Source: a virus. Taken from it: a DNA stretch of 37,225 nt. The notes under the pieces are model-generated. The model was not told the DNA's origin. It did no database searches and was given only the letters and a program-made list of their open reading frames with translations. Numbering within the stretch: the first letter of the stretch is position 1; each line of letters starts with the position of its first letter. Location of the stretch: the IMG/VR virus record IMGVR_UViG_3300045988_027175. One strand, written 5' to 3'. Position numbers and translations under genes: made by a program. Below, one piece after another: positions 1 through 37,225 of this stretch.

Positions 1-119
1 AGGTTCGCACGAACCTAGAAAAGAAAAAAGCAGAGCAAGAAGCCAATGACCTCAAAAAGGAATATGCTTCTAAGTCACAGGAGTTAGAAGATATCAGAAA
101 AGAAAAGGCTAGTTTATTA
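1..119. repeat. Terminal direct repeat, left copy, identical to 37107-37225. Marks a circularly closed contig with a unit length of 37106 bp.
   Basis: Compared base by base: aggttcgcacgaacctagaaaag...aaggctagtttatta is present at both window ends with no mismatch. Confidence 0.95.
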
Positions 120-500
120 AATAATGCTGATCTTCCTCTTGAAGGTCTAGGAATCGAAAATGGAAAAATCACCTATCTAAATCAGGAGTGGGATAACATG
201 AGCGGTTCACAGCAGCTAAAAGTGGCAACTGCTATCTGTAGAAAGATTAATCCTAATTGTGGGTTCATTCTGTTAGATAAATTGGAACAGATGGACATGA
301 ACACTCTTAAGGAATTTGGCGATTGGCTAAAGTCTGAAGGCTTACAGGCTATCGCTACAAGAGTAAGCACAGGCGACGAGTGTTCAATTATTATTGAAGA
401 TGGCTATGTTGCCAAAAATAATTTAGAAAAAGAAAAGAAAGAAGAAGTAAAAGAAGAACCAAAAGTGAGTGCTAATTCTTGGGAAGGAGTGAAGTGGTAA
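3..500 (+). CDS. SMC/Rad50-like AAA ATPase, C-terminal part of a gene that wraps the window ends (continues from 36281-37225; full protein 441 aa)
   Basis: The reading frame is continuous through the terminal repeat. Coiled-coil K/E-rich middle. Walker B-like FILLDKLEQMD. Stop TAA at 498-500. Confidence 0.8.
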   Translation, partial: VRTNLEKKKAEQEANDLKKEYASKSQELEDIRKEKASLLNNADLPLEGLGIENGKITYLNQEWDNMSGSQQLKVATAICRKINPNCGFILLDKLEQMDMNTLKEFGDWLKSEGLQAIATRVSTGDECSIIIEDGYVAKNNLEKEKKEEVKEEPKVSANSWEGVKW

Positions 501-1597
501 TGAATTTTGAAATTACATCAGGCATAAATGATAAGCCTTTAAAAGTAGTGGTTTATGGTCCTGAAGGAATTGGAAAGAGCACTTTTGCAGCGCAGTTTCC
601 AGAGCCACTATTTATTGATACTGAAGGGTCTACAGACTTTATGAACGTGAGAAGACTTCCGAAACCTACATCTTACGAGATGTTAAAAGAAGAAGTTATG
701 TATGCAGCTAAAAATAAATTATGCAAAACATTAGTCATTGATTCTATTGACTGGGGAGAAAGATTAATAATTGATCACATCTGTCAAAAAGCCGGTCTAA
801 AAGGAATCGAAGACTTTGGTTATGGAAATGGGTATGTATACCTCGAAGAAGAGGAAGGAAGATTTTTAAATTTACTCGAAGAAGCTAGAAGTATTGGAAA
901 TATGGCTATTGTTTTAACTGCGCATAGTCAGATTAGAAAATTTGAAGAGCCAAATCAGACAGGAAAATATGATAGATATGAGTTAAAACTTGGCAAGAAA
1001 ACAGGAGGCAAATCATCTGGGTTAATTAGAGAATGGGCTGATATGGTTCTATTTGTTAACTATCAGACATTTGTTTCTGAAGTTGATAACAACGGCAAAG
1101 GTAAAGCAGTTGGCGGCAAAAGAATGATGTATACCACACATAAACCATGTTGGGATGCAAAAAACCGTCATGGATTGCCTGAAGAGTGTGAATTCAATTA
1201 TGAAGTCATTAGACCTTTTGTAGAAAAAAGTCTGACAGGAAATCAGTTTGAACAAGTCCATAGTGTGCAACCTATGAGTGCTCCTGCTGCAGATGAAAAA
1301 CCACAAACACAGGTAAATGTACCTGTTGAACCAAAAGAACCACAGATTAAAGAAAATAATCCTGTGAGTGCTATTGATTTTGAGTCTGAAGAATATCAGA
1401 AGATTCCTTCTAAAGTAAGAGACTTGATGAAATGTGACAATATTTCAATTGAGAAATTGAAGGAAGTCATCTTCTTAAAGGGATTCTTCCCAAAAGATAC
1501 TCCAATTGAAAATATGCCTAATGACTTCTGGGAATTCATCGCTAGCAATTGGAGCAACTTGAAAGACTTTATCACAGAAACAGAAATGCAATTCTAA
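500..1597 (+). CDS. AAA_24/Sak4-like RecA-fold ATPase (recombination/annealing helper) with a C-terminal extension
   Basis: P-loop VVYGPEGIGKST. ATG 500 overlaps the upstream stop (TAATG). SD AAGGAG at 484-489. The track start at 479 is less likely. Confidence 0.75.
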   Translation: MNFEITSGINDKPLKVVVYGPEGIGKSTFAAQFPEPLFIDTEGSTDFMNVRRLPKPTSYEMLKEEVMYAAKNKLCKTLVIDSIDWGERLIIDHICQKAGLKGIEDFGYGNGYVYLEEEEGRFLNLLEEARSIGNMAIVLTAHSQIRKFEEPNQTGKYDRYELKLGKKTGGKSSGLIREWADMVLFVNYQTFVSEVDNNGKGKAVGGKRMMYTTHKPCWDAKNRHGLPEECEFNYEVIRPFVEKSLTGNQFEQVHSVQPMSAPAADEKPQTQVNVPVEPKEPQIKENNPVSAIDFESEEYQKIPSKVRDLMKCDNISIEKLKEVIFLKGFFPKDTPIENMPNDFWEFIASNWSNLKDFITETEMQF

Positions 1598-1617
1598 TTT
1601 AAAAAGGAGATTAAGAA

Positions 1618-2136
1618 ATGGATAACAATTTTAATAACTACAATCAAAACAACTTCAATCAGAACGGATTCAACCAAGCACCTCAAAATGATGGCGCTAT
1701 GGGTTGGGATGATGAAATTACAGCCGAATCCAAAGAATACACATTATTACCTGTTGGAACTTATCAGTTCATCATCAAAGATAACTTCGTTAGATCTAAA
1801 ACCTCAGGTAATGGAAAACTTCCTGTGTGTAATAAGGCTGACATCACTTTGACAATCAATTATGAAGGAAAAGAAGTAAAAGTGATCACTTCATTAATCC
1901 TTCATAAGTCACTTGAGTGGAAAATTTCTCAATTCTTTGAATGCATCGGGATGAAACAGAAAGGAGTTCCGTTCCGTCCTGACTGGAACGGAATTATTGG
2001 AAAAACAGGAACAGTTAAAATCTCTCATAGAGAATATAATGATGCAATCTACAATAATGTAAAAGAATTCGTGATCAATGATAATGTTCCAGCACCTTCT
2101 CAGCCACAGGCTTGGGGAAATAATAGCTGGAAATAA
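1618..2136 (+). CDS. DUF669-like phage protein (usual partner of AAA_24 plus helicase modules)
   Basis: N/Q-rich N-terminus followed by GWDDEI...YTLLPVGTYQF, as in DUF669 proteins. SD AAGGAG upstream. Gene order supports the call. Confidence 0.55.
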   Translation: MDNNFNNYNQNNFNQNGFNQAPQNDGAMGWDDEITAESKEYTLLPVGTYQFIIKDNFVRSKTSGNGKLPVCNKADITLTINYEGKEVKVITSLILHKSLEWKISQFFECIGMKQKGVPFRPDWNGIIGKTGTVKISHREYNDAIYNNVKEFVINDNVPAPSQPQAWGNNSWK

Positions 2137-3737
2137 TGCAGTTAAGAGATTATCAACAAAAGGCTCATGATGCCATATTCACAGAGTGGGAAGAGAAGGG
2201 AACTCAAAGAACCCTTCTCGTTCTTCCCACTGGCTGTGGAAAAACAATAGTGTTTGCAAAAGTGGCTGAGGATTGTGTTAAAAGAGGAGATAAGGTTCTT
2301 ATTTTAGCACATAGAGGCGAACTGCTAGAACAGGCATCTGACAAAATTAAGAAAGTGACAGGACTTGGCTGTGCAGTCGAAAAAGCTGAACAGACTTGTA
2401 TTGGCAATTGGTTTCGAATCGTTACTGGAAGTGTTCAAACACTACAGAGCGATAAAAGATTGTCTAAATTTTCAAGAGATTATTTTGACACAATAATTAT
2501 AGATGAGGCTCATCACGTTTTAAGTAATGGCTACCAGAAAGTACTAGAGTATTTCAACAGTGCGAAAGTTCTTGGAGTAACTGCTACTCCTGACAGGGGA
2601 GACATGAAGAATTTAGGCTCTTACTTTCAAACATTGGCATATGAATACACTTTACCAGAAGCGATAAAAAGTGGATATCTAGTTCCAATTAAGGCATTGA
2701 CTATACCACTGACTTTGGATTTATCGAGCGTTTCAATGAGCGCTGGAGACTTCAAGGCAAGTGATATTGGTAGCGCACTAGATCCGTATCTTGAAGGGAT
2801 TGCCAGTGAAATGGAAAAGTACTGCAAGAATAGAAAAACAGTTGTATTTCTTCCACTGATTTCAACATCTCAAAAGTTTGTTGAAATTTTAAATAAACAT
2901 GGTTTCAAAGCCACAGAAGTAAATGGCAATTCAAAAGATAGAAATGAGATTACAAAAGACTTTGCAGAAAATAAATACAATGTCCTTTGCAACTCTATGT
3001 TATTAACAGAAGGATGGGATTGTCCTGACGTTGATTGTGTCATTGTATTAAGGCCAACAAAAGTAAGAAGTCTTTATTCTCAGATGGTTGGAAGAGGAAC
3101 AAGGCTATCACCTCAAACAGGAAAAAAAGATTTACTTTTATTAGATTTTCTTTGGCACAGTGAAAGACATGAATTATGTCATCCAGCCTCACTTATCTGT
3201 AATAGTGATGAAGTCGCTAGAAAAATGACTAAGAACTTAGAAGAAAATGTTGGAGTTGAGATGGATATTCAAGAGGTTGAAGAAGAAGCCTTGAAGGATG
3301 TCCAAGAAGAAAGAGAAAAAGCACTTGCTGATCAGCTAGAAGAAATGAGAAAACGCAAGAAGAAGCTAGTGGACCCTTTGCAGTATGCAATGAGCATACA
3401 GGCTGAAGACTTGCAGAATTACGTTCCTTCTTTCGGTTGGGAGTGTGCTCCAGCGAATGAAAAACAATTGAAATACTTAGAAGCACATGGAATCGAGTCT
3501 AATGAAGTTCCTAATGCTGGATATGCTTCAATGCTGATTGACAGGTTAAAGTTAAGAAGTAAAGAAGGACTAGCAACTCCGAAGCAAGTGAGATTCCTTG
3601 AAAGAAAAGGATTTAGAAATGTTGGAACTTGGAAGTTCAAAGATGCTAGTTCTATGATTTCTAGAATTTCCGCAAATAACTGGAGACTTCCAAAAGGAGT
3701 ACAAGCTTCTACTTATAAGCCAGAAGGAGTTGAATAA
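2136..3737 (+). CDS. Superfamily 2 DEAD/DEAH-box DNA helicase
   Basis: Motif I LPTGCGKT, motif II DEAHH, motif III TATP, motif VI QMVGRGTR. Confidence 0.9.
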   Translation: MQLRDYQQKAHDAIFTEWEEKGTQRTLLVLPTGCGKTIVFAKVAEDCVKRGDKVLILAHRGELLEQASDKIKKVTGLGCAVEKAEQTCIGNWFRIVTGSVQTLQSDKRLSKFSRDYFDTIIIDEAHHVLSNGYQKVLEYFNSAKVLGVTATPDRGDMKNLGSYFQTLAYEYTLPEAIKSGYLVPIKALTIPLTLDLSSVSMSAGDFKASDIGSALDPYLEGIASEMEKYCKNRKTVVFLPLISTSQKFVEILNKHGFKATEVNGNSKDRNEITKDFAENKYNVLCNSMLLTEGWDCPDVDCVIVLRPTKVRSLYSQMVGRGTRLSPQTGKKDLLLLDFLWHSERHELCHPASLICNSDEVARKMTKNLEENVGVEMDIQEVEEEALKDVQEEREKALADQLEEMRKRKKKLVDPLQYAMSIQAEDLQNYVPSFGWECAPANEKQLKYLEAHGIESNEVPNAGYASMLIDRLKLRSKEGLATPKQVRFLERKGFRNVGTWKFKDASSMISRISANNWRLPKGVQASTYKPEGVE

Positions 3738-3739
3738 GA

Positions 3740-5986
3740 ATGAAACAATACAATCTATTAGAGCTGCTTGACTATATCAACCCTTCTGAACTTTCCTATC
3801 AGGAATGGACTAATGTTGGAATGGCTCTCAAGCATGAGGGCTATGAAGCAAGTGACTGGGATTCCTGGAGTGCTCAGGATTCAGAAAGATATAAAAGAGG
3901 AGAGTGCTTTACAAAATGGAATTCCTTCAATGAAACGGCAGGGGATATTGTCACAGGCGGAACAATCTTTGATTATGCTAAAAGAGGTGGTTTTGTTCCT
4001 CAAAAAAAGATAGATCCTAATGAAGGCGTTCTTGGTTGGGAAGATGAAATTGGCAATATTATAGATAAGGACTCTATAGATAGTATTGAACTTAATGAGC
4101 CTAGTGATTCGAATTGGAATCCAGCTAATGAGTTAATTAGATATTTAACTACTCTATTCGACACAGACGAGTATGTTGGCTTTGTAGTTTCCTCAATAGA
4201 AAACGAAAAAGGGAAGTTCATTCCTGGAAACCGCGGAAACTTCAGAATGACAGCAGGGCAGATTGTTGAAGGGCTTCACTCGTGCAATGGCGACATTGGA
4301 GCCGTAATCGGAGATTACAATCAATCAGCAGGAGCATGGATTCGATTTAATCCACTTAATGGTGAAGGTGTTAGAAATACTGACATAGCATCATTCAAAT
4401 ACGCTCTTGTAGAATCTGACAGCTTGGACATAGGCAAGCAGTTGTCTATTATTCATCAGTTAGAACTGCCTGTTGCTGCAGTTGTATATAGCGGTGCTAA
4501 ATCAATACACGCTATAGTCAAGGTTGATGCCTCAGACAATAAAGAATATAGAGAACGTGTAAGTTACTTATATAAAATATGCGATAAGAACGGGCTTGAA
4601 GTCGATAGCCAAAATAAGAATCCATCAAGACTTTCAAGAATGCCTGGATGTATTCGTGGCGAACATAAGCAGTTCATCATTGAAACCAATACAGGAAAAG
4701 AGACATGGTCAGATTGGGTTGAATGGGTCGAGTCAATGAATGATGATTTACCCGACGAAGAAAATTTGGCTGATGTATTGTTTAATCTTCCTGATTATGC
4801 AGAAGAATTAATTGAGGGAATTTTAAGACAAGGTCATAAGATGTTACTTGTGGGCCCTTCAAAAAGTGGTAAATCATTCTCATTAATAGAATTGTGTATC
4901 GCAATTGCTGAGGGTACTAAATGGATGGGAAGACAATGCAAACAGGGAGATGTGTTATATGTCAATTTCGAATTGGACAGGGCCTCATGCCTTCACAGGT
5001 TTAAAGATGTTTATCAAACATTAGGATTGACTCCCAACAATGCAAATAGAATCTTTGTATGGAACTTGAGAGGGAAGACCCCTGCACTAGATCAGTTAGT
5101 ACCAAAGCTGATCAGACGAGCAGAAAAGAAAAAGTATATTGCTGTAGTTGTTGACCCTATCTACAAGGTAATCACGGGTGATGAAAACAGCGCGAGTGAG
5201 ATGGCTAAGTTCTGTAATCAATTTGATAAGATAGCTGATGCGCTTGGTGCTTCTGTTATATATGCACATCACCACTCTAAGGGTGCTCAAGGTGGCAAGA
5301 AGTCAATGGACCGTGCAAGTGGCTCAGGGGTTTTTGCAAGAGACCCTGACGCTTTATTAGATATGATTGAGTTGGATATGAATAAAGAAGTCAAGGAACA
5401 CTTTATTAATGAAGCAAGAGTTGAAGCAATGCATGCTGTACTTGATAAGTATGTACCTAAATGGAGAACTTACATCTATCAGACTAAGAAAACGGATGAT
5501 CATGATTTTGAAGCGATGAATGATTACTGTGCTGAAATGCTTGGATTCGAACAGATGAACGAATTACAGTATCTGACAGAATTAAAAGTTGATGAAGCTA
5601 AACATATCACTGCCCTCCAAATATCTGGAACTCTTAGAGAGTTCGCTACATTTGACCCTATCAACTGCTTCTTTAAATATCCTGTTCACTTCTTGGATAA
5701 TGCTAACTTATTAAAAGGTTGCCGTCCTGAAGGCTCAAAGAAAAAGTCTAAGTTTGAAAAGATGAACGAGACTAATAAAAAGAAACAAGATGAAAATATT
5801 GAATTATTCTTAAATGCTTTCGAACAGTTAAATCATGACGGGCAAGTTACTGTAAAAGAGCTTGCTGAAAGTGGTTTGATGATGGGAAAGACGTATCATG
5901 CTTTGGCAAGGACAATTCCTAGATGGATAGAGCAAGAAAAATTAGAAGGCTTCAAATACGAAAAAGCAACCATCACAAAGTTGTAG
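3740..5986 (+). CDS. Primase-helicase: PriCT-2-like N-terminus, AEP-type primase-polymerase-like core, and RepA/AAA_25-like P-loop NTPase
   Basis: YQEWTNVGMALKHEG...FTKWNSF (PriCT-2-like). SIHAIVKV and NPSRLSRMPG (primase-pol-like). Walker A GPSKSGKS and Walker B VVVDPIY. Confidence 0.75.
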   Translation: MKQYNLLELLDYINPSELSYQEWTNVGMALKHEGYEASDWDSWSAQDSERYKRGECFTKWNSFNETAGDIVTGGTIFDYAKRGGFVPQKKIDPNEGVLGWEDEIGNIIDKDSIDSIELNEPSDSNWNPANELIRYLTTLFDTDEYVGFVVSSIENEKGKFIPGNRGNFRMTAGQIVEGLHSCNGDIGAVIGDYNQSAGAWIRFNPLNGEGVRNTDIASFKYALVESDSLDIGKQLSIIHQLELPVAAVVYSGAKSIHAIVKVDASDNKEYRERVSYLYKICDKNGLEVDSQNKNPSRLSRMPGCIRGEHKQFIIETNTGKETWSDWVEWVESMNDDLPDEENLADVLFNLPDYAEELIEGILRQGHKMLLVGPSKSGKSFSLIELCIAIAEGTKWMGRQCKQGDVLYVNFELDRASCLHRFKDVYQTLGLTPNNANRIFVWNLRGKTPALDQLVPKLIRRAEKKKYIAVVVDPIYKVITGDENSASEMAKFCNQFDKIADALGASVIYAHHHSKGAQGGKKSMDRASGSGVFARDPDALLDMIELDMNKEVKEHFINEARVEAMHAVLDKYVPKWRTYIYQTKKTDDHDFEAMNDYCAEMLGFEQMNELQYLTELKVDEAKHITALQISGTLREFATFDPINCFFKYPVHFLDNANLLKGCRPEGSKKKSKFEKMNETNKKKQDENIELFLNAFEQLNHDGQVTVKELAESGLMMGKTYHALARTIPRWIEQEKLEGFKYEKATITKL

Positions 5987-5995
5987 CATGTGTAA

Positions 5996-6027
5996 GTAGC
6001 ACACATATATAAATATATATGTGCTAC
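5996..6027. repeat. AT-rich hairpin: 13 bp with a 2-nt bulge and a 4-nt loop
   Basis: gtagcacacatatat-aaat-atatatgtgctac. No U-tract on either strand. Confidence 0.7.
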
Positions 6028-6069
6028 TGCTAAAAAATAAAATACAGTTGCTATTTATGTACATACATA

Positions 6070-6099
6070 CTTATAGGGAATTTAAGATTCCCCTATAAG
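6070..6099. repeat. Hairpin: about 12 bp with one bulge and a 5-nt loop
   Basis: cttatagggaat-ttaag-attcccctataag. No U-tract. Confidence 0.7.
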
Positions 6100-6147
6100 T
6101 GTATGTCACATAATAACAAAGTAACTGTAAACAAAGAGGTATAAACA

Positions 6148-6528
6148 ATGCAGTTTTTTATAAAGATGATCCCTCCAACAACTACAGCACAGGAACACAG
6201 AATCGGTAAATATGGAGTATATAAAAGTCCTGAACAGAAACAGGCATACGTTAAGTTAAGAGATGCAATCGCACCTTATGCTCCTGGTGCTCCGATTGAT
6301 CACGCTTGCCAGTTGATTGTTAAATGGTGCTTTCCTTTAAACAAAAGTCACAAAGTGGATGGTGAGTATAAATACACAAAGCCTGATACTGATAATTTGA
6401 ATAAGATGTTAAAAGACATTTTAGAAGAGTTAGGCTTCTACACTAATGACTCAAGAGTGGCTTCCGAAGTGATTGAAAAATTTTGGAGCGCCGTTCCAGG
6501 AATCTATATTTCATTAGAGGAATTATGA
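6148..6528 (+). CDS. rusA: RusA-family Holliday junction resolvase
   Basis: KPDTDNLNKMLKDILEELGFYTNDSRV matches the RusA catalytic Asp block. The size (126 aa) fits. Confidence 0.8.
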   Translation: MQFFIKMIPPTTTAQEHRIGKYGVYKSPEQKQAYVKLRDAIAPYAPGAPIDHACQLIVKWCFPLNKSHKVDGEYKYTKPDTDNLNKMLKDILEELGFYTNDSRVASEVIEKFWSAVPGIYISLEEL

Positions 6529-6707
6529 AATACGTATATAAGAAAGTCGATTATTACTCTATGCAGCAGCTAATGGATTTAATCGAGCAATATAAAAATA
6601 AATATCAAGTTATAGGATATGAAGCATATGCACAAGAGCAGTATGCAGTGCTTACTTTATATCCTAAGAAAGAGGAGAAAAACAAATGGAAAAATTATAT
6701 CTGGTAA
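6525..6707 (+). CDS. Hypothetical protein (60 aa)
   Basis: ATG overlaps the RusA stop (ATGA). SD-like AGAGGA upstream. The track start at 6483 lies inside rusA. Confidence 0.5.
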   Translation: MKYVYKKVDYYSMQQLMDLIEQYKNKYQVIGYEAYAQEQYAVLTLYPKKEEKNKWKNYIW

Positions 6708-6862
6708 AGTTAGGAAAATTATATGTAACTAATACATCAAGTGATTCAGTCAATTTAAAGGAAAGTGCAGAAAAGGCAAAAGTATTCACTGATGAATTAG
6801 AAGCTGAAACTTTAGCTAATATTCTAGGTGCTCAGTTGATCACATTCGTATTGGAGGGCTAA
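6686..6862 (+). CDS. Hypothetical protein (58 aa, below the ORF-track cutoff)
   Basis: SD AGAGGAG 8 nt before ATG 6686. Translates to MEKLYLVKLGKLYVTNTSSDSVNLKESAEKAKVFTDELEAETLANILGAQLITFVLEG. Fills an otherwise empty gap. Confidence 0.5.
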   Translation: MEKLYLVKLGKLYVTNTSSDSVNLKESAEKAKVFTDELEAETLANILGAQLITFVLEG

Positions 6863-6865
6863 AGA

Positions 6866-7261
6866 ATGTTTAAAGAAATCGGAAGATTAGTGGAATTATT
6901 AAAATATCCACAAAGCATAATTTTAGGATTGGATAAGGTGGCACACGTAAATGGTGATGATCTAACTCTCACTATTACTTCAGAGGAATGCGCTGAGTTA
7001 ATCCAAGCCATCACAAAAATAAAGAGATATGGCTTTCATGATGAATATGAAGAAAACTTACACGAGGAAGTGGCTGATGTGCTTATCTGTATCACAGAGT
7101 TATTGTGCTTAGGCTATTTAGATATTGATAAAGTCAAAGACTATCAAAAATTGAAAATCAATAGAGAGATAGAAAGAGCAATCCAGAAAGAAGAAGAATT
7201 GCGAAAAGAGAAAGAAGAAAAATTGCAGAAGGGAGAAGACATAAAAACATGGAACTTGTGA
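6866..7261 (+). CDS. MazG-like nucleoside triphosphate pyrophosphohydrolase
   Basis: EECAELIQAI ... LHEEVADVLI fits the MazG E-x2-E ... E-x2-D metal-binding pattern in a helical protein of about 130 aa. Confidence 0.6.
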   Translation: MFKEIGRLVELLKYPQSIILGLDKVAHVNGDDLTLTITSEECAELIQAITKIKRYGFHDEYEENLHEEVADVLICITELLCLGYLDIDKVKDYQKLKINREIERAIQKEEELRKEKEEKLQKGEDIKTWNL

Positions 7262-7692
7262 GTGATGAAAAACTAGAAGCAGTCGCTGACTTCTTGGCAG
7301 ATGATGAAGTGTTTGGAATTGCTCCATGTTCGCATTTTAATAATTCTCTAAAAAGAAATAGAGTTAACGTTTCTTGTGATATTGGGGACTGCGACGGAGA
7401 CTGCCCATTTTATTCAACAGCCAACTTTGTAAAATGGATTAAAGAACCAGATAGAAAAGTTGAAGTTGAGGATTTAAAAAAACCACATCAAGAAGACTTT
7501 ACTAAATATGTTAACTGCAGTGATGCTCTTTTTGATAGAGACAGCTATATTAATGCGTTAGAAGAATATTGCGATAATTTAGAAGATGTTCTTGCTGACA
7601 TTGAATATGATGCAGAGTGCATAGAATGCGAAATGAGAATGCTAAACGATAAGTTAAAAAAGATTAGAGGTGTTCTTGATGGGGCGTATTGA
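7249..7692 (+). CDS. Hypothetical Cys-motif protein (paralog family member 1)
   Basis: SCDIGDCDGDCPFYSTANFVKWIKEPD. Acidic, coiled-coil C-terminus. Confidence 0.6.
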   Translation: MELVSDEKLEAVADFLADDEVFGIAPCSHFNNSLKRNRVNVSCDIGDCDGDCPFYSTANFVKWIKEPDRKVEVEDLKKPHQEDFTKYVNCSDALFDRDSYINALEEYCDNLEDVLADIEYDAECIECEMRMLNDKLKKIRGVLDGAY

Positions 7693-7867
7693 AATAGATG
7701 AAGAGAAATTGAGACGTTTCGTTAATGCGTCTTTATTTACTTGTATGGATTTGAATTATCATCTTTTTAAGTATAAGAGTTGTATCATTAGGTGTCAGGA
7801 CTGTCCTTTGACTACTGTTGAAAGCACTATAGAATGGCTGAAGGAGGAAAGCCATGACAATGATTGA
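7679..7867 (+). CDS. Hypothetical Cys-motif protein (paralog family member 2)
   Basis: SD AGAGG 8 nt before ATG 7679. Motif SCIIRCQDCPLTTVESTIEWLKEE. Confidence 0.5.
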   Translation: MGRIEIDEEKLRRFVNASLFTCMDLNYHLFKYKSCIIRCQDCPLTTVESTIEWLKEESHDND

Positions 7868-8135
7868 AACTGATAAAGAACATTTTAAACAAATAAACAT
7901 TTATCTTGCAGATGGATCTAGATATGTAATTAAGCCTTTAGATGATGGGTTGGCAAAATATGTAAAAGGCAATTTTTACGGAGGTTTTAACATTGGCATC
8001 TCAAAAAATGAAGCGAAATCAATTATTCATGAATGGGTGTTTAATGCTGAAAGACAACACAGCGGCAGAATTGATGATATTGGTATTACAGCAAGTAATA
8101 TTATTTCCATAGAGCTTTTAGAACATGAAGAATGA
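7854..8135 (+). CDS. Hypothetical protein (93 aa)
   Basis: SD GGAGGA before ATG 7854. Packed against its neighbours with short overlaps. Confidence 0.55.
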   Translation: MTMIETDKEHFKQINIYLADGSRYVIKPLDDGLAKYVKGNFYGGFNIGISKNEAKSIIHEWVFNAERQHSGRIDDIGITASNIISIELLEHEE

Positions 8136-8160
8136 ATTACAGATTAAAGGGGTGATCAAT

Positions 8161-8523
8161 ATGAGTGAAAATAATTTAAAAGAAATCACATATTCTTCTG
8201 ATTATGTGGCTGAACTAGAAAACAAGATAGAATACTTAAAAGGAGAAAACGCAGAACTAAAACATAAATATTTTATTTCAGAATGTGAAATTCATCATCT
8301 TGAAATGTATAAGGAAGCGCTAAAAATGGCAATCACAAACGCTTTAATCATTGGTGGGTATGATTTTTGGGAAAAAGCTGCATCAAAATACGGCTTACAG
8401 CAACTTTATAGTAGAAGCATCTATAGAAACGCGCCAAACATCCATAAAGGTGTCTTAGAGTTCTATCTTTCATTAGTTGCGGATTCAAAAATAAAAGAGA
8501 ACGAGGTGAGCAATAATGATTAA
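8161..8523 (+). CDS. Hypothetical coiled-coil protein
   Basis: SD AAAGGGGTG before ATG 8161. The track start at 8125 lacks an SD. Confidence 0.55.
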   Translation: MSENNLKEITYSSDYVAELENKIEYLKGENAELKHKYFISECEIHHLEMYKEALKMAITNALIIGGYDFWEKAASKYGLQQLYSRSIYRNAPNIHKGVLEFYLSLVADSKIKENEVSNND

Positions 8524-8989
8524 CGCTGAAAAGTACCGAGACGAAATATTGGCGGTGACAAATAAACACGAATATTTTGCGCTTAAGGCAGACAATCCAA
8601 CTGTAATTACAAGATGCAATGATGTGGAGCAATGTCGTGGGTGTTTGTTTGATAACGGTACGTGTTCTTCCGAGAAAATGAAATGGCTCTTATCAGAATA
8701 CAAAGAGCCTATTAAGCTGAGCAAAGTAGAATATGAAATCTTAAGATATTTATATAAAAGAGATTATAGATACATCACAAGAGAAAAAAGTGAGCGCGTG
8801 ATTGCGTTTAAAGGACGTCCTCATAAGAGAGACTATGATGCTTGGAATACTATCAGTGGTGAAAAAATAGGGTATCTAGATTTATATGATTTTAGTAATC
8901 TGTTTCAATTTACAAATTGGGAAGACTCAGAACCCACATTAATTCAAGGGGTTTTGAATAACTGTGAGGTGGTTGAGAGTGATTTATAA
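8516..8989 (+). CDS. Hypothetical Cys-motif protein (paralog family member 3) with an extra C-terminal domain
   Basis: SD GAGGTGAG before ATG 8516. Motif RCNDVEQCRGCLFDNGTCSSEKMKWLLSEYKEP. Confidence 0.6.
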   Translation: MINAEKYRDEILAVTNKHEYFALKADNPTVITRCNDVEQCRGCLFDNGTCSSEKMKWLLSEYKEPIKLSKVEYEILRYLYKRDYRYITREKSERVIAFKGRPHKRDYDAWNTISGEKIGYLDLYDFSNLFQFTNWEDSEPTLIQGVLNNCEVVESDL

Positions 8990-9332
8990 AGAAATATTAG
9001 ATATGGTATCAGATTCAGCATATAACAAATTCATTCACGGCCTTGATTATGACGGATTGAAAAGTACGATTGTCGAATGTGCAACCAAAATTTACATTGC
9101 ACAGATGCAGCTTGAAAAAGAGAAGCTGCAAGAAGAATATGATGACCTTTATGAAGGTCATGACAAACTTGCTTATGACTGGGCAAAGTTAAAGAAAGAA
9201 AATAAAGAATTGCGCAAAAAATGCAGTGAACTTCTTGCAGAACTTAACAAAATAAGCAGCGAACCTCTTCTAAGAAAAATGACTATTGCTGAACTGAAGG
9301 AAAGGGGATTTTTAAGAAATGAGAGTAAATGA
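8964..9332 (+). CDS. Hypothetical coiled-coil protein (start uncertain: GTG 8964 or 8979, or ATG 9003)
   Basis: Open frame with K/E-rich heptad-like sequence. No clear SD for any of the candidate starts. Confidence 0.5.
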   Translation: MRWLRVIYKEILDMVSDSAYNKFIHGLDYDGLKSTIVECATKIYIAQMQLEKEKLQEEYDDLYEGHDKLAYDWAKLKKENKELRKKCSELLAELNKISSEPLLRKMTIAELKERGFLRNESK

Positions 9333-9528
9333 AGTGTTGACAAGAGTTGATGAAGATGAACTCTTTGACATTAGATGCAAAAGTTGGAATTTTTGTATAC
9401 AAGGCACAAAATGGGAAATCACTCATAGTGACACATTCATGGATAACCATTTTGGAGATATGTTAGTAACTCATATTGAAGTAAATGATTCGCCAAGAGG
9501 ACACGCAATCATGCTATTGGTTGATTAA
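9319..9528 (+). CDS. Hypothetical protein (69 aa)
   Basis: SD AAAGGGG before ATG 9319. Overlaps the upstream gene end. Confidence 0.5.
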   Translation: MRVNEVLTRVDEDELFDIRCKSWNFCIQGTKWEITHSDTFMDNHFGDMLVTHIEVNDSPRGHAIMLLVD

Positions 9529-9543
9529 GAAGGAGTTTATAAG

Positions 9544-9603
9544 ATGATATTTGTGTTCATTACGTTCATGATCATTCTTTGGATGATTATGATGTCTGGT
9601 TAA
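9544..9603 (+). CDS. 19-aa hydrophobic micropeptide MIFVFITFMIILWMIMMSG
   Basis: SD AAGGAG 8 nt upstream of ATG 9544. The peptide is one transmembrane-length hydrophobic stretch. Confidence 0.35.
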   Translation: MIFVFITFMIILWMIMMSG

Positions 9604-9615
9604 AGGAGATTGGAT

Positions 9616-9675
9616 ATGATGATTTGGATTATAATAATAGCAGCAGTGCTTATTTGGATCTTGATGACTGCATAA
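9616..9675 (+). CDS. 19-aa hydrophobic micropeptide MMIWIIIIAAVLIWILMTA
   Basis: SD AAGGAG 7-8 nt upstream of ATG 9616. Tandem to the previous micro-ORF. Confidence 0.35.
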   Translation: MMIWIIIIAAVLIWILMTA

Positions 9676-9693
9676 TTTTTCGGAGGTGTATGA

Positions 9694-10062
9694 ATGACTA
9701 CAGAAGAAACTAAACAGTATTTGAAAAACTACAAGAACATGATGCATAGAATAGAATATATTGATAACAAGCTAATCAATGTTAAATCAATACCTTATGA
9801 TGATTCTTCAGTAGGATCATACGCAGAGCCAAAAACAAATAACGATTACATCATGATGAAGGATAAGTATCTTAAAGAAATGAGCAGTATAAGAGCATCA
9901 GTTGAAAGCATAGAAGATATGACTCTAAGAGATGTGTTGTTCTATCGATACATAGAATGCTTAGAGATATATGACATTGCTGATATCATGGAGTGTTCTA
10001 ATACATCTGTATTTGCTTATCTGCGTGATGCGATTAAAGAACTTTCAATTATTCTTGATTAA
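9694..10062 (+). CDS. Late-gene transcriptional activator, sigma-70 region-4-like (DUF1492/RinA/ArpU type)
   Basis: N-terminal YLKNYKNMMHRIEYIDNKL and C-terminal HTH LRDVLFYRYIECLEIYDIADIMECSNTSVFAYLRDAIKEL. Sits directly upstream of terS. Confidence 0.6.
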   Translation: MTTEETKQYLKNYKNMMHRIEYIDNKLINVKSIPYDDSSVGSYAEPKTNNDYIMMKDKYLKEMSSIRASVESIEDMTLRDVLFYRYIECLEIYDIADIMECSNTSVFAYLRDAIKELSIILD

Positions 10063-10150
10063 TTCTTATTAAACTGTATTAATCTGCATTAATCAGAAGC
10101 GCACAGCACTTAAAAGGGTGCTAGTATGGTATTAGACAGAAATATATATA

Positions 10151-10183
10151 AGAGGACCGGGCTAAACAGTTTGGTCCTTTTTA
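10151..10183 (+). terminator. Rho-independent terminator-like hairpin just before terS
   Basis: agAGGACC-gggctaaacagtt-GGTCCTtttt. The stem is followed by T5. Confidence 0.6.
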
Positions 10184-10216
10184 CATTAAGAATCATTAAG
10201 GAGGTGTATTAGTTGT

Positions 10217-10642
10217 ATGACAGAAAAACAGAGACTGTTTGCAGATGAGTATCTGAAAGATCTAAATGGGACGCGTGCCTATAAAACGATATACACTACT
10301 ATCAAGAATGATAATGTTGCAGCAGTAAGAGCAAATACACTTCTTAAGCAGAAAGATATTTCTGATTATATAAGCAAAAGACTTGAAGAAATTCATAATG
10401 AGAACACGGCTGACATCCAAGAAGTGATGGAGTATCTTACATCAGTCCTCAGAGGGAAATCAGCCTCAGCGGTATTGATGATGAGTGGTAATGGTATGCA
10501 GAAGGTCGCTGAGAAGCCTCCGGATGAGAAGGAAAGGCTTAAAGCTGCAGAACTTCTTGGAAAGAGATTCGGTATGTTCAAAGATAATGTCGATATTACA
10601 TCTAATGGTAAAACAGTAATCGTGGATGATATAGATGAATAA
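10217..10642 (+). CDS. terS: Terminase small subunit (Terminase_2 type)
   Basis: MTEKQRLFADEYLKDLNGTRAYKTIY is the typical N-terminal HTH signature. Overlaps terL. Confidence 0.85.
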   Translation: MTEKQRLFADEYLKDLNGTRAYKTIYTTIKNDNVAAVRANTLLKQKDISDYISKRLEEIHNENTADIQEVMEYLTSVLRGKSASAVLMMSGNGMQKVAEKPPDEKERLKAAELLGKRFGMFKDNVDITSNGKTVIVDDIDE

Positions 10643-11888
10643 AGTTAGTTTGAAATCTACTATTGGTCCGGCTTTCTATGAAGTTCATAAGCATGTAAAA
10701 AACAATGACTACACGCATTATTGGTTAAAAGGTGGCCGTGGTTCTTTAAAGTCCTCTTTTATAGGTGTTGAGATACCTCTAGGCATTATGAGAGATGCTC
10801 AGCGAGGTGTTATGAGTAACGCTGTTATCATGAGAAGAGTAAAAGACACTCTCAGAGATTCAGTATATGAACAGATTAAGTGGGGCATCTATAAGTTAGG
10901 TGCTCAAGATGATTGGTTAATACCTGAGTCTAAATTAAAAATGACTTATATGCCAACAGGTCAGCAGATAATATTCAAGGGTGCCGATGAACCTAAAAAA
11001 ATGAAGTCAACAAAGGTCCATATAGGTTATGTTAAATACGTATGGTATGAAGAATGTGATGAATTCGAAACATATGACAAGATAACCAATATTAATCAGT
11101 CGCTTCTGCGTGGTGGACATGAGTATTGTGTCTTTTATTCTTTCAACCCTCCTGAATCACAAAGAAATTGGTGCAACAGGCAAGTTCTAGTAAAAAGGGA
11201 TGATACATATGTCTCCCATACAACTTATTTACAGGCGCCACCTGAGTGGCTTGGGGAGCAGTTTCTAATTGAAGCAGAGCATACTAAGAAAACAAATATT
11301 GAAAAATACAATCATGACTATCTAGGCGAAGTAACTGGTACAGGTAGTGAGGTTTTCACAAACCTTGATATTAGAGAAATCACAAAAGAAGAAATTGATG
11401 TATTCGATAGATTAAAATTCGGACTAGACTTTGGTTATGCTGGTGACCCTTTGGCTTTTATCAAAGCAAATTATGATAAGACGCGCAGACGTCTTTTTAT
11501 TTTTGATGAAGTATATGGCACTAGGCTGTCAAATGCTGATGCCGTTAAACTTATCAAAGAGATTAACCCGCTTAACGATCAGGTCACTGCCGATTCAGCT
11601 GAACCAAGAACTATAAACGAGTTCAAACTGTTAGGATTAAAAATAACAGGCGCCAAGAAAGGCCCTGACAGTGTAAAAAACGGTATTAAGTTCTTACAGG
11701 ACTTAGAATCAATCATCATAGATCCTGTTAGATGTCCTAATGCTTACAGGGAATTTAATGAATATGAGATTGAAAAAGATAAGGACGGTAACCTCAGAGG
11801 CGACTTTCCTGATAAGAATAACCACGCTATTGATGCAACTAGATACGCCATGGAGTACGAAATACTTCAGAAAAAGTGGACTTTATAA
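10635..11888 (+). CDS. terL: Terminase large subunit, PBSX/XtmB type (headful packaging expected)
   Basis: Walker A-like WLKGGRGSLKSS, Walker B VWYEECDE, and a C-terminal nuclease Asp block NNHAIDATRY. Confidence 0.9.
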   Translation: MNKVSLKSTIGPAFYEVHKHVKNNDYTHYWLKGGRGSLKSSFIGVEIPLGIMRDAQRGVMSNAVIMRRVKDTLRDSVYEQIKWGIYKLGAQDDWLIPESKLKMTYMPTGQQIIFKGADEPKKMKSTKVHIGYVKYVWYEECDEFETYDKITNINQSLLRGGHEYCVFYSFNPPESQRNWCNRQVLVKRDDTYVSHTTYLQAPPEWLGEQFLIEAEHTKKTNIEKYNHDYLGEVTGTGSEVFTNLDIREITKEEIDVFDRLKFGLDFGYAGDPLAFIKANYDKTRRRLFIFDEVYGTRLSNADAVKLIKEINPLNDQVTADSAEPRTINEFKLLGLKITGAKKGPDSVKNGIKFLQDLESIIIDPVRCPNAYREFNEYEIEKDKDGNLRGDFPDKNNHAIDATRYAMEYEILQKKWTL

Positions 11889-11901
11889 AGGAGACAACTA
11901 C

Positions 11902-12216
11902 ATGGAATTTAATATTAATGGAATCAACTGGACAATGGAATATGCCGACAGCGATAAGGACTTTTTAAACGACGGTGATAACACTATCCTAGGCCTTACG
12001 AAGTTTCTAGAACAAACAATCTATATTCGAAAAGGAATGTCTAAGGAGTTAACAAGAAGAACAGTGATACATGAATTATGCCACTGTTTTTTATTTTCTT
12101 TAGGCTTCTCAATGGATTGCTATACAGAAGAAACAATGTGCGATTTATTTGGAAATTATGCTGATCATATTGTTGGTTTAGCTGATGACTTTGAAAAAGA
12201 GGTGATTGAATGCTGA
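11902..12216 (+). CDS. Small HExxH protein, ImmA/IrrE (M78)-like zinc-metallopeptidase motif
   Basis: SD AAGGAG before ATG 11902. TILGLTKFLEQTIYIRKGMSKELTRRTVIHELCHCF. The N-terminal extension in the track (11740) lies inside terL. Confidence 0.55.
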   Translation: MEFNINGINWTMEYADSDKDFLNDGDNTILGLTKFLEQTIYIRKGMSKELTRRTVIHELCHCFLFSLGFSMDCYTEETMCDLFGNYADHIVGLADDFEKEVIEC

Positions 12217-13655
12217 CAGAAGAAGAAATCTTGAAGTTTATCAATGATGATAAGACATCAAAAAAGAAACGACTCGCAAGAGTCGGAGAACGCTATTATG
12301 AGTCTGAACACGATATCTTAGATTATAGAATGTTCTACTATAATCAGGACGGTGTTTTAGTCGAAGATACAACTAGAGCCAATGTTAAGAAGTGTCACGG
12401 CTTCTTTGGTGAATTGGTGGACCAGGAAGTACAGTATATCTTGAGCGGAAAAGACGGCATAGTTCACTCAGATGACACTAAACTTCAGAAAGAGTTGAAT
12501 AAGTATTTCAATAGAAAATTCAAAAACGCTCTTAGTGAAGTGATTACTGGCGCTATCACGAAAGGCTTTGAATATATGTATGCCTACGTAAACAAGAAAG
12601 GCAGATTAACATTCGAGCGTGCTGATTCTCTAGGAGTTATTGAAGTCAGAGAAAGAGAGACTGATGATGGATGCGCATATGTCATTTATTGGTACATTGA
12701 TAAACTGACCAAAGATAACAAAGCAATTAAACGTATTCAGGTATGGGATGAAAATCAGACATATTACTATGTTCAGGAAGAAAACGGAAGACTTCTTTTA
12801 GACGATTCTAAACGTATCAATCCAAGACCACACGTTATTTATACAAAAGATGGCGACAATGCTATTTATTATGAGAATTTTGGTTATATACCTTTCTTTC
12901 GACTAGACAATAACAAGAAGCAGCATTCAGGAGTCAAGGCTATTAAGTCGTTGATTGATGATTATGACATGATGGCTTGTGGCTTGTCCAATAACTTAGC
13001 CGACTTTGACAATCCAATTTATATAGTGAAGGGCTTTGAAGGGAATGACTTTGAAGAATTACAAACTAATCTGAAAACAAAGAAGATGATGGGAGTTCCA
13101 GAAGGTGGAGGGCTTGAAGTTCATACTGTTGAAGTACCTTATCAAGCGAGAGTTGCGAACATGGATAAGGATGAAGAAAATATCTATCGTTTTGGCATGG
13201 GCTTTAATTCTGCACAGGTAGGTGACGGCAATGTTACAAACGTAGTAATCAAATCAAGATACGCTCTTCTAGATCTTAAGTGTAATAAGCTGCAGGCAAG
13301 GATTGAGGAGTTCCTGGATAACATCCTTGAGGTTGTTCTAAAGGAAATCAACAAGAACAATAAGACCGATTATGATATCGATGATGTTTATTACAGCTTT
13401 GAAAAAGAAATCATAACAAATGAATCAGACAATGCACAGATTGAATTATTAAAGGCTCAGAAGAGACAGACTGAAATTAATACCATTCTTTCACTTGCTG
13501 AAGTAATCGATAACGAGACTATTGTTAAATTGATTTGTGAACAGTTGGATATTGATTATGAAGAAATCAAAGATAAACTCCCAAAGCCAAAAGAAGCGTA
13601 CGAGCAAGTAGATGATGTGACCGATACGTTAAACAATACGGTGCTAGATGAATAA
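12210..13655 (+). CDS. Portal protein (SPP1 gp6-like)
   Basis: 481 aa, immediately after terL. N-terminal ERYYESEHDILDYRMFYYNQDG resembles SPP1-type portals. Confidence 0.85.
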   Translation: MLTEEEILKFINDDKTSKKKRLARVGERYYESEHDILDYRMFYYNQDGVLVEDTTRANVKKCHGFFGELVDQEVQYILSGKDGIVHSDDTKLQKELNKYFNRKFKNALSEVITGAITKGFEYMYAYVNKKGRLTFERADSLGVIEVRERETDDGCAYVIYWYIDKLTKDNKAIKRIQVWDENQTYYYVQEENGRLLLDDSKRINPRPHVIYTKDGDNAIYYENFGYIPFFRLDNNKKQHSGVKAIKSLIDDYDMMACGLSNNLADFDNPIYIVKGFEGNDFEELQTNLKTKKMMGVPEGGGLEVHTVEVPYQARVANMDKDEENIYRFGMGFNSAQVGDGNVTNVVIKSRYALLDLKCNKLQARIEEFLDNILEVVLKEINKNNKTDYDIDDVYYSFEKEIITNESDNAQIELLKAQKRQTEINTILSLAEVIDNETIVKLICEQLDIDYEEIKDKLPKPKEAYEQVDDVTDTLNNTVLDE

Positions 13656-15156
13656 GAGACAGCTAGAAGTTGAAAAAGCCAAACTGCGAGAAGAGAAGAA
13701 GCTTCTGAAGGAATTAAAAAAGATATATGAAGATGCAGCCAAAGAAGTAGAACAGAAAATAAGGATTTCAAACGGTAAGATTGATTTACTCCTTTCTGTA
13801 TTTGATGAATTAGATGAAAAGCAGAAATCATTGCTTCAATCTCAGATATATCAGAAGAAGTTTCAAGAAAATCTCAAAAAGCAGTTAGATGAACTGATTG
13901 GGAATTTAAACGCTGATTCTTATGACAGTATTACAAGATATCTAACAGATTCCTATTACACAGGATATATCGGAACTATGTATGATATTCAAGGCCAAGG
14001 CATACCGCTAATTACTCCTATCAATGAGAAGCAAGTCACAAGGGCTATGACATTAAATACTAAATTGAGTGTACCACTGTATACTAGAATGGGTATTGAT
14101 GTTGGAGTCCTCAAAAAGCAGATTGCAAAGCATATCTCAAGAGGTATAGCCACATCTTCGTCTTATGCACACATTGCTAGAAACATAGATGGAGCATCTA
14201 ATATTGGTTTTAACAAAGCAATGAGGATTGCTAGAACAGAAGGGCATAGAATACAGGTTCTTGGTGCCAATGATGCACAGCATGCAGCAAAAGCCAAAGG
14301 TTGTGAAGTAGTCAAGCAGTGGGATTCTACACTTGACGGAAGAACTAGACCGCTTCATAGAGTTCTTGATGGGAAGCTTGCAGAAATAGACGAGCCTTTT
14401 GTAGTTGATGACATGGAGGTTATGTATCCTGGTGGCTTTGGGATTGCTTCACAGGATGTAAACTGTAGATGTGCACTCCTTCAACGTGCTAGGTGGGCTT
14501 TAGATGCTGATGAACTGAAGACACTTAAAGAAAGAGCTGAGTATTATGGGATTGATAAGAGCGATGATTTTCGAGACTTTAGAGAAAAATACTTGATGAC
14601 ATCGAACAGATTGAAAAGCTCAAATGATGATGGTAATATAAACATAGAAATAGATGGGTTCGCGCCTTGCCTTATTGAATGCAAAACAGGCAGAGTGGTT
14701 AATACTACTGTGAAAGAAATGAAACGAAGTGAATTAAAAGGATATAATAAGACAAGCGGATGGGTCATTAATTGGACTAAGGTTCCACATGATCAGATCA
14801 TAAAAGCTATATTCGCAGAAGGTAACGAGGAAATACAAGGGCTTATAGCGTATAAACCTGTGCATGAAAATTTAACTATAAAGATTCATTGGATAGTCGC
14901 CAATCCTAAAAGTAACGGCCATTTAACGAAAGATAAAGAGTATAAAGGAATCGGTGCCCATTTATTTGCTATTGCAGCAAAGGCCTCGTTTGATGAGGGT
15001 TATGATGGTTATGTTGAAAGCAAGGCTGCAAATAGTAAATTACTAAATTATTATATTAATAAAATAGGTGCAAAATATGTAGGTGGCTATGATTTTTATT
15101 TAGATACCGCAGCAGCAAAAGAGTTATTAGCAAAGTGCAATTGGAGGGATGAATGA
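13648..15156 (+). CDS. MuF/SPP1 gp7-like minor head protein fused to a C-terminal module of about 170 aa (GNAT-like)
   Basis: MuF blocks RIARTEGHR, DGRTRPLHRVLDG and NCRC. The C-terminal IKIHWIVANP...YKGIGAHLFAIAAKAS...GYVESKA...LLNYYINKIGAKYVG resembles GNAT motifs. Confidence 0.85.
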   Translation: MNKRQLEVEKAKLREEKKLLKELKKIYEDAAKEVEQKIRISNGKIDLLLSVFDELDEKQKSLLQSQIYQKKFQENLKKQLDELIGNLNADSYDSITRYLTDSYYTGYIGTMYDIQGQGIPLITPINEKQVTRAMTLNTKLSVPLYTRMGIDVGVLKKQIAKHISRGIATSSSYAHIARNIDGASNIGFNKAMRIARTEGHRIQVLGANDAQHAAKAKGCEVVKQWDSTLDGRTRPLHRVLDGKLAEIDEPFVVDDMEVMYPGGFGIASQDVNCRCALLQRARWALDADELKTLKERAEYYGIDKSDDFRDFREKYLMTSNRLKSSNDDGNINIEIDGFAPCLIECKTGRVVNTTVKEMKRSELKGYNKTSGWVINWTKVPHDQIIKAIFAEGNEEIQGLIAYKPVHENLTIKIHWIVANPKSNGHLTKDKEYKGIGAHLFAIAAKASFDEGYDGYVESKAANSKLLNYYINKIGAKYVGGYDFYLDTAAAKELLAKCNWRDE

Positions 15157-15353
15157 TGAAGAATAAATTTGAGCCAATACCAGATCCGACAGAAGAAGAT
15201 GGATTCGAAGGCATATATGTTGGGGATTTAGAAGATGGTGAAAAGTGTAGTACAAAACCGGTGCCGTATGATTTGCGTGGTTTGACAAAATATTTACAAG
15301 AACACCATCTGGATCAGCCAACAGAAGAAATACTATTAATGTTTAGAAAGTAG
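15153..15353 (+). CDS. Small acidic protein (66 aa), translationally coupled to the MuF gene; candidate immunity/partner protein
   Basis: ATGA overlap at 15153-15156. SD GGAGGGA upstream. Followed by a strong terminator. Confidence 0.55.
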   Translation: MMKNKFEPIPDPTEEDGFEGIYVGDLEDGEKCSTKPVPYDLRGLTKYLQEHHLDQPTEEILLMFRK

Positions 15354-15362
15354 AAGTTATTT

Positions 15363-15391
15363 AAACGGTTCCTCAGAACCGTTTTTATTTT
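15363..15391 (+). terminator. Rho-independent terminator
   Basis: 9-bp stem AAACGGTTC / GAACCGTTT, 4-nt loop, then TTTTTATTTT. Confidence 0.75.
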
Positions 15392-15411
15392 ACTCTGAAA
15401 GGAGGTATTTA

Positions 15412-15624
15412 ATGTCTGAAGGACTACGACCACACAGTCACTGTTATTTTGAAGTAGAATCAAGAAGATACTTCGATAAAAACAGAGGCTGTGCAATCAG
15501 AAAAACGCACTATGAGTGCATGATATGCGGTCATGAGTTCTATGAAACAGTAGAACTTTCTCATGATCCACCACAATATAAGAATAAAAACAATGTATTA
15601 AACAGAAATAGAAACAGAGGCTAG
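15412..15624 (+). CDS. Small Cys/His (zinc-ribbon-like) protein, moron-like
   Basis: SD AAAGGAGG 8 nt before the ATG. HSHC...CMICGH. Bracketed by terminators. Confidence 0.5.
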   Translation: MSEGLRPHSHCYFEVESRRYFDKNRGCAIRKTHYECMICGHEFYETVELSHDPPQYKNKNNVLNRNRNRG

Positions 15625-15644
15625 ACGTAGGCTCTTTTTATTTT
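15616..15644 (+). terminator. Weaker terminator-like hairpin
   Basis: AGAGGCTA-gacg-TAGGCTCT (one G/G mismatch) followed by TTTTTATTTT. Confidence 0.45.
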
Positions 15645-15754
15645 GCCCTGGACATGGCATTTAAAAGGTTTATAAAATTCATCCAGCATGATGTTAAAAC
15701 TGCGACCGCACTAGAAGACACTAGATTTAAAAACGTAGCGGAGAGAGGTATTAC

Positions 15755-16372
15755 ATGGATTTTCTTAAGGATATTCTAGGCACTGAGTTATTTGAACAGG
15801 TGGCTAATGCAGTAAATGCATATAACGGCAATGAAGCGAATAGGGATAAACAGATTAAGATTGCAAATCTAGCAAGTGGTAAATACGTTGATAAAGGCAA
15901 ATATACGGCTCTTGAGGAATTATTAAATAAGAAAGATACCGATTTAACGGACGCTCAGAAACTTATTGAAGGTCTAAAAGAATCGGCCGGAAAAGGCGAA
16001 GATATGGCTGCTAAGATTGCAGAATTTGAGACAACTATCAGAAATCAGCAGGAAGAACTAAAAAAAGCAAAGACAGAGTCAGCATTAAAGATTGAACTTC
16101 TTTCAGCTGGTGCCAAGGCTGACGACATTGATTATTTACTTTTTAAATTAGGTAATGACAGTGATTTTAAGGCTGAACTTGACGAAAACGGCAAGTTAAA
16201 AGGCATTGATGAAAAAATGAAGAATTTAAAGACTATTTATCCTAATCAGTTCGAAGCCGAAACATCTAAGAAAATTGATGAAAATAACTTACCAGGTGGC
16301 AAAACCGACGATACTCCTGAACCAACCACATTGACAGGAGCAATCAGAAACAGATATGAAAACAAAGAATAA
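15755..16372 (+). CDS. Scaffolding protein (GP20-like)
   Basis: Helical, acidic, coiled-coil, 205 aa, directly upstream of the capsid gene. N-terminal MDFLKDILGTELFEQV is typical of this family. Confidence 0.7.
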   Translation: MDFLKDILGTELFEQVANAVNAYNGNEANRDKQIKIANLASGKYVDKGKYTALEELLNKKDTDLTDAQKLIEGLKESAGKGEDMAAKIAEFETTIRNQQEELKKAKTESALKIELLSAGAKADDIDYLLFKLGNDSDFKAELDENGKLKGIDEKMKNLKTIYPNQFEAETSKKIDENNLPGGKTDDTPEPTTLTGAIRNRYENKE

Positions 16373-16387
16373 AGAGAGGATTAATAT

Positions 16388-17386
16388 ATGCCAATTTTAT
16401 TAAAAGATATGAAAGTCGGAATGCATGACAAAGTCGCTGAACAGGTAGTTGACTCATTTATCAGACATTCCGAAGTATTAGAATTATTACCATTCGATAA
16501 TGCAGTATCACCAAGTGGAGGCTCTACATTAACATATGGATATGTACAGACTAAATTACCTTCTAACACTGCATTCCGTGCTTTAAATACTGAATATGCT
16601 TCTAGCGAAGCAAAATTAGAACAGAAAGCCGTTAACCTAAAGGTATTCGGTGGCGCTTTTGAAATTGACCGTGTTATCAAGGATGCAGAAGGCATGTACG
16701 ATAACATGGCATACCAGATTGATGAAAAGGTCATCTCAGCAATTGGAACATTCCACAATGCTATGATCAATGGAGATTCAGCAACTAACTCTGAAACCTT
16801 TGACGGTTTAGACAAGTTCTTAGTTGGTCAGACAACAGAATTTAACACAGGCGCTTACTATGACTTATCAACAATGGCTAAGCTAGAAGAAAATGCCAGT
16901 GTATTCTATGAAGCATTAATCAAATTAATCAATAGAACAGGCGCAGATGCTTTATTTGTAAATGAAGATATGAAGTCTAAAATTCAGACTGTCGCTAGAG
17001 TATTAGGATATAAGACAGAAAGCGAAGAAGCTTTCGGCCGTGTCGTTACTACTATTGGAGAAAATAAAGTAAGATTAATTGATTTAGGAGACGTTGTAAC
17101 TGCTTCAGGAGAAACAGCTGTTGAAACTCCTATCATCGGATTAAAGACTAGAAAAGTTGGTTCTGAAGCAAGTGTGACAGGATTAACAGATATCTATGCT
17201 GTTAAGTTCGATGTAAAGAAAGGATTCCACGGTGTTACTTTAACAGGATCTAGCGGAGTGAATACTTATTTACCTGATTTCAACACTCCAGGAGCAGTTA
17301 AGAAGGGCGAAGTTGAAATGGTTGCTTGTGTTGCCTTAAAGAATACAAAAGGCGCTGGAGTATTAAGAAACGTTAAAATCTTATAG
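16388..17386 (+). CDS. Major capsid protein
   Basis: 332 aa after the scaffold gene. Strong SD AGAGAGGA. Assigned by position and size. Confidence 0.75.
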   Translation: MPILLKDMKVGMHDKVAEQVVDSFIRHSEVLELLPFDNAVSPSGGSTLTYGYVQTKLPSNTAFRALNTEYASSEAKLEQKAVNLKVFGGAFEIDRVIKDAEGMYDNMAYQIDEKVISAIGTFHNAMINGDSATNSETFDGLDKFLVGQTTEFNTGAYYDLSTMAKLEENASVFYEALIKLINRTGADALFVNEDMKSKIQTVARVLGYKTESEEAFGRVVTTIGENKVRLIDLGDVVTASGETAVETPIIGLKTRKVGSEASVTGLTDIYAVKFDVKKGFHGVTLTGSSGVNTYLPDFNTPGAVKKGEVEMVACVALKNTKGAGVLRNVKIL

Positions 17387-17397
17387 GAGGCATGACT

Positions 17398-17625
17398 ATG
17401 GATAAAAAGAAACATTATGAAGTGAAGACACCTATTGAAGACTACTGTGGCATCGGTGCTGCAGGTGTTCAGTTTGCTTATGGCAAGGCTGAAGTATATG
17501 ACGAATGGGTGGCACAGTGGTTCAAAGAACATGGATACACTGTAGAAGAAGTGAAAGAAGAAACTGAAGCAGTTTCAGAAGCACCAAAAACAGAAGCCAA
17601 GCCAAAAGGCAATGCTAAAAAATAA
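17398..17625 (+). CDS. Hypothetical head-associated protein (75 aa)
   Basis: SD AGGAGG 7 nt before ATG 17398. ATG 17392 is too close to the SD. Confidence 0.5.
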   Translation: MDKKKHYEVKTPIEDYCGIGAAGVQFAYGKAEVYDEWVAQWFKEHGYTVEEVKEETEAVSEAPKTEAKPKGNAKK

Positions 17626-17643
17626 GAAAAGAGGTGATTTTCT

Positions 17644-18171
17644 ATGATCATGACAATTGAAGAATTTAGGCTTTTGAACGATACGGATGAATCTGACGGA
17701 ATCATCAAGATGAAATTAGAAGCCTTAGAATTGATGATTAGAAAATACACTAATAATAATTTCCAAATGCGCAATTTTAGAACGACCGCCAATATTTCAG
17801 ACGGTCGTTTTTCTTTTAATGGTCCTCAATTTTTTAAGGTTGGTGACACTGTACAGGTATCTAATTCATCTTTTAACGATGCTCTATATACTGTTACAGA
17901 AGCAAATGAGCATGACTTTGTGGTTGACAAGCCTGTCAATAATGAGGTTCGTGTCTTATGTACTAAAGTTGAATATCCTGCCGACATTAAAATGGGTGTT
18001 ATCAACCTCATGAAATGGGACAAAGAGAATAGAAGCAAGGTCGGAGTACAGTCAGAAACGATTTCTAGACACTCTGTTACATATTTTAATATGGATGGGG
18101 ATAATTCCTCTCTTGGCTATCCAAAGTCTCTCACAGGCTTCCTAAAGCCTTATATGAAAGCGAGATTCTAA
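17644..18171 (+). CDS. Head-tail connector (gp6-like)
   Basis: Position after the capsid gene. N-terminal TIEEFRLLNDTDESDGIIKMKLEALELMIRKYTNNNF resembles gp6-like connectors. Confidence 0.6.
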   Translation: MIMTIEEFRLLNDTDESDGIIKMKLEALELMIRKYTNNNFQMRNFRTTANISDGRFSFNGPQFFKVGDTVQVSNSSFNDALYTVTEANEHDFVVDKPVNNEVRVLCTKVEYPADIKMGVINLMKWDKENRSKVGVQSETISRHSVTYFNMDGDNSSLGYPKSLTGFLKPYMKARF

Positions 18172-18172
18172 T

Positions 18173-18517
18173 ATGATAGGTGGAAACATTACAGCAACTC
18201 TTCAAAAGTGCATCTATTCTTTCAACGATATTGGTGAGCCCATTGAAGATTATGCGGAATCAATCTCTTTGTTTGGCTTCTTAGACTTATCAAGCGGTGA
18301 TAGTCATTACACTAACTTTAATGCAAAGGTACAGGAGTCAACTCATATCTTCATCTGTGATTATAAGGATTTAAAAGGCTATAAGGCTGATAACTCAAGA
18401 CTGATTGTGAATGGTGAAGTCTATGATGTAACTCTTATTGATGATCCGATGAATTTACATCAACACTTAGAAATCTATCTACAGTACAAAGGAGCACAAG
18501 ATGAGCGTACAGTTTGA
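18173..18517 (+). CDS. Head closure / head-tail adaptor protein
   Basis: Assigned from gene order and size (114 aa) only. Confidence 0.5.
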   Translation: MIGGNITATLQKCIYSFNDIGEPIEDYAESISLFGFLDLSSGDSHYTNFNAKVQESTHIFICDYKDLKGYKADNSRLIVNGEVYDVTLIDDPMNLHQHLEIYLQYKGAQDERTV

Positions 18518-18911
18518 AGATAACTCAATGTTTATAATCGATGAAATTGAGAATGCAGCTTTAAAGTTTTTGGAAGAAGCAAGCGGAGAACTTGAGTCAC
18601 AAGTTAAAAGAAACACCAGAGTGGACACTGGTCAGTTAAAAAACTCGTGGGAGCACGTGGTAGATGCTGACAATATGATCGGTATTGTTGGATCAGCAGA
18701 AGAGAATGCTATATGGGAAGAATTCGGCACAGGTGAGTACGCTCTTAAAGGCAATGGTAGAAAAACCAAGTGGAAATATAAACACCCTAAATATGGGTGG
18801 GTTACTACTACAGGAAAAGCACCATCAAGAGCGCTCGAGAAAGCCAAGAACTCCTCTAAGAAAAAGATTCAAGCAAGAGCCGAGGAAATCTTTGGAGATA
18901 TTGGAAAATGA
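18501..18911 (+). CDS. HK97 gp10-like tail-component/neck protein
   Basis: VDTGQLKNSW motif typical of the HK97 gp10 family. Confidence 0.7.
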   Translation: MSVQFEDNSMFIIDEIENAALKFLEEASGELESQVKRNTRVDTGQLKNSWEHVVDADNMIGIVGSAEENAIWEEFGTGEYALKGNGRKTKWKYKHPKYGWVTTTGKAPSRALEKAKNSSKKKIQARAEEIFGDIGK

Positions 18912-19276
18912 CACCAGAAGGCTTGAAATTTATTTCTAAGACATTAAAACCACTTGTGAACTATCATTTTCTTTATTACAAGACTGATAAGGTTGAATAT
19001 CCTTATTGGGTTGGCGAGTACTTAGAAAATGAATACAGTGCAGAGACCAATTACCAAGGAACCACTTTTATTCTTACAGGTGTCACAAGAGGCAGTTACT
19101 TAGAACTAGAAAAGCAAAAGGAAATTATTAAAAAGGCTCTCAAGGATAAGAGAGCTATCTTGTCGAACGGAGCAGGCATAGCCGTACATTATGACTACTC
19201 AATGCCGATTCGCACAGACGATATAGAATTGCAGAAAATACAGATTAATTTAACAATCCAAGAATGGGAGGTATAA
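18908..19276 (+). CDS. Tail completion/terminator protein
   Basis: Assigned from gene order only. Confidence 0.5.
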   Translation: MTPEGLKFISKTLKPLVNYHFLYYKTDKVEYPYWVGEYLENEYSAETNYQGTTFILTGVTRGSYLELEKQKEIIKKALKDKRAILSNGAGIAVHYDYSMPIRTDDIELQKIQINLTIQEWEV

Positions 19277-19280
19277 ATAT

Positions 19281-19877
19281 ATGGCGAATGAAATCATTCC
19301 TTCAAGTGGGATTACAGCCAAAACACCTGAAAACATTATGTTAGGTGCTGGAACTATTCATAAAGGCTTGAAATATGAGGGTGGTAAATGGAACTTTGTA
19401 GAATCATTATTTTGTGCTACATCAGGCGGTGGTTCAGTAAGTTTTTCTCCTGAGCTATTAAACTTAGATATTGATGGAGCAACAGTCAAATTCGTTGGTG
19501 GCACTCTAAAAGTCGGAGAAAGCGCCAAGATGAAATTTAAAATGGCAGAAATCACTCCTGATTTTATTAAAAAGTCTATCTTTGCTAAAGAAGCGGAAAA
19601 CAGCACGGCAACAGGATATACAGAATTAGTGTCTAAGCCACAGATTGAGACAGGTGACTATTATGAACATCTAGCGTATGTCGGAAAGAAGATTGATGGA
19701 ACTCCAATCATTGTTATTTTTGATAATGCTTTATGTACATCAGGACTTTCCGTTGAAGGCGAAAATAAAAAGATGGTAGTACCTGAAGCAGAATTTGAAT
19801 GCTATGCAGAATTAGAACAGGCTGATAAGAATATACTACCTTATCACATTTATTACCCTAATGCGGTAGCTGCATAA
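19281..19877 (+). CDS. Major tail protein
   Basis: 198 aa immediately upstream of the chaperone pair and the tape measure gene. SD GGGAGG upstream. Confidence 0.65.
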   Translation: MANEIIPSSGITAKTPENIMLGAGTIHKGLKYEGGKWNFVESLFCATSGGGSVSFSPELLNLDIDGATVKFVGGTLKVGESAKMKFKMAEITPDFIKKSIFAKEAENSTATGYTELVSKPQIETGDYYEHLAYVGKKIDGTPIIVIFDNALCTSGLSVEGENKKMVVPEAEFECYAELEQADKNILPYHIYYPNAVAA

Positions 19878-19906
19878 CCATTATTAAGAATTGAAAGGAG
19901 TTATTT

Positions 19907-20290
19907 ATGGAATATAAATTAAGAAAACTAAAAGCAACAGATGCATTTTTAATCATTAAACTAATCAATAAGTTTGGCATTATGGAATTCAAAAAATGCT
20001 TTAATGCAAATGAGATTGCTAAACTAGCAGAGAATAAGGAAGGACTATCAAAAGAGGAACTAACTGAAAAAGTTGGTTTCAATATCATTCTTTCTTGTGT
20101 CTCTGTCATTTTTGAAAACATTGGCAAGTGTGAAAATGAAGTTTTTGAATTCTTGTCAGCTGTAAGTAATCTAAATAGAAAGCAGGTTGAATGCTTATCA
20201 CTTGCAGAACTTGCACAGATGATTATTGAAATCTTTCAAAAAGATGAATTCAAAGATTTTTACAAGGTTGTTTCTGGATTGCTGAAATAG
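19907..20290 (+). CDS. Tail assembly chaperone (gpG-like)
   Basis: Position upstream of the tape measure gene. Acidic, 127 aa. Confidence 0.6.
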   Translation: MEYKLRKLKATDAFLIIKLINKFGIMEFKKCFNANEIAKLAENKEGLSKEELTEKVGFNIILSCVSVIFENIGKCENEVFEFLSAVSNLNRKQVECLSLAELAQMIIEIFQKDEFKDFYKVVSGLLK

Positions 20291-20304
20291 GAGAAGTCGG
20301 CTTC

Positions 20305-20604
20305 ATGGATTTGGTCTACAAGAGATATTCCAACCCCATGGAACTGATTGATAACATGATCTCTTTTTCTAATTTTTCAGAGTTCATTTCCGAGCTTGCT
20401 GACAATGTGTCAGATGAAAAACTATATGATATTTGGAAATCAAAAGTTTATGACAAGTCATTTGCTGACTTTAAAAATGAAATGATGGCTAAGTGGAAGA
20501 AAAACACAGGAATTGAAACGTCTGAAACAATGACAGATGAAGAGATGGAAACAACTATAAATGACTCCTATGAAATTCTTAACAGTTTTAATCCTAATCT
20601 TTAA
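20305..20604 (+). CDS. Tail assembly chaperone partner (gpT-like position)
   Basis: Lies in the -1 frame relative to 19907-20290, but has its own SD AGGAG at 20289-20293. Confidence 0.5.
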   Translation: MDLVYKRYSNPMELIDNMISFSNFSEFISELADNVSDEKLYDIWKSKVYDKSFADFKNEMMAKWKKNTGIETSETMTDEEMETTINDSYEILNSFNPNL

Positions 20605-20625
20605 GAAAAAGAGAGGGGGAAATAA

Positions 20626-21243
20626 ATGTTAGAATTATTTAAACTCTTTGGTATTATCGGACTGAAAGGTGTCGATAAGACAAAGAAAGATTTAAAAGAT
20701 ACAACTAACACAGCAAAAGACGAATCGAGCAAACTAGAAAAGCACGTTAGCAAAATAGGAGAACTCGCTCCTAAGATTGGAAAATTAGCAGTTAAGGGAG
20801 TTGCTGCAGCAGGTGCTGCAATAGGTACTATTACTAAGTTTGCTGTATCTTCTTATTCGGAGTATGAGCAGTTAGCTGGTGGTGTCGAAACCTTATTTGG
20901 TGCTCAGGGCATGAGCCTAAAGAAGTACGCTAAATCAATCGGCGAGACTGTCGGACAAGCGAAAGGAAAATATGATCAGTTGATACAGGCACAGACGGAC
21001 GTTATGAATAATGCAAAAGTAGCATATAAGACGGCTGGAATGAGTGCGAATGATTATATGAACACTATTACTTCTTTCGCTGCAGCATTAAAGCAATCAA
21101 CAGCCAATGAGACAGAAGCGGCTAAGGTTGCTAATATGGCTGTTATTGATATGGCTGATAATGCGAATAAGATGGGTACCAACATGGAAGATATCCAAAA
21201 CGCTTATCAGGGGTTCTCAAAGCAGAACTACACAATGTTGGAT
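20626..21243 (+). CDS. Tape measure protein, exon 1 (206 aa); joins 21506-23317 after removal of the intron
   Basis: Ends ...NAYQGFSKQNYTMLD directly before an in-frame TAA. That motif continues at 21506. Confidence 0.85.
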
Positions 21244-21505
21244 TAACAAAATAGTTCAACTAAAACCTCGTGAAAACGGTGGAACTCTTAGAAAAGACAA
21301 TACCGTGCCAAGACTAGAAATAGTAAGGTGTAACGACTATCGAAAGCACATAATAAATGTTATGAAAGTGAGTAGAGTACAATCAAGTGATTGGAAGTGC
21401 GAGGGAACGATTATATCGTTCAAGAGATAGTCTACTCTTTATAGTGATATAAAGCAGTTCATAAGAGAACGATGTAAGATTAACGACCTTACATGAATAC
21501 AAAGG
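21244..21505 (+). ncRNA. Group I self-splicing intron, ORF-less, 262 nt (IA-like)
   Basis: P1 pairs exon GUUGGAU with guide GUUCAAC, with a U.G wobble at the splice site. Omega-G at 21505. P3, P7, P8 and P9 pairings are present, with a GUGA loop on P9. Removal restores a conserved tape-measure motif. Confidence 0.8.
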
Positions 21506-23317
21506 AATTTAAAATTGGGATACGGTGGTACTAAGTCAGAAATGGAGCGACTTTTACAGGACGCCGAAAAACTGACAGGTATACATTATGATATTAATAA
21601 TTTAAGTGATGTATACAAAGCAATTAACGCTATTCAAGGCAAACTCGGAATAACTGGTACTACTGGCGAAGAAGCGATGAAAACCATCGACGGTGCTATG
21701 AAGATGACAAAAGCGTCATGGGATAACCTTTTAACAGGTTTAGCAGACCCTAAACAGGCAGTCGGACCGCTTATCAGTGAGTTCACTACCAGCTTAGGAA
21801 CTCTCGCTAAAAACGTGACTCCAAAAATCAAGGAAGTATTTAATGCACTACCTAATGCACTAATACAGATAACTCCGCAATTGATGAATACGATTATTGA
21901 TTTAGCACCATCATTAATCCTTGCAGCTATCAATTTAGTGGCTGGGCTAATCGGTGCGCTCCCAGGAATATTGGAACCGATTTTTTCAGAATTAACAGAT
22001 ATATTCAATAAGATTCCTCAATTCTTGAAAGGAAATGCGAATATAGTAGATGGTTTCCTAAAATCTATTGACAGTGGGAAGCCTTCAATAGCTGCAAAAG
22101 GAATAGAGATGATAACGGCGCTTACTAACGCTATTATAAATAGTCTTCCTATTATTATTCAGATAGGCGCGAAAATAATTGACAGTTTAGGAAGTTCTAT
22201 ATCTTCAAATATGCCTTCGTTCTTGTCGAGATTTCTTGATATTCTAATTCAGCTATCACAGATGATATTAACTAATCTTCCCATCTTAGTAGGTGTCGGA
22301 ATGAAATTAATCTTTTCTTTAGTTCAAGGGTTAATGAGTTCACTTCCTACTTTAATATCTAAAGTGCCTACTATCATAGCGAACCTAGCAGATGCATTTT
22401 CTAACAGTGCACAGACTATTTTTGTGTGGGGAATTAAGATTATTGCGGAAATCATTAAAGGATTAGTAATGGCAATTCCTTCATTAATCGCGAATATCCC
22501 TAAAATTATCTATGCCATTTTTGCAGTATGGAATGCAATAAATTGGTGGAACTTAGGAAAAGGCCTTATTAGTGGAATCGCTAAAGGTATCAGTGGTATG
22601 GGTGGCTCGCTTGTCAACACGGCAAAGAACCTATTTAACAGTCTAAAAAGTCATGTATCAAGCATTTTCAACAACATCAAGAATGTAATTCAAAGTCCTA
22701 TTTTTAGCGCTAAGACTAAAGTATTGGCGATTATAGGAGAACTGCAGAACGGTGTTAGAGTTGGGTTTAATTTTATCAAGTCACATGCCTCAAGTGTTTG
22801 GAATGGTATCAAGAGCGCTATCATGTCTCCAATGAGTGCTGCTGCTAATTTTGTGAAAGCCATCATCAATAAGATTAAAGGATTTTTTAATTTTAAGATT
22901 TCTTGGCCTCATATTCCGTTACCTCATTTTAATATCAAACCTAACGGCTGGAACGTTGGGGATTTATTAAAGGGTAAAATCCCATCACTAGGCATTAAAT
23001 GGTATGCGCAAGCGATGGATAACCCAATGATCTTGGATGCTCCAACTATCTTTGGAATGTCTAATGGTCATATGTTAGGTGCTGGAGAAGCAGGTGCTGA
23101 AGTTGTGGCTGGAAGAGATACATTAATGAAGATGATTAATCAGGCATCTAACAATAGAGCTGATGAAATCCTAGAAGCGTTACACAGAATAATCGCTTTA
23201 TTGTCTGATGAAGATAGAATGCACGATATTATCGTAAAAGCTTTAAATGACGGCTCTTTCGTTGTTATGTTAGATGGCAGAGAAGTAGGAAGGATTGTGA
23301 GAAAATATGCTGGATAA
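21506..23317 (+). CDS. Tape measure protein, exon 2 (603 aa)
   Basis: Begins NLKLGYGGTKSEMERLLQDAEKLTG. Long hydrophobic, helical middle. This frame is open only from 21497. Confidence 0.85.
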   Translation, partial: NLKLGYGGTKSEMERLLQDAEKLTGIHYDINNLSDVYKAINAIQGKLGITGTTGEEAMKTIDGAMKMTKASWDNLLTGLADPKQAVGPLISEFTTSLGTLAKNVTPKIKEVFNALPNALIQITPQLMNTIIDLAPSLILAAINLVAGLIGALPGILEPIFSELTDIFNKIPQFLKGNANIVDGFLKSIDSGKPSIAAKGIEMITALTNAIINSLPIIIQIGAKIIDSLGSSISSNMPSFLSRFLDILIQLSQMILTNLPILVGVGMKLIFSLVQGLMSSLPTLISKVPTIIANLADAFSNSAQTIFVWGIKIIAEIIKGLVMAIPSLIANIPKIIYAIFAVWNAINWWNLGKGLISGIAKGISGMGGSLVNTAKNLFNSLKSHVSSIFNNIKNVIQSPIFSAKTKVLAIIGELQNGVRVGFNFIKSHASSVWNGIKSAIMSPMSAAANFVKAIINKIKGFFNFKISWPHIPLPHFNIKPNGWNVGDLLKGKIPSLGIKWYAQAMDNPMILDAPTIFGMSNGHMLGAGEAGAEVVAGRDTLMKMINQASNNRADEILEALHRIIALLSDEDRMHDIIVKALNDGSFVVMLDGREVGRIVRKYAG

Positions 23318-24122
23318 AATTAAACATACAAATTCAAACAATGAAACACTAGACTTTACTTCTCTTGGTATCTTTGCAAATTATAGTGATTTACGTGATT
23401 TTGAGTGGAGCGTTAAAACGAATAACAATAGGATTACAGGATTTTATAAAGGGGTTGTCACTAAGACAATTCCTTTTGTTTTCCTTGTTGATCAGCAGAA
23501 AGCTAATGAGATTAAAAACCAATTTTATGAGCATTTTGAAATAGACATACTAAAAAAAGAAAAAGGATATTTTGAAATCAATGGTTATAAATATTATTGC
23601 TATGCAATCAAGTCCACTAAAAGCAAATATCTAATTGACAAGAGACTCTTATATTTAAGTGTTGAAATCACTACAGACGACTCTTATTGGATTAAAGAGA
23701 CAACCTACACCGCTGACTTCAGCTCCAGCAGTTCGAGAACTGTCACTAAATATCCTTTCACGTATCCTTTTACGTATTCAGTCCCAAAAACAGTAAATGT
23801 TGTAAATGATTCATTTACTGATACGGACATGATTATGCGAATCTATGGAAGATGCACGAATCCTATTGTCAATATCAGTGACAACACTTATCAGTTATAT
23901 GTGACCTTGAATGCTGAAGAATATGCAGAGATTGACACATTCAAGAAGACTATCACAAAGTATTCATCTAATGGAATGCAGTCAAACATATTCAATTCAC
24001 GTAACAAGTCATATGATGCTTTTAAGAAGATACCTCAAGGCTCATTTGACATAACTACAGTTGGAGTTGAAAAAGTTGACATAGTCTTGATTGAAAGAAG
24101 AGGTGAGCCTAGGTGGGATTAG
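23307..24122 (+). CDS. Distal tail protein (Dit-like)
   Basis: Immediately after the tape measure gene. 271 aa. Confidence 0.65.
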   Translation: MLDKIKHTNSNNETLDFTSLGIFANYSDLRDFEWSVKTNNNRITGFYKGVVTKTIPFVFLVDQQKANEIKNQFYEHFEIDILKKEKGYFEINGYKYYCYAIKSTKSKYLIDKRLLYLSVEITTDDSYWIKETTYTADFSSSSSRTVTKYPFTYPFTYSVPKTVNVVNDSFTDTDMIMRIYGRCTNPIVNISDNTYQLYVTLNAEEYAEIDTFKKTITKYSSNGMQSNIFNSRNKSYDAFKKIPQGSFDITTVGVEKVDIVLIERRGEPRWD

Positions 24123-25102
24123 AATATATCTATACAGATGCTAACTATAACGAACTAGGATACCTCACTCATTTCAACGCTGACATTGAGATAGGAAAGT
24201 ATGATGTATCTAAGAATGATTTTGAATTAACTTTGTCACTAGAAGATAGAGACCCATTATTTACGATTGGGTCTCTTTTTTACAAAGAGAATACAGAAAT
24301 TGGTGGAGTAATCCAGCGTTTAAAGATTAATACATCAGACAATACCATCACTATGATTGGAGTAACTTTTAGAGGATTACTGGAAAAGGAATATGTACAG
24401 CCTCCAGCAGGAAGCGCGTATTTAACTTTAAATGGTGAAGCTAACACATGCATCAATGTGTTGATTGATGGTAGGTTCAGCAATCTCTTTGTAGTCGATA
24501 ACATAGGCGCTAGCAATATCAACGTTAAATATGATGTAAGAGATATAAATCTTTTACAAGCCTTAGAGAAAGCATTAGGCGCTAGTAATGCGAGATTGTG
24601 CATTAGGCATCGTGTTGATGGGAAAATCCATCTATATGCCGAAAAAATCAACGATTTAAGCAACACGCTACAGTATGACAATGACTATCAGATAGATATG
24701 ACAGTAAAGACCGAATCTAAGCCATATAATCATATTTTATGTCTGGGAAAAGGTGAACTCCTGAATAGATTAAGAATTAATCTATATCTACAGTCTGATG
24801 GCTCATGGTCCGAATCCAATCAGACATATACTGGATTAGACAGAAAAACCTATAAACATGAGGACGTGAATGTTGAAAAACGTGATGAATTAATCAAGAA
24901 TGCGACTGAAAAGGTAGCAGAAGCAAACGAGAGCGATACGCTAGAAATCTCTTTTGATGCTGATGATGCAGAACTCTTTGACATTGTCGGAGCAAAAGAA
25001 AATATTACAGGCATATCGTTCAAGGAGCCGATAACTCAAAAAATAATCAAGATTAGTGATGATGATATTGAAATCTCATACAAGGTAGGTGATGCGAAGT
25101 GA
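24113..25102 (+). CDS. Tail/baseplate protein, siphovirus Gp37-like (Tal position)
   Basis: GTG start. N-terminal LEYIYTDANYNELGYLTHFNADIEIGKYDVSKNDFELTL resembles the Gp37-like family. Confidence 0.6.
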   Translation: MGLEYIYTDANYNELGYLTHFNADIEIGKYDVSKNDFELTLSLEDRDPLFTIGSLFYKENTEIGGVIQRLKINTSDNTITMIGVTFRGLLEKEYVQPPAGSAYLTLNGEANTCINVLIDGRFSNLFVVDNIGASNINVKYDVRDINLLQALEKALGASNARLCIRHRVDGKIHLYAEKINDLSNTLQYDNDYQIDMTVKTESKPYNHILCLGKGELLNRLRINLYLQSDGSWSESNQTYTGLDRKTYKHEDVNVEKRDELIKNATEKVAEANESDTLEISFDADDAELFDIVGAKENITGISFKEPITQKIIKISDDDIEISYKVGDAK

Positions 25103-25932
25103 TAAAGAATATTAATATTACAGATGCTGAAGTCAGCGCTGAGCTACATGGCTATATGTATCTAGCGCTATATGACTATCAAGGTGTTTTACATGCTGGA
25201 AGTAGAATGACGGCTGAAATTGTTTCCAACAATGAAATAAAGATTAATGACGGCATCCTGTGCAACTATGGTCGTTTTATGAGAATCGTTGGCAGCGAAA
25301 CAGTACGTATTGAAAACGGTTCGAGCGGTGTGAAACGTACTGACTTGATTGTAGCAAGGTTTACAACCACAGGCACAAAAGAGACTCATACACTCACAGT
25401 CATTAAAGGTCCAGCAGGTGGAGCAGAACCATCATACAATCAGACCGACATATACAGCGGCACAGGCACAAGAGACTTAGTGTTATATGCGGTGCATCTA
25501 GATGGATTAAATATCACATCTGTTGAGCGTAAATGTCAGGAATATATGAGTATGAGAGAACTTATTAATAAGGTAAATACACAAGAAAGCGGAACAAAAT
25601 TCTATGGGCATGATGTTCTCGATGTCAAGAATGGTATTACGTTAGAGGCTAAATGGAATGATACTATTGTGGAATTCTGCTGGTACGGCACACTCACCAA
25701 TGCATGGAACATGACTGGTGGCGCCGATGGAGAAAAATTCGGAAATGATTCTACAATGAAAAATGTTCTTAAAACCCATACAGCTTTCATGTTTGATATT
25801 TCTGTTAGTCCAGACTGTCCAATCATGTTCAAGTATGATAGAAACAAAAACGGTTTCAGTGTATTCTCTATGAAGAATTGCACTGTTCCTAAAGGAACAT
25901 GGCTATCAGGCAGTCACATGATGCTTAGATAG
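25099..25932 (+). CDS. Hypothetical tail-tip/baseplate protein
   Basis: GTG start overlapping the upstream stop. Assigned by position only. Confidence 0.5.
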   Translation: MIKNINITDAEVSAELHGYMYLALYDYQGVLHAGSRMTAEIVSNNEIKINDGILCNYGRFMRIVGSETVRIENGSSGVKRTDLIVARFTTTGTKETHTLTVIKGPAGGAEPSYNQTDIYSGTGTRDLVLYAVHLDGLNITSVERKCQEYMSMRELINKVNTQESGTKFYGHDVLDVKNGITLEAKWNDTIVEFCWYGTLTNAWNMTGGADGEKFGNDSTMKNVLKTHTAFMFDISVSPDCPIMFKYDRNKNGFSVFSMKNCTVPKGTWLSGSHMMLR

Positions 25933-25944
25933 GAGGTGATGCAT

Positions 25945-26244
25945 ATGATTAGAGGTACATCACCAACAATAACATGTGAGTTTCCTTTTGATATATCTAC
26001 ACTTTCTTACGCTTATTTCACGATTGCTCAAAATGAACGAATTATGCTCAATAAAAAAATTGAATGTGAAGGGCTTGAAGGAAGACAGATAAAAATACAC
26101 CTTACACAGGAAGAAACTCTTAAATTAAAAGAGAATCTACAGGCAGAAGCACAGGTGAGAGGAATTACAAGAGATGGTGAAGCTATCGCATCAGATATCA
26201 TTAAAATATATGTTGATAAGATCTTAAAAGATGGAGTGATCTGA
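25945..26244 (+). CDS. Hypothetical tail-associated protein
   Basis: SD AGGAGG at 25931-25936, 8 nt before ATG 25945. Confidence 0.5.
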   Translation: MIRGTSPTITCEFPFDISTLSYAYFTIAQNERIMLNKKIECEGLEGRQIKIHLTQEETLKLKENLQAEAQVRGITRDGEAIASDIIKIYVDKILKDGVI

Positions 26245-26245
26245 T

Positions 26246-26548
26246 GTGCAATTTAGGTCTAATGATATTCGATTCAGGTTAAAATTTCATACTAATGACG
26301 CATCTTTTAAATTTAAAGTTCATGATATGGAAAACGGCTTTAAATTCCATTATGATGATTTATTTGAAGTTGACAAAAGTTATGATGCTTATTTAGGAGA
26401 GTATGAGGTTGTTCCAGCAATCAAAAAACAACAACTAGATACTAAAGATAAGTTAATGAAAAAAGATGTGGTTATTAGTGCAATCCCCTTCTTCGAGACA
26501 TCAAACGATGAAGGTGGAAATACAGTTTATATAGGAAAGGAATTATAA
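26246..26548 (+). CDS. Hypothetical tail-associated protein
   Basis: GTG start with SD GGAGTGA 6 nt upstream. Confidence 0.5.
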   Translation: MQFRSNDIRFRLKFHTNDASFKFKVHDMENGFKFHYDDLFEVDKSYDAYLGEYEVVPAIKKQQLDTKDKLMKKDVVISAIPFFETSNDEGGNTVYIGKEL

Positions 26549-26549
26549 C

Positions 26550-27137
26550 ATGGCAGAAACTAAACATATAAATAAGGTCGTCTATGGTGGCAAGACATTA
26601 ATCGACTTGACAGGCGACACTGCTACAGCAGACAAAGTATTGAAGGATCTAACATTTCATGATAAGACAGGTGCCACAGTCACTGGTACTTGTACATTTG
26701 ATGTAGATTCTGGTGATGCGACTGTGGCAGTTGCTGAAATGCTAGCTGGAAAAACTGCATACGCTAGAGGTACTAAATTAACAGGTACTATGAAGAACAA
26801 TGGTTCTGTTAAAGGAAGCATCACAACCAAGGCACAGGTATATACGATTCCTCAGGGGTTCCACGATGGTTCTGGTAATGTTCAGATTGCTACTGCTGAA
26901 CAGGCTAAACTTATTCCTACGAATATTCGTGATGGAGTAACAATCCTAGGCATCAAAGGTACTATGTCGGGTACAGAAGGTGCTAAACCTCAACAGAAGA
27001 CAGTGACACCTAGTACAACTGCGCAAACAATCATGCCCGATACGGGATATAACTATTTATCACAGGTTACTGTTAATCCGATTCCATACGCAGAAAGTGA
27101 GAACTCTGCTGGCGGAACTACAGTAACAATCGCATAG
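26550..27137 (+). CDS. Tail fibre-like protein
   Basis: G/T-rich repeats (TGT...KGT). The N-terminus INKVVYGGKTLIDLTGDTATADKV is shared with the next gene. Confidence 0.6.
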   Translation: MAETKHINKVVYGGKTLIDLTGDTATADKVLKDLTFHDKTGATVTGTCTFDVDSGDATVAVAEMLAGKTAYARGTKLTGTMKNNGSVKGSITTKAQVYTIPQGFHDGSGNVQIATAEQAKLIPTNIRDGVTILGIKGTMSGTEGAKPQQKTVTPSTTAQTIMPDTGYNYLSQVTVNPIPYAESENSAGGTTVTIA

Positions 27138-27147
27138 GAGTGGTTAT

Positions 27148-28290
27148 ATGAGCATCAACAAGGTCATATATAACGGCAATACATTGATTGATATATCAGA
27201 CAGTACAGTAACTGATGATAACATTGAAGAAGGGTTGATTGCCTATTCAGGAGATGGAAAAAGGGTGGTAGGAACTAAGATGAATCTAGAAGACAGAAGC
27301 AAAAGAAAACTGATTTTTATTGGTGACAGTTATGGAGATGGTTATACTCCTGATGGAAATGCCACAGGATGGTGTGACAGACTTAAGAATAAATTAGTGA
27401 ATTGCCACTTCTCTGCAGACAACATCTATATCAATCATAAAGGTGGTGCATCCTTTTCTAATCCATCCAATAACTATCTGACTCTTCTTAAAGGTGTTCA
27501 GGTGAGCAATAAAAAAATGGTAACTGATGTATTGATAGGGGGAGGATACAATGAATTGGCATATGCTGATAAAATTGACACTGTTAAATCCAACATTGAT
27601 ACACTGATATCCTATGTACAGAGTACATATCCAAATGCAGTTGTTCACTTTGCGCCTTTTGGGGTTGCATTCAAAGATAGGAATAATCAGTTTAAATTAA
27701 GATATAAATTGATGCCTGCATACACATCAAAAGCGTGCTATACAAATCAGCCTTTTATGTTAGTACCGGGTGCCGAAAACATCCTATCTTTTGAAAATAT
27801 GATGAGTTCGGATGGAATCCATCCGAATGATTGGGGGCTAGAAAACATTGCCGAGTATCTAAAGGGGTATATTCTAGGAACAGGCAGCAGTGCGATTGAT
27901 AAGAGACAATTGAGTGTAGGTTTAAATGGTGGCACATTTACAGGAACAATATACGGACAGTGTTTAGGTGACATAAACATATATCGTATTATATTTGATC
28001 AATCGGTCAATCATCTCAATTCTAACGGAACTAATGGATTTAAATTATACACTCCTGTTCGTACTAACGCATTTCCTTGGCGAGCTCCTAACATGGGGTA
28101 TACGGATGCCAATGCAATCATACAGGCTAACGGTGGATTCTTTGACGTTCCTGTCAAATTCAACGTAACAAACGGTAACGAGTTGTATATGCAATTCAAG
28201 CAGTGTAACTCTGCTCACAATAACTATCAAAGTTATTCAAATATCACTCAAATTCAGTTAGACGCTTGGATCGTCGCTGAGAACATGTAA
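27148..28290 (+). CDS. Tail fibre/receptor-binding protein with an SGNH/GDSL hydrolase (esterase) domain
   Basis: N-terminus INKVIYNGNTLIDISDSTVTDDNI is paralogous to the previous gene. GDS block LIFIGDSYGDGY and DxxH block SSDGIHPN. Confidence 0.7.
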   Translation: MSINKVIYNGNTLIDISDSTVTDDNIEEGLIAYSGDGKRVVGTKMNLEDRSKRKLIFIGDSYGDGYTPDGNATGWCDRLKNKLVNCHFSADNIYINHKGGASFSNPSNNYLTLLKGVQVSNKKMVTDVLIGGGYNELAYADKIDTVKSNIDTLISYVQSTYPNAVVHFAPFGVAFKDRNNQFKLRYKLMPAYTSKACYTNQPFMLVPGAENILSFENMMSSDGIHPNDWGLENIAEYLKGYILGTGSSAIDKRQLSVGLNGGTFTGTIYGQCLGDINIYRIIFDQSVNHLNSNGTNGFKLYTPVRTNAFPWRAPNMGYTDANAIIQANGGFFDVPVKFNVTNGNELYMQFKQCNSAHNNYQSYSNITQIQLDAWIVAENM

Positions 28291-28309
28291 ATATGAAAGA
28301 GGTAATAAA

Positions 28310-28768
28310 ATGAAATTATACGATACTTCATTAAAATATATGGACACTCTTAATGCAGTAGGGGGCACTATTGTAGCAGTGTTAACCGCTGCATTAGGCA
28401 CACATTGGTTTTTATTTGTTGGTTTTTTAGTCTTGAATATTATCGACTATATTACAGGAGTTAGAAAATCAAGACTGACAGGCAAAGACAACAGCGCCAA
28501 GGGAGTGCGTGGTGTATGGAAAAAGTTAGGGTACTGGTTAATGGTACTCGTTGCTTTTCTCGCATCAGCGATTTTTATTGAGATTGGTCAGACTATCAAT
28601 GTTGATCTAACAATTACTACTTATGTTGGATGGTTCACATTGGCATCTCTCATTATCAATGAGTTACGCAGTATTCTTGAAAATTTCGTTGAAGCAGGGG
28701 ATAACGTACCATCCGTACTTACAAAAGGTTTAGAAGTGGCTGAAAATGCTATTAACAAGGAGAAATAA
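28310..28768 (+). CDS. Holin (phage_holin_4_1 / TcdE-like family)
   Basis: Three hydrophobic segments. IIDYITGVRKS...SAKGVRGVWKK and the NELRSILENFVEAG motif. Confidence 0.8.
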   Translation: MKLYDTSLKYMDTLNAVGGTIVAVLTAALGTHWFLFVGFLVLNIIDYITGVRKSRLTGKDNSAKGVRGVWKKLGYWLMVLVAFLASAIFIEIGQTINVDLTITTYVGWFTLASLIINELRSILENFVEAGDNVPSVLTKGLEVAENAINKEK

Positions 28769-28770
28769 TC

Positions 28771-29445
28771 ATGGCAAGTTACTTTAATCTAACACTTGAT
28801 ACTCTTGCTCCCCAGGGGCTTACTATCAAGTTAAATAATGGCTCTCAGTATACTACATCTAAGAATGTTACTTTAAGCATCTCAGTATCTGATACATCCA
28901 CATCAGGATATCAGATGAAGGTTTGGGGGATTGATGGAGCATCATCTGAAGATAGTGCTTCATGGGAGACTTTTGCATCAACAAAAAGTATTGCACTTCC
29001 AACAGGCGACGGACTCAAGACTGTATACGTAAAAGTACGTGATGATGTCTGCAATGAGACTGCTGCTGCATCTGCTACCATCACATTAGATACTTCAGTA
29101 CCAGCCGTTACTATCATTGGTCCAGACGTCTCAAGAATCTCTAAGACAGCACCTAAAAACGTGGCTACATTCAGTTTCACTTCTGACGTAGCTTTCACAG
29201 AATATAAGATTAAGGTAGTACCTTCTAAATCATCATTACATGATGCTGGTACATTAATCGGAACTGCAAATGGTTCTACAAATGTAAGTGCAACAGGTAC
29301 ATTTAAGGCTAGCACTGCCATTACTTGTAAGATTTATGGCAAAGATCTAGAGGCAGCATCTGCTGGAGATGTGTTTCATATCTCTTTAGGAGATATCAAT
29401 GTAATCAAGGCAAAGGCGCCTATTATCAGATATGAGGAGGATTAG
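28771..29445 (+). CDS. Hypothetical protein with two Ig-like/beta-sandwich repeats
   Basis: Repeated LDT(L/S)(A/V)P...TL(S/D) pattern. S/T-rich. Sits between the holin and lysin genes. Confidence 0.55.
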   Translation: MASYFNLTLDTLAPQGLTIKLNNGSQYTTSKNVTLSISVSDTSTSGYQMKVWGIDGASSEDSASWETFASTKSIALPTGDGLKTVYVKVRDDVCNETAAASATITLDTSVPAVTIIGPDVSRISKTAPKNVATFSFTSDVAFTEYKIKVVPSKSSLHDAGTLIGTANGSTNVSATGTFKASTAITCKIYGKDLEAASAGDVFHISLGDINVIKAKAPIIRYEED

Positions 29446-29447
29446 AA

Positions 29448-29741
29448 ATGAAAATATTTATTTCGCAACCTATGAAAGATTTGTCTGAAGAAGAAATCAA
29501 GGCAGATAGAAAAAGAGCAATCGAGAAGGTAAAAAATATTTACGGCGATGATGTAGAAATTATTGACAGTTATAACAATAAGTATCAGAAGCCGTTAGTG
29601 TGCCTTGCAAAATCAATTGAATTATTAGCTACTGCTGACATTGCTTATTTTTGCAAAGGTTGGAACAAAGCGAGAGGATGCAGAATTGAATATATGTGCG
29701 CCAACGATTACGGAATCGGTGCATATTTTGAGGAGGAATAA
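29448..29741 (+). CDS. DUF4406-like protein (nucleoside 2-deoxyribosyltransferase-like fold)
   Basis: MKIFISQPMKDLS ... ADIAYFCKGWNKARGCRIEYMCANDYGI matches the DUF4406 pattern as recalled. Confidence 0.5.
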   Translation: MKIFISQPMKDLSEEEIKADRKRAIEKVKNIYGDDVEIIDSYNNKYQKPLVCLAKSIELLATADIAYFCKGWNKARGCRIEYMCANDYGIGAYFEEE

Positions 29742-29743
29742 AC

Positions 29744-30535
29744 ATGAGTTATATTTTTAAGACTAATATTGCGAATAGAAGCAATTACGGAAGCGCTAGA
29801 GATTTAAACACTATCAAATATTTAGTAATCCACTATACTTCTAACGATGGAGACAGTGACGAAGGAAACGGAAAATATTTCCACAACAACGTTGTGAAGG
29901 CATCAGCCCACTATTTTGTAGATGATGATTCCGTTACTCAGTCAGTGCCAGACAACTATGCAGCGTATTCAGTAGGGGGCAAATGTCAGTCTAATCATCA
30001 TCCACTTTATAATATTTGTAAGAATGCCAACTCCATCAGCATTGAAATGTGCGACTCAGTTAAAAATGGAGTTGTCGAGATTACAGATAAGACAATCGAA
30101 AACACTATGGTATTAGCATCAATCATCATGAAGCGCTACAATATCACAATTGATCGTGTTATCCGTCACTATGATGTAAATGGCAAGGCATGCCCTAACT
30201 GCAATGGATTATTACAGGATGCAAAGTGGGAAGCATTTAAAAATAGACTAATGGAAATCTACGCTGTAGTTAATCCATCTGAAAAGCCAACCGAAAACGC
30301 TACTGATAAATTAGGCACTTATGTAGTGACTGCATCAAGTCTAAGAGTCAGAACAGGGCCAGGAACAGACTACAGAAGAAAAAAGAAATCTGAATTAACA
30401 GCCAACGCAAGAGAGCATGCTACATTCACAGGAGCACTTAAAAAAGGCACTAGAGTGACAGTCAAGGAAATTCGTGACGGTTGGGCTCGCATTCCATCTG
30501 GTTGGGTATGTGCTGATTATCTCAAAAAAGTCTAA
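29744..30535 (+). CDS. Endolysin: N-acetylmuramoyl-L-alanine amidase (Amidase_2/PGRP) with a C-terminal SH3b domain
   Basis: IKYLVIHYTSN...ASAHYFVDD...AYSVGG. C-terminal LRVRTGPGTDY...GWARIPSGWVCADYL. Confidence 0.9.
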   Translation: MSYIFKTNIANRSNYGSARDLNTIKYLVIHYTSNDGDSDEGNGKYFHNNVVKASAHYFVDDDSVTQSVPDNYAAYSVGGKCQSNHHPLYNICKNANSISIEMCDSVKNGVVEITDKTIENTMVLASIIMKRYNITIDRVIRHYDVNGKACPNCNGLLQDAKWEAFKNRLMEIYAVVNPSEKPTENATDKLGTYVVTASSLRVRTGPGTDYRRKKKSELTANAREHATFTGALKKGTRVTVKEIRDGWARIPSGWVCADYLKKV

Positions 30536-30570
30536 TTTAAGTTTTATTATGAGTTTATTCATAAAGATGT

Positions 30571-30622
30571 TGACTAAACTCGACTAAATCTCGACTAAAT
30601 TTCGACTAAATCTCGACTACAC
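30571..30622. repeat. Five tandem copies of (T/C)GACTA(A/C)A at 10-11 bp spacing; the middle three read CGACTAAAT
   Basis: tGACTAAAct cGACTAAATct cGACTAAATtt cGACTAAATct cGACTACAca. The G of each unit is at 30572, 30582, 30593, 30604 and 30615. Confidence 0.85.
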
Positions 30623-30640
30623 AACAATTTAAAGCATAAG

Positions 30641-30675
30641 AAAAGACCAGGGCTATTTGCTCTGGTCCTTTTTTG
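30641..30675 (+). terminator. Rho-independent terminator ending the late/lysis operon; overlaps the 3' end of the convergent RHH gene
   Basis: aaaaGACCAG-ggctatttgct-CTGGTCcttttttg. Confidence 0.65.
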
Positions 30676-30847
30676 CTTTCTCAATATCATCTCTTATAAG
30701 TTTTTTAATGTAACCCATTTTAGATTCGACATGATCAAGTTTTTCTAGAATGTCTGCATCTGTTTTCTTATTGAATGCAAGATTGACACATTTCGTCATC
30801 TTCTTAGCATAGTTTGCGCTAGCTTTCTTCTGCGCTTCAGTTGACAT
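30653..30847 (-). CDS. Ribbon-helix-helix (Arc/CopG-like) DNA-binding protein
   Basis: SD GGGAGG upstream. YAKKMTKCVNLAFNKKTDADILEKLDHVESKMGYIKKLIRDDI fits the strand-helix-helix pattern of small RHH proteins. Confidence 0.55.
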   Translation of the reverse strand: MSTEAQKKASANYAKKMTKCVNLAFNKKTDADILEKLDHVESKMGYIKKLIRDDIEKAKKDQSK

Positions 30848-30860
30848 GGTTATACCTCCC

Positions 30861-30941
30861 TTAGAATAATTTTGAAATCAAGAATACTAATACTGCAATA
30901 AGCCCAATCAATTCGATAGCTTTTAAAATTAATTTTTCCAT
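30861..30941 (-). CDS. 26-aa hydrophobic micropeptide MEKLILKAIELIGLIAVLVFLISKLF
   Basis: Not in the ORF track. Paralogous to the 37-aa peptide upstream (shared LIG...L(I/V)...KLF ending and shared ttgattggg at the DNA level). Its stop is 11 nt before the RHH start codon. Confidence 0.45.
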   Translation of the reverse strand: MEKLILKAIELIGLIAVLVFLISKLF

Positions 30942-31004
30942 TGTTTTCTTTGAAAAGTGGTTTTATAATAGTGATAGGAAGAGAGGACAAGCCTCTCAAC
31001 CTAC

Positions 31005-31118
31005 TTAGTTAAATAGTTTGATTAGAATCAAAATCCACCCAATCAAGGAAATGATTTTAATCACTAGCGCTTCGAATAGGTCCAATATTCGAAGCATTTT
31101 TTTTAACTTCTTTTCCAC
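31005..31118 (-). CDS. 37-aa micropeptide MEKKLKKMLRILDLFEALVIKIISLIGWILILIKLFN (GTG start)
   Basis: SD AGGAGG 8 nt before GTG 31118. Basic N-terminus and hydrophobic C-terminus. First gene after the consensus promoter. Confidence 0.5.
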   Translation of the reverse strand: MEKKLKKMLRILDLFEALVIKIISLIGWILILIKLFN

Positions 31119-31143
31119 TTTTCTTACCTCCTTTCTTGATTAT

Positions 31144-31172
31144 AGTATATCATAAAATTATATAAATGTCAA
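31144..31172 (-). promoter_or_regulatory. Near-consensus sigma-A/sigma-70 promoter driving the micropeptide-RHH operon
   Basis: Minus strand reads TTGACA, a 17-nt spacer, then TATACT. The SD of the 37-aa ORF lies about 15 nt downstream. Confidence 0.7.
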
Positions 31173-31252
31173 TGTATATTGATATAACTAAGGAATTATT
31201 ATATAAAAAATATCAGTAAACAATGATAGTTTTTGTGTTTTAATTATGTTGT

Positions 31253-31364
31253 TTCTAACGCTCATTTTGAGTGTTAGAACTTATCCAAAAATAAAAAAAT
31301 GGCTTATTAAGCCATAAAATTAGAATCATAAGTGAGCGTTAAATAAGTGTTAGAATGAGCGTTA
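31253..31364. repeat. Cluster of five copies of the motif TGAG(C/T)GTTA(G/A)AA, including an inverted pair
   Basis: TTCTAACGCTCA-ttt-TGAGTGTTAGAA at 31253-31279. TGAGCGTTA at 31333-31341, GTGTTAGAA at 31347-31355, TGAGCGTTA at 31356-31364. Confidence 0.8.
31287..31315 (-). terminator. Terminator-like hairpin for minus-strand transcripts
   Basis: ATGGCTTA-t-TAAGCCAT, followed on the minus strand by TTTTTTTATTTTT. Confidence 0.45.
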
Positions 31365-31393
31365 TAAATATATGATGTGCCACTAAGTAGGTA

Positions 31394-31474
31394 CTAAACT
31401 AGTAACGAATCAGTAACAAGGGGTAAAAAGTCTAGGAAACAAGCCAATTTTAACATCATATACAAATGTTTCAT
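31394..31474 (-). CDS. Possible 26-aa peptide MKHLYMMLKLACFLDFLPLVTDSLLV
   Basis: Perfect SD AGGAGG 9 nt before ATG 31474. No other support. Overlaps a 26-bp repeat. Confidence 0.25.
   Translation of the reverse strand: MKHLYMMLKLACFLDFLPLVTDSLLV
31395..31420. repeat. 26-bp direct repeat, copy 1 (TAAACTAGTAACGAATCAGTAACAAG)
   Basis: Matches 31533-31558 at 25 of 26 positions. Contains AGTAAC twice, 11 bp apart. Confidence 0.9.
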
Positions 31475-31532
31475 AATAATTTTCCTCCTGTATTTATGCG
31501 GTTTTTTAGGGGTTTGAAACACTATGAAAGCG

Positions 31533-31558
31533 TAAACTAGTAACAAATCAGTAACAAG
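31533..31558. repeat. 26-bp direct repeat, copy 2 (TAAACTAGTAACAAATCAGTAACAAG)
   Basis: See copy 1. Lies between the int terminator and the putative peptide ORF. Confidence 0.9.
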
Positions 31559-31583
31559 AAAAGCCACTTTCAAGGAGTGGCTT
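31553..31583 (-). terminator. Terminator of the integrase gene
   Basis: AAGCCACT-ccttgaa-AGTGGCTT on the minus strand, followed by TTCTTGTT. Confidence 0.6.
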
Positions 31584-31644
31584 CCGCAGGTAGGCTCACT
31601 TAGAGTGCTTCAACCGCTAACACAATAAGTATATCATAAACCTC

Positions 31645-32778
31645 TCAAAATTTAATCTTATTTATCTCTGTCCACAACTTATTTTTTGAGGCATTAGTAT
31701 AGATATCAAAAGTGATATCATTAAGCTTATGCCCTAGTACTTTCTTTCTGATGTAAATGTCAACGTTGTAAAGCTGACAAAGAGAAGCAAAAGTATCTCT
31801 TGTATCATGCATCTTGTGGTTCATGCCTAGCTGATCATTGAGGGCATAGAGTACAGTCATGTAAAACCATGTGCGTTTGGAATCAAATATTCTTTCTTTC
31901 CTTTTGATTAGTTCATCAATGACATACTGCTTGATTCCTTCATGAATCGGAATGATTCTGTCTCTTCCAGCTTCAGTCTTAGAACCAGTAATGATATAAC
32001 TGATTTTTCTTTCTACTCCATCATCGTTGCAAGGTTCATCTATGTGTATCTGTTTTCTATCAAGTGAGAGGAGTTCAGAAAGCCTACACCCTGTATAGAT
32101 ATAAATAAGCAGCACATGCGCTTCTGGAGTATCTAGTTTCTTGAGTTTTCTTATCTCATCTAAAGTAAAGGCTTTATGCATTGTTGACTTAGGAAGGCTC
32201 TTTATTTTTATATAAGTAGAATAATCATCATCTCTGCTGATATATTTGTGCATCACTGCATACTCGAAGACTTTGACACAGATGTACTTCATATCTCTCT
32301 GTACACTTACACCAGTATCCATTTCATCAAATATGTTCTGCATATCTCTTAATGTGATTATATTGACAGGCATATTTGACAACCTATCAAGGTGGCTAAA
32401 AGCGTTCAGGATGTTTTTATGTCCTTTTTCGGTTCGACTGCTGAAGGTTTCATTGTCTATGATAGTAAAGATTTCCTTAAATGTCGGCACTCTCTTCTGT
32501 GTCTTTTCCTGTATTCTGTCATACAGATCAGGAGCGAGGTTTCTAGCTTCTTCATTTGTTATGCTGCTTGATCTCTTTAATGAGTAGAGGGATAAGGCAT
32601 TCAATGCTTCTTCACGAGTTGCGAATGTTCCTATACATATCTGTTTCTTCTTGCCTGTTATTATATCTCTTTCATCGCTCATTACACGGGCACAGAAGGG
32701 GTTTCTTCTCTTACCCGATAATTTAACCACGGTACCTGTATTATTCGGTCTACGTCTAAATCTAGAGTTTCTAGGCAT
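31645..32778 (-). CDS. int: Tyrosine integrase with an AP2-like arm-binding N-terminal domain
   Basis: C-terminal HDTRDTFAS ... VLGHKLNDITFDIYTN (HxxR, GH, Y). N-terminal TGTVVKLSGKRRNPFCARV...IGTFATREEALNAL. ATG 32778 is preferred over the TTG at 32823 in the track. Confidence 0.9.
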   Translation of the reverse strand: MPRNSRFRRRPNNTGTVVKLSGKRRNPFCARVMSDERDIITGKKKQICIGTFATREEALNALSLYSLKRSSSITNEEARNLAPDLYDRIQEKTQKRVPTFKEIFTIIDNETFSSRTEKGHKNILNAFSHLDRLSNMPVNIITLRDMQNIFDEMDTGVSVQRDMKYICVKVFEYAVMHKYISRDDDYSTYIKIKSLPKSTMHKAFTLDEIRKLKKLDTPEAHVLLIYIYTGCRLSELLSLDRKQIHIDEPCNDDGVERKISYIITGSKTEAGRDRIIPIHEGIKQYVIDELIKRKERIFDSKRTWFYMTVLYALNDQLGMNHKMHDTRDTFASLCQLYNVDIYIRKKVLGHKLNDITFDIYTNASKNKLWTEINKIKF

Positions 32779-32805
32779 AATATGACACGTCCTTTCAGTT
32801 GTAAT

Positions 32806-32835
32806 TTGCCTTTGACGTGCCAATCGTGATATAAT
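32806..32835 (+). promoter_or_regulatory. Candidate plus-strand promoter with an extended -10
   Basis: TTGCCT (32806-32811), an 18-nt spacer, then TGATATAAT (32827-32835). Confidence 0.45.
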
Positions 32836-32841
32836 TGAGTA

Positions 32842-32935
32842 CGTAAAAGGACTTTATGCGAGTTTTCTTTTATATGAGGTATTGGTAGTACCTCTTCCTT
32901 ATTACTCTCCTGTTGGTAGCAGGGGAGTTTTTTTT
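32842..32935 (+). ncRNA. Candidate sRNA of about 95 nt, antisense to the PH-gene/int intergenic region, with two stem-loops carrying the same loop UUGGUAG
   Basis: Hairpin 1: GAGGTA-TTGGTAG-TACCTC, 32876-32894. Hairpin 2: ACTCTCCTG-TTGGTAG-CAGGGGAGT, 32904-32928, running into T8 (32928-32935). Confidence 0.4.
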
Positions 32936-32939
32936 ATTG

Positions 32940-33311
32940 TTAATTGTTTAATACTGCTTTACCTAAAATTCTATCAAATTCTCTAATATCACATTTATCC
33001 GAAAGTTTTATTTTAAAGAATCCTGCTTTTGTCCATAATTCTAGTTCTGTATCTAGGTCAAAAGTTCCTGCGTTAGCAGTACTCCACATATTGATTGATC
33101 TATAAGGCAAAGAAAATATTTCTTTTTTTGCACCTATGATTCCTTGAGTATCACAGATTATCAATCTTTTATTTGTTAATGCTGCTACATCTCTAACAGT
33201 TGAATAACATTGATAAATTTCCTCTCCTTCCACAAGAATTTCTTTGATTGCATTGTTTGGTTCGCATTTGCATCTGAATGCCCAACTTAATGCTTTTTCA
33301 GTGTTTGCCAT
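32940..33311 (-). CDS. Bacterial PH-like domain protein (YokE/bPH type)
   Basis: SD AAGGAGG upstream. LTNKRLIICDTQGIIGAKKEIFSLPYRSINMWSTANAGTFDLDTELELWT fits the bPH pattern. Confidence 0.55.
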   Translation of the reverse strand: MANTEKALSWAFRCKCEPNNAIKEILVEGEEIYQCYSTVRDVAALTNKRLIICDTQGIIGAKKEIFSLPYRSINMWSTANAGTFDLDTELELWTKAGFFKIKLSDKCDIREFDRILGKAVLNN

Positions 33312-33354
33312 ACTATTTCCTCCTTTTATTTTTTTAAAGTTTTTTTAACAAACA

Positions 33355-33984
33355 TCAATCTTCCCAATTGAAATCTTTGATAACTTTCTTTAGTTTTCCT
33401 AGACATCTAATATTGTTGCTCAATGGATCAACAACGATAGGGTCAAAATCTGCATTCATTGGCTGAAGCATGATTATCCCGTTTAGTTCCTTATACTTCT
33501 TACAAGTGGCTGTATTGGTGTCTGTACAGAAGCATCCAATAACACCATCATCTACTTTATTCACTTTCTCAAATACAAGAAGATCACCGTCAGAGATACC
33601 AGCATTTTTCATGCTTTCACCACTTGCGTATTGCGCAAAGTATTTAGCTGACTTGCTCAAGCCTTTAGAAGGCACAGGAATCATATCAATGATATTGTCA
33701 TCTACAAAGCCACCGTTACCACAGCAAAGTGTCTCATATAAAGGAACTTTAACATATGATACTTCTATGTCGTTATATACTTTTTCATCGTCCATAATAA
33801 AATAAGATGGCTTAACTTCAAATATGTCTGCTAGTTTTGCAATTGTGGTTTTTTTGAGATTAGTAACTACACCTTTTTCCCATTTTGCTACTGCTGATTT
33901 TTTGACTCCAATCATGTCTCCCAACTCTGTTTGAGTCAGTCCAAGCCTTTTTCTTTGATATTTTATCTTTTCTCCAACATTCAT
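33355..33984 (-). CDS. CI-like repressor: XRE-family HTH plus LexA/S24 autopeptidase domain
   Basis: N-terminal IKYQRKRLGLTQTELGDMIGVKKSAVAKWEKG. C-terminal ASGESMKNAGISDGD with a downstream Lys (CKKYK). Confidence 0.9.
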   Translation of the reverse strand: MNVGEKIKYQRKRLGLTQTELGDMIGVKKSAVAKWEKGVVTNLKKTTIAKLADIFEVKPSYFIMDDEKVYNDIEVSYVKVPLYETLCCGNGGFVDDNIIDMIPVPSKGLSKSAKYFAQYASGESMKNAGISDGDLLVFEKVNKVDDGVIGCFCTDTNTATCKKYKELNGIIMLQPMNADFDPIVVDPLSNNIRCLGKLKKVIKDFNWED

Positions 33985-34000
33985 AATTTAATGTCTCCTT

Positions 34001-34014
34001 TTCTATATATAGAA
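34001..34014. promoter_or_regulatory. Perfect 14-bp palindrome TTCTATATATAGAA next to the repressor SD
   Basis: Read directly. Lies between the repressor start and the operator repeats. Confidence 0.5.
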
Positions 34015-34079
34015 AATCTCTTTTTGATACTTTTAACAATAAAAATGATATAAAAATAGAAAAAAAAGATACTTTTGTG

Positions 34080-34107
34080 TTGATTTTTGATATTAATTGG
34101 GTATAAT
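34080..34107 (+). promoter_or_regulatory. Early rightward promoter (PR-like)
   Basis: TTGATT, a 16-nt spacer, then TATAAT. The operator palindrome follows immediately downstream. Confidence 0.65.
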
Positions 34108-34111
34108 TAAA

Positions 34112-34130
34112 AGTGTCTTAAAAAGACACT
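34112..34130. promoter_or_regulatory. Operator palindrome AGTGTCTT-AAA-AAGACACT
   Basis: Perfect 8-bp arms. Half-site relatives are at 34021-34034 and 34061-34078. A near copy is at 34358-34376. Confidence 0.7.
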
Positions 34131-34148
34131 ATCAAGGAGGTGGAGCAA

Positions 34149-34367
34149 TTGAATAAGAAAGAACTTTTATCTGAAATGATTCTTCATGACGATACAAGGA
34201 CTGATTTAGCAGAAGCCTTAGGCATGTCTATAGGCACTTTAAATGCTAAAATTAATGAGACTAATGGCAGATGTTTCAATCAACCAGAGATTGCATTTAT
34301 TAAGGATCGTTATGATTTAACTGCTGAAAAAGTAGACAGAATTTTTTTTACTTCAAAAGTGTCTTAA
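34149..34367 (+). CDS. Cro-like small HTH regulator (TTG start favoured)
   Basis: SD AAGGAGG at 34134-34140, 8 nt before TTG 34149. HTH RTDLAEALGMSIGTLNAKINE. Divergent from the repressor gene. Confidence 0.65.
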   Translation: MNKKELLSEMILHDDTRTDLAEALGMSIGTLNAKINETNGRCFNQPEIAFIKDRYDLTAEKVDRIFFTSKVS

Positions 34368-34376
34368 AAAGATACA
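34358..34376. promoter_or_regulatory. Second operator copy (17 of 19 identical to 34112-34130), overlapping the cro-like stop codon
   Basis: AGTGTCTTAAAAAGATACA. The 18-nt string aaaagtgtcttaaaaaga is shared exactly with the PR operator. Confidence 0.6.
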
Positions 34377-34394
34377 TTAGAAAGGAGAAACAAA

Positions 34395-35132
34395 ATGAAC
34401 GAAATTCAAATTTTTAACAATTCAGAGTTTGGGCAAGTAAGAAGTTTAGTTATTAATGATGAACCTTGGTTCATCGGAAAAGACGTAGCAAGAGCATTAG
34501 GGTATGCAGATACCAAGAAGGCGATTCAACGTCATGTTGATGACGAAGATAAAGGGAGGGATGTAACGCCCACCCCTGGAGGAACTCAAAACATGGTTAT
34601 CATCAATGAATCAGGTCTATACAGTTTAGTTCTCTCAAGCAAATTACCAAGCGCCAAGAAATTCAAACGTTGGGTTACAAGTGAAGTTTTACCAGCATTA
34701 AGAAAAACAGGGCAGTACCAAGTGAAGGAGTTAAGTGGTTCAGAATTAATGGCTAAGGCATTAATTGAAGCACAGAGCGTTTTAGCTGCTAAAGACAAGC
34801 AGATTGAGCAGATGAAGCCAAAGGTTGTATTTGCTGATGCAGTAGCAACTAGCCATACATCTATCCTCGTTGGTGAACTTGCTAAAATCTTAAAACAGAA
34901 CGGAATTGAAATGGGTCAGAAGCGTTTATTCGCATGGCTCAGAGAAAAAGGCTATCTGATCAAGCGCCAGGGAACTGATTACAACATGCCTACACAGAAG
35001 GCTATGGAACTAGGTCTCTTTGAAATCAAGGAAGGCTCTTACGTTAACGGCTCAGGAGTGAACATCACTACTAAGACACCTAAGGTTACTGGCAAGGGTC
35101 AGCAGTATTTCATTAATAAGTTCCTTCAATAG
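34395..35132 (+). CDS. Antirepressor (Bro-N plus KilAC/ANT domains)
   Basis: FGQVRSLVINDEPWFIGKDVARALGY (Bro-N). ILVGELAKILKQNGIEMGQKRLFAWLREKGYL (KilAC). Confidence 0.85.
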   Translation: MNEIQIFNNSEFGQVRSLVINDEPWFIGKDVARALGYADTKKAIQRHVDDEDKGRDVTPTPGGTQNMVIINESGLYSLVLSSKLPSAKKFKRWVTSEVLPALRKTGQYQVKELSGSELMAKALIEAQSVLAAKDKQIEQMKPKVVFADAVATSHTSILVGELAKILKQNGIEMGQKRLFAWLREKGYLIKRQGTDYNMPTQKAMELGLFEIKEGSYVNGSGVNITTKTPKVTGKGQQYFINKFLQ

Positions 35133-35144
35133 GAGGTGATCATC

Positions 35145-35393
35145 ATGGATGAATGGAGTATCAGCGTTGAGGAAGTCATGCAGATTACCCACAAAAGCCG
35201 TGACTTCATCATTAACGCAATCCAACAGGGCGTAATGCCTGGGTCAGTAGTAAAACATGACTCAGGTAAAAGAAGTACTTACATTCCACGTAAGGCTTTC
35301 TTCGATTACATGAACAATTACTATAGAGCTCCTTCAGATAAGTTGATTGCAGCAGTGGTAGAGGAGCTCACTAAAAGAAAGACAATTGAATAA
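35145..35393 (+). CDS. Excisionase-family/HTH_17-like DNA-binding protein
   Basis: SD AGGAGG 8 nt before ATG 35145. SVEEVMQITHKSRDFIINAIQQGVMPGSVVK...TYIPRKAFFDYM. Confidence 0.5.
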   Translation: MDEWSISVEEVMQITHKSRDFIINAIQQGVMPGSVVKHDSGKRSTYIPRKAFFDYMNNYYRAPSDKLIAAVVEELTKRKTIE

Positions 35394-35405
35394 GTAGCTT
35401 TAGTT

Positions 35406-35580
35406 GCTCGTAGGCACCTAAAGCCAAAGAAGGCAAATAATATTATTGTAGAATGTTTCGTTTTCATTTTTTTGGAAACTCCCTTCGTATGTGTATCTTA
35501 CATTGAATATATCAATCCTTTTTAAATAATTTGTCTGTTGATCAAATAAATGCTTTCTTTGGCGCTAAGTGCTTATGAGC
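35406..35580. repeat. Imperfect 28-nt inverted repeat pair (35406-35433 and 35553-35580) enclosing 119 nt
   Basis: gctcgtaggcacctaaagccaaagaagg against the reverse complement gctcataagcacttagcgccaaagaaag: 22 of 28 identical. Pairing rises to 25 of 28 if G.U pairs are allowed on the plus-strand RNA. Confidence 0.7.
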
Positions 35581-35581
35581 A

Positions 35582-35613
35582 CAAAAAAAAGAACACACGA
35601 CTGCCATCGTGTG
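35582..35613 (-). terminator. Minus-strand-oriented terminator hairpin
   Basis: CACACGA-ctgcca-TCGTGTG. The U-tract (TTCTTTTTTTTG) follows only on the minus strand. Confidence 0.45.
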
Positions 35614-35671
35614 CCCTTAAAAAAATATCAAAATCACGTGCTTATTGTAGCACAGAAAAGGAGAGTTTTCT

Positions 35672-35800
35672 ATGGAAAGAAGAAAACCAAGAAAGAAAAT
35701 CCCGTTCTTAAAAAGAATGTGGAGAAAATACGGATTTCCTAGAATCTGTAGAACTAGAAAGTATCAAAAATTAAGAAGGAAGGTGATGGGATATGAATAG
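35672..35800 (+). CDS. Possible 42-aa highly basic peptide MERRKPRKKIPFLKRMWRKYGFPRICRTRKYQKLRRKVMGYE
   Basis: SD AAAGGAGAG 6-7 nt before the ATG. The stop overlaps the next start (ATGAATAG). Confidence 0.3.
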   Translation: MERRKPRKKIPFLKRMWRKYGFPRICRTRKYQKLRRKVMGYE

Positions 35801-35975
35801 ATTTGAAAAAGGCATCATCATCGTATCTAATTTAATTATTTTAATCAGTTTCATTTCAGGAGTTGTAAGTGGCAATAACTGGAATTCTACAGGAATGAGA
35901 GTTCTAAGTGTTGCATCATTAAGCATGAACTTAATCATTCTTGAATACATGCTCGTTGTTATTAGAAATAAATAA
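35793..35975 (+). CDS. Small membrane protein (60 aa, two hydrophobic segments)
   Basis: SD GGAAGGTGA upstream. IIIVSNLIILISFISGVV and ASLSMNLIILEYMLVVI. Confidence 0.5.
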   Translation: MNRFEKGIIIVSNLIILISFISGVVSGNNWNSTGMRVLSVASLSMNLIILEYMLVVIRNK

Positions 35976-35989
35976 AGGAGAAGAAAATT

Positions 35990-36280
35990 ATGGAAAAGAA
36001 AGCATTTATTAAAGTTGAAACATTTGACGGAGGTGTTCACATTTCAAACGGTGGTACAAATTATCAAACATTATTGATGATGTCACTTTTAATTGATGCA
36101 TTAAAAAAAGGTCAGTTAACAAATGAGGATGACCCAAAGAATGAAACGTTCAAACAAATCGTTGAATTTATCTGGAAAAGACCAAAGGACGCATCAAGAG
36201 CACTTATCAAAATTATCGGCATTGATAGTGATTTGGATTCTTTATTTGAAGGATTCAAGTGTGAAAAGGAGACTAACTAA
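35990..36280 (+). CDS. Hypothetical protein (96 aa)
   Basis: SD AAGGAGAAG upstream. Abuts the start of the ATPase gene. Confidence 0.6.
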   Translation: MEKKAFIKVETFDGGVHISNGGTNYQTLLMMSLLIDALKKGQLTNEDDPKNETFKQIVEFIWKRPKDASRALIKIIGIDSDLDSLFEGFKCEKETN

Positions 36281-37225
36281 ATGGATAAGATTAAAATCAA
36301 TTCTCTTGAATTAGAGAATGTCAAAAGAATTAAGGCAGTACAGATTGAACCATCTGAAAATGGATTAACAATTATTGGTGGAAATAATAACAATGGAAAG
36401 ACTTCTGTGTTGGATGCCATCACTTGGTGTCTTGGTGGCAACAAATACAAGCCATCAAAACCAACTAGAGAAGGAAGCTATGTTCCAGCATCTCTAAAAG
36501 TGACTCTTTCAAATGGTATTGTGGTTGAAAGAAAAGGAAAGAATTCAGCCTTAAAGGTCACTGATCCAACAGGAATGAAGGCAGGTCAAAACCTGTTGGA
36601 CTCATTCATTAGTGAGTTGGCTTTAAATCTTCCAAAGTTTATGAATAGTTCAGAAAAAGAAAAAGCTGACACTTTGCTCCACATTATTGGAATTGGTGAC
36701 GAGCTTACTAAATTGGATTTAAAAGAAAAGGCAGTTTACAATGACCGCTTAGCAATAGGAAGAATTGCTGATCAGAAATCGAAGCATGCTAAAGAGATGA
36801 TTCATTATGACAATGTACCAGATAAAGTTGTTTCAGCTTCTGAGTTAATCGCCAAGCAGCAGGAAATGCTTGCAATTAATGGAAGCAATGAAAGAAAAAG
36901 AGCGTATTTGGCTGAGTGTAAATCTAAGTCAAAAGCCATTGAAGAAAAGATGGAAGACTTGGACAAGCAGTTAAAAGCGCTTAATGAAGAGTATTTGAAA
37001 GTTATCAAGGAAAGAGATAAAGCGACTGTTGAAGTTTCTAGTCTAGTAGACAATCCTACGGATGAAATTGAAAGAAGCATCAAAGAGATTGATGACACTA
37101 ATATTAAGGTTCGCACGAACCTAGAAAAGAAAAAAGCAGAGCAAGAAGCCAATGACCTCAAAAAGGAATATGCTTCTAAGTCACAGGAGTTAGAAGATAT
37201 CAGAAAAGAAAAGGCTAGTTTATTA
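36281..37225 (+). CDS. SMC/Rad50-like AAA ATPase, N-terminal part (runs off the window and continues at base 120 via the terminal repeat)
   Basis: Walker A IIGGNNNNGKTSVLDAI, then a long coiled coil. No stop before the window end. Missing from the ORF track because it is open-ended. Confidence 0.8.
   Translation, partial: MDKIKINSLELENVKRIKAVQIEPSENGLTIIGGNNNNGKTSVLDAITWCLGGNKYKPSKPTREGSYVPASLKVTLSNGIVVERKGKNSALKVTDPTGMKAGQNLLDSFISELALNLPKFMNSSEKEKADTLLHIIGIGDELTKLDLKEKAVYNDRLAIGRIADQKSKHAKEMIHYDNVPDKVVSASELIAKQQEMLAINGSNERKRAYLAECKSKSKAIEEKMEDLDKQLKALNEEYLKVIKERDKATVEVSSLVDNPTDEIERSIKEIDDTNIKVRTNLEKKKAEQEANDLKKEYASKSQELEDIRKEKASLL
37107..37225. repeat. Terminal direct repeat, right copy (identical to 1-119)
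   Basis: See the left copy. Confidence 0.95.

What the first reader, a model, noticed from the sequence alone, without database searches (positions are those of the whole stretch)
21244..21505. An ORF-less 262-nt group I intron splits the tape measure gene
The TMP frame stops at TAA 21244-21246 right after ...NAYQGFSKQNYTMLD. It resumes in another frame, open only from 21497, with NLKLGYGGTKSEMERLL at 21506. In Firmicutes siphovirus TMPs these stretches form one contiguous conserved motif (..QNYTMLDNLKLGYGGTK..). So 262 nt, which is not a multiple of 3, must be removed at the RNA level.

Group I hallmarks can be read directly:
- The 5' exon ends in U21243, which makes the U.G wobble of a 7-bp P1 between exon GUUGGAU (21237-21243) and internal guide GUUCAAC (21254-21260).
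- The last intron base is G21505 (omega-G).
- P3 is CCUCGUG (21266-21272) paired with UGCGAGG (21398-21404), followed by an A-rich J3/4 (AAAA).
- P7 is AGACUA (21311-21316) paired with UAGUCU (21428-21433).
- P8 is GAACGAU (21405-21411) paired with AUCGUUC (21415-21421), abutting P3'.
- J8/7 is the purine-rich AAGAGA.
- P9 is CUUUAUA/UAUAAAG (21437-21454), capped by the GNRA loop GUGA.
- A further hairpin, AUGUAAG/CUUACAU, lies at 21472-21494.
- About 80 nt lie between P7 and P3', as in subgroup IA (P7.1/P7.2).

There is no homing endonuclease ORF. The ORF-track entries 20626-21246 and 21515-23317 are therefore two exons of one 809-aa protein. Introns in a tail-length-determining structural gene are not a standard annotation and would be missed by gene callers.
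Basis: partly seen in the sequence, partly recalled or inferred. Interest (0 to 1): 0.8.

Follow-up and report, generated by a model that had tools for sequence, protein, structure and literature searches.

The report
Self-splicing intron inside phage tail-length gene
A 262-base self-splicing RNA (a group I intron with no gene of its own) interrupts the tail tape measure gene of a temperate phage from human metagenomes; the call is correct, but introns of this same family at this same spot in tape measure genes have been known since phage r1t, so it is a new example, not a new kind.

Summary
The finding is correct. The tape measure (TMP) frame stops at TAA 21244-21246 and resumes at 21506. Removing exactly 21244-21505 (262 nt) gives one 809-aa TMP.

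- **Boundaries.** Near-identical phages without the insert read ...ATGTTGGAT|AACTTAAAATTGGG... without a break, which fixes the boundaries to the base.
- **Family match.** Rfam's group I model (RF00028) scores 51.2 bits against a cut-off of 50, but only when a short stretch is scanned. Two whole-window scans missed it.
- **Structure.** In an 11-sequence alignment with related phage introns (r1t, Javan271, MissG1, IPP23, StB12 and others), 93% of proposed pairs form, against 44% or less in slid controls. 45 of 75 pairs show compensatory changes.
- **Correction.** True P7 is 21335-41 with 21426-32.
- **No endonuclease.** None is encoded in the intron or found elsewhere in the window.
- **DNA-level movement.** An intron-less sibling phage differs from the window at 34 positions in 3.6 kb. 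31 of them lie between -6 and +357 of the insertion site, the mark of a gene conversion.
- **Hot spot.** The motif QNYTMLDNLKLGYGGT takes inserts at four positions within 21 nt.

Group I introns in TMP genes are already documented (B. cereus prophages, 2008), and I read one directly in the phage r1t record. This is a new member of a known kind, of modest interest.

The parts
20626..21243 (+). TMP exon 1 (206 codons, ends ...QNYTMLD; last base U21243)
   Evidence: ORF list. PHROG tape-measure profiles end exactly where exon 2 begins: phrog_58 at position 461 then 462, phrog_3981 at 170 then 171.
21244..21505 (+). ORF-less group I intron, 262 nt, subgroup IA-like, r1t family
   Evidence: RF00028 scores 51.2 bits, E 3e-12. 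Intron-less alleles L013, L017, L018, L022, L023 and L025 are contiguous exactly at these borders. Covariation.
21506..23317 (+). TMP exon 2 (603 codons plus stop, begins NLKLGYGGTK)
   Evidence: The spliced junction peptide aligns in one piece with uninterrupted TMPs in 365 phage records.
21244..21246 (+). In-frame UAA formed by the first three intron bases; translation of unspliced RNA stops here
   Evidence: Read directly from the sequence.
21237..21260 (+). P1: 5' exon GUUGGAU (21237-43) pairs with internal guide GUUCAAC (21254-60); U21243.G21254 wobble at the 5' splice site
   Evidence: Direct reading. The guide changes with the exon in relatives inserted 15 nt downstream (ACUGGGU/GCUCAGU, ACUCGGU/GCCGAGU): 98% paired, 4 of 7 pairs changed on both sides (helix 1).
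21266..21272 (+). P3 5' strand CCUCGUG
   Evidence: Pairs with 21398-21404: 98.7% of cells paired, 3 pairs with compensatory change (helix 2).
21398..21404 (+). P3 3' strand UGCGAGG
   Evidence: helix 2.
21276..21306 (+). P4 (21276-81 with 21301-06) enclosing P5 (21286-89 with 21294-97)
   Evidence: P4 is 100% paired with 4 of 6 pairs compensatory (helix 3). P5 changes UA to CG within the lineage.
21308..21328 (+).
   Evidence: 100% paired and every pair covaries (helices 6-7). Strand comparison. The r1t HNH ORF sits in this loop.
21335..21341 (+). P7 5' strand GACUAUC (crosses P3 as a pseudoknot)
   Evidence: Rfam alignment. Invariant in all 11 relatives.
21426..21432 (+). P7 3' strand GAUAGUC, preceded by J8/7 AAGA (21422-25)
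   Evidence: helix 8: 6 of 7 pairs never vary, 96% paired.
21347..21370 (+). P7.1 (21347-49 with 21368-70, and 21350-54 with 21359-63)
   Evidence: A21348-U21369 becomes G-C, and U21354.G21359 becomes C-G, in same-site variants. Alignment to distant relatives is poor here (helices 9-12).
21380..21393 (+). P7.2 hairpin CAAUC-AAGU-GAUUG
   Evidence: 100% paired, 4 of 5 pairs compensatory (helix 13).
21405..21421 (+). P8 hairpin GAACGAU-UAU-AUCGUUC
   Evidence: Rfam alignment. Its length varies in relatives: 6 of 7 pairs change on both sides, but only 69% of cells are in register (helix 14).
21437..21454 (+). P9 hairpin with GUGA loop
   Evidence: 100% paired, 3 pairs compensatory (helix 15).
21457..21470 (+). 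P9.1 hairpin GUUC-AUAAGA-GAAC
   Evidence: 100% paired, 2 pairs compensatory (helix 16).
21472..21494 (+). P9.2 hairpin AUGUAAG...CUUACAU
   Evidence: All 7 pairs change on both sides across relatives (helix 17), and 5 vary while staying paired among same-site variants.
21505..21505 (+). Terminal G (omega-G), last intron base
   Evidence: Border fixed by intron-less alleles. In all 11 interrupted loci resolved to a single insert, the 5' exon can be read as ending in U and the insert as ending in G.

Best explanation
Bases 21244-21505 are an ORF-less group I (subgroup IA-like) self-splicing intron of the r1t/Javan271 family. It sits between the Asp and Asn codons of the conserved TMP motif QNYTMLD|NLKLGYGGT.

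**Shown:**
- the family match
- the fold
- the exact borders
- the presence/absence polymorphism
- the recombination tract beside the insertion site

**Inferred:**
- The late transcript folds so that the internal guide GUUCAAC pairs with the exon end GUUGGAU.
- An external guanosine bound in P7 attacks after U21243.
- The freed exon end then attacks after G21505, joining the exons.
- Ribosomes then make one 809-aa tape measure protein. Unspliced RNA terminates at the UAA formed by the first three intron bases.
- At the DNA level the intron spreads or is lost by gene conversion between co-resident related phages. Because it encodes no endonuclease, this relies on general recombination or on an endonuclease supplied in trans.
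For: **Borders and reading frame.**
- Frame break and restoration.
- Exons abut on TMP profiles: phrog_58 at 461/462, phrog_3981 at 170/171.
- The junction peptide aligns uninterrupted in 365 phage records and in 143 of 171 fetched loci.
- Six close relatives (83-100% identical in exon 1) lack exactly these 262 nt.

**Ribozyme.**
- RF00028 matches over the full model at 51.2 bits, above the cut-off of 50.
- DNA similarity to many phage introns, including r1t and Tuc2009.
- The 13-helix model with the P3/P7 pseudoknot gives 93.1% paired cells against 44% or less in slid controls. 45 of 75 pairs have compensatory changes, and 0 of 500 shuffles reach this.
- Among 6 variants of this very intron, all but one variable paired position stay paired.

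**Mobility.**
- Window against intron-less L025: 31 of 34 differences fall between -6 and +357 of the site.

**Transcription.**
- No terminator-like site lies between the exons.
Against: - There are no RNA or protein data, so splicing is not demonstrated.
- The Rfam score is only just above the cut-off, and two whole-window scans missed the match because of filter loss.
- P2 is absent: only 5 nt separate P1 and P3.
- P10 is weak, at most 4 bp (AAAU with AUUU).
- An SD-like AAAGGA (21501-06) followed by TTG 21515 could in principle let exon 2 be translated on its own.
- No endonuclease is present, so the mobility step is inference.
Confidence: 0.93

Rival explanations
1. The ribozyme is a decayed, non-splicing relic. 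The TMP is made as two polypeptides: 206 aa ending at TAA 21246, and 600 aa from TTG 21515.
For: - Gene callers produce exactly these two ORFs in every contig.
- AAAGGA at 21501-06 lies 8 nt upstream of TTG 21515.
- The Rfam score is marginal.
Against: - Sibling phages encode one uninterrupted TMP across the same codons, as do 365 phage records.
- The core P3-P8 has no substitutions among same-site variants, and peripheral helices change only by compensatory pairs. That points to ongoing selection for the fold.
- The intron-carrying phage recurs as apparently complete genomes in many samples.
Confidence: 0.04
2. The break is bridged during translation (a programmed frameshift or ribosome bypass), or it is a sequencing or assembly artefact. 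No RNA splicing is involved.
For: The frame change (+1 net) and the stop codon at the break are also features of recoding sites.
Against: - 262 nt is far beyond any known bypass (general knowledge: T4 gene 60 skips 50 nt).
- The stretch folds as a group I core with covariation.
- It is identical in independent assemblies from different samples.
Confidence: 0.01
3. The intron is real and splices but is immobile and only inherited vertically. The presence/absence pattern reflects precise losses, for example by recombination with spliced cDNA or with an intron-less phage, and not gains.
For: - No endonuclease is found in the intron or in the window.
- Intron-less L013 has the same flanks as intron-plus alleles, differing only at +3.
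- Tourasse & Kolsto regard ORF-less TMP introns as not mobile (PMC2504315).
Against: - The L025/window tract shows that a recombination event exchanged the intron state together with 360 nt of flank. The data do not give its direction, so gain and loss fit equally well.
- The same ribozyme family sits at two different positions of the motif and in unrelated genes (hydrolase, DNA polymerase) of unrelated phages. That requires past transposition to new sites.
Confidence: 0.3

Closest known systems
Group I intron of Lactococcus phage r1t (ORF40/ORF41/ORF42; van Sinderen et al. 1996, cited in PMC4177764) and its copies in P335-type phages 28201, 50901, 62501 and C41431
   Same: - Same ribozyme family: 78% identity over the 3' half, and nhmmer E = 1e-52 and 1e-17 for its two parts.
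- Same host gene and same protein motif: r1t ORF40 ends ...QNYTMLDNLKLG.
- Same helices, including P7.2, P9, P9.1 and P9.2.
   Different: - r1t is inserted 15 nt further downstream (GGU|UAU).
- Its internal guide is GCUCAGU instead of GUUCAAC.
- It carries an HNH endonuclease ORF (ORF41) in the P6a loop; the window intron has a GAAA tetraloop there.
Second intron of Streptococcus phage Javan271 (MK448723), and the introns of phages MissG1 and IPP23
   Same: - Javan271 is the best database match: 69% identity over 93% of the intron.
- All are ORF-less ribozymes in the same TMP motif.
- MissG1 is already annotated as ncRNA, with RF00028 at 69 bits.
   Different: - They sit after NLKLG, not after D.
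- Javan271 also has a first, HNH-carrying intron 24 nt upstream.
TMP-IVS1/2/3 group I introns of Bacillus cereus-group prophages (Tourasse & Kolsto 2008, PMC2504315)
   Same: - Group I IA1/IA2 introns inside prophage TMP genes, several of them ORF-less.
- Related introns retargeted to different sites through P1 changes, and different introns sharing one site. The same pattern is seen here.
   Different: They lie in a different TMP family: no Bacillus record matched the junction peptide. No sequence comparison with them was made here.
Classical phage subgroup IA introns (T4 td/nrdB/nrdD, SPO1 DNA polymerase, Twort orf142, Tuc2009 capsid gene)
   Same: - P7.1/P7.2 insert between P7 and P3', A-rich joining regions, U.G at the 5' splice site and a terminal G.
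- Tuc2009 and the T4-like Aeromonas phage DNA polymerase introns give direct blastn hits.
   Different: - Most classical examples lie in nucleotide-metabolism or replication genes.
- This one has no recognisable P2.

Membership tests
Group I intron (Rfam RF00028) | Covariance-model score at or above the curated gathering score | tested here: met
   51.2 bits against 50, E 3e-12, full model 1-253, on a 451-nt scan. The margin is small. Whole-window scans returned nothing. The expected E-value for the whole window would still be about 1e-10, so this is filter loss.
Group I intron (Rfam RF00028) | Conserved core P3-P8 with the P3/P7 pseudoknot, supported by covariation | tested here: met
   P3 98.7%, P4 100%, P6/P6a 100% and P7 96% paired. 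P7 is invariant. 45 of 75 pairs are compensatory, and slid controls give 44% or less.
Group I intron (Rfam RF00028) | P1 formed by an internal guide sequence, with a U.G pair at the 5' splice site | tested here: met
   GUUGGAU with GUUCAAC, and U21243.G21254. The guide covaries with the exon in relatives at the neighbouring site (helix 1).
Group I intron (Rfam RF00028) | Terminal guanosine (omega-G) at the 3' splice site, with exact excision restoring the host ORF | tested here: met
   G21505. The borders are fixed unambiguously by intron-less alleles, and the ORF is restored.
Group I intron (Rfam RF00028) | Guanosine-dependent self-splicing | not testable with these tools
   Needs in vitro transcription with GTP and Mg2+, or RT-PCR.
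Subgroup IA | Extra helices P7.1/P7.2 between P7 and the 3' strand of P3 | tested here: met
   A 56-nt insert (21342-21397) holds two hairpins. P7.2 is 100% paired with 4 of 5 pairs compensatory. P7.1 is supported by an AU-to-GC change. Assignment to IA1, IA2 or IA3 was not attempted.
Subgroup IA | P2 between P1 and P3 | tested here: not met
   Only UAAAA (21261-65) separates P1 from P3, as in the r1t-type relatives.
Mobile (homing) group I intron | Intron-encoded homing endonuclease | tested here: not met
   No ORF lies within the intron, and the two overlapping ORFs have no Pfam match. No HNH, GIY-YIG or LAGLIDADG protein was found among the window ORFs scanned.
Mobile (homing) group I intron | Presence/absence polymorphism at one site, with co-conversion of flanking exon sequence | tested here: met
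   Intron-plus and intron-minus alleles occur in phages 95-100% identical in exon 1. 31 of 34 differences between the window and L025 lie within -6..+357. The direction of transfer is unknown.
Tail tape measure protein | Profile match and position between the tail chaperone genes and the distal tail protein gene | tested here: met
   phrog_6900 1e-66, plus phrog_991 and phrog_58. Neighbours are the major tail protein at 19281 and Dit at 23307. No Pfam family matches.

The most novel reading that the evidence does not exclude
The motif QNYTMLDNLKLGYGGT is a hot spot for intron insertion, with inserts at four positions within 21 nt. r1t-family ribozymes have hopped between two of these positions by changing only their internal guide.

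On this reading, ORF-less copies such as this one are mobilised in trans by the HNH endonucleases that neighbouring introns of the same hot spot encode (collaborative homing). Alternatively, they persist because their insertion destroys the target of those endonucleases.

The clean 363-nt conversion tract between the window and L025 would then be a natural record of such an event.
Probability: 0.25. Interest if true: 0.55.

Novelty: new member of a known kind. Interest (0 to 1): 0.3.

Why it matters
**Annotation.**
- The phage's TMP should be annotated as one 809-aa protein. TMP length sets tail length, so the two-ORF call misstates it.
- Default Rfam scans of whole contigs miss this intron. 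Similar split TMPs in metagenomic phage catalogues are probably under-annotated.

**Biology.**
- The locus adds one insertion position to a TMP motif that takes inserts at four nearby positions.
- It also offers a matched pair of natural phage genomes, with and without the intron, that differ almost only in a 363-nt tract beside the site. That pair is useful for studying how endonuclease-less introns move.

None of this changes current understanding of group I introns.

Tried and rejected
**Searches that found nothing or were inconclusive.**
- Whole-window Rfam scans, at gathering threshold and at E <= 0.01, found nothing. Only the 451-nt scan recovered the intron.
- A multi-locus Rfam scan likewise missed L012 and L021, which carry this same intron.
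- Megablast of the TMP region and of 25 kb of the window against GenBank phages found no close relative.
- Pfam has no family for the spliced TMP.
- The 232-nt (L020) and 212-nt (L146) inserts at neighbouring positions could not be shown to be group I introns with Rfam.
- The r1t paper itself is not in the library. Its intron is cited only second-hand, and its position is my own reading of the sequence.

**Host identification failed.**
- The nearest genome hit for exon 1 is Streptococcus minor at 51%.
- The amidase is nearest to Agathobaculum phages at 48%.
- No tRNA genes are present.

**An error of my own.** My first covariation count used one bracket type for P3 and P7, which cross, and gave false low values for both. 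It was redone with a pseudoknot notation.

**Readings rejected.**
- Frameshift or bypass, and an assembly artefact (see the rival explanations).
- An intein: the insert is not a multiple of 3 and starts with a stop codon.
- A second copy of the intron in the window: the nhmmer profile finds only 21238-21509.

Full report
**1. The observation**

The ORF 20626-21246 ends ...NAYQGFSKQNYTMLD followed by TAA 21244-46. A different frame, closed by TGA 21494-96, opens at 21497 and reads IQR-NLKLGYGGTKSEMERLL, with Asn starting at 21506. Deleting 21244-21505 (262 nt) gives an open 2430-nt frame of 809 codons plus the stop.

**2. The two ORFs are one gene**

- On PHROG tape-measure profiles the two pieces abut exactly. 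Exon 1 ends at phrog_58 position 461 and exon 2 starts at 462. For phrog_3981 the positions are 170 and 171.
- A 121-aa peptide spanning the proposed junction aligns in one piece with uninterrupted TMPs in 365 of 379 matching phage records, at up to 74% identity.
- Of 171 related loci fetched from phage records, IMG/VR, GTDB genomes and metagenomes, 143 run straight through the junction.
- The decisive evidence comes from six IMG/VR phages whose exon 1 is 83-100% identical to the window (L013, L017, L018, L022, L023, L025). They lack the insert and read ...ATG(T/C)T(G/C/A)GAT|AA(C/T)TT(A/G)AA....
- The first and last intron bases (T, G) differ from the neighbouring exon bases (A, T). The borders 21244 and 21505 are therefore unambiguous.

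**3. It is a group I intron**

- A short-range Rfam scan gives RF00028 over the full model at 51.2 bits (cut-off 50), E = 3e-12.
- Two whole-window scans found nothing. The score would still be highly significant at that search size, so the speed filters lost the match. A multi-locus scan also missed L012 and L021, which carry this same intron.
- blastn links the 262 nt to 182 phage records. Many of the matches fall in genes annotated as split or next to homing-endonuclease genes: r1t, Tuc2009, T4-like Aeromonas phage DNA polymerases, AR9/PBS1, StB12.

I aligned the window intron with two same-site variants and eight relatives: Javan271 intron 2, L171 intron 2, MissG1, IPP23, r1t with its ORF removed, StB12, crAss-like cr116_1 and an Acinetobacter phage. 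I tested the following model in window coordinates.

| Helix | 5' strand | 3' strand |
|---|---|---|
| P1 | 21237-43 | 21254-60 |
| P3 | 21266-72 | 21398-404 |
| P4 | 21276-81 | 21301-06 |
| P5 | 21286-89 | 21294-97 |
| P6 | 21308-09 | 21327-28 |
| P6a | 21313-16 | 21321-24 |
| P7 | 21335-41 | 21426-32 |
| P7.1 | 21347-54 | 21359-70 |
| P7.2 | 21380-84 | 21389-93 |
| P8 | 21405-11 | 21415-21 |
| P9 | 21437-43 | 21448-54 |
| P9.1 | 21457-60 | 21467-70 |
| P9.2 | 21472-78 | 21488-94 |

- 93.1% of cells form standard pairs, against 34-44% when partners are slid by 1-3 columns.
- 45 of 75 pairs show changes on both sides, and no shuffle out of 500 reaches any observed measure.
- An earlier count was wrong for P3 and P7 because these helices cross and need separate bracket types.
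- Among the 30 copies of this very intron now in hand (6 sequence variants), substitutions avoid the core. At paired positions all but one preserve pairing: P5 UA to CG, P6a AU to UA, P7.1 AU to GC, and five positions of P9.2.

**4.

- The Rfam alignment and the comparison with relatives put the P7 5' strand at GACUAUC 21335-41. It is invariant in all 11 sequences.
It is the P6a hairpin with a GAAA loop, which is where r1t carries its endonuclease ORF.
- The insert between P7 and P3' is therefore 56 nt. It still forms P7.1 and P7.2, the subgroup IA hallmark.
- There is no P2: 5 nt separate P1 and P3. P10 is at best 4 bp.

**5. No endonuclease**

The intron has no ORF of its own. The window is a complete-looking temperate siphophage genome with replication, packaging, head, tail, lysis and lysogeny modules. 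No HNH, GIY-YIG or LAGLIDADG protein was found among the ORFs scanned. A profile of the intron family finds a single copy in the window.

**6. Evidence that the intron has moved at the DNA level**

- Presence is polymorphic among phages 95-100% identical in exon 1. L012, L014, L015, L016, L019 and L004-L011 carry it; L013, L017, L018 and L025 do not.
- With the intron removed, the window and L025 differ at 34 of 3,618 positions. 31 of these lie between -6 and +357 of the insertion site. There are none from -1782 to -7 and none from +358 to +1500.
- This is the footprint of a gene conversion that exchanged the intron state together with adjacent exon sequence. The data do not say whether it was a gain or a loss.
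- The enzyme responsible is unknown. A trans-acting endonuclease or plain homologous recombination are both inferences.

**7. A hot spot**

Eleven interrupted loci could be resolved to a single insert, and Javan271 and L171 were read by hand. Together they show four insertion positions within 21 nt of the motif.

| Position | Loci |
|---|---|
| ACGAU\|G | L059, L131, L139, L141; first introns of Javan271 and L171, both with an HNH ORF |
| GAU\|AAY | this intron and its variants |
| AACCU\|N | L063, L146 |
| GGU\|UAY | r1t, MissG1, IPP23, L020; second introns of Javan271 and L171 |

- At every position the 5' exon can be read as ending in U and the insert as ending in G.
- Javan271 and L171 carry two introns separated by a 24-nt mini-exon.
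- The r1t-type ribozyme occupies two of the positions, with matching changes in its internal guide: GUUCAAC for exon GUUGGAU, and GCUCAGU for exon ACUGGGU.
- The L020 and L146 inserts are not recognised by Rfam, so what they are is open.

**8. Comparison with what is known**

- Tourasse & Kolsto (2008) described IA1/IA2 group I introns, several without an ORF, at three sites of the TMP gene in B. cereus-group prophages. They described the same two patterns seen here: similar introns at different sites through P1 changes, and different introns at one site (PMC2504315).
- The r1t intron is cited to van Sinderen et al. 1996 (PMC4177764); that paper is not held in the library. My own reading of the r1t record shows that its intron interrupts the same TMP motif 15 nt downstream.
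- MissG1 already carries an ncRNA feature there.
- Introns in other phage structural genes are also documented (PMC3706429).
- This item is therefore a new member of a known kind. No record in the phage collection is closer than 69% to it, and none of the literature I read describes the D|N position.

**9. Verdict**

- Confidence that this is a functional group I intron yielding an 809-aa TMP is about 0.93. Splicing itself is inferred.
- Interest is 0.3.
- The host remains unidentified. It is probably a Bacillota member of the human microbiota.

Noticed in passing
L002 (Javan271) 2082-2971 and 2996-3293; L171 about 1983-2832 and 2856-3180: Two group I introns sit in tandem in one TMP gene, separated by a 24-nt mini-exon (G)TTAGATAACTTAAAACTGGGT. 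The first carries an HNH ORF. The second is the closest database relative of the window intron.
   Followed up: partly
L020 2134-2365; L146 2049-2260; L063 2112-2858: Inserts of 232, 212 and 747 nt at neighbouring positions of the same motif, each with boundaries that can be read as U...G. Rfam does not recognise the L020 insert (15 bits, partial) or the L146 insert; L063 gave no hit in a multi-locus scan that also missed known copies of the window intron. L020 is 92% identical to the window in exon 1 yet carries a different insert at a different position.
   Followed up: partly
window 1-37225 versus window 21150-21600: The Rfam match is lost by the speed filters when the whole 37-kb window is scanned, both at gathering threshold and at E <= 0.01. 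It is found at 51.2 bits when 451 nt are scanned. Routine contig-wide scans would miss introns of this family.
   Followed up: yes
window 21501-21517: AAAGGA (the last five intron bases plus the first exon base) lies 8 nt before TTG 21515. It looks like a ribosome-binding site plus start codon, which explains why gene callers report a 600-aa second ORF. Intron-less alleles have no such signal.
   Followed up: no
L172 (StB12) 981-1160 and 1459-1730; L174 (Acinetobacter phage) 1498-1717, 2030-2129 and 2528-2686: The same ribozyme family occurs two or more times in a staphylococcal phage peptidoglycan hydrolase gene annotated as three CDS, and in an Acinetobacter phage DNA polymerase gene annotated as three CDS plus an HNH gene. 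The family therefore crosses the Gram-positive/Gram-negative boundary.
   Followed up: no
window 11740-12216: A 158-aa ORF (phrog_1233, function unknown) overlaps the last 149 nt of the terminase large subunit gene in another frame and ends 7 nt after the portal gene starts at 12210.
   Followed up: no
window 20305-20604: The ORF just upstream of the TMP, in the tail-chaperone position, matches phrog_1294, which is labelled 'peptide methionine sulfoxide reductase'. That label is probably misleading for a tail assembly chaperone.
   Followed up: no
L182 (IMGVR_UViG_643886110_000004): One intron-carrying contig has an IMG/VR name that looks like it derives from an isolate-genome identifier, not a metagenome. 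If so, it could reveal the host. I could not resolve the identifier with the tools available.
   Followed up: no

Follow-up and report, generated by a model that had tools for sequence, protein, structure and literature searches.

A prophage-end cassette of two paralogous micropeptides and a predicted antisense RNA: a possible type I-like toxin–antitoxin family of Firmicutes phages

We propose that a cargo cassette at the end of a prophage works like a type I toxin–antitoxin module with two extra parts, and we give this reading, which is built on sequence comparison, a probability of about 0.55. The cassette lies in a 37,225-nt stretch of viral DNA (IMG/VR record IMGVR_UViG_3300045988_027175; hereafter the window). 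It comprises two micropeptide genes, pep1 and pep2, and a third gene, orf64, on the minus strand, and a predicted, conserved antisense RNA gene that faces pep1 on the plus strand. All the features listed in an earlier sequence-only reading of this DNA, from the promoter to the peptides and inverted repeats, were found where it had placed them. The antisense RNA itself had been missed and is newly recognised here, although the region suggested for an antisense transcript (30860–31120) was apt; the predicted RNA gene occupies 30976–31104 on the plus strand.

The sense operon is predicted to be transcribed from a sigma-A type promoter, P_sense (31144–31172, minus strand), consisting of TTGACA (31172–31167), a 17-nt spacer and TATACT (31149–31144) with an extended −10 TG. 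The site matches 11 of 12 consensus positions plus the TG, and just two 11/12 sites were found in a 4-kb promoter scan. Its −10 hexamer is unchanged in 34 close variants, the −35 being TTGATA or TTGTCA in a few, and distant members carry a 12/12 or near-consensus promoter at the same distance. P_sense is predicted to drive pep1, pep2 and orf64 as one operon. A bidirectional intrinsic terminator (30645–30667, both strands; a 9-bp stem with 6 GC pairs, a T-run on the plus strand and, on the minus strand, TTTTCTTATG after the stem) is common to this operon and the convergent lysin gene on the plus strand. The earlier description of a promoter-driven operon in the lysin-to-att cargo slot is upheld by the promoter and by the ORFs, which are kept in the 34 variants apart from the pep1 disruptions given below. 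The cassette occupies a moron-like position at the prophage end.

The Shine–Dalgarno sequence of pep1, AGGAGG (31127–31132, minus strand), stands 8 nt before the GTG start at 31118, and distant members have AAGGAGGTGA-type sequences. In the predicted mRNA fold it is unpaired and the leader is short, in which respect many type I toxin mRNAs differ. With the start this open, restraint of a strongly toxic pep1 would have to come entirely from the antisense RNA, from repression or from the two combined.

The pep1 gene (31005–31118, minus strand, GTG start) encodes a 37-aa peptide, MEKKLKKMLRILDLFEALVIKIISLIGWILILIKLFN, with a predicted charged amphipathic N-terminal helix and a C-terminal transmembrane segment; it is a candidate toxin of the tail-anchored type. 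The N-terminus is heptad-like and runs into the transmembrane segment. The 26-aa product of pep2 (30861–30941, minus strand), MEKLILKAIELIGLIAVLVFLISKLF, is predicted to cross the membrane once, and it is a paralogue of the C-terminal half of pep1. With best 15-aa Kyte–Doolittle windows of 2.74 (pep1) and 2.94 (pep2), both belong among the small hydrophobic or membrane peptides of less than about 60 aa expected of type I toxins. The two genes have TTGATTGGG in common (CCCAATCAA on the plus strand, 30903–30911 and 31038–31046). Both products match the phrog_7712 profile (E = 1.5e-4 for pep1, 3.5e-3 for pep2 and up to 1.9e-6 for relatives), and a comparison of pep1-family and pep2-family profiles gave 88% probability (E = 2.9e-6). 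The proposal that they are paralogous membrane peptides has therefore held up. Neither peptide has a match in Pfam, NCBIfam or PADLOC at E up to 1, and the phrog_7712 entry comes without a function, RNA partner or operon context.

Among 34 distinct close variants, which include amino-acid changes, pep2 is intact in every one and pep1 in 28. The six disruptions of pep1 consist of an A8-to-A7 frameshift in four variants, a 1-nt deletion in one and a 21-nt deletion in another. It could be argued that both ORFs arose by chance and that only the RNA and promoter elements matter, since they are very short, lie in AT-rich DNA and are left uncalled by gene callers (10 public contigs). We find this scarcely credible, because the short ORFs, the strong Shine–Dalgarno sequences and the amino-acid pattern are kept across families at 50–60% identity while the third codon position varies. 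The homologues of pep1 range from 54 to 89% identity, and the codon-position entropy over its N-terminal 21 codons, which lie outside the search pattern, is 19.4/9.4/23.4, a coding pattern. We take both unannotated micropeptide genes to be real, paralogous members of phrog_7712.

The case for an antisense RNA begins with a structure inside pep1 itself. A perfect 10-bp inverted repeat (31069–31095) followed by T8 (31097–31104) occupies pep1 codons 5–17 and, judged by its sequence, is an intrinsic terminator on the plus strand (31069–31104); it is complementary to the candidate toxin mRNA, as is expected of the antisense RNA terminator in a type I system. The repeat had previously been taken as a sign of RNA-level control. 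That control still seems apt, but it would act on the opposite strand, where, given the wobble-pair asymmetry and the U-tract, the repeat terminates the antisense RNA instead of structuring the peptide mRNA. A hairpin of 10–15 bp with an antisense U-tract occurs at the same codons in all 21 members examined, and of the 20 in which the same hairpin was compared on both strands, 19 have the more stable form on the antisense strand. Fixed-register counting gave a ratio of G·U to A·C of 20:1 on the antisense strand. In two close variants (L022 and L057) the stem is kept on the plus strand only, through G·U pairs, and pairs are lost on the minus strand.

Formal pair counts cover the terminator in 15 non-Catenibacterium members, because no one consensus structure could be fitted to the entire antisense RNA: the Catenibacterium clade has its terminator one base out of register with the other members, and the arms that make up the middle hairpin vary from clade to clade. 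In this set, 84.4% of terminator cells are paired on the antisense strand versus 77.8% on the sense strand, with 15 versus 0 G·U cells. Compensatory double changes are found at 7 of the 15 terminator pairs, which none of 500 shuffles attained. Repeated EL/KL codons could account for part of the hairpin conservation; the Catenibacterium clade forms the hairpin from different residues. A function as terminator for late-operon read-through was also considered and ruled out, because the units of L103 and phage phiCT453A are co-oriented with the lysin gene and that of phage c-st lies at the genome end.

The predicted cis-antisense small RNA (30976–31104, plus strand) would be about 129 nt long from its inferred start, with a 5′ stem-loop, a middle hairpin and the terminator. 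Its complement in the sense message consists of the pep1 3′ UTR and codons ~5–37 of pep1. Its minimum free energy is −39.4 kcal/mol, with z = −6.67 on the plus strand versus −4.51 on the minus strand. The three-hairpin layout is present in all members, and a covariance model built from non-Catenibacterium members only matches the window at 31014–31114 (plus strand) with 61.4 bits (E = 3.6e-9). Rfam searches gave no match over the module, whether in the window (E up to 1) or in four relatives that possess it (E up to 0.5); ncr1015 and rli48 appeared as weak matches far below their gathering scores. The predicted 5′ stem-loop corresponds to a GC hairpin between pep1 and pep2 (30976–31002, both strands; core GAGAGG/CCTCTC, 30981–30997), which would also be the 3′ stem-loop of the pep1 cistron. 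The core had been listed as an element of the peptide operon; it is indeed present, but its place is corrected to the 5′ end of the predicted antisense RNA. All members have a GC-rich hairpin at this site, differing in sequence, and on the sense strand it lacks a downstream U-run.

Upstream of this hairpin lies the predicted antisense promoter, P_anti (30941–30969, plus strand), TTGTTT-17-TATAAT, whose −35 shares one base with the pep2 start codon and whose spacer lies across the pep2 ribosome-binding region. In the window it scores 9 (9/12), a value reached by 27% of shuffles, and P_sense is much stronger. A predicted antisense promoter nevertheless recurs at this fixed place in the pep1–pep2 spacer in all members except a decayed copy (L217), in which P_anti is degraded and the Shine–Dalgarno sequence is missing as well. 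Several GC-richer members have it perfect or near-perfect to the consensus: TTGACA-17-TATAAT plus TG in L185, TTGACA-17-TATACT plus TG in L203 and L204, and TGnTATAAT in L176, L219 and L222. In the typical members inspected, the antisense −10 ends about 6–9 nt before the hairpin. A second promoter-like site on the plus strand (30841–30870, TTGACA-18-AATAAT, 11/12) is of low confidence; if active, it might yield an antisense RNA of about 228 nt that also covers pep2. It is invariant and keeps its spacer length in close variants. As an antisense promoter of the family it was demoted, since only some Catenibacterium-clade members have it, and L191 and every other clade lack it.

Under the type I-like reading, P_sense, strong and constitutive, would transcribe pep1, pep2 and orf64 on the minus strand, and pep1, a membrane micropeptide of the tail-anchored kind whose ribosome-binding site is strong and open, would be the candidate toxin. 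The convergent P_anti would produce the structured antisense RNA, which would start at the GC hairpin, cross nearly the whole pep1 ORF and stop at pep1 codons 5–17. We infer that both RNAs are made. Pairing of the antisense RNA with the pep1 message would lead to its degradation or to a block of translation, and pep1, presumed toxic, would thereby be neutralised. Convergent transcription, together with the position of P_anti over the pep2 start, would lower downstream expression. The shortened paralogue pep2 may act as an additional effector of lesser strength or associate with pep1 in the membrane, and the RHH-like product of orf64 most likely autoregulates the cassette. In lysogens the cassette would probably serve to retain the prophage and/or to provide exclusion at the membrane level or abortive defence. 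The likeness to type I toxins had been suggested before, and the conserved terminator and predicted promoter of the antisense RNA now back it. Points that speak against this reading are the modest match of P_anti in the window, the short pep1 leader with its unpaired Shine–Dalgarno sequence, the reversed polarity of the peptides described below and the absence of matches to known toxin or antitoxin families.

The same arrangement might instead serve non-toxic lysogenic-conversion peptides, abundant in the cell, which prevent superinfection or regulate a membrane protein of the host and whose level is tuned by the antisense RNA and orf64; small membrane regulators of transporters or kinases exist. 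The very strong P_sense and the open Shine–Dalgarno sequence suggest that high expression is tolerated. The location at the prophage end resembles that of a moron, and an amphipathic, heptad-like N-terminus leading into a transmembrane segment points to a peptide that oligomerises or binds a partner; PADLOC found no match, yet it would not cover such peptides. However, a dedicated, structured and conserved cis-antisense RNA over an ORF is a hallmark of toxic-peptide control. Moreover, pep1 alone is repeatedly inactivated in natural variants, and in the natural deletants L029 and L041 the peptides and the antisense RNA are gone together. We consider conversion peptides possible but somewhat unlikely. 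The decay of pep1 (6/34 variants) and the joint loss of peptides and antisense RNA were counted for the type I-like reading.

The third gene, orf64 (30653–30847, minus strand), encodes a 64-aa basic protein and has its own Shine–Dalgarno sequence, GGGAGG (30860–30855). The AlphaFold2 monomer (pLDDT 91.6) has helices at residues 4–17, 31–39 and 43–63 and an extended segment at 18–30. This model is consistent with the strand-helix-helix core of ribbon-helix-helix (RHH) proteins, here RHH-like, plus the extra helix 4–17. Direct matches were found neither in Pfam, NCBIfam and PDB sequences nor by Foldseek (monomer against PDB), and the INPHARED phage set contained two weak matches only. An indirect link runs through the third gene of L203, which hhalign relates to orf64 with 92.9% probability and which has sub-threshold Pfam matches to the NikA-like, HicB and Arc RHH families. 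The model layout and this link agree with the initial RHH-like assignment. The exact protein occurs in 1279 collection blocks.

Type II antitoxins are often RHH or HTH proteins, and orf64 had earlier been suggested as an antitoxin or autoregulator. If this RHH protein neutralised the peptides directly, the antisense features would be incidental; its gene is co-transcribed with the peptides in the predicted operon. However, the third slot in relatives holds unrelated folds (RHH-like and other RHH types, phrog_2277, HTH_3) or other small proteins, or is empty. Homologues of orf64 also occur in phages without the peptides, the natural deletants retain orf64 alone, and the covariation of the antisense terminator is strand-specific. 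The stable antitoxin–toxin co-occurrence expected of a type II system with an RHH antitoxin was not seen for orf64. Direct neutralisation by orf64 is therefore very improbable, and the antitoxin assignment is not sustained. Because the third gene in relatives is swapped for HTH or other small proteins, or is missing, orf64 is more likely the presumed transcriptional regulator of the cassette than an antitoxin.

Peptides of the phrog_7712 type were found at ~25 distinct loci in Catenibacterium, Clostridium, Oscillospiraceae, Lachnospiraceae and IMG/VR contigs. The Clostridium set includes the botulinum phage c-st, whose CST001 (‘hypothetical protein’) belongs to the same peptide family. Distant relatives repeat the peptide pair, usually with a third small gene after it, and a pep2-like ORF stands behind pep1 in most. 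The search for the pair in other phages, as first suggested by tblastn, returned nothing from the INPHARED phage set, nor did blastn with the window region, the peptide probably being masked as low complexity. The relatives were collected instead with degenerate DNA patterns, and chance matches of the loosest pattern were removed by ORF inspection. Literature searches for phrog_7712, CST001 and the peptide motif found nothing relevant.

The gene neighbourhoods bear on a further possibility, namely that these are antiholin-like or pinholin-like peptides that time lysis and are silenced in the lysogen by the antisense RNA. The products are small single-pass peptides, and the cassette adjoins lysis genes in the window, in L103 and in the related phiCT453A cassette, where the unit is co-oriented with lysin. 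On the other hand, a canonical holin gene (Phage_holin_4_1, 28310–28768) and an amidase are already present in the window, and the cassette there is convergent to the lysin gene, with a sigma-A promoter and a terminator of its own. The c-st cassette stands at the genome end beside unrelated hypothetical genes, and neither peptide matched a holin family in Pfam or PHROG profile searches. A lysis accessory is thus quite improbable.

Among known systems, the closest layout appears to be that of yonT-yoyJ/SR6 in the Bacillus subtilis prophage SPβ, in which a strong promoter makes a polycistronic mRNA for two small toxic proteins (PMC5848175). A weaker promoter gives a single cis-antisense RNA of ~100 nt, SR6, from between the two toxins, and SR6 overlaps the yonT 3′ end and the yoyJ 5′ end (PMC5848175). 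Both systems are prophage-borne, and in the cassette, too, a polycistronic mRNA, one antisense RNA gene between the peptides and a weaker antisense promoter are predicted. Unlike SR6, the predicted RNA spans nearly all of pep1 and ends in its 5′ codons, and only P_anti overlaps the pep2 start. The cassette peptides, moreover, are paralogous and are followed by a gene for a DNA-binding protein. No family match connects YonT with pep1 or pep2, the likeness being one of layout.

The prophage type I systems of Clostridioides difficile (CD0977.1-RCd11, CD0904.1-RCd13 and CD0956.3-RCd14) aid prophage maintenance; their toxins are unannotated membrane peptides of 34–47 aa with AGGAGG 7–8 nt from the start and are under cis-antisense control (PMC7699646). 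They share with the cassette the Firmicutes prophage setting, the small unannotated membrane peptides and the consensus AGGAGG. In contrast, they have a single toxin without paralogue or regulator gene, and Rfam and Pfam searches found no sequence or Rfam relationship to the cassette. Their toxins also begin with a hydrophobic stretch and end in a lysine-rich tail; pep1 and pep2, charged at the N-terminus and hydrophobic at the C-terminus, are reversed in polarity relative to most Gram-positive type I toxins. The Ibs/Sib antisense RNA covers the whole toxin ORF, and in Gram-positive families the antisense RNA lies on the 3′ side and overlaps the ORF (PMC8594479, T1TAdb). Ibs/Sib, TxpA/RatA and BsrG/SR4 thus resemble the cassette in an antisense RNA that overlaps the toxin ORF itself, but their peptides are of other families, their antisense terminators are not built from toxin N-terminal codons, and their toxin mRNAs are usually monocistronic with a structured leader. 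Searches of Pfam, NCBIfam, PADLOC and Rfam gave no sequence or covariance match to known type I families (Fst, TxpA/BsrG, YonT, SprA1/SprG, Hok, Ldr, Ibs, TisB and others, with the Rfam antitoxin RNAs).

A bolder version of the toxin–antitoxin reading, which we regard as doubtful, would make the cassette a three-layer addiction or defence module. Here pep1 would be a pore-forming, tail-anchored peptide whose N-terminal codons also form the terminator of its silencing RNA, a dual coding that would lock the protein and its antitoxin RNA together. Lacking the cytosolic helix, pep2 would be a dominant-negative partner at the membrane level, a peptide antitoxin or a gate, and a swappable DNA-binding protein would set the transcriptional threshold. 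The scaffold would accept unrelated peptide pairs, as in phiCT453A. If true, Firmicutes prophages in general, botulinum toxin-converting phages among them, would share an exchangeable cassette for membrane peptides.

Returning to the type I-like reading that we favour, the cassette looks like a member of a new, widespread family of RNA-controlled toxin–antitoxin-like modules in Firmicutes phages, whose peptides and RNA are both overlooked by annotation pipelines. Its design would be unusual in that the terminator of the antitoxin RNA is written in the toxin coding sequence, a paralogous second peptide is present and the regulator slot is swappable. If confirmed, this would be a new type I-like family, found in a Catenibacterium prophage that is very common in the human gut, in Clostridia of rumen and gut, and in c-st and D-1873, two phages that convert to botulinum toxin production. 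At ~520 bp the cassette is small and portable, and it may offer a handle on how prophage membrane micropeptides act in retention or exclusion.

The minus-strand operon appears to have the layout of a Gram-positive type I toxin-antitoxin system, since its sequence combines a strong sense promoter with a small membrane peptide gene, a predicted cis-antisense RNA convergent to it and a second peptide on the same mRNA. Every minus-strand element listed by the sequence-only reading is present. The operon promoter P_sense (TTGACA-17-TATACT with an extended -10 TG, 31172-31144) is followed by AGGAGG (31132-31127), 8 nt before the GTG of pep1 (37 aa, 31118-31005), a GAGAGG/CCTCTC hairpin (30981-30997), pep2 (26 aa, 30941-30861) and orf64 (64 aa, 30847-30653), which has its own GGGAGG. 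A perfect 10-bp inverted repeat lies inside pep1 (31069-31095), and the DNA stretch said to be common to the two peptide genes, TTGATTGGG, was likewise found. A bidirectional terminator (30645-30667, both strands) closes the operon and the convergent lysin gene.

Relatives of the pep1-pep2 pair, which had been thought worth seeking in other prophages, were recovered with degenerate DNA patterns. They occur in Clostridium carnis (L103) and other Clostridium, in phages c-st (CST001, 'hypothetical protein') and D-1873, and in Oscillospiraceae, Ruminococcaceae, Lachnospiraceae, rumen Clostridia, and IMG/VR and metagenome contigs. A typical pep1 relative has the sequence ...KIKELIKLVEQLEKLTIKIISLIGWILILIK..; identity with the window peptide in a library search is 54-89%. 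At most loci, pep1 is followed on its 3' side by a GC hairpin, a pep2-like ORF (26-45 aa, transmembrane, MKKLYKxLxIRIISLIGLIAFL...) and a small third gene. Both peptides have strongly hydrophobic windows; the N-terminal half of pep1 is charged and amphipathic, and its C-terminal part is a transmembrane segment. The proposed paralogy is borne out by a profile comparison of the two families (88% probability, E = 2.9e-6; residues 15-37 of pep1 paired with 2-26 of pep2); that transmembrane segments resemble one another in composition is a caveat. Both peptides, like their relatives, match phrog_7712 (function not assigned). Codon-position entropy shows a coding signature (19.4/9.4/23.4) when the residues fixed by the search pattern are set aside. 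Only 13 representatives were found among 1.84 billion predicted proteins because gene callers skip such small ORFs, and neither peptide is called in ten long contigs that carry the exact orf64 protein. Chance ORFs are an unlikely reading of these frames; the comparisons show both peptide genes to be real. The Oscillospiraceae MAG L203 carries the module twice in tandem: some 500-800 nt downstream of the first copy, on the minus strand, is a second one that has a 12/12 promoter of its own and encodes pep1' MKLTDKIKELVKLVEQLEKLTVRIVSWLGWLLYLIHILKN and pep2' MKKNIFKICLFAIELIGIVLFIFMITRGGI.

The inverted repeat had been taken as a hint of RNA-level control. That view holds, and strand-asymmetric stability, G·U counts and a U-tract give the repeat a role as the putative intrinsic terminator of an antisense RNA. 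A consensus scan picks out 31069-31095 with ATTTTTTTT as a plus-strand terminator, the U-tract being the A8 run that codes Lys-Lys in pep1. In the L022-type and L057 stem variants, G·U pairs preserve the energy of the plus-strand hairpin (-13.5 and -13.1 kcal/mol), and the minus-strand hairpin falls to -8.8 and -8.2 kcal/mol. Across 21 distinct family members, a 10-15-bp hairpin occupies the same pep1 codons (about 8-18) and is followed on the antisense strand by UUUUAUUUUG-type tails; it is stabler on that strand in 19 of the 20 members where the same hairpin is comparable on both. Stem sequences vary by clade (GCUUCGAAUA; AGCGUUUCGA; GAGCUUUUCAAGCUG; AACUCAUCAAGUUG; GUUUCUCGAGUUG), and the Catenibacterium clade builds its stem from different amino acids, one base out of register with the others. 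The constraint therefore seems to act on the RNA and not on the peptide. A fixed-register count on the antisense strand gave 20 G·U against one A·C. Formal counts in 15 non-Catenibacterium members gave 84.4% paired cells on the antisense and 77.8% on the sense strand, with 15 and 0 G·U cells, respectively; pairs changed on both sides numbered 7/15 on each strand, a value reached on the antisense strand by 0/500 shuffles. The covariance model built from these 15 sequences matches window 31014-31114 (+) with 61.4 bits (E = 3.6e-9). A terminator for late-operon read-through was ruled out by the orientation and position of the cassette in relatives, because the L103 and phiCT453A units are co-oriented with the lysin and the c-st unit lies at the genome end.

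The antisense RNA also has a predicted promoter, P_anti, on the plus strand of the pep1-pep2 spacer. A promoter is found there in every member except the decayed copy L217. The -35 of this promoter is located at or over the start codon of pep2; about 6-9 nt separate the end of its -10 from the GC hairpin in the typical members read. The site reads TTGACA-17-TATAAT with TG in L185, TTGACA-17-TATACT with TG in L203 and L204, and TGnTATAAT in L176, L219 and L222. Compared with shuffles, it is significant in GC-richer members (0-0.4%) but not in AT-rich ones. The window site, TTGTTT (30941-30946)-17-TATAAT (30964-30969), scores 9, which 27% of shuffles reach, and its prediction thus rests on positional homology. 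A second plus-strand promoter-like site (30841-30870, 11/12) is given low weight because only some of the Catenibacterium clade has it. The predicted RNA spans the stretch from about 30976 to 31104 (+, 129 nt) and folds into a 5' stem-loop, which is the GAGAGG hairpin, a middle hairpin and the terminator. The fold of this region is -39.4 kcal/mol on the plus strand (z = -6.67; minus strand, z = -4.51). All members share the three-hairpin layout, with middle-hairpin arms that differ between clades. An Rfam search over the module gave no matching family.

We propose, with a probability of about 0.55, that P_sense would transcribe pep1 as a small membrane toxin, that the convergent 30976-31104 RNA, with its own promoter, 5' stem-loop and terminator, would be its antitoxin, that pep2 on the same mRNA would act as another effector or as a partner, and that orf64 would be an autoregulator. 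As T1TAdb notes for Gram-positive type I families, the antisense RNA overlaps the ORF from its 3' side (PMC8594479). Among described systems, yonT-yoyJ/SR6 of SPβ comes closest (PMC5848175); type I toxins of Clostridioides difficile prophages, like pep1, have consensus AGGAGG sites and were formerly unannotated (PMC7699646). Counting against the proposal are the weak window P_anti, the short pep1 leader with its unpaired SD, and a peptide polarity reversed relative to most Gram-positive toxins. Its main rival, possible and on the unlikely side, is that the two peptides would be non-toxic and serve lysogenic conversion or exclusion, the antisense RNA tuning their level.

Natural decay fits pep1 as toxin and the RNA as antitoxin, because pep1 is inactivated, peptides and RNA are lost jointly, and L217 is multiply decayed. 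All 34 distinct close variants retain an intact pep2, and 28 an intact pep1; disrupted frames, named beforehand as evidence against the operon, are absent for pep2 and present for pep1 in six (four A8-to-A7 frameshifts, one 1-nt deletion, one 21-nt start deletion). In L029 (~614-730) and L041 (~576-690), two further contigs, the equivalent of window 30863-31124 is deleted, exactly removing pep1, the spacer with the antisense RNA gene, and pep2; P_sense now drives orf64 directly. Recombination between the two Shine-Dalgarno repeats (AAGGAGGTA) produced the loss. In L217, P_anti is degraded and the pep1 SD and pep2 are also gone. The A8 homopolymer (31097-31104, minus strand; pep1 codons 5-7), which is also the antisense U-tract, has become A7 in four otherwise different variants (L019, L033, L048, L053); pep1 is frameshifted there, yet an in-frame internal ATG (Met8) leaves a 30-aa ORF. 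The run may be a slippage-prone on/off site.

The suggested RHH character of orf64 agrees with an AlphaFold2 model (pLDDT 91.6; helix 4-17, extended segment 18-30, helices 31-39 and 43-63), which suggests an RHH core with an N-terminal helix. Searches with orf64 in Pfam, NCBIfam, PADLOC and PDB, and Foldseek with the monomer, gave no match. The orf64 family has a relative in the third gene of L203 (hhalign 92.9%), which falls just below threshold on the NikA-like, Arc and HicB RHH families. In the clostridial members the third slot holds a phrog_2277 protein, in L198 and L219 an HTH_3 protein that passes the Pfam threshold, and in L123 another RHH-like protein; it is empty in c-st, L218 and L205, and L185 and L210 have nothing there but unrelated small ORFs. 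Distant orf64 homologues (56-67% identity) occur in other phage contexts without the peptides, so the small RHH-like protein is a free-standing phage module. The neighbours of these homologues (L011/L012, L013, L015-L017) are variously capsid and head-tail adaptor genes on either side, early genes, or the genes of a small phage that has a protein-primed type B DNA polymerase. Clostridial members with the phrog_2277 gene have a candidate operator, a palindrome with 7-bp arms that overlaps the P_sense -10 and reads TATACTA-TGCG-TAGTATA or, as a variant, ATACTAC-GT-GTAGTAT; it is seen at L103 12226-12255, L144 2492-2520 and L225 ~2520-2550. The swapped slot, the peptide-free homologues and the palindrome point to an exchangeable transcriptional regulator and not a cognate protein antitoxin. 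Of the two roles first offered for the RHH protein, autoregulator is thus favoured, and a protein antitoxin is unlikely given the swapped or empty slot and the peptide-free homologues. In Clostridium phage phiCT453A (L225, 2500-3075), a P_sense-like promoter, palindrome and phrog_2277 third gene occur as in the family. Its peptides _58 and _59 are unrelated to pep1/pep2 and of opposite polarity (N-terminal transmembrane, charged C-terminus); an antisense extended -10, TGATATAAT, adjoins the start of the second, and a weak, sub-threshold Rfam rli48 match lies antisense to _58. The comparison hints at a broader exchangeable cassette scaffold.

The window is a temperate phage genome, in which Pfam and PHROG scans place a holin (28310-28768), an Amidase_2 plus SH3 endolysin (29744-30535, +), a tyrosine integrase (32823-31645, -) and, beyond it, a bPH protein and a CI-type S24 repressor. 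A lysis-accessory function is an unlikely reading of the cassette, which is the outermost cargo, about 250-300 bp from attP, since homology with integrated copies ends at ~31418 or ~31479. The exact orf64 protein is found in 1279 blocks of a public assembly collection, and in the ten long contigs it lies at the prophage end with host genes adjoining. Catenibacterium mitsuokai has an annotated truncated copy, and uncultured Catenibacterium genomes also carry the locus. The attP region spans ~31395-31560; host flanks are an E1-E2 ATPase and HAD hydrolase at the ~31479 end and GH1/ThiC, or PTS IIB, at the ~31418 end, implying integration at two or more sites. Possible integrase arm sites are the two copies of a 26-nt direct repeat, TAAACTAGTAAC(G/A)AATCAGTAACAAG, at 31395-31420 and 31533-31558. 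Four to five copies of an 11-nt tandem repeat, TCGACTAAAT(C/T), occupy 30575-30630, past the lysin stop and short of the bidirectional terminator; this region varies in length among close relatives. The lysis region is highly mosaic. Between holin and endolysin lie a 224-aa ORF (28771-29445) and a 97-aa protein (29448-29741) related to nucleoside 2-deoxyribosyltransferase/DUF4406 (phrog_355); in relatives this slot carries Sequestin (PF21825) and DUF6275 genes, and the endolysins are of CHAP, Amidase_2 or Amidase_3 type.

No report of the peptide motif was found in the literature searched, and database names for the family are all 'hypothetical protein'. [quoted passage not shown]
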